The translations under genes were made by a program, and so were the position numbers. From positions 39,674,130 to 39,738,129 of the forward strand of contig JASCQW010000119.1 of assembly GCA_030264375.1 (NCBI GenBank): a stretch of DNA of 64,000 nt, in the 5' to 3' direction. The stretch comes from Carcharhinus longimanus. Its lineage: Eukaryota. This document shows, piece by piece, positions 1 through 64,000 of the stretch. How positions within the stretch are numbered: the first letter of the stretch is position 1; every line of letters begins with the position of its first letter. The notes under the pieces were generated by a model that saw only the letters and a list, made by a program, of their open reading frames with translations, did no database searches and was not told the DNA's origin.

Positions 1-185
1 AGTTTGCATGTTCTCCCTGTGTCTGCTTGGGTTTCCTCCAGGTGCTCTGGTTTCCTCCCACAGTCTGAAAGACGTGCTGATTAGGTGCATTGACCCGAAT
101 AGGTGCCAGAGTGTGGAAACTAGGGGAAGTTCACAGTAACCTCATTGCAGTGTTAATGTAAGCCTTATCTGTGAAAATAACCTTT
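1..185 (+). mobile_element. V-domain SINE, 5'-truncated by window edge, with alternative 3' tail
   Basis: V-domain core tttgcatgttctccctgtgtctgcttgggtttcctccaggtgctctggtttcctcccacagtc; tail ...tcacagtaacctcattgcagtgttaatgtaagcc, also seen at 29215-29330. Confidence 0.85.
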
Positions 186-312
186 TTTCACTTACTTGTT
201 TCTAGTATAACACCTTTTGTATTTATATGTAGAAGACTGCACATAATAAGAGGCATTGAACACGGGAAGGTGTGGGATGGGTTGGGTGTATTTTTCAGTG
301 TATTGTACAGTT

Positions 313-684
313 TTACTTGGAGTTGATGTACTTGGTCAGTGCCTTTGTCCCCTCTGACACAACATGCTTGGCCAGTTTCCCGGACAGCAGCAGATGCTTG
401 GCAGCCTGTACCTTCTGGGAGCTAATGATGCTGCACTTGTTGTATTGGGTCAGATGGGAAGTCTCACCTGTGATGTGCTCGAAGGTGTTATTCACGAACA
501 AGTTCATAAAGCTCATGGCTTGGGAGGAGATGCTGGTGTCCAGATGAACCTGCTTCATCACTTTGTAGATAGAGCAACTCTCCTTTCAGGACCTCCCCCT
601 CTTTTTGCCACTCTTAATTGGCGGTTTCTTCTGGGCTTTCTTGCTGCCCTTCTTGGACATCTGTATTTTCTTTTCTTCAGACGT
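313..684 (-). pseudogene. Histone H2B pseudogene (orphon) in the JPH2 intron
   Basis: One frame reads (ACG)[72 protein letters not shown]. Start ATG>ACG at 684-682, in-frame TGA at 588-586, 2-codon deletion in the YIY motif, many R>H/C/Q changes. Confidence 0.93.
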
Positions 685-2827
685 GGTGCATGCAAACTGC
701 AGACACATTGGGTGGGTTATAAAAACTGTCACTTTTAATTGCTTAGAGCCAATAATGATGGAGAGCATAAAATGCACAGAGATTCATCGGGCTCCTATTT
801 CTGGAAAATCACATAGTGAGACATATTTTTCTTTTGGAACATTGAGGCACCTACGGCATTCAACGCTTTCCAATAAGGGCCTTCAGTTAGAGTATCAGAA
901 CAGTGCCAGCTGCATTGTACCAGTATTACCACAACAGGGCTTTGTGCAGAGAAATCCTCATTTGCTTGGGCAAATCTAACATCTTAAATGATTTGGCTAG
1001 GGCTTTACAAACCATGGCTTTAATTTACAGCAGTGTCCCTTGTCCACATTCACCAAGTTAAGAATCAAACTTATATTAACTGTATTGCATTGATTCAACA
1101 ATACCAACACCAGTTTGTACTCTCAGAGTAGGTTGAGCAATAGGTAATGGTAAGGAACTGGCAGGAGTTGGCCTTTGAGTATTTTTCTTATAATGTCTAC
1201 TATGTTTTTTGTTGAATATACAGATCCAGGCAGTCATTACAAGAAGCTCAGTGTTGTCTGGAGACATAGGAATATTTATTACCAATTTATTACTGATACT
1301 CCATAGGAAAATTTATTACCTATTCTTGAATAGATCCTGAAAGCCCCTGTGGAAGGAGTTAGGACAGTGGGCAGTTAGATTGAGAGTTTCTGTGTCTTAA
1401 TGTGCAGATGGACAAGATAAAATGTGATGCTTTATTTCATACGCTTGGAGATGAATGTTGTGTGTTGGAGGTATAACCCTTGTTGATTAAGCTGTTCATT
1501 GCACAGACTGGTGTTGTCATGCTTATCTTCCTTCAGTTGCTGCTACCTTTTCCTCCTCTCTCAACTTGGGCTATGGAGAGGATTTTGTGCCCCCTTTTGC
1601 CTTGTGTGTAAATGGTGATAGGGGTACCAAATATTTCATTGCGATTTGCGATGGCAGGACTTCTCAGATTGTCCCTGCCTCTACCAATGAAGGAAAAGGA
1701 TTCCCACTATGCAATGCTGGGAACCCCATTTGAATACATTATAATATAATTAGCGGGCATTCCCACAGCGATCTCCCCAACTCTGGAAAGTCTGCTTATT
1801 GTAGCATGACATCACATTGGCATGATTCACAACAGCTTTTTAAAGACGCAAAACTGGCAAACTCACTTCCATGGGCAGTTGGTTCCCATACCTTATCCAG
1901 TGTTATTTTTGAAGCAGATAAAACAAATTGCAGATCCACTGGAAGTGTAAATCAGCTTTGGGCTATAGTGGATCCGCTGCCTGTTTATGAACACCACATG
2001 GTTTTACTTTCCATTGCTTTATTCAGTCTTCTCATTTTTCCACATTCTAGTCTCTTTTATACATTTGTGTGCCTCATCAACTGAATTGAGATTAGGTTTT
2101 TGAAAGGCAGAGAAGAGAAACTGTAATCTATCACTCTGGCAGTTCGTTGTTGTACTACGGGATTGTTTTGCTCTTATAGACAGATGAGCTTTACTTTTTT
2201 GCTCTCATGGCCAGATGAGCTTCACTTAATGTGTAAATTGAAGCTCTAAAACTGTTCAAAATATATTGAAGGTGTTAATAAACATTTAACAAGATCCACT
2301 TTCTTTTAGATTTATTTATACTACACTCCTTGCTTACTGCTGGGACTCTCACACCTTTGGGTTTTAATAACACTTGACAAACTTTTGATTTAAAGGATCA
2401 TTTTTTGTCTTTGCACTCTTCTTAGCAGGGAGCCTCAGCGAACAAGAGCAGGTTGGAATTTTCATGGTGTACTCTGACTTTGAGGGTCTCTACCGGAAGT
2501 ACAACATTGAAAAGTTTTCTCCACATTGCCACTTTCTATTGAAGCATACCATGAAAAAGAGAAACATTAAAACAGCCTTCATCTCCATTTACACCATAAA
2601 AGCTATTTTTGTTTTATATAATGTTGGATGAAGCTTTTCATATTTAGTTCATGGTTTATGATTCCATTAAAGATGACTTTAAATCAACAGATTACGTTAT
2701 AATTTTCTCTTATCTTTCTATTTTGCTAATAACATTTATGTATGTTAGAAGAGATTAAAATTTAATTGGACGGTTACACTGTGTATATGAATATTGTAGC
2801 AATACTATTTTAAGAACGTTGCGCGAG

Positions 2828-3776
2828 GGAGGCACAGTGGCACAGTGGTTAGCCGGATTCAATTTCAACCTTAGGTCACTGTGTGGAGTTCGCATGCTCT
2901 CCCGTGACTGCATGTGTAGGTTTCCTCTGGGTGCTCAGGTTTCCTCCCACATTCCAGAGATGTGCAGGTTAGGTGGATTGGCCATGCTAAATTGTCCCTT
3001 AGTGTCCCAGAGTGTGTAGGTTAGGGGAATTAGTGGTTTAATACGTGGGGTTAAAGGGATAGAATTGGGACTGGGTAAGATGCCTGTCCGGCGGCGGAGA
3101 TACACATTGGAGGTCCCTCTACACAGAGATCCTCCCCACTATGTTGGGGACCTGGCAATTCTATACAACTGTAGGCACTGGTTCGCGGGCTCCCAAGACA
3201 CATGCCCTTTTTGCAATCTTGTGGAGTCCGTGGATCATGTCTATGTTACATGCTATAAAGTGCACTCCCTTTTCAGTTACCTAAAGAACCTTTTATTGAT
3301 GTTTTGTTTGCGTTTCAGTCCCATGCTCCTGATCTAAGGGCACCTGGTGCGGAGGGGGGCGGGAAAGGCGAAGGACCTCCTCGTGAACCTGCTCCTGATT
3401 CTCATCAAACTTGCCATCAACAGGTCCAGACTCAGGGCAACTGGGAAGTCGTCCAACCTGACGGTCTGTCCCTCTACCGCAGCTGCGTTTGTTGCCAGGT
3501 ATCCCTGGAAAGGAAACATGCGGTATCGGAATGCACTGTTGAGGCCTTCTGTGCTTGCTGGGTACCGCAGGGGCTGGGGTGTATTGACAACTCTTTTAAT
3601 CACATTGTAGTTTGATGTTTTTAAGTTTCCTTTCTACTTTGGTTTTTGTTTCAGGTGTTTCTTTCTTTTTAGGGGCTGCCCCTTTTAATTTGTCAGTTGA
3701 TTTGGTTTAGTTTGTTTAGTTAGTCAATAAGATTGACTGGATAAGATGCTCTGCTGGAGAGTTGGTGCAGATTTGG
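2828..3776 (+). mobile_element. V-SINE (HE1-like), split by a Tx1 insertion
   Basis: tRNA-like head ggcacagtggcacagtggttagc and V core at 2828-3090; the SINE resumes at 3735 (ataagatgctctgctggagagttggtgcaga). Confidence 0.85.
3090..3734 (+). mobile_element. Tx1-clade LINE, 5'-truncated 3' fragment (ORF2 zinc-finger region + 3' UTR)
   Basis: TCPFCNLVESVDHVYVTC (CCHC) followed by LFSYLKNLLLMFCLRFSPMLLI*G..DLLVNLLL.L.KLAINRSR; T-rich 3' UTR; flanked by a duplicated target. Confidence 0.8.
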
Positions 3777-4875
3777 ATTTACTGTGCATAACACTTAGAA
3801 GTTTTGTATAAACCTTTAAAAATGATATATAGAAAAGAGTAGTCATTTGAAATATAGAGATATGTAAAGTGAAACGCGTTGCCAAGAGCGTTCTGTACAT
3901 GCTTTGATTCAGCTTCATAACTAAAACTGTATCCTTAGGCTTGGTTTTACATTTCCCCATTGAAGGCAGGGTGGGGCTCATTATTTCCAGTGCGCTGCCT
4001 GTCCACTGCATAGCCATCCATCCTCGCCCCCATCACAATCTACTAGCAGGGGTGGTGGCATCATTGAACCAATTGAAACCCTGAAAAGAACAATTAATTC
4101 CCACTTAAAGGCCTCATCCGGCCACTGCCAGGACTTCACTCGTAGACCCATGCCAAGTGGCCGACCTGGCAGGTTCCCCTACATGGACTGGTGGTATGCA
4201 GGGGAGAATGCTCTGAAATGGGGTTATTGGATGGCACCCTTCTAAGTTTGTATCCTCACTGAGTTGCCCTTGCCCATTGGACTCTCAAGTCATAGCCTTC
4301 CTTAAACCTATTGTTACAGATTCCATGATTCTCACTGTGTTCTGTAATTTTAATTATTCTTTGGTTCCATTGTACTTTCCTTGATATGCATTAGGGTTAG
4401 GGTTAGATCTGAAATGTATTGCATTTGAAGATGCGCTAACCCCAAACTGGAATGGTGGTGAATTCTTGTGGTGCACAATGCCTCTTAACATTAGAAAGCC
4501 CAGGTGCATACTAGAAATTGAAAGCTATTATTAGCAAAATCTCAACTGTATATTCATCATTCAAGACAATAGCTGATTTACTTGGTGGCCTCACAATCAG
4601 TATTTGTCATCTCTGCATTTTTGGGTGAGGAATGCTGCATGTATTGGGTTTCATCTACAAAGTATAACTGGATGATATAAAAATGTATAATTCTACAGAA
4701 GAATGTGACACAATAGGATAAATGTAATGAACTTAACTCCAGTGTAAAACCATGCTTGAAACAAGTACAGATGAGAAAATCGAGAATGGAGTGCTGCATG
4801 CAGTCTTCCTGAACAGTCCCCCTTTGTGAGTGTAGCTCATTGTAGAAATTGTTGAATTCACCATCATGATATTAT

Positions 4876-4999
4876 GGCTGGAATTTTACTGCCTGCCACC
4901 AGGAATTGGAATGGGCGAGGGGCAGACAATGGGAAGGTCTGTTAACCTCAGGTGGAATTCTACAGTTTCAGGGTAAGTGAGGCTATAAAATCGTGCCCT
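4876..4999. mobile_element. Short MITE, GGGCNGRATTYT-type TIR family
   Basis: ggctggaattttac ... ataaaatcgtgccc. Confidence 0.6.
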
Positions 5000-5239
5000 G
5001 TAAGTCAGAGATGTAATACAGCAAAACAAACAAACATAATAGGGTTTGATAGGGAATCCTGACTAATGCAATCTTACCATATGGTTAAAGATTGTAGCAC
5101 ATTTCCCATTATTGTGAGAAACATGGCTCTGACATGGAAAAGGGTTGGGGCAATAAACCCAGGAATCTTGGGAATGCGGTTTGTTCAGCTGGCCTAATTG
5201 TCAATATTTTATCCAGTTTCCTGAGCAGTAACAGATCAG

Positions 5240-5930
5240 GGGGACGTTTTTCCTGCTCACATTTTGGGCGAGCTTAGTGGAATGAATTTACAGCACTCTG
5301 TGTATCACAGAGTTCGTCACTTGATTTACGCCAGTAGTGGTGGGGTGGGGGGAGGGTCAGGGGCAAGCCTAATTCTGCCCGAGAAGCCAGCATTGGATTT
5401 AATGTGGGGCTAGTGCACATGCACTGATCTTCCAGTATAATGGCAGTATAATTGGTTGACAAGTGTTTCCCCCATCCCCATCGCCAGCCTCTCTGTCTCT
5501 AGCCTCCCTGAATGCTGGCCTTCTGATGGCAGACTTAGCTCTGATTGCCGGTCCCAGACTCCCAATGACTGGATGTGCCCTCCCGATAGAGGCTCCCACC
5601 CCCAATTGTTGCCCCCGCTCTCCGATGGCTGGCTTCTGAGTGCTGGCCCCACCACCAGCCCCAACTCCCTATGCAGAGTTCCCCCCTTTCCTCCCCTCCT
5701 ACCTCCTCCCAACCCTGGTCTGGCTCCATCCCCATTTGGTCCTGCCCCCTCATGCCCCAGCCCATTGGCACTGCCTGGTGCCCAGTGGGCACTGACAATG
5801 TGCCAGGCTGGCATCGCCAGGCTGCCCAGTGGGCAGTGCCAGTCTGCCAGGTTGGCAGTGCCAGATTGGTACTATCTAAGCGGCCTCCCCTTTCCCCCCC
5901 ACCCTCCTGGGGGGCCTCAATGGCCACTTG
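5240..5930. mobile_element. GC-rich non-autonomous DNA transposon remnant (probably Harbinger-derived)
   Basis: Cluster of GGCAGTGCC/GGCACTGCC motifs at 5765-5865; shares structure with 26300-27330 and 32000-32611. Confidence 0.55.
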
Positions 5931-6420
5931 TCAGCCCAAGTCTGGATATTGTCCATGTCTTGTTGCATTTGAACATGGGATGCTTCAGTGTTTGGGGAGT
6001 CAGAATAGTGCAGAATATTAAACAATCATTGGTACACATTCCCACTTCTGACCTTATGATGGACGGAAGGTCATTGATGAAGCANNNNNNNNNNNNNNNN
6101 NNNNNNNNNNNNNNNNNNNNNNNNNNNNNNNNNNNNNNNNNNNNNNNNNNNNNNNNNNNNNNNNNNNNNNNNNNNNNNNNNNNNNNNNNNNNNNNNNNNN
6201 NNNNNNNNNNNNNNNNNNNNNNNNNNNNNNNNNNNNNNNNNNNNNNNGATTCCAGCAAGTGGAGAGTTTGCCCATTGAGAGTCATTGATTCCAGTTTTGC
6301 TAGGGCTCCTTGATGCCATACTCAGTCAAATGTGGCCTTAATGTCAAAGGCTATTTCTCTCACTTCACCTTTGGAATTCAGCACTTTTTTGTCCATATTT
6401 CAACCAAGGCTGTAATGAGG
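5930..6420 (-). mobile_element. CR1-type LINE reverse transcriptase fragment (spans a gap)
   Basis: Minus-strand CFINDLPSIIRSEVGMCTND (decayed FADD motif), and a DIKA.FD-like region at about 6320-6350. Confidence 0.8.
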
Positions 6421-8374
6421 ATGAATACAAGAATGCTTTTCCTGTTGTTGGTTCCCCTGCCACCTGCCGCAGAGCCAGTTATATCCTTCAGTCACATTGG
6501 CCCTGATACTTACTCAGGAGCAGGAAGAGGATGGTGGGGAGGGTTTTTTACATGTCCTGCAGAAATTAATCATAAGACGTCTTGTTTTCAATCGATTTCC
6601 TGACATTGATAGGCTGACTGCCTGTCACGGGTGGGGCCTGGAAATCACAAAGGAAATGGGATTCGAATATCATGATAGCTGAGTTTGGACGTTGCGAGCA
6701 AGAGGAGGATGGGGAATGGGAGCGGCTTGAGTTGGGGTTGACTGACTGTGGGGATCCGATTGCTTGTTGGGCCTGGGGAATCACTTCACAATCCCGATTC
6801 ACAGACATTGCAATTAGGGGACTTAATTCATGGATCTGACCCTTGTTGCCATCTTTTACCAATTGTTGTTTTTGAGGCCTGGAAATGCTAGCCCTTAAAT
6901 TGAAAATAACATTTTAGTTTTAGTGGAGGCACACAGCCTACTTCAAAAGATTTTAATGATTGATTCGCCCACCACCTGGAAGCAAATTTGTTGCCTTCCC
7001 CTTCCACTCATCTGTGAAAGAATGGACAAGGGTGGGGTGGAGGAGTGTTGGGCACAGATTTGCAATGTTAACTTCCCATCTGTCCTCCAACTCATCTTTC
7101 CTTGTGGGAAGATAAATATTGGTACTTTAGCCAATGCTTAAACCAAAATATTAAATGGCAGGACAGTGGGTGGAGTGCACCTGTCATCTGCCTATTGCTG
7201 CAGTGTCACCCATTTTGAGAGTTGGGCCAAATTTAGTTGAGCCACTCATTCTCCTTGTCTTCCTTAATCCTTTTAGTAATACATTGTGGAATTGCATCAT
7301 GTGTTCATTACCTCTCCCATTAACTTTGAAGCCTTAACTAATAGTCTGTAGCTTTCGCATGGCTCAATTTCAAAACATAGTTTAAAAAAATAAGGAAAAC
7401 AAGAAAAATGAGTAAGCAAGTGCCTCTAGTACAACTACAAAGTTATTGAGAAATTTCTATGGGTGCTGATTTACATCCTGCATAACTAATAAGTCCTGAT
7501 CTATTGAGTTTCCCCATGACCTTCCAAACTGTTATGAAAACTGGAACTGCTGTTTTCAAGAACACTGTTGCTTGTATAATTGCTCTGTCAATGTCTGGAA
7601 AAGCACTTGGCCATTCTGTCAGCAGTTGAAAATAATAAGCTGGCAAAATTCTTGTTGTAATTTTAAATTCTAAATTCTGCACACCCTCTCAGTGTTACAG
7701 CCATTACCACAGGAGCTAAATTAATTAGTGTAATCTGAGCAGTGCTTTGATTTTGTGATATTAAAGTTCATATCATAGAAAATGCTGTAGAGACTCTTCA
7801 GCAGCATGTAGACATAAATAGAAACAGGTCAGAACCCAGTGATAATACTAGTATGCAGTTTCCTGAATAACATTATCCAGTATTTTTGTAATCTGAAAAT
7901 TAAAGTTAACTATTGAACCTATTGAATGACCTATTTTAGAGTAAGTAAGGAATGCTCATGTACAAGTCTCAAAAATAATCTATAAGATAATTTTATGTTT
8001 AAATATTTAGGTAAAAATTAGCCTTGCGTGTATGATACAAATAAATATATCTCAAGATAGCATTGCTTAAGGGATCAAATGCAATCTTCAGGTGAAGCAG
8101 GATTGGAGGACATGAAATAATTGCACCAGAGCATGCAAACATAATTCAATTCCCCCCAATTTAAAACCAACATTCAGTCCTTAGTTTTGTATTTAAATTA
8201 TAAATTCTTATGTCCACATTTATACTTGAAGCTATTAATGTAAACATGTCACATTAATTATTCACTGATGGGATTGTGGTCATGAACATGGCTGAGGTCA
8301 GTTGGTGCTGTGGTGCAAATATTAATGTGTAAGCTTTGATTCATGTACATGAAAGTGCACGTCATTTCTGCTTT

Positions 8375-9480
8375 TTGATTTGATTTGATTGGATTTGATT
8401 TGTTATTGTCACATGTATTGGTATACAGTGAAAAGTATTGTTTCTTGTGCACTATAGAGACAAAGCATACCATTCATAAATAAGAAAAGGAGAGAGTGCA
8501 AAATGTAGTGTTACAATCATAGCTAGGGTGTAGAAAAAGATCAAGTTAATGAAAGGTAGGTCTATTCAAAAGTCTGATGGTAGCAGGGAAGAAAGTGTTC
8601 TTCAGTCAGTTAGTACGTGACCTCAGACTTTTGCATCTCTTTCCTGACAGAAGAAGGTGGAAGAGAGAATGTCAAGGGTGCGTGGGGTCCTTAATCATGC
8701 GGCCGCTTTTCCGAGACAGCAGGAAGTGTAGACAGTATCAATGAGTGGGAGGCTGGTTTAAATGATGGACTAGGTTTTGTTCACAACCTTTTGTAGTTTC
8801 TTGCTGTCTTGAATGGCGCAGGAACCATACCAAGCTGTGATACAACAAGAAAGAATGCTTTCTATGGTGCATTTGTAAAGGTTGGTGAGATTTGTGGTGG
8901 ACATACCAAATTTCATTAGGCTCCTGAGGAAGTAGAGGTGTTGGTGGGCTTTCTTAATTATAGTGTCAGCACGGGGACCAGGACAGATTGTGTGTGATCA
9001 CCTAAAAGCTTGAAGCTCTCAACCATTTCTACTTTGTCCCCATTGATGTAAACAGAGGCAGGTCCTCTACTATGCTTCCTGAAGTTGATGACTATTCCCT
9101 TCGTTTTGTTGACATTGAAGAAGAGATTGTTGTCTTCGCACCAATTCACCAGATTCTCAATCTCTTTCCTGTACTCTGTCTCGTTATTGTTTGAGAGCCA
9201 ACACACTATGGGTCATCAGCAAATTTGAAAATCGCATTGGGGAGGCACCTGGCCACATAGTCATATGTGTATAAGGAGTATAGTAAGGAGCTGAGGATGC
9301 AGCCTTATTGGGCACCGATGTAGAGAATGATTGTGGAGGAGATGTTGTTGCCTAACCTTTCTGATTGCGGTCTGTCAGTTAAGAAGTTTAAGATCCAATT
9401 GCAGATGGAGGAGCCAAGCCCCAGGCCATGTTTGGAGGTGAGTTTTGTAAGAATGATGGTGTTGAAGGTTGAACTGTAGT
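8375..9480 (-). mobile_element. Rex1/Babar-type LINE, 5'-truncated
   Basis: RT segments [31 protein letters not shown] and NNNETEYRKEIENLVNWCEDNNLFFNVNKTK.I.I.FRK; (TCAAA)n tail at about 8375-8400. Confidence 0.85.
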
Positions 9481-10314
9481 TATTACCGCCATTACCAGGT
9501 TTGACAGCCAATTCACCAGCTTCCTGCCATTCATCTGGCCTGCCAGTGGGAATGGCATCAGATAGATTTTACATGTCCTACCTACAAGCAGGGACATGGC
9601 ATGCTGGACCCCGAGAATCCAAGGGAGCACTACTAACCCCTGAGAAAAGAGGGGCATCCTCACTCCACACCACATAAGCATGAGGGTGAACCCAACCCAA
9701 CCCCTCATAGTCCCCCTTCCCATCAGCCCACTCACTCCTTCAGTCTCCCTCAGGCCACATACTTTGGTTGTGCCAACAGTGCACTGCTTCCTGGCACACT
9801 GACACAGACATCCTGAACCTGAGGGTACTCGAGGAGGTAGGTCTAGTGGCCATTTGCCCCTAAGCTGTTGCCATATTGCAGAGCAAAGGGCCCCTCAACG
9901 TTCCTCTGAGTTGGGTGGGCTTGTGTTCCGGGCAAAAAGCTGACCTCGCCATGCTCCACCGGGGTGGGGGTATTGTGGCTGGACAGCCTCTTCTAGCCCT
10001 GGCAGACCTCAAATCACCATGCCAGACATGACCTTCAGGCAGCTGTGTGATCAATGTCTGCATTGCTACTTCTCAGCTGTGAAAATTCTGACGTGCTCAC
10101 TTTAATCTCCATGCTCCCTGGCCTGGTCACCTGGCAGGATTTTAAATCATTGCAACACTCTATTCTGCAGCATATATCTCCCTGCCTTCCTATAAGGAAG
10201 GTGTAGGTGTGATCAGACTCCTTTTGAAGTCCTCTGATAGAGAGAGTACACCTCAAATATCCCATTGATCTTGACCACAATGTTGGCAGAATCTAAGCCT
10301 GACTGATAGCCTGT

Positions 10315-10468
10315 GGTTTCACTTCCTCTTTGAAGTTGCAGTGTGGTTGACTCTCAACTACCCTCTGAAATGGCCTAGCAAACCACTCAATTCAAGGGCA
10401 ACTAGAGATGGGCAACAAATGCTGGCCCTGCCAGCGATGCCATCGTCCCACAAATGATTAAAAAAAAG
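10315..10468 (+). mobile_element. CR1-related 3' end fragment
   Basis: ccctctgaaatggcctagcaaaccactc...agatgggcaacaaatgctggccctgccagcgatgcc...tgattaaaaaaaa; related tails at 38846-38892 and, inverted, at 49340-49420. Confidence 0.7.
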
Positions 10469-10489
10469 TTGTATTCGATGCTAAGCCAG

Positions 10490-11010
10490 GGTGTCAATGT
10501 CAGGGTCCTAGGGGGCAGTGCACTGTTGGCACTGTCAAGGCAAGTGGCCTGAAGGGAGATTGAGTAGGAGGTCTGAGGGGGGAGGTGGCCTTAGAAGCGA
10601 ATCTGACAGTGAAGGGAGCTGAGTTGGGGTTCTGAGGGGGAAGGGGGGAATGAGTGGGAGTTGGGCCACCTTTATGCCTGTCGGTGTGGGGAGTTGGGGC
10701 TACCTGTTTGTCAATTAAGGGAGAGGATGCTTCTCTTTGTTGAGAGGTTTGTGATGCTCCCCTCAGCGGAGAGGCCACCATTTTTTGGGTCAAGGGAGGG
10801 CTCTGACTGAGCACGGCGATCAGGTCACTCTTTCAAAATGGTGGCCCAGTCTCTGAACAGCAGGAATGGCCAGTGGGTCGCTTGAAATGAGTGCATAAGC
10901 ATTTTTCAGGTGAGCGAATCCCACCTGATCGCTGCCAATGGCAGCAGGAAATACTTCTGCTTTCCCACTGATGTGGGCACTTAGTCCTAAGTGGGAATAT
11001 CAGGCCCAAC
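10490..11010. mobile_element. Harbinger-like non-autonomous element remnant
   Basis: ggcagtgc/ggcactg motifs, caaaatggtggccc core and an end gggaatatcaggccc similar to the other GGGC-ended elements. Confidence 0.5.
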
Positions 11011-12149
11011 ATTACAGTTGCCAGCTGCTGCTAGGTGACCTGTAACCAACCTGTTCTATGTAGTAGCTCCGTCNNNNNNNNNNNNNNNNNNNNNNNNNNN
11101 NNNNNNNNNNNNNNNNNNNNNNNNNNNNNNNNNNNNNNNNNNNNNNNNNNNNNAATCTGAAACAGGAACCAACCTGCCTTGAACCTGTTTATATCCGATT
11201 CTAAGAGGGGCAGTGATAACTTGTGTCAATCATTTAAATCACCTAAGAAGGTCCCATGAGTTTACTCTAAGACATTTTTTATTTTTAACCCATGTGGGAA
11301 ACTTGGCTGGTAAAAGGAGGCAAGAAGGGTAGAAGCAATGCTTGTGGACCATGAAGAATAGGAATGCTTCTCTGGGCCCAAACTACCATCTAAACCCTTC
11401 TCGAAATAAACACTTTCTCCCCCACCTGTCATGATCAGACGTGCATCTACCCACCCCCACCCCCACCAACGTGACCTGTCTATAAATCCCTATGATTTCT
11501 CCCCATGACCACCCCCTTACGCCTCTCTCGACCACATATTTGCTCTTTCTTCCAACTGCCCTCTCACTCCTGTACCTCACTACTGGTACCCCAATGCTTT
11601 CCCAAACGTGAGCATCAATTTTCCCTTTTTCCCCAGTAAACCATTACCACCATGCTTCCCTCAATCATGTGGCAGCCTCGACCACATTCCCTGCCTGCTT
11701 CTTTACTAACACTGTGCTACAAACCTCTGCTTATAGGCTCCACCTGACAGGCAGCTAACCTATCAGTCAGCCTGGCTGTCAAGAGAAAAACTGAAGATAA
11801 TTCTTTAAAATATTCAGGAAATTTGTATTTTCGGGGTCATCTTTTATTGCTCCTCCCCACAGTTCAATAAATATAGAGATCCATATCCTCAATATTTCTG
11901 TTGTCACCTATTTTAAGGCTAGTCCAGAGATCATTTACAGTATTAAGCCAGACATGTATTAAGCAAGTAACTGATAGCCAACTCTTCCATCTCTTTTCCG
12001 ACTGAGTACCAGCTGCAATCTGGCATGACCGTTGTTAACACAAATGTGTTTTTCGAAGGAGATGAGGTGATTAATTGACATTTTGGCATGTTAGTTATGG
12101 CCACGAAAGCAGCCTTCCCTTTGTGTAAGAATGTTGTGAAACTAAGAGT

Positions 12150-12335
12150 CCAAAGAGCTGAGCACTAATCTAAGCTAACATTTCAATATAAGGGGACAGT
12201 TGAAATTGTTGCCTTTTGGATGAAACATTAAACCGATGCATTACTTGCCATGTCTGATGGACATTAAAGATCCCATGGCCCAATTTGAAGATGAGTAGGG
12301 GAGTTCTGAAATATTCCTGTCAGTACTTATTGTTA
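12150..12335 (+). mobile_element. Deu-domain SINE remnant (SacSINE1/AmnSINE-like)
   Basis: gccttttggatgaaacattaaaccga...tggacattaaagatcccatggc...tttgaagatgagtagggagttct resembles the Deu core. Confidence 0.65.
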
Positions 12336-15032
12336 TAGGGTGTTCGTTATAGTTTGGTAGGTCTGAAGAAGCCTTTGTAGCCTTTTGTAGGTTAACTGTA
12401 AGCCTCTGAAGAGCTATTTACAAAAATACAATAAAAGGTAAAGTGAGGAGCTGTCTCTATGCTTGCTGGTACACACTGCTCTGTCCAACATCAAGCTGAC
12501 CCTAGATTTTTATCCTGTGCTCTCTTACGTTACTATGTGCATGGTACTCTACTCAGCTTCTCTGGTCCTCCACTCATTAACCCTATATACGCCAGACCCT
12601 TATACTACACATCTCTCAGCTAACATCACTGAAGCAGATTCACACTGTTGCTATTTGAAACTTTGCTGTGTTTCCTCACATGATTTGTATCTAACAGAAA
12701 TTATTCAAGGTCATTCCCTTTTATGTCTTTTAGAAGGAGAAGCAGTGCAGGAAGGAGTAAAGAAGAATGAGACAGCTTTTGAGGAGGCTGTGCATTCCCT
12801 TTTTCCACTCCATATAGGAATTATCGATTTTGTAGAACTTATATAGATCTTAGTGGGTGGTTTTGTGGCACAACTGGGGCAATGACTACCTGCTTGATTA
12901 GGCATATCTGGCCATGGTTCAGATGACTGCACATAACCTTTGTGGCCCAGGCTTGTTTCAGTCAGCCACTGGGAACAAGCACAACATCATCTAAGTGCCA
13001 CTGAGGTATGAATATATCAGGTAATTATAGACCTTTCTGGAGAGTTGAGAAATTTAACCAGATTAACACAAATGACCTCCAGACATCAGCATGGTGGGGC
13101 TACCAGTGTTCTTAATGTTGGATTTCCAAGAGCACAAGATGATACTCACATACTGTTAATGTCCTGAATGCCCAAATTGTGTTTTATTGTTACACAGCTT
13201 ATTTTATGAGCTATAGACAAAAAATTCTTCACTAATTTCACCCTTATTTACTGCCTTGTATGCATTAGTATAATATAACGTATCTTTATACTTTTTTATA
13301 CCTTTTCTTTCTTACTGACAAATAGCCATACTCATTGAATGATATGATACAGCCAATGTCCCAGACTTCTCGATCACTATTTCTGAGTATGTCCTATCTC
13401 ACAAACAAGACAGACCTACCAGAGGGTGGCAGCACATAAGATATAGTTGGGAAGGAGGGGCTAGCTTTGGGAGGCCACAACATTGACTTATGATACCATG
13501 ATGTTTATGACATTGAGTTAAACATGGGCAAGGAAACCTCCTACTGGCCATCTACAGCCCTCCCTCAGCTGATGAAAAATCATTTGGAAAGGAGCACTGA
13601 TGGTAACAAGAGTACTTCAGTATCCATCAAAAATACTGGTTTGATACCATCACTACCAGCAGAGCTGGCTGAATCCTGATAGACATACATGTCATGCCAC
13701 CATAAAAAGTCAGGAACAATTACCATACATTTAAGTATCATTAGCGCGCTTCCCCACTGTATTATCCCCTATGTAAGGAATTTCCCCCTGCAGGTGTGAC
13801 ATCACGTTGGCAGAGTTTACAAAAGGTCTGAATCAGTAAGGACCTGACAACAGGTAAGTACGGCTGCTGGAAGGAAGAGAGGGTCATGTTTGGGCACTAA
13901 CCTTGTAGTGTCAGAGTGGCTTCCATTTGGGTGTTTTGGCGTGAGGATGTGTTCCCAGAGGGGAAGGGGGGGGTGTTCCATGTCTGCTAACGGGGGCGTG
14001 GGGGGTTTCAGTTTCCATGGGGGAAAGGAATCTTATTTTATTATTTTTACTTTTAGATTGGGGAAATCTGATCTATCAGGGCTGAGGTTGCTGGTGGATG
14101 GGCTCATTCTGAGCCCCCCCTACCCACCCACTCACCCAGTCAGCATAATATTATGGATCCCATCCCTTCCGTTTTTTTCAAAGTGTTTGAAAATTTGGTG
14201 GGAATAGCTGGCAAGGTGCTGGTGGGCTGCCTCCTGCTTTTGCTGCCTGAGACAACATTGGGAAAAAAATAATAAAATTCCATCCCAAGCCACCGAGGCA
14301 TGTTGTCAGGAAGAAGTTGAATCTGACTCTGATTGGCACTCCATAGAAGTTCAGGGCCAAAGAGATAAAACAAAATGTTTCTTAGTGGGTGTGGTCACCT
14401 TGCCTTTTGCATTGTGAAGCAATTCAGAACATCTTAAAATGATATGCCGACTACTTTTCAAGATCTACATTGCACTTTTCACATTGTTTTTTAAAGATAC
14501 TGAGCTTTGGTTACTGGCCAGTTTTTTTTAAACTCTCCTGGCTCCTTGTGTGCTTTTCTAGCCTATTCCCACGCTCTCTAGCTCCAAAATACAGACATCC
14601 AAGCTTTGAAACTCAAGCGTAGCCTGCATCCAAACCTTTGCAGTCATCAATCAGATGTTTGTCATCATTCTGCTGAAGAACGTTAACAACATGGCCAAGA
14701 ATCGGCGCTACAGCAAAGGGAAGTCTGCTGTACTGCCGGGGTTGCTACTTTACTCACTCTCCTCCCTCAAACTTTCTTAATTTATCTGTTTAAGGTGCTG
14801 ACTACTGCTTGTGAAGGTTGTGTACGTGCTTGCATTTCCAGTATTTCACGCATGTGTTTATCCAAGTGTGAACAAAGGCAATGATTGTCCATCAGTCATT
14901 TCCAGAGGACATCACAGCTGAACTCACCAGCCACCAACACATGTGGACTTTCCATCAAAAGTTATTGATAATCAAGAGGGGGAAATAGAGCTGAGTTTTC
15001 ACTTTCCTGGTCCTGCTATGGATATTTTTAAC

Positions 15033-15240
15033 AGTAAAAAGTCTGACAACACCAGGTTTTAGTCCAACCTATTTATTTGATAATATTCTCACAAGCTTTC
15101 GGGTTNNNNNNNNNNNNNNNNNNNNNNNNNNNNNNNNNNNNNNNNNNNNNNNNNNNNNNNNNNNNNNNNNNNNNNNNNNNNNNNNNNNNNNNNNNNNNNN
15201 NNNNNCACAAGCTTTCGGGTTAGACCCTTCGTCAGGTGAA
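15033..15240 (-). mobile_element. Penelope-like element terminal repeat fragment
   Basis: gtctgacaacaccaggttttagtccaacctatttatttg...cacaagctttcgg, shared with 20067-20140 and 39227-39350. Confidence 0.75.
15206..15239 (-). ncRNA. Minimal type I hammerhead ribozyme motif
   Basis: Minus strand reads TCAC CTGACGA A GGGT-CTA-ACCC GAAA GC T T GTG: stem I CAC/GTG, core CUGANGA...GAAA, 4-bp stem II, palindromic AGCT stem III. Confidence 0.75.
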
Positions 15241-15886
15241 TGGAGAGCTCTGGCCTCAGACAGAGCATATAAAGCACAGATTCACTCAGTAGAGTTAGTC
15301 AACTCTTTCACTGGTGCAAACCATTTTATCTGTTTTGAATTAATTACACCTCAAACAATGTTAACCCATATTTGTGTTTATATCAAACACAAAACTAACG
15401 ATATTAAGTCAGTCTATAAAATTAATCAGCGATTTATAGGAAAAATGACAATGAGATAAGTGCAGTTAAAGTATATTGGGGAAAAAAGGGAGAATTTTTA
15501 ACACTCCTTGTGTTAGATGGTGTTGATAAAATTGAGCAGGTCCGTCAGTCATCCCTCTATTCTTATCCCATGGGAATTTTAACACCACTATTTATAATGA
15601 TGGATAATTGGTCTCTTACATGTATGTAAATCGGGCCTTTTAATTGTAATCTGAGCAGGAGGACCACCTTGCTTACTGAAAGTAGCCTTGAGGATTGAAG
15701 GAACCTTGAAAGGTAAGTGTTAAACTTTCCTTTGTGAGGCCAGAAGTAGCACGAGTGTTTCTTCAGACTTAAAAGGAGTGAATCAGAGTCCAATAGCATG
15801 TTTCCTTCCCACCTGCAACAGCCTGAAAAATGTCTCTCCCTGTTACTTATCCTCCAACAGTGAGTTGCAACTAGGCTGCCCATAGT

Positions 15887-16053
15887 CCATGGATGTGTGG
15901 GTTAGGTGATTGACCATGCTCAATTGCCCCTTAGTGTCAGGTGGACTAGCTAGGGTAAATGCATGGGTTTAGGGGGATAGGACCTGGGTGGGATTGTGGT
16001 TTGTGCCAACTTGATGGGCCAAATGGCCTCCTTCTGCACCATAGGATTCTATG
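15887..16053 (+). mobile_element. V-SINE 3' half with CR1-type tail
   Basis: gatgtgtgggttaggtgattgaccatgctcaattgcccctta...gatgggccaaatggcctccttctgcacc.taggattctat. Confidence 0.8.
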
Positions 16054-16828
16054 ATAACAAGACAGCTTTCAGTCAACTCTCTGTTTTGGAAGAGCTTCTG
16101 ACCAATTAGAGGTGAGTGAGCTAAGAAATTAAACTATTTGGGGCCTCAGGTTGTTAAGGATTATGACCCAAAGCTTTCCAATGTGAAGTGTGGTGAAATG
16201 ATTAAATAGAGCAGGCTTTCTCAAAATTGAAGCATTATTCATTGTATAAAATTCAAGTTACAAAGCCACATTCACCATTAAGAGATTGAACAAAAAGCTG
16301 TGAAAATTATCAAACAAAAAAATAACTAACTTAACTTTAAAGTATATTCGATGTGAAACGTCTGTAATTAAAAAAAAACTAGATGTGACCCATGATGGAT
16401 GAGATTTTCTGAATGCATGTGACCCAAGACTGGAAATTCCTGCCCAAGGTCAATGGACCTATAAATAGTCAGCCAAGTTTTCTGTACCGCCTGCCACTAT
16501 TTCCACAATGGGCCGGATGGGAAAATTCCCCCCAATATGTTGTAATATTCTCACTGGGCTTTATTGACGCAAACTATTGATTGACATAAACACTGAGAAG
16601 GTATCCATATGCTAAAAATGCACTTGACATCTGTTTTGTGTGATTGCCGCATTATTCGTCGTTCAGAACCATTACTTGAATATTATACATATGTTAATAG
16701 ATAGCAATATAATTTGAAACAATCTGTGTTTTTGTTGTTGCTATTTTTATCAGTTTTGTTTTGTTCACAAAAAATAATTCTGAATTTTTAAAATTGTTAA
16801 ACATATTCTTCATGTGAAATGAGACACT

Positions 16829-17140
16829 TAGAAACCATAGAAGGTTTCTACAGTGTAGAATGAGATTATTCAGCCCATCGAGTCTGCACCAACTACAATC
16901 CTACATAGGCCCTATCCCCAAAACCCCACGTATTTACACCGCTATTCCCTCTAACCTACGCGTCCTGGAACACTAAGGGGCAATTTAGTATGGCCAATGC
17001 ACCTAACCTGCACATCTTTGGACTGTGGGAGGAAACTGGAGTACCTGGGGGAAACCCACGCAGACATGGGGAAAACGTGCAAACTCCACACAGACAGTGA
17101 CCCAAGTTGGGAATCGAACCCAGGTCTCTGGAGCTGTGAG
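16829..17140 (-). mobile_element. V-SINE (HE1-like)
   Basis: Reverse complement of the B-box (gggttcgattccc), V core and tail. Confidence 0.88.
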
Positions 17141-18739
17141 TTTGATTCCTGGCTTGGGTCACTGTGTCAATGTATGTGTTGTAGTTAGGTTTGACTTATG
17201 AACTACCTGTAGTTAAAATGGGATTATTTCCTGTGAGTCAAAGCCAGTATGAGGATTTTTATTTGTTAGTCAATGAAAACAGAATGCTTGAAAATAATTA
17301 CTGAATGCTGAACTTTGGGAGGAGGGAAAATGACTTGCAGAAGCATGTGAATGAGTTATACAAGTCTTTCTTTAGCTTTGTGTGAATTTCGATATGACTG
17401 GAAAATGTGCAATACAATATTGTCATGCAAATACTTAACATATTCATATCCAGCTCCTTCATCTTTATTTTAACAGAGGCATTATACTGTTTAAAATAGT
17501 ATAGATATAATGTCATAGCTTAAATTATCAAAGCTGCCATAAATGCACACTTGCAGTAACTACAGAGAGGAGAGATTTTTTTCTGCATTCCTTTCTATTT
17601 AAAACTAATTTAAATTTCATAGCCCCAAATTCCTAGCACCAGATCAGCCCTTGAATAGAGTTCAGGTCAGTTGTTTTGCTATTGTAGCTGCTTGGTAGAA
17701 GATATCAGTTTTCTGGGTGTTCGTTGGAAGGCCCAGTTTCTCATACACTGCAAAGGTGTCAACAATGACCTAAAGTTCAGTTTTGAATTCAAAGTGTATA
17801 TTCAATGTGCTGTAACCCAAAAGTCAAAACTTGTGACAAAGCTGAATCATTGTCAGTAAACAGTAATTATCTTGACGAATTTGTGCCTTGTCGTTTCGTA
17901 TGTTGATTCATTCTCCCATACCATCAGGCTCATTAATTGCTAATGGCCAGGTACTCCTGTTATTATTACCTTTCGCCCAGCCTTTCAAAAAAAAACCACG
18001 CCCTGGACAAAAGTCACCCAAGATCTGCTCTCGGCAGTAAAACCATTTATGCAGCTCGTAGATTGCAAATGCCCTGCCTAAGTATCTAGACTCAGCCAGA
18101 TGCCAGTGCTACATTAAGTGCAAAGGTTTGGTGTCCTATCTTATGTCTATGTAATGTGCATAACTGCATGGTTATCTATACTGAAGAATATTTGCAAAAC
18201 TTCAGGTCACTTCCCCTAATCTATTCCACATCCAGTTGCAATTAATTTCCCTCCTCTATATTACTTCTAAATATGCCATTTGCAAATGTAATTCCTTGGC
18301 TCTCCTCCAGATTGTTAATCAACAGAAGAGGACCCAGCACTGAGTTCCAAGGCACTTCCCTTGTGGCCAAATCCTGTTGGAAAGCTATCCCATTTAAAAT
18401 CATTCCTTGTTGATGGTCTCATAACGTTGTTGGAACATAAATGGAACATTTCTTGTAACCATAACAATAAGCATAAACATTATCAAAATTAATTTAATAA
18501 GATGCCATGGTGATTAAAAGATGATGCTTATAACTGAATTCTGAAATCATGTTCTGATGGTATTATCTTTATAATTGACACAACTTTGCTTAACCTCTCT
18601 GTGGGAGGTACGTACATACCAAGTGGCTTTGCGCTTAAAATGCTCATTATTAACTGTTGACAGACCATTGTTGGTTTCTGCTTACAAAATGTCATTTCAA
18701 CAATCTAACATTGCTTTCCATTCTATAGTTGTTTAATTA

Positions 18740-19080
18740 GGTGTTAGCTTTGGTGCCATTTAGCATTTTGCCTCTGAAGGTTTTGGGTTCAAATCATACA
18801 TCGGGGAGACCACAAATCTCATTGTCTAACCTAACACCAATACATCCCTGAGGGAGTGCTTTTGAAGATATCATTGTTCAGATGAGATATTAAACAGAGG
18901 CCCCATATGCTCCATCAGGTTTACATAAAAGTCCTTTGGGAATAACCACATAGCAGTGTGTTCTCCCAAGTGTATTGGCCAATATTTACCTTTCAATCCA
19001 AATCTGAATTCCATATTCATGCTGTTTATTGATTAGTGTGCCCAACTGAGTTATCAATTTCTAATTATGTTACACATTAA
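18740..19080 (+). mobile_element. Deu-domain SINE remnant
   Basis: tRNA-like head (gcctctgaaggttttgggttcaaatc) then ctgagggagtgct...cagatgagatattaaacagaggcccc...ggccaatatttacc. Confidence 0.6.
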
Positions 19081-20066
19081 TTGAAGCATTATGTGGAATG
19101 GCCATTATATTCTATTTCTAGAGGTGAAACATGTGTGCCTTATCGTCTAGAAAATAAAATGGGAAGTGCAAGGGTGATCATTGGTGGAATCATAAATATC
19201 AGATGCAAACCATGCTACTTGGTTCATTAATTCCCAGTAAAAAAATGGCAATGAGGCAAGCTATGGCCTTGCTGAGTTGCCAATATAATTAATTCAATTG
19301 AATATGGAGCACTGTTGCTGCTTCAATTGTATTAATCACTTTATTGATTATGTTTAAAGACTAATTACATGAACAACTAATACTTGTTGGAGAATAACAC
19401 AGACACACATATATTTATATGCATATATTAAAATAGTTTGTAACAATGTCAACAGTTCAAAGCAACTACCATGGGAACGATTAGTTTTTATATTTGTGTC
19501 CATTTCTGGTGGCTGCATTTAGAAGTGTTTTGTCCTCCAAGAACTCAGTATACAGATCTTTTGAAAAATTGATCTGGAGCTCAGCTTTTGGACTATCCAC
19601 TTCCAGTCTGTTACTCTTAGTTCTCCAAATAGTGATCATCATGGAGAACATGCATTCATTTTGAGCATTGCTGTATGGTATGGAAAATATCCAAGAAATG
19701 ATTTTCTTTTGGGACAAATTTGACCTTGTGCACTCCATCTGTGGGAATAGTGGTGCACACTCAAACCCAGCAAGCAAATTTGCACCAGCGAATTTTGATC
19801 TTCCTGGGCCCTTGCCAGCGGAGTAGTGTGAAACAAGTAGCGGGATCACAGAAATTTTAATACTTTAGTGAGCACACCTGCTGGGAATTCCTCATTCACC
19901 GGATATTCAGCAGGCGCCAGAATACATTTTACAATGGCTCCACATAAGCGTGAACCTGGCACCTTCAACTTTGAGGGGGAGTTTGGAGGTGAGTGCTCAG
20001 GCAGCCAGCATCCCCTGGGGTGTTCACTGCTCAGGGTGCACTGGAGAGTATGTGGGGCATTCAGAT

Positions 20067-20316
20067 AAACACAGTAAGAAGTCTGACAACACCAGGTTTA
20101 AGTCCAACCGATTTATTTGATAGTAAACTCACAAGCTTTCNNNNNNNNNNNNNNNNNNNNNNNNNNNNNNNNNNNNNNNNNNNNNNNNNNNNNNNNNNNN
20201 NNNNNNNNNNNNNNNNNNNNNNNNNNNNNNNNNNNNNNNNTGGACTTAAACCTGGTGTTGTCAGACTTCTTACTGTGTTTACCCCAGTCCAACGCCGGCA
20301 TCTCCACATCATGACT
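20067..20316. mobile_element. Penelope-like insertion with inverted terminal arrangement and 10-bp TSD
   Basis: aaacacagtaagaagtctgacaacaccaggtttaagtcca (20067-20106) is exactly inverted at 20241-20280; TSD GCATTCAGAT at 20057-20066 and 20317-20326. Confidence 0.82.
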
Positions 20317-23300
20317 GCATTCAGATGTGACACTCGGAGAGGAGTCCACAGGATTCACTTGTAGACCTGACCTTCCCTTTATCGGAGTGTCCCTTGCTTT
20401 AGAGGGGTTGTGAAGGCTGGTGTGCAGGCAACGCTTCCCATTTCCTCCTCCTGTGTTCCTGTCCATTATCACAGCTGAAGAAGTGCCCTTCCTTAGTGTG
20501 GCTGGCCGTAAGGTGAGAACGCTTGAAAACAGGAGGCTCAGCGCTGTGGGTGACTGTGAGTTACCTGAGTGGGTCTCATGAGAGGCTGGGCTGTCAGGAC
20601 ATAGTAGGGGAATCAGGAATGGGCTACGTCTCCTCTCATGCGACCTAAGGAGCCTCGCACTTGGAGGAGGATGTCTTCAGTGTGATCAGAACGCACACTC
20701 AGGCAGTAGTGTGAGGACAAAAGAAGGCCCAAACAGGGGTGTTTACATAAATAACTCAAAAACACCTGATCCAAACATTTCATGTTTAATTTTTTAAATA
20801 GCACTACTGGGAGTGTAGCTGTTGGAATGGTGAGCAGTGATGGGGCATGGGAGGAAGGGTGGTGTCTCAAGCTATTGAACTCATGTTAAATGGGAATGAT
20901 TAAGATAGGTTGCTAACAAAATCTATATGGTCCAAGATGACAGCTCGTGTGTCAGATCAGTGTTAAAGGGTTGTTGGCACCTCAATCAGCTCACCCTCCA
21001 TGCTTCTGTCACCTGCATAGAGTATCCACACTAATACCCTTACAGTCAGCACACAGTGCGCAGGCCACCTCAGTATTCCAGACAATAGTTTTCTTTAGTT
21101 TCCGGTTTCCGTAGCACCAACCCAGCAACCAAATTTTGTAGCCCCTATCCCTAATGTGGAGCATCCAACTGCATGCACTTTTATTAGATTTAGATCTTTA
21201 TCTCCTTCATGTAATCGATGAAATCCCATTATTGTCAAAAATTCACTTGAATTTCTACTTGGCAGATCTCAGAATGAGATCTTCTCCCCCACCACTCTAA
21301 AATGCTCTAAGATGTATTCAACGTGGTCATTACATCTTCTGCTGCTGTTGCCCTGATGTGAGATGTGGATCGATGCAAGGAGAACTCTGGATGAGTTGAG
21401 CAAGTAATGTAAGTGGCAAAAAAACACAGTCGACACAGTTTCAAGGTTGAAGAAATGAGGCTCTACATTATCTTATTAGCAGTAGAAAACCAGAGGGTTT
21501 CACACATGTCTGGAGAAAGATGTGGTTGGCACATCCAATCATTAATGGGTTTGTCATTTTTGAGCTAACATGCAAATGAAGTAACCATGGAGGTAACAGG
21601 CAAGATGGCTTTAACTGCAAAGAGGATTAAGTGTAAGATTAATGCTTCTTTGCATTAACCAAATAAACTTAATCAACAAACTGTGTAATAAATTAAAAAT
21701 GTACTTCCCTAAAGAGATAAGTCTAAGGAGATGAGTATGGNNNNNNNNNNNNNNNNNNNNNNNNNNNNNNNNNNNNNNNNNNNNNNNNNNNNNNNNNNNN
21801 NNNNNNNNNNNNNNNNNNNNNNNNNNNNNNNNNNNNNNNNNNNNNNNNNNNNNNNNATGAAGTTAGAGAGAGTAAAATGGACCTGTGTGTTGGATTGTGG
21901 CAAGGATGGTGAGGCTATCCATGCAAAGAAGAATGGTAAATGGACAGGTCTGGACTGTTGCTACTTAGTAACCCATTGTACAGGTGAGATTCTCCCTGCA
22001 AATGAACTTGAAAGTGTGCATCACATTCTGGACATTCTAAGGTGCCTCTAGCATTGCCTTTCACTCATCTGTAGATAGCTGCAGTGCCTATGATTATACC
22101 TGTAGTTGGACCAATTCTTGTTGTTGCACTGGCCCCTGGTTGCCAGCATCCTAACTAACCTTCTTGAGACCCCACTGCCTGTTGTTGCACCTCCTGGCCC
22201 TGTGCCTACCTGCACCAGTCCCTGCTCCTTCTCATCTGGATGAGAGGCACTAAGAAAGGAAAGTTACCTGGAGCCTATATCATCTAGGCCTCAGTGGATC
22301 TGTGAATGAATTACAGTACTCAATCTACTGAGCATTTTCCATTCAGGTTTCCACCATCCCAGAGGCACCAAGCCAGTTCTGAGCGTTATGTCTGGCTTTC
22401 ATCTAAACTTTGGCATCCCCACCCTGCTCCTTTTACATAAAGGATATTCTGAGCAGAGATGATTGTTCTTTCTGTTCAAATATGACTTTGCATGGAGACA
22501 TTGGTCTTCGCCAGGATCGTGATAGCCATGTGCGAGAACTCTCCTTTAGACACTAGTTTGCCTCCATTACCCTGAAGACTGTATAGAGAGACCATTGCAT
22601 TGGCATCATAGAAAGACTTATCACTTGAGCCCTTGTCAACTAGGAGCATTCAACCAGGAGAATGGAGGTTTAGAATCAGGACTTTGCTACCATCCACTAG
22701 CTGTGCCCATTGGAGTCATCCACCTCCCTCCCTTTATCACTGCCTCTAACTGCAGCTAATGGCAAATTGTATAGAATCAATTGCAGCTCCAGATGTTGTT
22801 GAGATCTCAATGTTATGAGACCCATGAGCCCAGCTGCCATGTGGAGTTCACCAAAAAGAGGAGAACACAACTGAGCATGATCTTCATGAGTTCTCTGATT
22901 ATTAGGATGTCCTTTCAGTCAGTCAATTGTGCTTACCTTGGACTCCACCTTACCAGCATCTGAAAAGACCCTCCACCCACTTTGAGGGATCGCAGTTTCA
23001 GAGCAATGGCATTGCATAACAGAGAATCCCAAAATGGTGCGCATGGCATTTAAGACTCAGTCCACCACCTTCGACTCTCCTCTATCACCACCAACTTCTC
23101 CCCACCATCTCAAACCCACCTAATATAATCATTCTTCTCCCCTTCTTTCACCCTTGAAACTCTCCAATTTTATACGTATAATCATCACTCAACATATGCC
23201 TAACCTGCCGTCCAAGCCACTGTCCCCATGCTCATCCTCTTCCTGACTCCTCCTGTTATCCAAACCAACTGCTTAATCTGTTTTCGTGAATTCCCCATGA

Positions 23301-23804
23301 AACATTCACCTACCAGACAATCACCCTAGAACTTGCCACCCGAGTGCATCCCACCTAACCCACTCTTGCTGTGATTGTTTTATCTGCCGCTCAGTATCCT
23401 CAGTTCAATCCCAGGAACCCCACCATCAACAGCGCAGGCCTTGCTCTCTCAGACCATCTCTCTCCCACCATCCCTGCCCAGAAAGCCCCTCTCTCACTCA
23501 ACTACAGGACCTCCAGACCCAACAATCAAGGCTCTTCCCTCTATCCCATGTTACTGCTAACCCATATTTCTAGACTGCCTATCTCCCTGTCCAAGACCGC
23601 CTGTTTTCCTTCCCTGAGGCTCCCTCTCTGATCCAGACAATTTGACCTCCTTCCCTGGCCAGCCTCTCTCCCTTCCATATTTCATCTTCTTCCCATGGCC
23701 AGCCTCCATTCAACCTTTCCACTTTACCACTTTTCCAACCTTAGACTGCCTCCCATATCTAGTCTTTGCTCACCCTTCCCACCTTAGCCTGCCTTCTGTA
23801 TAGC

Positions 23805-24512
23805 TAGAGAGGTCCCCTGAATTTTTTTTGATTAATGTTACAGAAGCTGAGTTGGATGTACAGGGTCATATATTCATGTGATACTAGAAGTGGGGGAAGC
23901 TAGGTTGTAGCAAAAAGAAACAGTTTTACCTGTGTTCAGTTGCTGGAGAGGGCTGTTTAAAAATAGAAACCTCCAAGCTGCTTTCTCTCTCTCTTTCCCT
24001 GCAAAGTCTCTCTGGAAGTTCAAGCACAATTTAAAGCAAGTATGCCTGAGTTTGCTAATTGTAATTGAAGTGGGGTATAAGTCTATGTTAAGACTATTGC
24101 TTAATTGGAACTGAAATAGTGATGTTAGACATTAGAGTTGTTTCTTTTCATGTTTAAAGATTGTTCAATGGTTAAGAGTTAAACTGCTTCATTTTGTTAG
24201 CGTTATGCTTGGACTGTGNNNNNNNNNNNNNNNNNNNNNNNNNNNNNNNNNNNNNNNNNNNNNNNNNNNNNNNNNNNNNNNNNNNNNNNNNNNNNNNNNN
24301 NNNNNNNNNNNNNNNNNNTTAAGAGTTAAACTGCTTCATTTTGTTAGCGTTATGCTTGGACTGTGTTATGAATAAAGCTTGGTTTGATAAAAAGTTCCTT
24401 AATTTATCGATGGATTTACTCCTGAGACAAAGCGTCCTTTCTTTGCGTGGGAAAATTATTGGTGTCTAGTCTGACTTCATAATATAACTTGGGTGGGGTC
24501 CAGCAACCTAAT
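23805..24512 (+). mobile_element. Probable solo LTR (Gypsy-like)
   Basis: AATAAA at 24371; the 3' end (gtctagtctgacttcataatataacttggg...cctaata) resembles the reverse complement of the 50707 LTR end. 5' boundary uncertain. Confidence 0.55.
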
Positions 24513-25320
24513 ACTAGTATTTCATCAGTGTACTAGTAAAGTCCTCCACACATAAATTAGTGAATCTGAATGTCAGCTAATGCTGCGTTTTGAACTCCAG
24601 TCCACTGAACAGAAACCCAATGCTCTCTTTGTCTCTGCAGCTAGAGTTACGAAATGCAAAACTATGTTAATATCACATGCTATTAAAAAACTTAGGATAA
24701 TAAAAGTAAAACAAAAGAAGGGAATTCTGTTTGTGAAAATATCTGTATCAAGAGGAATAAAGAAAAATTTAAAGTGTTACTGGCCTTTAAGTGTGATGTA
24801 TTTTTAAAAACTTTGATGATGTAAAACTTTGGAAGTGTTGCTGTATAGATGAAAGTCATGAAATATTGGGCTAGTTCATTAAATCTGACTACTTCACCAA
24901 AGTGACTTCCTAACTTAGAGTCAAACAATATTATTACTACAAAAACAAAACAGATATCACAGCAGTTTCCCAACATTTTGTGCCTAGAATTGACATGATA
25001 TTTGTTTGGACCACGTGATAACTTCCTGATTTCCGGCCTCAAATCATCATTGAGAAGGAAAAGCAACAGTGAGTTACATAAACTCCACTCCAGAATAGAA
25101 GAGAGTCAATAAAAACAAAATTGCAATGGAATAATGGAGATTATAACAGTGGGGCATTCTGATGCAAACATTTTATAAATGGTGTCAACTTCTTGGCATC
25201 CTTTCAGTGATATTGAGAATTACACTGATTTAGTCAAAAATTGAACATCATGCTGTTTTTATATTCCGTGCTTTAAATGTTAAACTGTCAGTTTCTAAGC
25301 ACCTTTATATTTCCTTTCAG

Positions 25321-25439
25321 ATCTTCACATGCAAAAACCAAGGCTGAAGCAGCAGATCAGGCTTCACAGGCTGCAAGCAATGAATCCGCTATTGCGAGGG
25401 CGATTGCCAGAGAGCTGTCTCCAACCTTTTATCAACCAG
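25321..25439 (+). CDS. JPH2: Junctophilin-2, internal coding exon (alpha-helical region; equivalent to exon 3)
   Basis: Acceptor ttcctttcag ends at 25320; donor G|gtgttt at 25440. Translates (R)[39 protein letters not shown](G), matching junctophilin [40 protein letters not shown]. 119 nt, phases compatible with the next exon. Confidence 0.96.
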
Positions 25440-26299
25440 GTGTTTTTATGATTTTAAAATTCTGTAAGATATTCTGTACATAAGAAAACAGAAATAGATT
25501 CTTCCATAGGAAATCAGGAAACAGTTAAATAAATTCAATAACAGCTTAAAGCGCTGAAGCTCAAAGGATGGAACTGCTCATTCTCATTGCATGGGTATGC
25601 AATAAGTCTTGTGCATATAAGTCGTGCAGTGTTTTATATAATATCTGATTTGTTTAACAAGCTGCTCTCGTAGCAAAATGATGATTAGATTACTAGAGAA
25701 AATCCAGGCTTTCCAAGTCCTGTATAGAGTTCAAAAACATATTTATTACTGACATTTAACTTTGAACAGAAATTACCTGCTAGTTTTCCAATTGCCTTCA
25801 TAAAGCCACAGGTGACAATATGTACTCAGGATTGGTAGGGACAAGAAGGATTTTCTGATGGGAAACCTAGATGTAAGGGTTTCCAGACACCTGGCAGCAG
25901 AAGTTAACTGAAGAAAGTCTTTGAAATTGTTTTGATTTATTTCTCACATGACAGACAATCTAATTGACAGGTTTCTGCCTCTCAGGATAGAAAGCTTCTG
26001 GGAAACAGAAGACAACACCGATTGTGGGGAGCAGGGGGAATGGTTGGTAAGGGAGGGTGTCCAGTTATGTGCAGGTAAGATATTCAACCTGGAGGGAAAA
26101 ATACTCCTGTGCCTCCTGGCCTACAAACAGTGCATTAATTGCACATAACTCGTGGATCCAACATTTTGGATGGAATTTTGGCAAAAAATTACAAAGGCTA
26201 GAATTTTTTGGCTGTTCACACCCCACCAAGGCACGCTGAGAAATTTCCATTCACTGCAGCGTGCCCAGAGAATCCTGCGGGCATGAACGGCTGGAAAAT

Positions 26300-27330
26300 T
26301 CCGGCGTAAGCGTCATAAAGATGAGAAAACCGGAGTAATCTGCACCAATCTGTGCAGAGTGGGTCAGACTGCAATCGAGATCTTTCGACCTTGTCTTACC
26401 CGATTTTCAGTGAGGCAAGGTGGTAAGATCAGGCGAGAGGCAAAATTTGTCCTCCCCCGATTGTACCAGTACTTTGCTGGTGAAATTGGCTTCGTGCTCA
26501 GAAAGGGCGCAGAGTCAAGTTAAATATTAATGACATGCTTTTCGTTTGTTTGGTACTTCGAATCTTTTTGTAAAATTCTGCCCTTACTCTTTTTTTTGGG
26601 AGAGTGGTGAGTTCTGTGCCAGTTCTGGGAAGGTCAAGGCCATGAAAGGGCCCTCAACCTACTGGTGAATATGATTGTAAAGCACTTGGGCGCCATTTTG
26701 AAAGGGCACTCCAATCTCACAAAGCATTGTAAGATCCCCTCCACGGACGTCGGGGCACACACCCCATTTCCCCCAGTAGTGGCTTGTTTCTTCACCCTCC
26801 TCCCCAACATGAGTCAACAACATTAAGGAATTGGGGCCTTCCTAATGTTTCCCCTTCATAGCCCTCCACCCCTTGGCAGTGCCACTTGGCACACTGGCAG
26901 TGCCACCTGACACTCTGACAGTGTCCAGCAAGCACTCCTAGTGGGCATTGCCAGTGTGCCAGGTGGGCAGTGCCAGATGGGCATTGTCTAGCTATGTCCC
27001 AGACCTCCCAGGGGCTTCGATGGCATGGTCATCACACGTGGTTTCCGCTAGTGAGGACCAGTAGTGATTTTCACTGGGTTCTCGCCACCCCAAAGTTTGG
27101 AAGATCCCAGGAACTCGGAGAATCCATCATCGAATGGACTAAGCATATTTAAATGCTACTTTAAATAGGCTAATCAGCTCCGTGCCCTTTCTGAGCGAGA
27201 TCCAGTTTGCACCAATAGTAGGGGGCCGGAATGATTGCAACCCTTTTGGTGCTGGGCATGAAGCCCATTTTTGGGCCCACATGCAATTTTCTCAGATTAG
27301 TGTAATCTGCTCCAGGTGTGGCGGAGCCAG
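26300..27330. mobile_element. Harbinger-like non-autonomous element
   Basis: GGCAGTGCC array at 26875-26990, gggcgccattttgaaaggg core, gcatatttaaat motif near the right end. Confidence 0.55.
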
Positions 27331-28769
27331 AAACCACTCCCTTTTGTGTCTTTTATGTACCACGATTCCCAAAGCCCAGCAAACTTGACCTTCACCCACT
27401 TACAAATTAAAATGCTGTTGAAATGAGGACAGGTATCCTCTTTAAAAGATTTCAATAGCTGACCCACCCACCACCTGAGAATGGGTTGTCCACTTCCCCA
27501 TCACAAGTCATTGAAACTGGAAATAGATGGACTTGAAATTTTAAATATTTTTGTGCATTCTTACCCACGCCCAATCTCCACCAGTCTATGAGGATTAAAA
27601 TTGCCATCATAACATTCAATTGAAGAAAGCTTTTCAATCCATTGGCCTCATCATTCTACAGTCCCAAACCTACAGTTACAGTATACTTCTTTGAGTAAAA
27701 GCACTGTAAAGGTGTTGGTTGTAGAAATCCAATATGAATCCACATTCCTGCCCAGCCACAAGGTAGATAGTAGTTTACTTAGGCACCTAATCATAATTTG
27801 ACACTGCAATGTGTCAGATCAACCAATTCAAATTGAATGAAAAGGAGTCAGTAGATTTGGATTAATTTAGTTCCTATTGCTTTCTTATCCTGCATTCCTG
27901 CAATCAAAGACAAAATATCTGTAGAGTTCTCATTTGTAAAATTTTGCAGGGCTTCTGAATTATCTTGCAAGGAGTAAAATTTTCTCTAAATCTACAGGGC
28001 ATTCAGTATGAGAAGCATGTCAGTATGAAGCAAATTTGGAGCTTTATATTGTTATTTGAACATTTTTTAATGATTTAAAATTAACGTTAAAAACTGATGA
28101 ATAATTTTTCTCATAATCTATTAAACCAAGGCAGCATTTCCAGTGTTCATTCAATATTTTTGTGGATTATTCCCATTGGAGTAATCAATATTTTTGTTGT
28201 ACATTGACAAACAGCAAATAAAGGTTTAACAATAATATTTTACTGGAATCAAAGATGTGAATTGATGAAGTCTTGCTCTTCTGCTGAAAGTGCAAGTAGG
28301 ACTCCACAGGAAGTGATTGAATTTGGCATGAGAGTGACCTCAACCTGGGACACAATCTTTAGCATAAAAGGGACCGATGCATCCATCATTTTCCGTGGTA
28401 TGCGAATGTCCACCATGCATCCAAGTATACTGTAATAATAAGTTTGGTATTGTAGATGAAAATCAAAACAGTACCTTGCTGTTTTTCAGGGTGTGAGTCC
28501 TTGTAGTCATCAACATAATTCTTTTGAACACTCAAAATGCTCTTTTGCTGTTTTCCTAATGGCAATTGATCATTTGGCAACGAATTGCCATGGAAACTTG
28601 CATCAGGCCTTTGCTGCCATATTGGTAAAATAAGTAAACTTGCATCATGTCTTCTTACCTTCATTTGGCCCTAGTAAAGATGAAACTGGCACTATATCTG
28701 GTGATTCTGCCTCTTTGGATAATGTCATGATGGAAAAGAAGAATAGTTGCACAAAACATTTACTACTTC

Positions 28770-28960
28770 TGAGAGAAGAGTAAATGGGAGGGACTAAAGG
28801 AGAGGAGGAAGAGAGAAAAGTGGAAAAGGAGAAAGAACAATAATGACAAGACAGAAGGGGAGAGGAAGATATAGGAAGAAATGGAGAGAGGATGATGATT
28901 GAGATGGATTGGGTCAAACAGAAGAATGGGGAAAGGGCAAAAAGAAAGACGAGAAGAGGT
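28770..28960 (+). repeat. Purine-rich (GA) low-complexity tract
   Basis: Near-exclusive A/G composition. Confidence 0.7.
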
Positions 28961-29214
28961 GTTATTGTCTTAGTTCTGGTGGAGCAACTCAACTCTTTAA
29001 TCTTCAGTTTGGTTCACTTTGTAAACTGTGCTGTGCTTAGGTTTTATTCTGCAGTATTAAACACTTCAAGGATTTTGTGGGCTGCTTCAGTTTAATCCTC
29101 AGTTTGATGTTCAATATTAGGGAGCATTTTATTTTGGGTTTTTCTCCAGTTATACAAGGCTGTTCTTTGCAATGTCACATTCTGCTGATGTGAGCATAGC
29201 CTCCTTTCATCTCA

Positions 29215-29332
29215 GTTTAGGTGCATTGACCCAAACAGACGCTGAACTGTGGCGACTTGGGGAATTTCACAGTAATTTCATTGCAGTGTTCATGTAAGCC
29301 TTACTTGTGACTAATAAATAAACTTTAAAAAA
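29215..29332 (+). mobile_element. Isolated 3' tail of the alternative-tail V-SINE
   Basis: ttaggtgcattgacccaaacag...ggggaatttcacagtaatttcattgcagtgttcatgtaagccttacttgtgactaataaataaacttt, matching 80-185. Confidence 0.75.
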
Positions 29333-30409
29333 AATTGGGATGTTTTACAATCTTAAAGACGCCATATAAAAGCAAATGGTTTAGTTTTTCATTTCTGTTC
29401 CAAGTTCAATCTGTTCAGTTAATTCTTCCAATGCTGCGTTTTTTTTTAGATTGTATTTATTTTAGATTAAACTTTTGGACTTCCCTTTTCATGCTTAAAC
29501 AGCCCTGGTGCATAACCTTGTGTCTCCTAACATTTTGTTCCCAGCACTATCAGCAAGTGCAGTGCATTTGGAATATTGCCATTATGTACCATTTTTAATA
29601 AGCATAATGAGAGGCTAATATTTGTAATGAACTAAATGACAAGCATAAATTAAATATGAATTCTTCAATCTATTTTAATAGATTGTAAGATTAGGAGATG
29701 CAATCATTAAAGTAGACAGTAAATGGCAGACCAGAGCCAGCTTATTCCATTTTCAGCAGGTTGACAGCTGGTGTAATGGTAGTAGTTTGTTAAAATCCAG
29801 ACTGGATAGTTGTAACATTGACCACACGTTTTTTTTATGACTAGCATGTATGTGAATCCTGGGCATGCAGCCATCCTGAAATGGAACTGCTCTCTCAGTT
29901 TGAAAAGTGTCAGCATTAACCTTCGTTTGGTTTCACCGGGAACTTTGACTGTAAAATTGGATCTTGATTAATTTGTTTTGTGTCCAGCCAATAAAAACAA
30001 CCACAGTCCAAGGTATTGCTCCTTCTGAGACCCCAGCCAAGGCCAAAGACGAGTATAGCCAGAGAAACCTTGTAAATGATCCACTGGCTCCAGTTAGAGC
30101 TGAGGAGAGACTTATTTTAGTTGTATTGCAGCGCTCTGATATTCTGGCTGGTGGTTTGTGATGGAGGTTGCTGAAGCATTCTTATTGGCATGATGTACCA
30201 ATCAGTGTATGCTAATAACCCAGTTGCTGCAATGGATGGGCTCTGTCTTTCTCTGCTTGTGCTGCTTGATCTCTGCAGAAATTGATTCCACTCTGCCATT
30301 CATCCACTGGGGGGATGACCCAAATTAAACTTCACAGCCTTGATCTATGCTCATCATTTGCCTCTGCTGACATGGATAAGACAGGGGCCAATTATTATGT
30401 GAAACTTTC

Positions 30410-30800
30410 AATTGAGAGAATATTTGATAGAGCTATTAAAATCATGAGGGGTCTGGACAGCATAGAGGGAGAGAAATTGTTCTCACTCATGAAAGTATGA
30501 AAAATGATAGGGCACAGGTTTAAAGTAATTAGTAAAAGATGCAATAGTAAGTGATTTGAGGTAAACATTTTTGTGCAGTGGGTCGTTGGAGCCTGGAACG
30601 TTCTGCCTGAAAATTTGTTTATTGTAAGTTCAATTGAAGCGTTTAAAGAGGAAATAGACTGTTATCTGAAAAGGAAGCATGTGCAGAGTTTTAGGGAGAA
30701 GGCGGGAGAATGGAATTTGGTGAATTGCTCATTCGATAACCTGGTGAAGATATGAAGTGCCAAATGGTCTCCTTCTGCGCCATAACATTTGTGATACTGT
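30410..30800 (+). mobile_element. CR1 LINE 3' fragment
   Basis: KIMRGLDSIEGEKLF..., WNVLPE....SSIEAFKEEID.YL; tail gccaaatggtctccttctgcgcc. Confidence 0.85.
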
Positions 30801-30834
30801 GAATTTAAACCAGTTTTCTATTAATTTGTTCGCA

Positions 30835-31325
30835 TGATATTGAAACATGTAAGATTCTTGGGGACTTGACAGGATGGATACTGGGACGATGTTTCCTCTA
30901 GTTTCAAATTAGGGACACAGTTTAAACATTAGGAGTCTTCCATTTAAGACTGAGATAAGCATAATTTCTTTAGCTCAGAGGGTCCTTAGTTTGTGGAATT
31001 CTCTTCTCCAGAGGCGGGGTCATTGAATACATTCAAGGCTGAGTTAGATAGATAGATAGACAGGAAAGAATAGTTGAAGCCACAGTCAGATCAGGTATGA
31101 TCTTATTGCAGTGCTTCCCAAATGGTTTCCCACTGGGACCCCAATTTGAGTCTTCAAAAGTGCCATAACTCTCAGTGGAAATTGTGTGAGGGTGATAGGA
31201 GAGAAAGACAAGCTTGCAACCCCAGAATCATCTCATAACCTCAGTTTAGGAAGCCTTGTCTTATTGAATGGCAGAACAAGCTCAAGGCATCAAATGTTCT
31301 ACTCCTATTCCTAATTTTGTATTCT
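30835..31325 (+). mobile_element. CR1 LINE 3' fragment interrupted by a hAT MITE
   Basis: ctcagagggtc..tttgtggaattctctt...attcaaggctgagttagataga...gatcttattg[insert]aatggcagaacaagctcaagg...ctactcctattcctaat. Confidence 0.8.
31109..31258. mobile_element. hAT-superfamily MITE (150 bp)
   Basis: TIRs CAGTGCTTCCCAAA / TTTAGGAAGCCTTG; perfect 8-bp TSD TCTTATTG at 31101-31108 and 31259-31266. Confidence 0.85.
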
Positions 31326-31464
31326 TGTCCACAATGCCAGCGCTCACTGTCAACTTTTTAAATGGGCAAAGATCTTAGTTTTTCTTCTGTTACTGAAATG
31401 ATTATAAGATGGAACAGAAAAATACCTGGAATGGGCTCTAAATCAAAGAATTAAGTATTCAAAT

Positions 31465-31948
31465 GTAAAATACTGCAGATGTTGAAAACTGAAATAAAAA
31501 GGGGAAGCTCTGGACTTATTCAGCATGTCATGCAGCCTCTGTGGAGATAGAATTAGTATTTTGGTTTGATTACTTTTTTGTCCAAACTGGTAAAAGTTGG
31601 ACATGTAGTATGTTTTATGTAAGTACAGAGGCTGGAAATAGAGGAGGCGGGGAGGAGGAACAAGAGGAAGGTGTGTGTTGTAAGGTGGAAGGCCAGAGAG
31701 ATTAAATTGACAAAAGGGATGAGAGCACAAGGCAAGGATGATGGTAATGGAGCAAATAAAGAAGAAAAAAAATTAGATGGGTCCAGAGGAAGTATAAGTG
31801 AGAAAAGCAGAAACATTATCAACTGCAGTCCGAAAATTAGTTAAAACCTAAAATTGTTGAACTCTGTGTTGAGTTTAGAAGGCTGTAAGAAAATAACTGA
31901 AAGATGACATGCAGTTCCTCATGCTTCCATTCAGCTTCATTGGAATAG
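31465..31948. mobile_element. Second Penelope-like family remnant
   Basis: aaatactgcagatgttgaaaactgaaataaaa...attcagcatgtcatgcagcctctgtggaga; the same motif occurs at about 44175-44280 and 48075-48178. Confidence 0.6.
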
Positions 31949-31999
31949 TCTTAAGAACCTTCCTCCCTCTTCCCCTGCCCCTGGACTTACAACCTTACG

Positions 32000-32611
32000 G
32001 GGATGATTCTCCCTGCTTCCTACACGAAAGCAACGTAGCGGGCTAGGATATTCAAGTGGAGGTTTAACGGGCTCCCTGCTGAATGCCACGGCCTCCATGA
32101 ATCTCTGACAGCTGGATTTTCAGCTCTGTTAGCTCCGCGCCAGAAATCGGTGTGGAACTGTTTAATTTATTTAAATCCTAATTTGTGTCTATTTTGCATA
32201 TGGTCTCTGGGCCCATTGGAGTCTCTGCCCCCGCCAGGAGTGTTTCAGTCCAGGAGGGGTTTACAATAGCTCTCCACCAGCAGGGAGTAGGCAGCCCAAA
32301 CCCTTGGAGTGAAGCGGGGGGGGGGAGGGTTGGGGGGCATCAAGATCCCCCAGCAGGCCTGGGGGTTGCTCTCTGGGCATTGCCAGGTTGACAGTGCCAG
32401 CCTGGCCCCCAGGCACTGCCCAAGGGGCAAAATGCCAAAGCTCATCAAGCATCAGGCAGTGCTTCGGGGGCAGGGTCTAGTGGGGGCAAGGCTTATAGGG
32501 AGCTGGGCCGTTGTGGGGGTGAGATCAGTAACGTGGGTGTCCCATTGCCACTTTGCACTGAGAGAGGGAGGGAGGCCAGTAATCGGGGCTGGCCATTTGG
32601 GGGGCGAGAGT
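32000..32611. mobile_element. Harbinger-like non-autonomous element (ends in a gap)
   Basis: ggggatgattctccc start, atttaaat..ttgcat motif, GGCA(G/C/T)TGCC cluster at 32376-32440. Confidence 0.55.
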
Positions 32612-34104
32612 NNNNNNNNNNNNNNNNNNNNNNNNNNNNNNNNNNNNNNNNNNNNNNNNNNNNNNNNNNNNNNNNNNNNNNNNNNNNNNNNNNNNNNNNN
32701 NNNNNNNNNNNTTAAATCCTTGTTCTGATTCAACTTTTTCATTTCTGTTGTAATTTCAACTTCGGAAAGCTTAGAGATAAACTGACTGAACTGAAGTCTG
32801 CTCTGTGCAAATAGGTTATGAATCATTTATTTTTGAAACAATTAAAGCTTTCGTGCCTAGAATAAAAGAGATAGTTTTACACCACTAAATGGCTTGGAAA
32901 TATTTTTCCTCCTATTTATACCCATAAAGTCCAATGTAGTGGCAGCTCTGCCTCTCCTTACTAACTATTTATGCGCCACAGTCCTGAGGTGCTTCTATCC
33001 TTTTTAATTCTAGCAGCAAGACACCAGTTTGTAACGTAAGTGTCCTGCACAACTGATGACTGCCAACCTAGGAAAACAGGTTAGATTTGGACAGTCACTC
33101 AGTCTTGCCCAGATGCTCTTCCAACATTGAACTCTCCATAGAACAAAATCCATTGTGTGCTACCTTTAAATATTGTCAGAATGACCAGCCAACATCAGCA
33201 TTTTGAGACTCTTTCTGTATTCAAAATGGGATTCAATGCCTTTAAATAGAGTTTTGGAGAATGGTGAAAATATAGCAGGACCTTTGCTTGGATTGGCTGA
33301 GCTGGATTTTATAACAGAACATTTCTATGCTTATAAGGGCTTAAAACTTAAGGTTTCTCATACTATAGTAGTATTACCCTAGACATGGCAGCATCACATT
33401 TTACTTTTGTGAAATGCTCAAATATTGGACATTTGGAACAGCCCCTAGTGGTCAGTTAGCTCGAATTGTCATATTATTTATTATGATCATACTAAAAGAA
33501 TATATCCAGTGTTGTGAATATTTAGTTCATGTGTTCGTGTCTTACTATATATTGTATAGTTTTATGAACTAAAGTTAACTGTAAAAATTGGGATAAATGC
33601 AATTAAACAAACTTTAGAGTCTATTACTCTTGAAAGTTTGGAGCTGGGTTGACAAGAGAGGTTAACAGCTGTGAAAGATCATATCATAAATCAGTAGATG
33701 ATCCTACTGAGCTAAAGAGCTGGAGATGGAATGTTTGCAATCCTTGCTAGAATGACAGTCCAGAGGGACGTTTTGGTTTTGGGAGGTAGAGCTAAATTAG
33801 TTCAAAAGCATTCAGTGAATCCTTAAAGGTTGTAGAACTCAATTACTTTATTAGATAAAAGAAGAAATTGTAAATAAGGGATAATTAACTTTAATTTATC
33901 TGGATGTTTCTTAGAAAAGTTAGTTGCAGTTTGGATCTCGTATGATTTGCCGTTCAATGAAAAAAGACAGCCAAAGTAAATGATAGATAAACTGCAATGG
34001 AAGCAGAGTAAAAACCTATCTTCATCATTTACCATGTGGAATGTGGTGAGGTTTAATTTCAGGTCAGAATTTTCCGCTCCTGTTCTTTTTCAGGCACCAA
34101 GAGC

Positions 34105-34870
34105 TGACAGATGCATTTTTCACACGGAGATATAATTATGTCCATTTCAGCTGAGATCAGGCTAGCCAGAATGCAAGAACCATGGGTTTTGCCCAATTTT
34201 CTGGCTTTCCACAGGTGCAAAGTGCCATCGACTACACTTTGTGGCTCTCTGGCTTCTGTACAGCTCATCAATCACTTGTGATTCATTCCACTTCCCAAAG
34301 TGTTCAGTCGGTCTCCGATCACAAAAAGCATATCCTCCAGGTATCTGCTAGGTTCTGAGGCGTGTGCACAGCTCATACATCCTGAGCTACTCTCAGATCC
34401 CTGCCATTTTAGACAGTCCACAGGGGCTACAGGGTTGGCTCCTCAGGAACATGGGGTACCCACTGAGGACATGGCTGATGACGCCAGTGCGGAGGCTACA
34501 AAGTGCAGTTGAGACCAGATACAATGGGGCTCATATTGGAACTCACACTTTGGTGGAGCAGAGTATCGGGATGCTCAAATTGAGACTCTGGAGCCTAGAC
34601 TGGTCTGATGAAATCCTGCAGTACAGTCCACAGAAGGTGTCAAACATTGTGGTCACTTGCTGCCTCCTTCACGACTTGGCACTTCTACAGGAGGAAGGAA
34701 TGGCCTGAGGAGGAGATGGAGAAATAGTACGTTTCCTTGGATGAGAAGGACTTGAGGTGAAAGATGAAAAGGAGGTCCTGAAGGGTGAGGAGGTTGACCA
34801 CGAGACTATGATCATGGCCAGGTGGGGCAGATCAATTCAGGCTGTGCTTATAGCCACCCGATTCATGGAT
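34105..34870 (+). pseudogene. PIF/Harbinger DDE transposase, decayed
   Basis: GFPQVQSAIDYT; HSSYIL; GWLLRNMGYPLRTWLMTP; RYNGAH..T..LVEQSIGMLKLR..SLD; LQYSPQKVSNIVVTCCLLHDLA, all HARBI1-like motifs, with stops and deletions. Confidence 0.9.
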
Positions 34871-35219
34871 TATGATAATGATGCAAAATGCTCTTATGTC
34901 TGTCTGCTGGTAGGCACATACTTACTGGTAAGGCTTGTGTTATGGGAAGGGAGTGGCTGTCCATTGTCCCAAAATTGCAGGAGGATGATGACGACTTGAA
35001 GTGGGGAAAGTTCATTGCTCCTTAAAGAGGTAGTGTGAATGTCTGACTCCTGTGTGGTACTCTGTGACCTGAGTTGTATCATGGCAATGTTGCGCAGAGT
35101 GTTTCACCTCATCCAAACTCAGGAAACTATCTCATCAGAACAAGGAGCCATAAAGAGGGTGCAAGAATGAAAATTTATTTACAGAGATGAACCCTAACTA
35201 CAAGTGGCTAACACCCATG

Positions 35220-36702
35220 ACTATGCTATGCAACTAGACTTCCTTAACCTTTCTAACTCTGCTGCTATGTCTTGGTATATCCCCAGGGTCCAATTGGGAG
35301 ATGGAGGCAGCCTGTCAGCCACGCTCTGTTGCCTGTGATGACACCGGTGGGCATCCTCTGGAGGGTTGAGATCTGGAGGATCCTGGCATGCATTCAGGGT
35401 CCCGCTGTGTGGCAATGGCACTCTCCTCGACTTGTGGAACTGGAGCAAAAATGGTCACCGGAAGAAGGTGGGATACACCCAGAGTTACCTGAGTGGATGG
35501 CCCTCTGCTGTGCATTGGCTTTTCCTCATCTCCTTGGATGCTCAGGGGCCTCTGGCCTCCTTCTTGGGATAGATGGGCAACTGGAATGAACTCAAGATGC
35601 CCTGCTGTCTTATAGCATTGGCACTCATGGGTGCCCACAAGTGCCTACGCCATGAAGTGCATGACCTGAAGCAGTGCAGGAAAGAGTTTTGCATCAAATT
35701 TTCCACTGCAGTCATCACCTAGGTGTTAGCCTATTGACTCAGAATGTTGGCGCTATCTCCTCAGACAGAAGGCAGTAGGACTCCTCCATTCTGCCTTTCA
35801 ATCTGAGCAGTGTAGCTGACATCCCTACCTGATGTTCCTGAATTTGCCTTTGGAGTTCCAACAACTGAGGCATAATCAAGTCTAAAGGCATATAATCTGC
35901 CTCAGCAGATTTTTGGCCTCCAGCAGTCTTCCAAGTGCAGGCACTCGGGGACATCCTGCCTCCGCCTGCTTTGGATCAGAGAGAGTGAGGTGCTTACAAG
36001 TTTGTGACCCAGAGGCCTCTCTGTGATGGTCCTTCAATTTTCCACATCAGAGAAATCAGCTTTGCTGGTGTCATGCCTTTCTTGGCCCTAGCTGATGGAC
36101 TCTGGGCTACTCTTCTGATATGCCATTGAGAGAAGGGAGGTTTCATTAGTGCATGATAGATATGATTCAGATACAAGAGACATGATTTACATCATTTTGG
36201 TGTGATAGATGATGTGTTCTGGATCCTCACTTGGATTATTGGTACCCACCTCACCATCAATATAGGAATGCCTGGGTTCTTCCCTGACCAACTGGAAGAC
36301 ACTCTCCTTGAATTTGGAGAAAATTTACAACTAGAGCATTCCTCCCCCATCTGGCATCTCTCTCTCTTATTATGAGCCAACTTGTCTTACACAGAGACTG
36401 ATGGAGAGCATGTAAGCAAGACATGTGCCAGGGCAGATGTTAAGGATGTCAGACTTGTGTGGATGGTGAATGGGAGCAAGTGAGGTGATAAGGACATGAC
36501 CCACAGGAGGGATGAAGATGTGTATAGGAGAGTGAGTGGTGTTTTTCCTTGAGCTGGCAGTGAGTGAGTTCCCTGTGGATGTGTGATGGATGTGTGAGAA
36601 TTGAGAATGATGGGAAGAGTGACTTACCCTTGCAGAACGGAAGAGATCATTCATCCTTTTGCGACACTGTCCTCCTGTACAAGAGTTGGCACTGACCATC
36701 AA
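35220..36702 (-). pseudogene. Harbinger Myb/SANT-like partner gene, decayed and intron-containing, convergent with the transposase
   Basis: VSANSCTGGQCRKRMNDLFRSAR|gtaagt, then an acceptor and (DK)LAHNKRERCQMG; this is the usual Harbinger two-gene layout. Truncated at about 36702 by CR1. Confidence 0.75.
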
Positions 36703-36704
36703 GA

Positions 36705-38605
36705 GGGTTGATATGTGTTATGTGTTTGATGTAGTGTGTATGGACTTTCAAAAGGTATTTGATAAAGAACCACATATGAGTTTGTCAGCAAAGCTGAAGT
36801 CTGTGTAATAAAAATGGTAGCATGGGTACATAGTTGCCTGAGTGACAGTTGTTTTTCAGATTGGAGGAAGGTATACAGTGGCATCCCCAGGGGTTGGTGT
36901 TAGGACCACAACTTGATCTGTATTTGTGATATAGATTTTAGTGTCCAGGAGAAAATTTCAAAGTTTGCAGATGACACAAAACTTTGAAGCGTGGTAGCAT
37001 GGCCTCTTTAAGAGGTGCTCCTTCATGAGCCCTATGACCATGCCAAAGCATGAGCACATGAACCTTGGCCAAATGGGAGTGAGGGCGAATAATCCCAGAG
37101 CTGGAGGACTTCAGTTGCAGTCAGGATATTGTGAAGAGTAGATCTGTATTAGTAGTGCTGTTGAACCCTTCGTGTATTTAGTTCTTCTTATCAATAAGCT
37201 CTTTAGTTAATTGTTAGCCACATTGAGTCACTTTGAGTTATTGCACTGCTGATGATGAAAAACCGAATCAGTCATTGAGAAGCCTGCAAGTGCAGAGTTG
37301 GAGGGGGAGGAGAGTAATCACTTGAAGTCAAAGTACAAAAGGGTAAAGACTCTGTCTTGAGATGCCATTATTTGGGAAGCTAGAACCATTTGACCCTGAG
37401 ATCAAGTGTTGGGGGTAGTATATTGAGAGACTGCTGTATTTCTTTGTGGCAAACTAAACTGCAACTGAGGAAAAAGATGAGGTGATACTGCTCAGTCTGT
37501 GACCCACACACTTAAAACCTGGTATGGAGTTTGATGTCACCTGAAGCTCTGGACACAAACTTGAACCAGTTAGTCAATTTGATTAAGGATCAATACAACC
37601 CCTGACCTTCCATAATCATGCAAAGATACAAATTTCATTCAGCAATTAGAGAGCTAGGAGAGCTAGTGGCCAGACTTTGACGGTTGACTAAACAGGTGAT
37701 GATTAAGTGTGCCCCGCTTCAAGTTTTTATGTACCAACCATTGAACACGACACTTTCATGCTCACGGTGGGACCAAGACAACCTTGGCTTCAGTGGTCGA
37801 GCTAAGGAGCCAACCAGGGCTTAGCTCCAGAGGTGGCTGAAGAGTCTGCTCCATTAGTGGATCCTATGTTGTCGGCTGCTGAAGAACCCCTGACAGAGTT
37901 AGAGTGTTCTACCAGAGTCTGGAAGTCTGTGGAGTGGCTGATGTTATGAACTGTTTTCTCTTGGCTTCTCTTCTGTAATATTCTTGTTTCTCTGCCTACA
38001 TGTTTACTGTTGTGTTCTTTTGTTTTACCGTAAGTTATCCAAGAAGTTAGGGGGAAAGGATTGTGGTTACGTGGCTCATTTAAGGGGTGACCCTTTGTGG
38101 GTCATGTGACCAGGCTGAAGCCAATGGAACGTAAGCATGTGAATCTTGGCCAATCAGGAACGAGGGCAAGCAGTCGGGGATTAGAGGGCTTCATTTGGAG
38201 TTCGGGTGCTTACAGGAGTAGACCTGTACTAGTAATGCTGTTGAATCCTTCCTTTTTCTTATCAATAAACTCTTTAGTTAATTGTTTGCCATATTGAGTC
38301 ATCTCAAGTATGAGGTAGTGAGTGATGGATTCAAAGAGAGCATTGAAAGGCTGATGGAATGAGTGTACAACTGGCAGATGAAATTTATTGCAGAGAAGTG
38401 TGAAGTAATTCATTTTTGTCAGAAGAATGAGGAGAGGCATAAAGAATAGAATTCTAAGGGGGGGGTGCAGGGGTAAAGGAATATGTGTGCAAATGGTAAA
38501 CCTGTATTAAACACTGGTTCAGCCTCAACTGGAGTATTGTGTCCCACTTCTGGACACCACACTCTGGGAAGGATATAAATGTGATAGGGTGCAGAAAATA
38601 TTTAG
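36705..38605 (+). mobile_element. CR1 RT fragment split by an LTR retrotransposon
   Basis: YMDFQK.FDK...SGIPQG.VLGP...SKFADDTKL (36705-36990) resumes at about 38311 with tggcagatgaaatt..gagaagtgtgaagtaattcattt...QLEYCV. Confidence 0.85.
36991..38310 (+). mobile_element. Internally deleted Gypsy-like LTR retrotransposon with two LTRs
   Basis: LTRs at about 36991-37245 and 38061-38310 share cttggccaa..., agtagacctgtactagtaatgctgttgaa..., tcttatcaataa.ctctttagttaattgtt.gcca.attgagtca; gag start MPLFGKLEPFDP at 37362; PPT ttagggggaaagga just before the 3' LTR. Confidence 0.85.
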
Positions 38606-39224
38606 TACGCTTTCTAAATCATTAATTAATTTGTATGTTTCCTTCAAACAAAATATAGGCACATAAAATTCCATTAAATGTTTAACAAAATATTAAAGTA
38701 CTGCGGTTATTTTTCTTAAATGATTGCCCTTTTATAAAATATACCAGAACAAATCTATAAATCTGTTGTATAGTTATAGAACAAAAAGCCCCTTTGAGAT
38801 TAACACAGTATGTAATTCTGAACGGAAATTAAGATTAGGCCATAAATGTGGGCTTTGCCAATGACATTCACATCTCAGGAATGAATAAAAAGAAGTTTAT
38901 GATGTATGTTTAACAAGGACTTAACTACATTCTTTCCTATTAACTCCTTTCCTCAGTTTTATCTTGCTGTAAATTTTATTTTGAAGGAATCAACTGTACT
39001 TGATGATATCAGTGTGAAAGCAGCCAGAGTCTCTAAATCATGATAGTTGCTGAAAAGTTCATGACCTTTGTATTATTCCTAAGTATACTCATGTCCACTT
39101 TTACTCACATTAGTGACCAAAGAAATTAATGTCCCTAAAGGCCACTTGCATTATATAAAGAACCTAGCAGATTATAGGATAGTGCTGACTTTCACACAAA
39201 TTTACCATAGAAAGTACCTCTGTT

Positions 39225-39787
39225 TGATGTGGAGTTCCCAGCGTTGGACTGGGGTAAGTACAGTAAGTAGTCTCACAACACGAGATTAAAGTCCAATAGG
39301 TTTATTCAGTAGCATGAGCTTTCAGAGCACTGCTCCTTCATCAGGTGAGTGCAGGATTGGGCATATATAGACACAAACTCAATGGTTGGAATGCGAGCCT
39401 TCACAGGTAATCAAGTCTTTACAGGTGCAGACAATGTGAGTGGAGAGAGGGTTAAGCACAGGTTAAAGAGGTGTGAATTNNNNNNNNNNNNNNNNNNNNN
39501 NNNNNNNNNNNNNNNNNNNNNNNNNNNNNNNNNNNNNNNNNNNNNNNNNNNNNNNNNNNNNNNNNNNNNNNNNNNNNNNTGTCTCCAGCCAGGACAGTTA
39601 GTGAGATTTTACAAGCCCAGGCAAGTCGTGGGAGTTACAGATAGTGTGACATGAACCCAAGGTCCCGGTTGAGGTCGCCCTCATGTGTGTGGAACTTGGC
39701 TATCAGTTTCTGTTCGGTGATTCTGTGTTGTTTTGTGTCATGAAGGCTGCCTTGAAGAACGCTTATTTGAAGATCAGAGGCTGAATG
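39225..39787 (-). mobile_element. Penelope-like element fragment
   Basis: gatgtggagttcccagcgttggactggggtaag...ctcacaacacgagattaaagtccaataggtttatt; internal part resembles the end of the PLE ORF. Confidence 0.78.
39313..39348 (-). ncRNA. Minimal hammerhead ribozyme motif (slightly decayed)
   Basis: Minus strand reads TCAC CTGATGA A GGAGC-AGT-GCTCT GAAA GC T C ATG; stem I 3' arm is ATG rather than GTG. Confidence 0.7.
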
Positions 39788-39963
39788 AAAACACATTCTA
39801 GTTTATACCACTACTCTACTGAGAGATGAGGTGGAGCTGAGTGTCATCAGTGTAGATGTGGAAACTGGTAATGAATAATCCAGTTGAATGATTTATGTCA
39901 GCTTTTACAAGATCCCAGAATATACACAAAAGCAAGATATTCTCAGGGATCTCCAAAAGATGT

Positions 39964-40140
39964 TGGCCAGAATTCTCCATTCATACTGGCGGGATTCTCA
40001 GTCCTGCTGGCAATGCACTCCTGCCCATAAGTTTCCCACCGGTGTGGGGTGATGTCAATGGGAATTCCCATTGCTAGCAAATAACACTTCACCTCCCATC
40101 AGCAGGAAACACGTGGCTGAGAGGTCAGAGAATCTCGCCC
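39964..40140. mobile_element. Short MITE, GGGCNGRATTYT-type TIR family
   Basis: ggccagaattctcc ... agagaatctcgccc. Confidence 0.6.
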
Positions 40141-40904
40141 GTTATTCTACAAATTCATCACTGTATATCAGTCACATTTATTTATTACAAAGCGCCACTG
40201 TCATAAATGTTGAAGTTAGTTGATTTCTTTGAAACTAATTTATAAGCAGGCTATGAATGACAACAGTCCCGCCTAAAATGTAAATTAACTTTTCATTTTT
40301 ATAAATTAATCCCAAATTCTATGCTTAAAATGCTTCAGTGTTTAATAACAGTTGATTGCATTAAAGAGGGATCAAAACATTCATCCATCATATTCTACAG
40401 CATTGACTTTCCAAACTGTCATAATCCAATAATCTTCATGGCAATTGTGTTTGTAATGTTTTCATCATCACAGCTGTCAGCAGTTGGATTGTGCAATCTG
40501 TTCTTATCTGAAGGCATTGGAAATTCTTAACACACCTTAACAGCAATTTAACCAGTGGTATGTTTTCTCTCAGTTCTTTTGTCATTTCTAATTGCTTACC
40601 TGAGTGGAAATCTCCTCCAGTTAAATATTGGGAAGACTAAATATGTTCAGGCCCTGCCACAAACTTCCATTTCCTAGCCATCGATTCTGTCTCTCTCACT
40701 GCTTGAACCAGATTCATTACAATCTTGTTGTTATATTTGGCATTAAGGTGAGCTTCCAAACATGTATTTACACCAGCATTAAGGCCAGTTATTTATATCT
40801 CTGTAGCAATGTGAAATAAGCATATAAAACTTTTTATCTTTCATAAAATACTCTCATTACCTATAGTTATTTTGATCTGTAAATTACAAGAGAACAAACT
40901 GATT

Positions 40905-41818
40905 TAGAAACTAGAAAATAGGTGCAGGAGTGGGCCATTCGGCCCTATGAGCCTGCACCACCATTCAATATAATTATGGCTGATCATGCACTTTCAGTAT
41001 CTCACTCCCGCTTTCTCTCCATACCCCTTGATCCTTTTAACTGACAGGGCCACATCCAGCTCCCCCTTGAACATATCTACTGAACTGGCCCCAACAGTTT
41101 TCACAGATTCACAACACTTCTGAAGAAGTTCTTCCTCATCTCAGTCCTGAATGGCTTACTCCTTATTCTTAGATTGTGACCCCTAGTTCTGAACTTTCCA
41201 ACAGCAGGAACTTTCTTCCCGCATCTAGCCTCTCCAGTCCCATCAGGATTTTATATGTTTCTATGAGATCCCCTTTCATTCTTCTGAATTCCAGTGAGTA
41301 CAAGCCCAGTCAATTCAGTCTGTCTTCATATGTCAGTCTTGCCATTCTGGGAATCCGTCTAGTGGATCTTTGCTGGAGTCCCTCAATAGCAAGAATGCCC
41401 TTCCTTAAACTAGAAGACCAAAACCGCATACAGTACTCAACGTGTAGTCTCACCAAGGCTTTGTATTAATGAGCAAGACATCCTTATGTTTATACTCAAA
41501 TCCTTTTGCTATGAAGGCCAGAACGCTTTCCTCACCTGAATACCAACCTTCAGTTCCACCATGACACCCAAGTCATATTCACTTCCCCTTTTCCTAAACT
41601 GTCACCGTTGAGATAATAATCTTCCTTCCTGTTTTTGCCACCAAGGTGGATAACCACACATTTATTCACATTATATTGCATTTGCCAAGTATTTGCTCAG
41701 TCAGTCAGCCTGTCCAAGTCACCCTGCAGCCTCTTAACATCCTCCTCACAGCACACAATGCCACCCAGCTTAGTGTCGTCTGCAAGTTTGGAGATACTGC
41801 ATTCAATTCCTTCATCCA
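40905..41818 (-). mobile_element. CR1 LINE 3' ~0.9 kb
   Basis: MDEGIECSISKLADDTKLGGIVCCEEDVKRLQGDLDRL; tail gaatggcccactcctgcacctattttctag. Confidence 0.92.
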
Positions 41819-42132
41819 TAGACTTGCTCAAATTCAGATTGAATGAATATTTAAAACAAAATAATGTCCAGAGAAAATAAATCATGCAGGACATTCACTT
41901 TTAGATTACTTAAATACAACAGTATGGACAATGTGGACCAAATAGTCTCGTCCTATGCTGACTCAAGGACTAATTGCTTTTTATTTAATTAATTGAATGC
42001 ATATTCTTCAGAATGAGTTAGAACAGCTGTTACAATCAGGTGAGGAAAGTCAAATGGCTCCCTTATTTTGATTGTCTGCAAGGTTTTTGATAAAAAGAAT
42101 ATACATGCCGATACCGTGAGTATTTAACTGTA

Positions 42133-42955
42133 ACACAGAAATAGAAATGGGCTAATAGGCCAATCAAGCTTGCCATTCAGTTAGATCATGGTTGATTACC
42201 TACCTCAATATTGTTTTCCTATGCTATCCCCATAACCCTTGGTGTCATTAGTGTTCAGTAATTTATCAGTTTTTGTCTTGAACTTGTTCCATGATTGAGT
42301 TTCCACATCCATCTGGGGTAGAGAATTCCAAAGATTCACTACCCTTTGGGTGAAGAAATTCCTCTTGGTCTTAGCCCATAATGGCTGGCTCATTACTCTG
42401 AGACTGTGCCCATTGGTTATGAACTCACAAGCCAGGGAAAACATGCAATCTACAACTACCAAGTTACATGCTATAATAATTTTGTAAATTTTAATGAGAT
42501 CACATCTCATTCTTCAAAACTCTAGAGAACATAGGCTTAGTTTCTGCTATCTCTCATCATAAAACAATCCAGTCATCCCAGGGATTAGTTTGGTGAACCT
42601 CTCTGTATGGCAAATATATTTTTCCTTTGCTAAGGAGATCAAAACTATACAATACTCCAGGTGGGGCCCCACCAAGGCTATATACAATTTTCAGCAAGAC
42701 ATCTTTACTCTTGTACACAAATCCCTTAGCGATGAAAGCCAACATACCATTTGCCTCCCTAATTGTTTGCTCCACCTATATGCTAGCTTTAAGTGACTCA
42801 TGAACAAAAAAACCTAGGTTGCTTTGAAAATTAACATTTACCAACACCTCAGCATTTAAGAAATACTCTATCTTTCTGTTTTTCTATTGAAGTAGATAAT
42901 TTCCCACTTATTCACATTATATTTCATCTGCCATGTTCTTGCCCATTCACTTAAC
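42133..42955 (-). mobile_element. CR1 LINE 3' fragment
   Basis: IREANGMLAFIAKG..YKSKDVLL; LIKIYKI...RNFFTQRVVNLWNSLPQ. Confidence 0.9.
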
Positions 42956-44809
42956 TTCTTTATGTGTTCTGATCAAAAAAGACACAATGGGCAGAATTCT
43001 CCCATGTGCGACTAAGTCCTATTGTAAATTCACATCGATGTGAAATCAATTTTTTGGACTCCCACTGAATTCTCCATTCCTCTCCCCCCACCCCCCTCCA
43101 ACATCCATTATTTATCCTGCCAGTGGGGGCATGGGAGAAATCAACCCAAACAGATAGACTTACTTGACTTCTATTTAAGGGTAAAAAGGGTAGTTTTTTT
43201 TATTATGCTTAACCCAGTGAAAGTAAAAATAATTTTTCAGAAAGCTCTGACTTTCATAGACACACAAACACACATATGCATGCACATGTACCACAGAGTG
43301 GAGGGGAAAGATTAGGTAATGTAAAATTCAGGAAAATTAGTGTGTATGGCTGCTGAAGGTTGGATGATTTGGTTGGTTTCAGGCTGAACTCGGTGGTCCA
43401 GCTGCCTCTTCCACTTGGTGTGCTTTTGGCTTCAAGATGTTTTAAAGCTGTAGCCAAATTACCTATCTCTTCTCCTGGGGTTGAGTTCTTTATTTAAATC
43501 TCTATATGTGGCACCTGGGTAATCAAAATCAGCAGATGGAGTTCAATTCTTGCAAATTGGATGAAGAACGGGGAGAGAGAGAGAGAACCGATTCAGGGTC
43601 TTTTTCCTTCAGTGTCTCAGTTGCTTGTCTAGTTCTGCAGAGAAAACAAGTGTTTAAATACATTGTTGGCTTGTGACCATTTCCTAGCTACATGACATTG
43701 CCCTGCAATTGCCCAGTGACTCAATATGGTTTGGCTGCTGTCTTCTAATTACCTCGATTAGATTAAAGCTGGGAATTCCTCTCTCAGTCCGGGTTCCTTC
43801 ATCCAAATGCCTAATGATTTATCTCTGACCAGTTGAGTACCAAGGTGATTGAACGATTTACTAATGAGATAGGAGGTGATCCCTGTTCATCTCTTTCAAG
43901 GCCTGGTGCAGCTTTTCAGACAGGTTGGCTTCATTTCAGTAGTTTTGGAATGCAGAAGCAACAGTGATGCAAATATGCATCCATCTTTGACTGCGATCCC
44001 AAGTCGCTGGAATGTGACTTTAGCCTGTTAAAAAAAAATTGGGTTTTCAGTCAATAAATCTAAAAAATTTTTTTGACATAAAGCATGGTCTCATATCATA
44101 GCCCAAATGTTGTCAAGGAAGATATGTAAATTTGACAAATTTTGGAACCATTGAAGTGATAAGTAGAGACAAACACAAAATAGTGCAGAAGGTAGAAACC
44201 TGAAATAAAAACAGAAAATCCTGAAAATACTCAACAGGGCTGGCAGCATATTTGGAAAGACAAACAAAGTTAAAGGGCAAGATTTTCCCACAGGTTATGG
44301 AATCCTGATTTTAACACCAAATAGGGGTCTTGAGGCTGCACTTACTGGGAACCAATAGGGAGGCTGCCTTTGAGTTCCTGGTATGTACAATTAGTAATAA
44401 CTTGGAAGCATTGTTCACATTCCAAGAGTGAATAATGGAGGTCATTATCCCAATGTTCACTAGCAGCAAAGAACTTTGTATATTCAAATAGAGATAAGCT
44501 GCCATCAAACTGTGGACCATGGCACATAGTAATAGTTCTCCAGTATATGCTGGTAGTGGATAAGTTACCAGAGATGCAGCTAGCTGCCATGGACTGAGGA
44601 TTAACTGTAATATTTGGAACTATTTGACAATTCAGTTCAGTACAATTTCCTTTTGGTGCAGAGATCATTGATTTTTTTTATTAATGTCTCTGTTTAGCTT
44701 TTTTGGTGCAAAGGAAGTGAACGGGTTTGCTTGCATTATTACACTGGTGAAATAATGTGAAGTCTGCATATCCTAAATTGTACTGAAACAGCTAATTATT
44801 CTTTTTCAG

Positions 44810-45753
44810 GTCCTGAATATCAGAAGAGACGATTACTTCAGGAATTGATAGAGAATGGGGATCATGTGGAAAATACAGAGCAGGAGCCTCCATCAATCGA
44901 GGAGCCTCCACCTACCCCTCCAGAGAGTCCTGGACTCCATGAGAAAGCTGCAACCCCACTTGAGTCATCTCCTGCTGGTACTCCTTCACCAAGTCCTTTG
45001 GAGACACCGCCAGAGGTCAGGAAAGTTAGAGGATCAAATTCCAAGATGGAGGACTCCAGCCACTTGAGTCCTGGAAACTGGAACGGAGAGCAAAATAAAA
45101 GTAACCGGTCTAGTAGCAGTCCTGGAACACCTTCTGGTTTACTGACCTTGCAAGTTGAGAACATATCGGCAGCCAACAACCGAAATCTTCCCAGGCCGTC
45201 CAGTCATCAGAGCAACAGAAGAACACCAACAAAATTGGAGGAGCAACTACCAAACAACTATGATTTGGACATAAAGCCTCTAGAAAGAATTGAAAGCAAG
45301 CCTATTACAAATCAAAAGATCAAGTCAAGAGAACCTGTCCCACCCCACCACCTGCATGATGCCAAATTCCACGAAAGCTATCACAGTTATGCTGTGCGGA
45401 CACAAGTAGGACCTCCTCCTTTAGATTTAGTGGATGATGAAGCTCCTGTCAAATTATTGCCAGTCAGGAAAGAAGAAATTCCAGCAAAACCTTCAACACC
45501 AGAGCCAAAACCAGAAGTCAAAGTAAAAAAGCCAGAACCAGAACCAAAGCCAGCGCAAGTGCAACAAACTGCACCACATCCCAAACAGGAAAAACAGTTG
45601 CAACCCCAGCCAGAATCCAGACTTCAGTCCAAGCCTGAGCCCAAGCCTGGGCTTAAATCAGTGTCAAAACCAGTGTCAAAACCAGTACCTAAGTTAGTAA
45701 CACAACCTGAAGTAACAGGGAAGGAGGTTGCAGAGGTGGCACCGTTTGATCAG
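44810..45753 (+). CDS. JPH2: Junctophilin-2, large divergent-region exon (equivalent to exon 4)
   Basis: Acceptor ctttttcag ends at 44809; donor CAG|gtgagt at 45754. Starts (G)PEYQKRRLLQELIEN and contains ESPGLHE, SPAGTP, LSPGNWNGE and YHSYAVRT, which are JPH2-type motifs. 944 nt open frame (ORF 44845..45834). Confidence 0.96.
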
Positions 45754-46036
45754 GTGAGTTCATTAGGGCACAGGGATTATGCATGGATTTATAAATTGAT
45801 TTTACAAATAGTTGCCTTCTATGACACAAAGTAGATTTTAGCACATCCAGTCTATTTTATAAATGCCCTCCTGGTATATTTGGAAATTGCCATTAACATC
45901 CTGGCATGTTAAAGGGGCAAGGCCACATTGTTAATTGTGTGTCAATTGTACATTAACAGTCATTAACTTGAGCACTGATAAATAGACGCTCACTGAAACT
46001 GTGATGGTTGGGTTTGGAGGTGTATGTGTATCTCTA

Positions 46037-46068
46037 CATATATAATATATTTTATATATATATATATA
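46037..46068. repeat. Interrupted (TA)n microsatellite
   Basis: catatataatatattttatatatatatatata. Confidence 0.8.
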
Positions 46069-46514
46069 GAAGTGTTTAAAGTTTACCTCTAGTGCCATCC
46101 TTCACCAACTGGCTTTCAGGAATAGAACACACATGCCATGTCATTAGTAGTTTGATTTATTTAAGCATGGGTATAAATAATAGTTTAGAACTTATATTGG
46201 GTTAAGACACGAGCTTGTACCTCTATATTTTCCTACATGCATGCAAGTGTGAGAAAGTTCTTTATGCCTGATTTAGTGAAGCATTCAAGGCACAGAAGGT
46301 GCTTGTGCCAACTACTTACAACAGAACAAGAAGGCAAACTTAATATGTCTTCTGTTAGTGAAACTAACTTGCTGGATTCTTTTGAGATTACTGGATGCTG
46401 TGATGGGGACCTCAGATTGTTTCTGCAGAAATGAGCAGAATCATCTCCCTAAACATACAGGTTCCTTAAGTTCATAGAGGAAGAGAGCTTAAAGAGGTCC
46501 TAAGTGACATTAAA

Positions 46515-46697
46515 ATGTTGTGAATATATTCAAGAGGCGGCTAGATATAGCACTTGGCATGAATGAGATCAAAAGTTATGGGGAGAAAGCGGAATTAGGC
46601 TACTGAGTTGGACAATTAGCCATGATCGTAATGAAATGCGGTGCAGGCTCTAAGTGCCAAATGGCCTCCTCCTGCTCCTATCTTCTATGTTTCTATG
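46515..46697 (+). mobile_element. CR1 3' end
   Basis: tgaatatattcaagagg...ttatggggagaaagc...aatggcctcctcctgctcctatcttctatgtttctatg. Confidence 0.85.
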
Positions 46698-47435
46698 TGA
46701 ACGAGATCTGCAATATGTCCCAAACAGCTCTACTTGACAGCCTAGCACCAAGGCTGTTTCATCAGAATAATAGAAAGGAATATTGGCATTAGGAGGAGAA
46801 GAAAGAATCAGGAAGGCCTGAAACTTTAGTGGGTTGGCATCTGGACTGATACCCAATGCCATTTCACTTCCATTGGAAGTAAGTTCTGGGCTGGAAAGCC
46901 CAAGTTTGATCTTCCTGAACCACCTCCACTGTTAGATGGCCAAAGTTATAATAATTCTATACATCACACCTTGGGCAGTGTTATGCATGCCCCAAGTTAA
47001 CCCTTGCTCTGCCATGCACCTTTTCATTACAATGGCATGCAGGTACATAATACAACATCCTCCTTTTTTCCAACTATTTGCAATGCAGTCTTTACTTACT
47101 ATCCCTTCTCCCTCACCTCAAGTTTCTGACTTTATAACCTTGGACGGTGTTTTCCATGGTGTCTGCCATATTTTACCATTTTGTTTCCCAAATGGAACTT
47201 TCATATCCATGTTTCTCAATTTTAGCCAAGTATTTGTTTGCTATTTCATTGTCAGATCATTTGGCAAGCTTATGAATCTTTTGATTCAGCTGAATGATTT
47301 TCAGTATGTCTGAGTTATCTAGTGTTCTTCTTCAATAAATATCTTGCATTCCAGGGTCAGATTTATATTTTCCGATCACATTTCTGTCTTTTTGTTCTCT
47401 GTCTGCAGCTGGACTTTGCCTTTGTCCTTCACCTT

Positions 47436-47758
47436 GGTGGCACGGTGGTTAGCATTGCTTCCTCACAACACCAGGGACGCTGGTTCAATTCTGGCTCTGG
47501 GCGACTGTCTGTGTGGAGTTTGCATGTTTTCCCTGTGTCTGTGTGGATTTCCTCCAGATGCTCTGGTTTCCTCCCAAAATCTATAGGTGTGCAGATTAGG
47601 TTGATTGGCCATGCTAAGTTCTCTCTCTTGTCCCAAGATGTATAGGTGAGGGTATATATGTGGGGTTACAGGTATAGGGTCTGGGTATGGTGCTTTGTCG
47701 GAGAGTTGGTGCAGACTGTACGGACACATGGCCTCCTGCACTGTAAGGATTTGATGTG
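47436..47758 (+). mobile_element. V-SINE (HE1-like), full length
   Basis: Head ggtggcacggtggttagcattgc, B-box ggttcaattc, V core and tail. Confidence 0.88.
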
Positions 47759-48178
47759 GTTTCACTGTTGGCCAGGTCTGTGTCTGGGGAAGTCTTAATC
47801 TGTTTCAGTTCTGTAACCGTGCTACCCATGGCTTCATTATCCATTCGCAGCATTGAAAGTTCTCTCGCTTTTCATTTCAATTATTCCTCTTTTCCATTCA
47901 ATTGCTTCTTCAGCTCTTCAGTCTGTTTCTTGTAGCTGTTGGCTTCCTTTTGGAGTATGGAACAATGCTGAGTCCATTCTGCCAACTGGTTCTTCAGTTT
48001 GTTCAGTCATGTAAAATTCATTTTGCGTCTCTTCGTGATTTTCCAGTGGAGCAAACTTTGAGTTGAAGGATGAAATAAAAGCAAAATACTGATGATGTTG
48101 TGGATCTGAAATAAAAAGAGAATTCTGGATGAACTCAGCAGGGCTGGCAGCATCTGTCGAGAGATAATCAGACTTAAT

Positions 48179-48304
48179 GGTCAGGATTTTAAGGCCACAC
48201 TCGTGCTGAAACCATAAAATCCCTCCCGAGGTCAATGAACTTTCCCATTGTCCACCCCTCATCCATTCTGATTCCCATGGTGGGTGGAGCAGTAAAATTC
48301 CAGC
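48179..48304. mobile_element. Short MITE, GGGCNGRATTYT-type TIR family
   Basis: ggtcaggattttaag ... gtaaaattccagc; internal aaatccctcccgaggtcaatg shared with the 16430, 52539 and 57485 copies. Confidence 0.65.
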
Positions 48305-49339
48305 AATATTTCGAGTCCCTATCACCCTTCCACAGAACAGCTCTGTTAACTTGTTTATCTCCCCACAATTGCTGCCAGCCCTACTGAGTTTATCCAGCAT
48401 TTTCATTTTATTTGACTTGAGGGATTCTTGTAGCATGCGAAGGTCTGTCAACAGGTTTTCCTTTTCTTTGCGAGGCTCATGCGTCATCTTACATTTTTCA
48501 GTAATTCAACAAAGTCTCCTTTAATTTATTCTGCTGTGCTTCATTCTGCTGTTCAAAACACTCTTCATTTCTTCATGTTGCTCAATGGTGACATTCCTTT
48601 TGCATTTGATCTTGAAAGACAATCAGCTGTGCTTTCAGCTATTTATTTTCTTGTTGGACCTTTTGCCAACTCACTCCAGACTCCAGTGCGTCGTCTCGTT
48701 NNNNNNNNNNCAGCTTGAATCTTGTGCTTCAAATCTTCCAGTTCAGCAGTGATCCAAATATTTACCTGTGGAAAACTTTAATTTACATTTAATGTGTTTT
48801 GTTTTTCTCAGTTACTTCACATAGCTTTCTTCCATTCACAGCCATCTGTACACTCTGCACTGCCATCTGCTGTTGCAATTTGAATCTGTGACAGCACTTT
48901 CAAGAAACTTTTGTTTTGCTCAGGTTGTCTGCAGCTGTCCGTTTTCTTTGTTCTGAGTTCCCTGCACTTTTCAAATGCTGGTGAGCTCCCCAGCAATCAT
49001 GGCTGCTTTTGTTTATAACTTTCAATACTGCAGCAATTTCTTTGCAGAGCTGCAAAGACCAGTTTCAGGATGATTCTTTTGTGTTTTTTCAAGTGTGCAG
49101 GAACTTTAGATGTTAGACATCCCATGCTTCAAGAGTTTTAGCAGGAGTGTGTTTTTTCAAAGTTACAAGCTGTTACTAACTCTGCAGCACTTTTCCATAA
49201 GGAAGCCAGGAGCTCAACATCTCTCCCAAGCTCTGTAGGCCCTTCTCTTTACTCTGCAAGGTTTTTTTCTCTCAAACCTTTGACTCTGCCAACCAATTTT
49301 TATATAACTATTTTTAACTTCAGTGCCACAAGACCACCA

Positions 49340-50012
49340 TTTTTTTAATTCATTCATGTGACGTGCGTGTTCAACTTGATATTCCCTAGCCATTTCAGAG
49401 AGCATTTGAGAGTCAAACACATTCCTGTGGATCTGGAGTCACATATAGGCCAGACCACATAAGGATGGCAGATTTCCTTTCCTAAAGGACATTGGTGAAT
49501 CAGATGGGTTTTTATGATCACCTTTAGACATTTGATTCCAGATGTTTAATTGGCAACACACTGGCACAATGGTTAGCTCTGCTGCCTCACAGCTCCAGGA
49601 AGCGGAGTTCAATTCCGGCCTTGGGTGGCTGTATGGAATTTACGCATTCTCCCCATCATGCCTTTGTGGGTTTCCTCTGGGTACTCCAGTTGCCTCCCAT
49701 TGTCTAAAGATGTGCAGGTTAGGTGGATTGGCCATGGTAAATTGCTGTTTAGTGTCCCAAGATGTGTAGGTTAGATGGAATAGCCATGGTAAATGTGGGG
49801 TTACAGGGATGGGGAGAGGGCCTGGGTAAAATACTCTCTCAGAAAGTCAGTGAAAACTAGATGGGCCAAATGGCCTCTTCTGCACTGTAGGGATTCTAGG
49901 ATTCTATGAATTTAAATGTCACCATCTGCCATGGTGGGATTTGAGCCTGGGTCCCCACAGCATTATCTTGGACCACTTGTCCAGTAACAATACCAGTATG
50001 CCACTGCCTCAC
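49340..50012 (-). mobile_element. tRNA-derived SINE with CR1-like tail, hosting a nested V-SINE
   Basis: Minus-strand head gaggcagtggcata..ggtattgttactggac...ggctcaaatcccaccatggcagatggtg; body continues at 49340-49550. Confidence 0.7.
49552..49908 (+). mobile_element. V-SINE nested in another SINE
   Basis: ctggcacaatggttagctctgctgcctcacagc..., V core, tail ctgcactgtagggattctaggattctatg. Confidence 0.88.
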
Positions 50013-51042
50013 CCCTGCTGTAATCTGCTGAGCCCTGGGACAGCCATCTCTTCTGCAATTTAAGTACAACTTTGTTTTTGTAACTTTAATCCTATCTTGG
50101 AAACTGACCAGGTTCTTTGACTGTTGTGTTAATCAGGATTTTGTAAATTTTGTTCTTGTTCAGCTGTCTTCATGATTTAACCAGGTTTATCTTTTTCTTT
50201 TACTCTCAATACTTGGGGGTCTTGCTTTGGATGCCCAATGAGGAATCTGGTGGATTCCTCAACATCTAGGTCTGTAGTGAAGTTTCTTCAATTGTTTCTT
50301 CAATTTTTCTTCTTAGGCACACATTTCTCTGGTCTGGCTTCAGCTGGTTTTAATTTTTCATGCTGTGCGATACTGTTCTGAATTCATCATTTCAAATGCC
50401 ACCTTTCATACCACTGCTGATGTTCAGCATGTTGTGTCCCACCACTGATGTAATATCTTTTAGCAGCTTCAGTGCTGCCAACCACGTTATAATAGGGTTT
50501 TACTGCTGTGCACCAAATTGCATTTTCGATTTATCCATGGTGTCTCATTTATGAGGATCTTGATGCTTGTATGTTTAAGTACAAATTATTGTTGATCTTG
50601 AACTATTTATAGATCCCATCCAGATATAGTTATGTAGGGAGCTGCTTCTCCATACACGCTACTTTGAGTGTTCTATCTGAGTCTAAAACCATGAGATTCC
50701 ATACATTGTTAGGGACCAGATCAGAAACCCCAAGGTATATTGTGAAGTTAGACTGGACCCCAGCTATTTTTTGCTTTCGGCATTTGTGTGAAGATATGGT
50801 GTTTCATTCCATGAGTGATTCAATTGACACACCAGGAAGCTTTAGTTAATTATAATGAATGAATTGGCTTAACTTTTACTGATTGAAAGACTTAAACTTG
50901 ACAAGATGTAATTCTTAACTCTAACTTATCTCTATTCCAATTTAAGCAATATTCCTCATAGGCTTAAAAACCTCTTCAAAAATCAGTTAGCCAACAACAC
51001 ATGCTTACTTGCTTTTTACTTGTAATTAGTCATGGAGCCTTT

Positions 51043-51318
51043 GAACACATAAGAACATAAGAACATAAGAAATAGGAGCAGGAGTAGGCCAACTAGCCCT
51101 TCGAGCCTGCCCCGCCATTCAATNNNNNNNNNNNNNNNNNNNNNNNNNNNNNNNNNNNNNNNNNNNNNNNNNNNNNNNNNNNNNNNNNNNNNNNNNNNNN
51201 NNNNNNNNNNNNNNNNNNNNNNNTCCTCTGCACTCCCTCCAAGGCCAAAATATCCTTGCGTAAGTGCGGCGCCCAAAACTGCACACAGTACTCCAGCTGC
51301 AGCCTCACCAATGCCTTG
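51043..51318 (-). mobile_element. CR1 fragment (spans a gap)
   Basis: [31 protein letters not shown]; (CTTATGTT)n tail. Confidence 0.9.
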
Positions 51319-51590
51319 GAAAGGGATACATGCCATCTGACACTTAAACAGCAGCCTCTAGAATATGAGAGAAAAACACCTCTTGCTTCTTTCAGGTTCA
51401 AGCAGAAACTAAACTTCTTCCCTGTAAGCTTAGCTCCATCCATTCACATGACTCTTTCTCTTGTCAACCAACCTAATTAAACACTGTTCTGAAACCCCTA
51501 AAATAGACACAAATGCATTAACTCGGATTAAAACAAACACCCCATTATCTCAGAGCAACTATTCTGCATTCTCAGCATGCGGGCTGTCTT

Positions 51591-51892
51591 CATAGAATCT
51601 TTACAGTGCAGGAGGAGGCCATGCGGCCCATCAAGACTGCACCAACCACCATCCCACCCAGGTCCTATTTCCGTAAGCCTATATTAACCCTGCTAATCTT
51701 CTGATAGTAGGTCCAATTTAACATGGCCAGTCAACCTATCCTGCACATCTTTGGACTGTGGCAGGAAACCAGAGCACCTGGAGGAATCCCATGCAGATAC
51801 AGGAATGTGCAAACTCCACACAGACAATGTCCCAAGGCTGGAATTGAACCCTGGTCCCTGGTGCTGTGAGGCAGCAGTGCTAATCTGCACCA
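51591..51892 (-). mobile_element. V-SINE
   Basis: Reverse complement of head, V core and tail. Confidence 0.88.
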
Positions 51893-52538
51893 TGTAAATA
51901 GAGCTGACTTCTAAACATACCCTTCACAAGAATCATGATATAAATACATTTCTTAAAGGCACAGCATCATCACAACATCATACCATGGGGACTGCTAGTC
52001 CAGTCCTACATTAACCTTTGCTCTGCCATGCATCTTTACTACTACAGCATGCCACACAACTTTGTTGTAACATTAAATAACCACCTTGCCTTCTTGGAAC
52101 TGCTAGCATGCCTTTGTTAAACTGTAAATAGACAATCTGCAATCAGGTTTGAAATTTTTAAAAATGTTCACATCTCACCTGATCCAAACCCATCCATTTT
52201 TGGGTAGGTTTAATTCTCATGCCATGTTAAGTGGATCTCTGGGAATGCCACAGCAGTGTTGTTAGCAAGCAGGGTAAGCAGTCAATCATAATTGAAGTAT
52301 TTTCAAAGACAGCAAGTCAGAAAATTAAAAGCACTAATTAACCTTCACTTTATATTTAATTTTTCAAATAGTAAAGTAAATGATCATGATTTGACTCAAA
52401 TAGAAGCTAAAATATCAATGTAAATTTTAAGGAAGTATTTGAAAAATATGTAAAATTTATCATAGTGGAGAAATTTGACATTCCACAAATACAAAATTAC
52501 AAAACATACAAATATTTATAAAATAGTTATAAAATATT

Positions 52539-52662
52539 GGGTGGGATTTTACAGCCTTGCTGGAGCAAAACTAGAAAATCCTGCCCGAGATCAATGGACA
52601 TTTTCATTGTCAACTCCTTGCCCACTCGGATTCTGTGGTGGGTGGAACAGTAACATTTCAGC
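52539..52662. mobile_element. Short MITE, GGGCNGRATTYT-type TIR family
   Basis: gggtgggattttac...aaaatcctgcccgagatcaatggac...gtaacatttcagc. Confidence 0.65.
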
Positions 52663-54324
52663 TAATAGTTAATGAAAATATTAGATTAGTTATTTAGCAA
52701 CAATTATAGAATTAGTCTGGTGTTTAAAAATCCAATTATGCCTCACTCAACAGGGTGTAACTTTATCAAGTATTTTACAGTGAGACTAACAGTGTAGAAG
52801 TGAAGTGAAAGTTCTCATCAGTGAATTGATTGCTCAAGGTTGCAGTCTGGGGATGACTCAATGGCACACTTTCTCTGGAGGAACATTGAATCATTGAGAG
52901 AAACTTCCGGATTTCCATTTTATTTTGTGCATTTGCAGACCCCCGAACTTGTTCACTAGCAAAGTCAAACAGGTGTGCCATCATCATGATTGCAAGCTCT
53001 GATGGCAATATAAGAAGAAAAGAATCCTGGTTAGAATCTACATCCCTAGAATGTTGGTTGTAACAAGGATTAATCTTGCTCACAAAAATTTGGGGTAAAA
53101 TCTTTAAAAAAAAGTTCCCTGAAATTCCAAATCTACACCCAACTACAGGACTTTTGCTTGTTCAGTGTTCAGTATAGACTTACTCACCATTTATTTAATC
53201 CAGATAATGTAGAATCAAGCTATCAGAACAAAGATGGAGAAGATCTCATGATTGAGGTTCATGCAGTAGCACTGCTGAAGTTTAAGCAGTTTAAAGCACT
53301 GATGAATATTTGGGCATTGTTTCAAATTCTGATCATGGTACCCATTTAAGCTTTGATCATCAAATTATCTGGAGCTCATTCAAAGAGCCCCAATTCTTGA
53401 TAACAGATCTGTCCACTAATGTGCATGAATGAACCAGCATCGCCTTGGTGTTGTGTGGATTTGCTCAGATAAGATTACAAAACCTGTACGGAGATTTGAC
53501 TTGATTCTAAGCTGCAATTGCCAGGCTGGTTATCCTGCAGTTATCCCATATATAAATAAAACTGTTTCTTCAAGAAAAATAGAAAGCAGTTAGACATCAG
53601 ATAAACATGAGTTTGAACCCTTTCTGGGTGGACTGAAGTGCTAAAAGCTCAAGATTTGTGGCGTGGTGAGCAACATAAAGTATGTGATTGTCTTGCCACT
53701 ATCCTCTTGATTACAGCCTGCATACACTCCATGTCCTGTTCAATTGTGCTTCATTTAAATCTGTATGAACGCCAGCCATTCTGGGAAGTAATTGAGTATT
53801 AAAGCAACATTATGTCATCAAAGTTGACAATGGAATTATTTTTACACATATTTACAACAAGTATTTTTAGTAAGTCTGTGATATCAATGTTGAAAGTTGT
53901 TTGAACTGTAGCACTACCTTAACTGATACCATATGTGGTTTCAAATCTTTTAAGAATAACATTGCAATGAATCCCTCTCATTTCCTTTAAACTAAGTGTG
54001 TATGGTCTTTTCAAAAACATATAATAAATCATTTTATTTTGTATAAACTAAGCCTGTGATGTGATATGTCTCATGCTTCAGCAAATGTCATTGAAAGTAT
54101 GACGAGACTGATCCTGTGGGAGGATGTGTAAAGGTCCAGATTTCTGAATTGCTTTTCTTATTACCAGTTTCATGCTGCAACTCTAAAATGCAATTCAACC
54201 CTAAAAAGTTATTGGAAAAATCAAACACTTATGGAATGTAAAAATGATTAAAAAAAAGTCTTATTTGCATCTGCTCTAAATGAATAGAAGCTGCATGTTG
54301 ACAAATAATTTATGTTTATTTCAG

Positions 54325-54405
54325 GGACCTAATACTATTATGATTGCCATGGTCATTCTGCTGAACATCGGCCTAGCCATCTTGTTTGTCCATTTACTCA
54401 CATGA
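54325..54405 (+). CDS. JPH2: Junctophilin-2, last coding exon: C-terminal ER/SR transmembrane anchor
   Basis: Acceptor tttatttcag ends at 54324; encodes GPNTIMIAMVILLNIGLAILFVHLLT* (TGA 54403-54405), nearly identical to the JPH2 C-terminus. A donor gag|gtaaga follows at 54418. Confidence 0.97.
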   Translation, partial: GPNTIMIAMVILLNIGLAILFVHLLT

Positions 54406-54969
54406 CTTGTTTCTGAGGTAAGAAGCACATTTTCGTTCAGTTAACCAAGCAGTAAAAACAACTTAGCAACTTTTAACATAAAAAGAGACATTCCATGGCA
54501 CCTCCCTGCAGCATTTTTATTAGGAGAGGGCAGGTTTAAAGGAAAGAGGAACAATAGCCTTGAAGAGAGAAAATCGTTAACAATATTGGTGAAAATGGGA
54601 CCAGCAGGGAAAGGTGGGTGATCAGCAGTTCAGTGCAGAAAGGATCAATGGAACAGGAGGTGGGTCTCATGGACAAGAGGAGCTCAGAGAGGGCATAAGG
54701 GGAGATGAGAAAGAAACTGGAGAGATATGTGAGTTCAGGGCTAGGAAGGGGAGAGCTTTAGAAGATGTTTGGTTTGGTAAGCCATTGGAAGTGAGAAATG
54801 TGGCAGATGTAGCTGATAAGATGGTCTTAATCTCAGTGACATGAAGTTCATGAACTTCTCACAATTGGTGTTAGATCTGAGGGTGTAGGGGACGGGGGGT
54901 TTAAGCACCATAACATTTCTGATCCTTTAAACATTGTCATTTGACCCAGTAGTAAAAATAGTAGCTTAA

Positions 54970-55110
54970 GGCCGAATTTTCCAGCTGTTCACACCAGCAG
55001 AATCTTCTGGACCGCTAACATGTAATCCCGCCATGGGTTTCTCTGCGGCATGGGTTGGAGCTGCCTCCCACCTGAGAAACATGTAGTGGGGAGGCCAGAG
55101 AATCCCACCC
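54970..55110. mobile_element. Short MITE, GGGCNGRATTYT-type TIR family
   Basis: ggccgaattttcc ... gagaatcccaccc. Confidence 0.6.
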
Positions 55111-55190
55111 AATGGTTTTCTTGTGATGCTCTTAGAATGTTACACTTCAAACAAGAGTGTCGTCACTCAAATTCTTTGTTGTTATTGCAG

Positions 55191-57200
55191 AAGCTCTTGC
55201 ACTATTTCCTGCTGAAAATAAGGAGGAAGACCTTTGGAAAGTTGTACATCCTGCAAGACTTGACACTCAGAGACACTGCAGAGTTTGACTTCAGTGGCCC
55301 CTTTTGAAGAATTCCCTGATCTGTTTTCTGTCACCATTCTGTGCCCTACAGTTTTGGAAATGAGCAACATTGGAAGATGTACACCTGACCTGAATTTATT
55401 TGTAGAAACTAACAGCTGCCTTACCTTTTGCCTGTGTTTATATTATACAGTACTAGCTGCCAAGGATTGTGCTTGAAAGCTTGAATTATTGTACAAAAGG
55501 GAGGGGAGAGGGAGAGAAAAAAATTCTTATGGTTCTATTTCATAAACAAGAAAAAGTTGAGTTAGTTCAGGGAGATCTTGCTCACATATTTTTGTAGCTT
55601 GATGACACTTTTGGTTAAATTGAGTACAATGAAACATGGGTATTATTGTATACTTAACTCTTAACTCAAAGATTTAGGGCTATATTTTCCTCTGTTTTTT
55701 ATTGCTGGTGAAAGAATGTAAAGTGGTATTCCCCATTTTATGCACACCTTTTCCCACTAAAATACCTAACAGAGGAGAATTCTTCCTTAGAGGTTGTCTT
55801 TTGGAAAAAGAGAACATGGATGCTTTGCACTGCATTCATAGGGCTTTTTATATGTCATGAAGGGGAATATTGGTCTACTGTGAATTTTTAACACATTTTC
55901 TCTCTCTCTGCATTATAGTCCTAATCAGATGAGTAAGAGAATTATGATTCATGTTCGTTGCATGTTTGTCAGTGAGCTGTTTTTACCACATTTGAAGACT
56001 AATTATGCCAACCCACCATTCTTATATAGTCAGTATTCATTTTTTGAGCAACGCTGTAATAAGCTAAGTAAAAAGGGAATGCACAAATTTGCTCTTAATA
56101 TCACAGTGCTTTCAAAATTAAATTGATTAAAAATTCAAGGAAGGCCAAAACTTCTTTGTAACAAATTTAATACTACTTTACATTTTGAAGGCCATATTAG
56201 TGTAAAAAAAAGTAAACTTGCAGTTTGTAACTATATATTTTTGACAAAAACCTTTGGCATTTTGAGCAGTTGTACATCTTCAAGGTGCAGACCTTGTTCT
56301 GCATTCAGATTTCCTTTAAATGCCTTACAGTATTTCTGTCAATACATTCACAGTACTTTAGTTAGTTTAAAGCAGCAGTGTCACACAATACTTGTTACTT
56401 AGATTGCTTTCAGAGTATAACCTTTTCATCTTTGTGCTGGAGTACAAAATGTTTTGAGCTGTTTTCTTCCTTTGCTCTGCATGTGTGCACTTTGTAGGAC
56501 AATAGCGTAGACGGTTTTAAAATTTGTTTTACATATAACAAGGTATGTATGCTTTTGTGTGGCTATACATTCAGGACTGTTTTTACCTTGTAAGATTTAT
56601 ATACAAAAAGATAAAATTACCTCAGAGATGCATGCTTCTCCAAAAGTTTGATTGAAATGTTCATTTGGTATTTTCAGGTCTTATTACAACGTGAACAAGT
56701 TCACAAGACACACTGAACACTTATCTCCCAGATATTTATTCAGTTCTATAAATAAGCATTACTAAATACTACCTTGTCTGGCACTATCACATAAAGGATT
56801 TTGTGGAATGTGGTCAAGTAAAGTAAAATGTATTTATAACTTGCGGCATGTAGTATTTAAGGAAGTTTCCTTCAGAATTTGAATATCCAAAATATTATAT
56901 AGTATTATTCTCTGAGTATGTTTGTTTTTACACTGCCTCATGATGAGACGAAGAACTGAATGGAAATTAATGTAAATGATCTGAAAGACAGCTGTCACAT
57001 CAAGCAGTTTTGAAATTGTATACCAAGGGAGGAAAGCTTAATTCAGTCATATTTATTATCCAAACCATGAGGATTAGTGCCTTAAATGACAGATATATGT
57101 TACCATAGACAAAACAATTCAGATAGCAAATTTTCATTTTCTCAATGCTGATGTTTGAATTTCAAAGCTCTATATTAGAATAAATGCACCATCATTTTAT
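55191..57200 (+). other. JPH2: Putative non-coding terminal exon / 3' UTR of JPH2 (3' end uncertain)
   Basis: Candidate acceptor ttctttgttgttattgcag ends at 55190, followed by about 2 kb of repeat-poor AU-rich sequence with AATAAA at 57179-57184. Further AATAAA hexamers at about 59571 and 61652 could extend it. Confidence 0.45.
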
Positions 57201-57484
57201 GACCTAGGATTGTAAGATACAGGAAATCACATGGTTAAACCTGACAAGAACAACTTCCTAGAAAATGCACTATCTGGTAAAGGTTATAAACTACAGTAAA
57301 CTCAGCAGACTTCAAAGTTCAACAATGTGTGGTACTTCCTTGAATATTTCTTTTGTCAATTTGCAATTGTAGGGCTGACCAACACCTAAAGTTAAAATCA
57401 ATTCTCTTTTTGTTTAACTTGGTGACTTTCATTGTGTTGGGACTGATATTAACTAGCTAGAATTGATGTTAAAGATGAGTTAAA

Positions 57485-57615
57485 GGGCAGGATTTTCCCT
57501 CGTCTCACTCACCCCAAAATCAGAAAATCCCGCATCCAAGGTCAACAGACCTTTCCATGGTCCACCCCATGGCTGCTTCGATTCTCATGGCGGGCGGAAT
57601 GGGAAAGTTTTCCCC
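57485..57615. mobile_element. Short MITE, GGGCNGRATTYT-type TIR family
   Basis: gggcaggattttccc...aaaatcccgc.tccaaggtcaac...gggaaagttttcccc. Confidence 0.65.
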
Positions 57616-60600
57616 AATGTCCTCAAATTGGGTTTGGGTAGATTTATGGCCCACAGGCATAGTTACATTGTGCCATTTTTAAAGGATCTTCCCATTAGCA
57701 TAAAGGCACTTGCAATTTCAGACAGTGGGCTTCTTTATTATGTAAATCAGAATGCTATGATATAGTTAGGATGCAATGTTAAAGTGACATGGTTAGAGCA
57801 TTCCTTGCACACTGTTCATTCATGTCTCTTCCAATTTGGCAACTTAAGCTGTAAGCTCCAGAAGCAGCACCAAAACTCTTTCCAAGTTAGGTTTGTGTGA
57901 AAAAAAAGTATGCTCCTCATAGTTTCGGAAGAATACTGCAGACTGTTGCTTCCTTGGATTCACTTCCCTCACTTTGCCTCTATCTCCCCTCAGGCAACTA
58001 GAACCACCCAATCACTGTGCAACTCCAAACTTAGCACACTTCAGCGGGGCACTATTTAGATTCTTCAGCTTCCATGTATCAAATAGCTGTGGATCGAATT
58101 TTGCTGAGTTATGCCTCCACAGACCTTTAAATATGGTAGATGGGATCTGCATCTGGAAGTCCTGCCTACACTTCCTGGCAAATCTAATTTGCACCAGTAG
58201 GGGAAAGGGGATGGGACGTAACTCACACATGCGGGAAACCAAAAATCAGCTGGACCATTTGAATTTAGTTCTGAGTTCAAACAGACCCAGTTTTCACTGC
58301 AGCTTATCCCGCAGTGTGGGAGTTGGAAATCTTGAGAGGTCGTAAGTGCTGTTGAAGGGTATAGGTATGTAGAACTTCAAAACTGTCTAGTTATTTAAAT
58401 GGTCAGCCTTTAAAAAAAAGACAATGGCCTCATCGTCTGGGAGTTGAATACAAAATCTTCTGGCAGTTTCAATAGCTGTTTATTGATATAACCATAAGTG
58501 TTTTCATTATTAATTATTAACTGCTTTCCACAACCTATCGCCATCACAATGGGAGATGTTTGTAAGTTCACAGTTTAATTGACGGATGAAAGGAGTTATT
58601 AAAATTAGCTATCTTTGATGTGGAATTTTGAACACCTCTTTTATGTACTTAAGTACTTAAGGAGATTTTGTGGATGGGACTATGTTTTATATAATTAAGT
58701 CTGTAATAGACACTTAGAATTTTATTTTATTTCATCTCAGCATGGTGTCTGAGATCTGCCAATGATAGATTGGCATGGAGGTTATCAGGGCAAAGGATGT
58801 TTAGTGGTAGGTGGGGGGGCACAGCTTGGCATGAGTATGCATTAAATTGCCATGGGTGTGGGTAGAGGGTATCGTGCATTGGATTAGGGGTCTAGGGCTC
58901 ATCAGCGTGGGTGAGAGTCATGGGTTGGTATGGGGGCCTATGGGCTTGGAAGGAGGGGGTGAATTGGCATAAGTTGACATGGATGGTCATGGGGACTGGA
59001 TAGGTAGAGAGGTGAAAGTGAGGGCTAGAGAGCCTAATGTTTAGGACAACAACTAGAACAAAGTCCCAGTGAACTCAGGCAGGTCTTTTTAACAGACCAC
59101 CTCAGCATTTGCAACTCCTGTGGCCGCCACCAGTCTGCATCCTGGAACAGTGGGCCTGACTGCATCCATGCCTGCACTGACACCCATCCCCCACACAGAA
59201 ATCCAAATCATTTGGGGTACTTTTTCTCAAGCTGCATGTGCCAAACCAGAGAATTTCTCAACTCGAGCTACCCATTTCTGGAGCGTAAATCTGACCTCAA
59301 GTCTCACACCAGTGGGAATGGATGGAAGGCGAGTAAGGGATGGGAGGGAGCATCACTGTGTTCCACCAACCAGCTGGCTTTGAAGTTTAAAAACTACTCC
59401 TTTGTTTCCTTTTCAAATAAGTATTTTTCAAATAATGTAAGATTATACTTAAAATTATAATGCAAGATTATACTTAAATTTTAGATGCACTGTAATGCTG
59501 CCAGTATTGGAAAGGAAAATCTGATACCACTGATTTTGTACACACATTGAAGTTAAAAATTATCCTAATTAATAAAGGTCATGTGAAAAAAATCTTTGCT
59601 GAACCATCCTGGAAATGTTGCTATGATTGATATAACTAGTGCATGCAGATCTTTTTTTGCAACTGAAAACATTGTTTCTAAATATGGAATCTAATTTTAA
59701 AGTGCTTTTCTTTAAAAATTTTTGCTGAAGGAAATAGAAGAATTTCTATTAAGCCAATTATATCCTTTGAATTAAGCAATAAGAAGAAGTAAGAGCAGAA
59801 GCAGGCTGATAGAAAAAGAGTTTAAATCATAATCTTCTACTTGAAAATGTCAAAGCAGTTTTGCTGAAGTATTTCAAAGAAAATATATGTCCAGTCTTTT
59901 GTGGGATCTGCAATCAATTGCAGTAATGCTTTGGGGAGTTGTGATTGAACAGGTAAACTATTTTGATAGGCTGCCATCCTTTCTTTAACTTTGACCTGGT
60001 AGATGAAGCCAAAAGAGATGATGGGTCATATTTTCTGTGTCCGTTTCCAACAGAGTCTACTATTGAATTTGACCTGCCCTTGCGTGGTAGGTTTTCAAAT
60101 TTTTTGTGTGGCAGGCAGTTGCATGTGTGAGCTGATAATGCTGCAGCAAAGGCATCTGGGATCTAAGTGAACAGGGCAAGCAACTGTATACCTCCTGCTC
60201 CAATTAGCCTAGAGGGCTCTGAAACAAACTGTGCAAGGTCTGGAAGAGGAAGTGTGCATGAGAGTAGGCAAATTCAATGTCAAATCAAGTATGGAAAGAG
60301 AAATGAAGACCTGGAAAGAAAGATTGGATTAAAAGCAAGGGATAAAAGAAGTAAAAGTACAAAATAGCACTTCTAAAAACCTAAAAACAATTAAAACTTG
60401 ATGGAATAAGATTTCACTTTTGTTATAGTTAATTCAAACTACCAGAGAGGTTGATCACCAGCAAACACAGGAAGTTCACACCATTCAGTACATGTTAGTA
60501 GTGAGCCAGACAGTGAGAGGCCATTGTTGCAAAGCCATTGGTAGAATGGTGTGTCTTGGATATCAACCTTTTGATCTCCATATTTAAAAACTAAAGTCTT

Positions 60601-62108
60601 CTCCTCACCTGGAGTTGTTGTACAATTTATGAATAAATAATAGTGAAGACAATTAGTCTTACTGCTATGTTTTTTTCTGTGAATTATGGCCAGTTGAATA
60701 TTTTTAATTAGATTTCATTATGATCTCAATTTAAAATCAAAATTCCAGTTCTTTTCGAAGTTTGAAACATTTTTTTGACCACATCAACAAAGAAAGGAAA
60801 CACAACACCATTTTAGCGAACCAGCTGTGCTTGGACGCCCAGGATTAACATAAATTAAACACAAATTAACAGGCAAATTGTAGATGATAAACTATAAATT
60901 AGATGTTAAGTGGCTTTTACAACCAAGACAGATCTTAGCAATTGGCTCAGCCAATTGTTCAGTCAATAGGCAATCAAAGTCATTAACAAAGTCCTTCAAA
61001 ACTTTGATCATTGTTCCGAAGAATCACCTGATCCCTGGCCAACAGCAGTACACAGCCAACCAGTTCCACAGGCTTAATCTTCACCATAACTGCCACAAGT
61101 CTGCAAAACTTCCTAAACTCTGCTTAAGATAGTAGAGCAACAATGTTACCTTCAAACAACAGAAACAGCTGCGGCTGCTATCTCTGCTTATTCTCAGCCT
61201 CTGCCTGTACTACACCATTAGACCCATCAACTTCGGTTACTGAGACTGCTTGGTCTCCGTTGCATCCCTTTCTGTAGCCTTAACCAGTCTTGTCTGCCCC
61301 GAAGTTTTAGTTTCCTTTGAAATTGGAGGGTCAGTTTCCTTTCTCTGTGTCAACTTTCTATTTCATTTTTTGCTTTCCCTTTTCAGTAAGGCAGTCTTTA
61401 AAAAATTGAAGTTTTGAAACCACAAATTCCACCACAACAATTAAGCCGAGACAATTTGATCAGTGTCATTTTAGTACCGTGGTAACCCATATTAACTGAT
61501 TTGAAAATCTAGATAAAACTCTTATTTTAAATGAGATTTGTTAGTTTTGTGTTTAAAACCAAATATATATATATATCCAAGATAACAATTCTATAAGTAT
61601 GTTCCAATGATTTTTATGTGTCCTACGTCTTACGAGTGGCTGATCCTTTGCAATAAAGTATGGCTTCTACAACACCATCAGATTAGCACACAGAACATGG
61701 AACTAAAAATTATTTTGTTGTAATGAGAAACTTTGGACTCTGAATGTAAAGTACGACACAAACGTCGATCTTGCTGCAGTGGTCTACTGCAGTCAGTATT
61801 TGTCACTTTAAAAAATAATGAGAAGCACTGCATGCAGAAAGAGAATCTTAAATCTTTAGTAGTTCATTGCCACTGCTGGCCAAATGGTTCCATTATCATT
61901 TCTTAATGCTTATGAACATAGAATTAATATTAATGATCCTGAAAAGAATGTCCATGTATGTTTATTTTATGTAGTTTGCAAAATCAACCATCCATTTACT
62001 TGCTGTTGAATAGTCTTCTAAAATTCAGAAAAAAATGCTACACTGTTTTAAATGTAACCTTGTTAATTTACAACAGAATGCAGTCATCATTTAGATGCAT
62101 ATAATATA

Positions 62109-62285
62109 TTGCTGCCGTCAGTGGTGATGGAGGCGAACTCGCTGGGGTCTTTTAAGAGACTTCTGGATGAGTACATGGGATTTAATGGGATTGAGGGTTA
62201 TGGATAGGCCTGGTAGGTAGTGATATGATCGGCGTAACCTGTGGGCCGAAGGGCCTGTTTGTGCTGTAGTGTTCTATGTTCTATA
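62109..62285 (+). mobile_element. CR1 3' end
   Basis: gtggtgatggaggcgaactcgctggggtcttttaagagacttctggatgag...gggccgaagggcctgtttgtgctgtagtgttctatgttctat. Confidence 0.85.
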
Positions 62286-62544
62286 ATGGTATGACTGTGT
62301 GCAATTAAACCTCATTCTCTCTTTTTAGTTACTGTTACAGTATATGAAACATAAAACCACTTTTGTTCCACATTCCACTTACATTTGACCTTATCATGAA
62401 CTTTATTCATGTTTCAAAACTAGTTTTTCCTGTTACAGGACAAGATTTTGTCACCTGTACAAGATTCATAAAGTACAGAAACCACGAAACACAGCAATTG
62501 ACTTGAAACTAACAGTATTATAAGTATTTGTTTTTCTTAATACA

Positions 62545-62860
62545 GGGGTGTGGTGGCACAATGCTAAACAATGCTGCCTCACAACACCAGGGACCTGGGT
62601 TTGATTCTGGCCTTGGGTGAATGTGTGGAGTTTGCACGTTCTCCCTATGTCTACGTGAGTTTCCTGCAGGTGCTCCGGTTTCCTCCCACAATCCAAAGAT
62701 ATGCAGGTTAGATGGGCTGGCTGTGCTAAATTTCCCCTTAATGCCCATAGGCAGATGGATTAGCCATGGTAAATGTACAGGATTATATGGATAGGATGGA
62801 CAATTAGTGCAGACTTGATGGACCGAATGGCCTCTTTCTGCACTGTAAGGATTCTGTGGA
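62545..62860 (+). mobile_element. V-SINE, full length
   Basis: ggtggcacaatg.taa..atgctgcctcaca..., V core, tail gaatggcctctttctgcactgtaaggattctgtg. Confidence 0.88.
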
Positions 62861-64000
62861 TACTTAAGAAATCTTAGGAATCCAATTTCAGTTTATACTT
62901 TGCTTCAGCCAACAGCAGTGTGTCTTTGTGTTTTACCTGGCTAAAAACTGCAATGGCATAAATCTCCAATCCATGAAGCATAATTTTTATATGAACTGAA
63001 TATTAACAATATTTAGCCTCTGTTTCTTTAAACTCTGGTTGACTTGCATGTATCCTTTGACGGACAACTAGGGCTGCCAGGGTTTTCAGTTTCATTATCT
63101 CTACGGATGATTGAAATAAATAATTGTAGGAGTAAGCTGTTGTAAAATCTTAGTTTAATAAAACATATTAAGTTCTTGTAATTAATTTTATTGATATGAA
63201 ATTTTCTTCAAAATAGAGCAGCAATTACATCTTTAACAAAATATCCACCAACAGGAATTACTTCATATCTAAACCTGAGAAGTGACCTTATTTCTACGTG
63301 GGTAGTTAGAATTCCAAAGATTGAACCTTGGTGGTGAAACAGTTGAAAAATCCTAGATTAGTTGTTCTTTGGCTTAATGGAAACTTGGAGCAACATCAAG
63401 TTTACGCTATTATTGAGCAGGAGGGAGAGATGTTATTGGTTCAGGCTTGGGTCAAATTTGATTGCGAACTGTGTGTTCATCCTTACTATACTGAGGATTT
63501 TTGAAAGAAAAACCAATGAAGCAACATATGTAAATGTGACCAGATTGGCATTACATCATATAGAGCTTAATAAGATGTGACAAAACAAATTCAATTGCCG
63601 TATGATTCTTGTTACACATGATAGGATATAGCTGGACCTTATAGTTCAGCATTTGCTAGAATATTGATACTGTCGCATGTATGCAAGCAGCCTGTGATCA
63701 GTCACTGAGAAGGCTGTACGGAAAGCAAAAGGATAGATGATGCCAAAATTGTGACTTCAAGTTTCCCCGATTAAACGGTGAGGTTACTGAATAGCACAGG
63801 TAATTTATATCTCTAATAACCTCACACCCCAAACATTTATTATTTTGTTGATCATATGTATGTGTGCACACTGAAACACAAATTGAACTCTAATTATTGT
63901 ATGAACCTCAGTCCAACCATGTTGCATCAGCAAACCTCCAGATGAAAATTAAGCCACTATTATGTCTCTACAGACTACTGAGATGGTATGAACACTGTAA

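Follow-up and report, generated by a model that had tools for sequence, protein, structure and literature searches.

The closest described systems are the retrocopies that arise through LTR elements, among them the HERV-K/FAM8A1 and zebrafish cases, for which Tan et al. (2016, PMC5131818) provide the mechanistic precedent. As presented in the main text of that paper, in which the word 'shark' does not occur, these are partial gene duplicates with chimeric junctions and no poly(A), flanked by repeats and recopied after a single capture; they belong to recognisable LTR families, are of recent origin, and their junctions carry microsimilarity. Non-autonomous LTR elements of a second kind, zebrafish Bhikhari/crestin (Bik-1, Bik-2) and chicken ENS-1, lack pol, have a single coding region with a coiled coil and moved in trans, according to the sections of PMC12067270 that describe them; they encode a Gag protein with a capsid domain, and their copies are young and intact. 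Relative to these accounts, the shark unit described here resembles the retrocopies as a partial duplicate of a host gene with chimeric junctions, flanking repeats, no poly(A) and recopying after one capture, but it is old (d ~0.15-0.21), occurs in two shark orders and two structural types, and has only a candidate vehicle; it shares the lack of pol, the single coiled-coil coding region and, as proposed here, movement in trans with Bik-1, Bik-2 and ENS-1, but its coil comes from the host protein UACA, no capsid family was detected in it and the copy is dead. LTR-mediated gene capture is a kind of event already known, to which the shark UACA case adds a member. TRIM- and LARD-type non-autonomous elements have short LTRs and a purine tract and encode no enzymes; the shark unit is like them in its short direct repeats, purine tract and lack of enzymes, and differs in its 2.3 kb of gene-derived cargo and in that no PBS and no 5-bp TSD were found. 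No description of a UACA-carrying shark family was found among the titles and abstract openings listed by literature searches; repeat libraries or the catshark TE table (PMC11979771) may list it anonymously.

The unit lies antisense within the last intron of a host gene in a 64-kb window (the whole stretch of 64,000 nucleotides of Carcharhinus longimanus DNA that was analysed), between exons 44810-45753 and 54325-54405. The first-pass annotation had called this a JPH2 intron; the flanking exons were confirmed. The gene is presumably JPH2; Pfam assigned no family to these exons. The host exons and the younger insertions in the unit are:

44810..45753, plus strand: upstream host exon, large, with AG/GT ends and an open frame
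47435..47751, plus strand: SINE interrupting the tail of the cargo, with homologous copies across the window; the related copy P0005 (see below) is continuous through the site
48071..48410, no strand: inverted-repeat element holding a MITE-like repeat, arms 48109-48170 and 48352-48413 (84%); the related copy P0001 is continuous through the site
49340..50015 (approximate ends), plus strand: SINE-in-SINE, a younger insertion
50707..51974, no strand: solo LTR of another family, with TG..CA ends, ACAT on both sides and two insertions inside
54325..54405, plus strand: terminal host exon, transmembrane, downstream of the unit

We take the SINE at 47435-47751 to be a V-SINE and the inverted-repeat element, which has a 15-bp target duplication with 2 mismatches, to be Penelope-like. 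The ACAT-flanked solo LTR had been recognised in the first-pass annotation, and its ends and flanks proved as described there. Subtraction of the younger inserts leaves 2,308 nt between two direct repeats, coding-like in character but decayed. Purines make up 58-65% of each of the six coding-like segments inside the unit and 46-49% of four flanks; since this skew ends where the repeats sit, the repeats bound the unit. The window copy carries stops and frameshifts and lies at a neutral decay distance of ~0.15-0.21 from its parent UACA; it is an old, dead copy that decayed neutrally and collected the younger insertions.

The internal sequence matches residues 694-734, 878-1028 and 1174-1211 of shark UACA with E-values down to 2e-38. 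The matches form four colinear blocks (nhmmer E 2e-38 to 4e-8), the best match in a reversed-window control having E 1.8. In the direction of the unit, the internal segments are:

50020..50538, minus strand: coding-like 5' segment, with an ATG at 50538 in CACCATGG context; 61% purine
48830..49335, minus strand: coding-like segment without assigned source, with purine skew like the UACA part
48711..48829, minus strand: UACA 694-734 (nhmmer E 4e-8)
48701..48710, no strand: 10-N assembly gap in the place of UACA 735-877, which is deleted or merely missing; the UACA match reaches the Ns on both sides
48414..48698, minus strand: UACA 878-974 (nhmmer E 2e-38; 51/91 and 57/90 identical)
47902..48070, minus strand: UACA 971-1028 (nhmmer E 4e-26), joined in frame to residue ~1174
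47803..47914, minus strand: UACA 1174-1211 (nhmmer E 2e-12; 26/37 identical to Carcharodon UACA)
47752..47802, minus strand: first part of the non-UACA tail, continuing the reading frame of the UACA piece across a junction after UACA residue 1210
47072..47434, minus strand: distal, coding-like part of the non-UACA tail, without UACA match; 47432-47244 resembles P0005 residues 59-120

Five shark UACA proteins were matched (E 6e-47 to 2e-31). Of the UACA/ANKRD24/RAI14-like parent originally proposed, UACA stands, being the name of seven of eight matches, while RAI14 and ANKRD24 are absent among the eight. Like host shark UACA (P0027-P0031), the unit has its blocks in colinear order, with 58-67% amino-acid identity over 159 aligned columns; unlike it, it has no ankyrin repeats, nothing C-terminal of residue 1211, an internal deletion and a foreign tail. 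The deletion, of ~140 residues, joins UACA ~1028 to ~1174 in frame, with an LK dipeptide shared by both of its ends. Both junctions of the window copy, which was not chosen for openness, are in frame (a 1 in 9 chance), and 83 codons read through in one frame. The large UACA exon presumably begins near residue 408, and the matched part probably lies within this one exon, so that capture via mRNA is not demonstrable from it. Human UACA residue 1234 is placed in exon 16 in the relevant part of PMC12881209.

The matched blocks amount to 672 of the 2,308 nt between the repeats; ~70% of the internal sequence has no demonstrable UACA match, and this remainder matches nothing found. The earlier description of ~2.3 kb of heptad-rich coding sequence thus held for the length and for the motif PLENHEE, which is present, but only 672 nt are demonstrably UACA. 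The tail segment 47432-47244 aligns to the P0005 tail with a score of 86 (shuffled maximum 59), and the cargo is a chimera, in which the reading frame runs from UACA coil (at least 694-1211) into a coiled-coil-like tail that is not UACA. Reading 47434-47062 as the UACA C-terminus, an identity that would have demonstrated intron loss, was rejected (scores of 35-40 within those of shuffles; 92-446 of 500 shuffles in the tail test). Further upstream, 49092-48830 has a possible weak match to UACA 611-694, by itself not significant. The 5' segment has a coiled-coil composition score equalled by one of 100 shuffles; its possible match to UACA 293-398 is not significant and was not adopted (Carcharodon 60 against a shuffled maximum of 59, Mustelus 50 against 64, Heterodontus 47 against 58; no nhmmer match; second score 13.8 against 12.0-13.7).

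The lack of gag and pol noted at first sight is borne out: Pfam families for gag, pol, RT and integrase were absent from 20 frame translations (11 minus-strand, 9 plus-strand), and none of 26 phmmer matches inside the remnant was to a gag/pol-type protein, four being to the coiled coil and 22 to nested SINEs. Two outcomes had been set beforehand as speaking against a UACA capture, no UACA match or a match to a TE gag; UACA was matched, with E down to 2e-38, and gag was not. Pfam searches with the internal frames and four relatives gave only generic coiled-coil families below cut-offs, and ESM Atlas searches with P0001 and the P0005 tail gave generic coiled coils of no consistent family. There was no meaningful match in PDB, Rfam gave three matches at chance level (E 0.3-0.99), ARAGORN reported 0 genes, none of 51 pattern matches in GTDB genomes was confirmed, and a word-based homologue search with window frame 47062-48066 retrieved none of 2,154 candidates.

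The repeats and the candidate signals around them are:

46950..47057, minus strand: 3' direct repeat, candidate 3' LTR of ~100 bp, core 46961-47040, TGTTGTA start at 47057 (nhmmer E 4e-7)
47058..47071, minus strand: 14-nt polypurine tract, candidate PPT, abutting the TGTTGTA of the 3' repeat
50539..50698, minus strand: leader or extended part of the LTR; TATAAATA lies at 50611, CA/TGG sites at 50693 and 50539
50699..52071 (50699-50706 and 51975-52071), minus strand: 5' direct repeat, interrupted by the solo LTR

The two ~100-bp direct repeats of the first-pass annotation are genuine: 46961-47040 and 51975-52053 are identical at 59 of 78 positions, a score reached by none of 2000 shuffles, the match continues past the solo-LTR site into 50684-50706 (16/23; 18 of 2000 shuffles), and there is no further copy within the window. 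The polypurine tract was found where it had been reported, at 47071-47058 on the minus strand, 17 nt from the start of repeat homology, and it abuts a TG at the 3' repeat only. Three sites of at least 14 purines followed by TGT occur on the minus strand of the 64 kb; because this strand is itself purine-rich, the tract is weaker evidence than it appears. The TG starts at 47057 and 52071 fall outside the significant repeat core, and the CA at 50693-50692 has TA as its aligned counterpart in the left repeat. The likeness of the 17-25 nt between TG starts and core is not significant (1011 of 2000 shuffles), nor, taken alone, is that upstream of the purine tract (1284 of 2000).

The TATA motif TATAAATA was confirmed at 50611, outside the repeated part. 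Other proposed LTR features were not confirmed. A 264-bp LTR ending at 50540 was rejected, since nothing to the left of the left repeat corresponds to its 160-nt extension (50698-50540; the likeness is equalled by 258 and by 48 of 300 shuffles), and the supposed polyadenylation-type signal is missing, AATAAA and ATTAAA being absent from the minus strand of 50530-50706, where decay may have erased them. A PBS and a 4-6 bp TSD, both anticipated for an LTR element, were not found: neither CA/TGG site (50693, 50539) matches known tRNA ends by eye, and none of 200 candidate end pairs (8 x 25) has an exact TSD, for which, at 74-76% repeat identity, we estimate the survival of 4 bp at only ~30%. The linkage of repeats and cargo is seen at one locus, the window copy; the other copies are known as protein only.

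Five database sequences (P0001, P0002, P0004, P0005, P0032) are related to the window copy, giving six copies in all, and the evidence for a family is at the protein level, the other copies being read as proteins. Three bear on the argument individually:

P0001: Cetorhinus (basking shark) LOC144678955, annotated as a gene
P0005: S. torazame (cloudy catshark) scyTo_0001063, without the ~140-residue deletion
P0032: Carcharodon (white shark) LOC121291255, an exon in an MHC-I gene model, between two MHC-I domains

The UACA-to-tail junction is present in five of the six copies, the sixth ending short of it; UACA is matched at 13-24 of 30 positions before the junction and 0-2 of 25 after it, where the P0005 tail is matched at 10-17 of 25. 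The ~140-residue in-frame deletion is likewise found in five of six (window copy, P0001, P0002, P0004 and P0032, for which the call rests on about five residues). From these stepwise junctions the order of events follows: fusion came first, and the deletion later, in one lineage. P0032 lies on a 115.8-Mb contig and the parent UACA of Carcharodon on a 46.5-Mb contig. The two lamniform copies share 48% identity and belong to different subgroups, and are thus paralogues. In a tree of the UACA-aligned columns, of which three copies fill less than a third, a branch separates all six copies from every host UACA (78/93, below the 95/80 mark); the tree left out RAI14, ANKRD24, ANKRD35 and orectolobiform UACA. 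The copies nest with Carcharodon, Mustelus and Scyliorhinus UACA (support 95/96), pairing of the window copy with any one of these three was rejected (p-AU 0.0001-0.002), as was a grouping of the four galeomorph UACAs that excludes the copies (p-AU 0.007).

Judged from these sequences, the copies are a dispersed family at several loci, with one member at an MHC-I locus and another in the intron described here, in keeping with the multi-copy family that had been thought possible. The shared junction, the shared deletion and the grouping apart from host UACA indicate that a single capture was followed by dispersal in two structural forms. Decayed copies of the deleted and of the undeleted type are present at several loci in sharks of two orders, and capture and spread probably predate the lamniform/carcharhiniform split.

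With slightly better than even confidence, we interpret the unit as an old, now dead member of a mobile family specific to sharks, with a chimeric UACA cargo and a non-autonomous LTR vehicle. That the vehicle was an LTR element is likely, given the purine tract before the 3' repeat, the repeats bounding the unit and the consistent age: the distance between the repeats, 0.30, agrees with double that between unit and parent UACA. Of the non-autonomous LTR element first suggested, the UACA cargo and the lack of gag and pol stand, but the repeats are not demonstrated as LTRs (no TSD, PBS or polyadenylation signal; a 3' copy of ~100 bp). Its LTRs would have been short (~100 bp) or 3'-truncated. Reverse transcriptase may have switched template from element RNA to co-packaged UACA mRNA and back, creating the UACA junctions and later also the deletion, and an autonomous partner, acting in trans, would have recopied the chimeric RNA, which retained LTRs and purine tract, before the two orders split.

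An alternative that we consider unlikely, yet the most serious one, is a shark-specific, chimeric, UACA-derived master gene with processed copies made by LINEs, the flanking repeats being unrelated or a local duplication. The in-frame junctions with their 83 open codons, the annotation of P0001 as a gene, the missing TSD and PBS and the plentiful LINE-derived SINEs in the window would suit it; but there is no poly(A) (the longest A-run at the 3' end of the unit, 6 nt, lies inside the purine tract, although tails decay at such age), the repeats lie at the limits of the compositional skew and nowhere else in 64 kb, and, as weak evidence, no intact long protein carrying the tail occurs among 7,999 scored candidates. 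Capture and spread of part of the large UACA exon at the DNA level (Helitron-like, Pack-type or by segmental duplication) seems improbable: direct repeats with a purine tract are not expected of it and no terminal inverted repeats of the unit were found (277 of 500 shuffles score as well), even though an RNA step is not evident in a match probably confined to one exon and non-autonomous DNA elements often carry internal deletions. More improbable still is a carrier from another class of direct-repeat retroelements. The direct repeats of the unit, which are short and of unequal length and for which no TSD or PBS was found, would fit Penelope pseudo-LTRs or DIRS/Ngaro split repeats, but the TG start with its abutting purine tract speaks against these classes, as does the absence of RT, endonuclease and recombinase families from the scanned frames. 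A single old insertion inherited by several sharks, for which P0001 could be the orthologue of the window copy (neutral distance 0.17), is very improbable given the position of P0032 between MHC-I domains rather than in a junctophilin intron, the undeleted P0005 and the divergent lamniform copies.

Under the favoured LTR-borne family, it is conceivable, though in our view doubtful, that the element encoded a protein, with the UACA coil in a single frame kept open by selection through the fusion and the ~140-residue deletion during spread. Its layout would be TATA, ATG in good context, N-terminus, UACA coil, tail and purine tract. A host cytoskeletal coil would then serve a retroelement, for instance by providing multimerisation within a Gag-like protein, and some copies, such as Cetorhinus LOC144678955, might still be expressed; selection on the frame would mean that a gene had passed from the host to the element, opposite to the usual course of domestication. 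The family itself would be an instance, among cartilaginous fish, of host-gene capture with later spread, of an age at which two orders share it. Shark DNA decays slowly, which is why the capture is still readable.

Copies of the family enter annotation as spurious or fused models, as in LOC144678955, scyTo_0001063 and LOC121291255. The family of the solo LTR that interrupts the 5' repeat has a second copy in the window at 24002-24494, identical at 137 of 180 positions over 24002-24193.

The cargo of the minus-strand unit, which runs from a right (5') repeat (50699-50706 and 51975-52071) to a left (3') repeat (46950-47057), comprises 2,308 nt once the younger insertions are removed. The first-pass annotation had recognized no gag or pol between the repeats, which agrees with the lack of any Pfam transposable-element family across 20 frame translations of the cargo. 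A word-based homologue search with the window frame found none among 2,154 candidates; a phmmer search of 1.84 billion representatives with one whole frame yielded 26 matches, of which four concern the coiled coil and 22 the nested SINEs. A profile of these four coiled-coil matches and the window piece, scored against 7,999 sequences, had eight matches: seven UACAs, five from sharks (E 6e-47 to 2e-31) and two from mammals, and an MHC-I gene model of Carcharodon. A back-translated profile built from the five shark UACAs placed four colinear blocks on the window, 672 nt in total, while the best match of the reversed control had an E-value of 1.8.

UACA blocks in the cargo (minus strand; back-translated profile)
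UACA residues 694-734, E 4e-8
UACA residues 878-974, E 2e-38
UACA residues 971-1028, E 4e-26
UACA residues 1174-1211, E 2e-12

The jump over residues 735-877 coincides with a 10-N gap, where a deletion and missing sequence would look alike. No significant UACA match was found in the 5' segment, at 49335-48830 or in the tail, a coiled-coil-like stretch following residue 1210. The proposed UACA parentage is upheld for the 672 matched nt.

Five database proteins carry further copies, among them P0001 (Cetorhinus maximus LOC144678955) and P0005 (Scyliorhinus torazame scyTo_0001063), two of eleven candidates. Past UACA residue 1210, identity to UACA falls from 13-24/30 to 0-2/25 in the four database copies reaching that residue; three of these match the P0005 tail at 10-17/25, and the window copy has the tail as well. 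The window, P0001, P0002, P0004 and P0032 all jump from ~1030 to ~1174 (in P0032 on about five residues). P0005 retains the upstream UACA residues, which places the fusion before the deletion. P0032 (Carcharodon LOC121291255) has ~50 copy-like residues between two MHC-I domains, on a contig other than that of UACA. These shared junctions and the MHC-I locus bear out the suspected multi-copy family, and we regard a chimeric family at several loci as very probable. A UACA segment was captured, fused, in one lineage shortened, and dispersed, and the copy in the window decayed neutrally. P0001 and P0005 are uninterrupted across two of the window's insertion sites, confirming that the inserts are nested.

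In the P0032 model, two MHC class I genes are joined around residues ~345-445 via two repeat-derived pieces, one being the UACA-copy piece. The stretch just before it, to our eye, resembles a Gypsy gag N-terminus; it matched neither Pfam nor the window, and may have inserted independently or may hint at the vehicle. At the site of window 47913-47890, considered together with the host protein P0029, four of the five copies reaching it (window, P0001, P0004, P0005) have glycine, and host UACA has glutamate in four sharks and glycine in Scyliorhinus, an ancestral state or homoplasy.

In a tree of 159 UACA-aligned columns and 13 rows (junctions and orectolobiform UACA left out), a branch with 78/93 support, under the 95/80 mark, sets the six copies apart, within a 95/96 group that includes the UACAs of Carcharodon, Mustelus and Scyliorhinus. 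Trees that pair the window copy with one of these three were rejected (p-AU 0.0001-0.002, for groups defined after inspection of a first tree). Identity between the two lamniform copies is 48%, and they fall into separate subgroups. Together, tree, shared junctions and lamniform placement indicate at least three copy lineages from one capture, which probably predates the lamniform/carcharhiniform split; transfer between sharks may be an alternative to common inheritance.

Distances of the window copy, estimated with a neutral codon model, are 0.19-0.24 to individual shark UACAs, 0.15 (0.12-0.19) to a mixture of the three nearest and 0.17 to P0001. Its 177 codons include 4 stops, where 3.5-4.3 are expected at distances of 0.15-0.2 (expectation from slightly different blocks). 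In this copy, which was not chosen for openness, the frame is kept across both junctions, over 83 codons in one frame (1-in-9 evidence), and a TATA and a well-placed ATG lie upstream. The boldest reading, based on this predicted frame, would be a chimeric element protein under selection.

The ~100-bp direct repeats flanking the cargo are real: 46961-47040 and 51975-52053 are identical at 59 of 78 positions (K2P 0.30), a score reached by none of 2000 shuffles, and the match resumes beyond the solo-LTR site (16/23, equalled by 18/2000). Their distance fits repeats identical at insertion, although independent old repeats would give the same value. No third copy occurs within the window. As described earlier, a polypurine tract precedes TGTTGTA at the left repeat: a 14-nt run adjoining it at 47057, one of three such sites on the minus strand of the window. 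On the minus strand, purines make up 58-65% of six internal segments, 54% of the leader and 46-49% of four flanks (50 ± 6% in 444 bins outside the unit), which supports the repeats as unit ends.

Against a textbook LTR, the stretch from the TG starts to the repeat core shows no significant similarity (1011/2000 shuffles as good), no exact 4-6 bp target duplication exists among 200 candidate end pairs, AATAAA is absent, and the supposed continuation of the LTR to ~50540 (50698-50540) has no left counterpart. Two of seven diagnostic features are clearly present and four are equivocal, and the unit cannot yet be counted among LTR elements with confidence. The original observation is largely real; its UACA and family claims hold, and for the vehicle we moderately favour an LTR element. 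The RNA of such an element would have acquired the segment by template switching and been copied in trans, as in LTR-mediated retrocopies; the unit resembles a retrocopy of this kind that continued to move. In PMC5131818, five of seven zebrafish retrocopies are LTR-made and secondary retroposition is reported. The nearest layout is that of Bik-1/Bik-2 (PMC12067270), whose protein is a Gag. LTRs make up 11.7% of the catshark genome (PMC11979771). Our literature searches turned up no such shark family, and the main text of bioRxiv 10.1101/2021.11.26.470093 does not mention UACA.

Copies made by LINEs from a chimeric master gene would also account for a dispersed family, but are unlikely; no poly(A) was found at the unit. 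DNA-level capture is less likely still, and no TIRs were found there. Presumably UACA exon 16 starts near residue 408, also in sharks, so that the matched part would fall within one exon and intron loss would not discriminate between RNA and DNA routes. In the human protein, residue 1234 belongs to exon 16 (PMC12881209). Penelope- or DIRS-type repeats would explain the direct repeats, and seem improbable. A single inherited insertion is highly improbable, given the copy at an MHC-I locus.

In antisense orientation, the unit sits between an exon of 944 nt (44810-45753) and a terminal transmembrane exon at 54325, which we take to be JPH2; Pfam assigned neither exon to a family. The former has a Pro/Lys-rich repetitive extension at 45480-45720, including a 12-nt tandem repeat at 45655-45686. 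The nested inserts we presume to be SINE and Penelope. The solo LTR at 50707-51974 stands as annotated, with TG..CA termini and ACAT at either side; a relative in opposite orientation at 24002-24513 (24002-24494 in a narrower delimitation; minus strand, 137/180 identical over the best block) spans an N gap whose 47-nt edge is duplicated. The inverted-repeat insert at 48057-48425 is flanked by a 15-bp target duplication (2 mismatches); its arms have relatives at 31461 and 44175, and the MITE-like part inside it at 4871, 16421, 52544 and 57503. The tail (47150-47221) and the ATG region (50498-50550) have in common an 11-nt word and a weak similarity of 39/49, probably by chance (13/300 shuffles equal). 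A short minus-strand frame at 313-585 resembles, in our judgement, a decayed histone H2B (processed pseudogene), and a plus-strand frame at 34352-34708 a fragment of a Harbinger/HARBI1-type transposase. Near-identical short repeats at 15031-15105 and 20066-20281, with 41-nt perfect inverted arms beside 100-N gaps, probably belong to a young repeat family at which the assembly broke.
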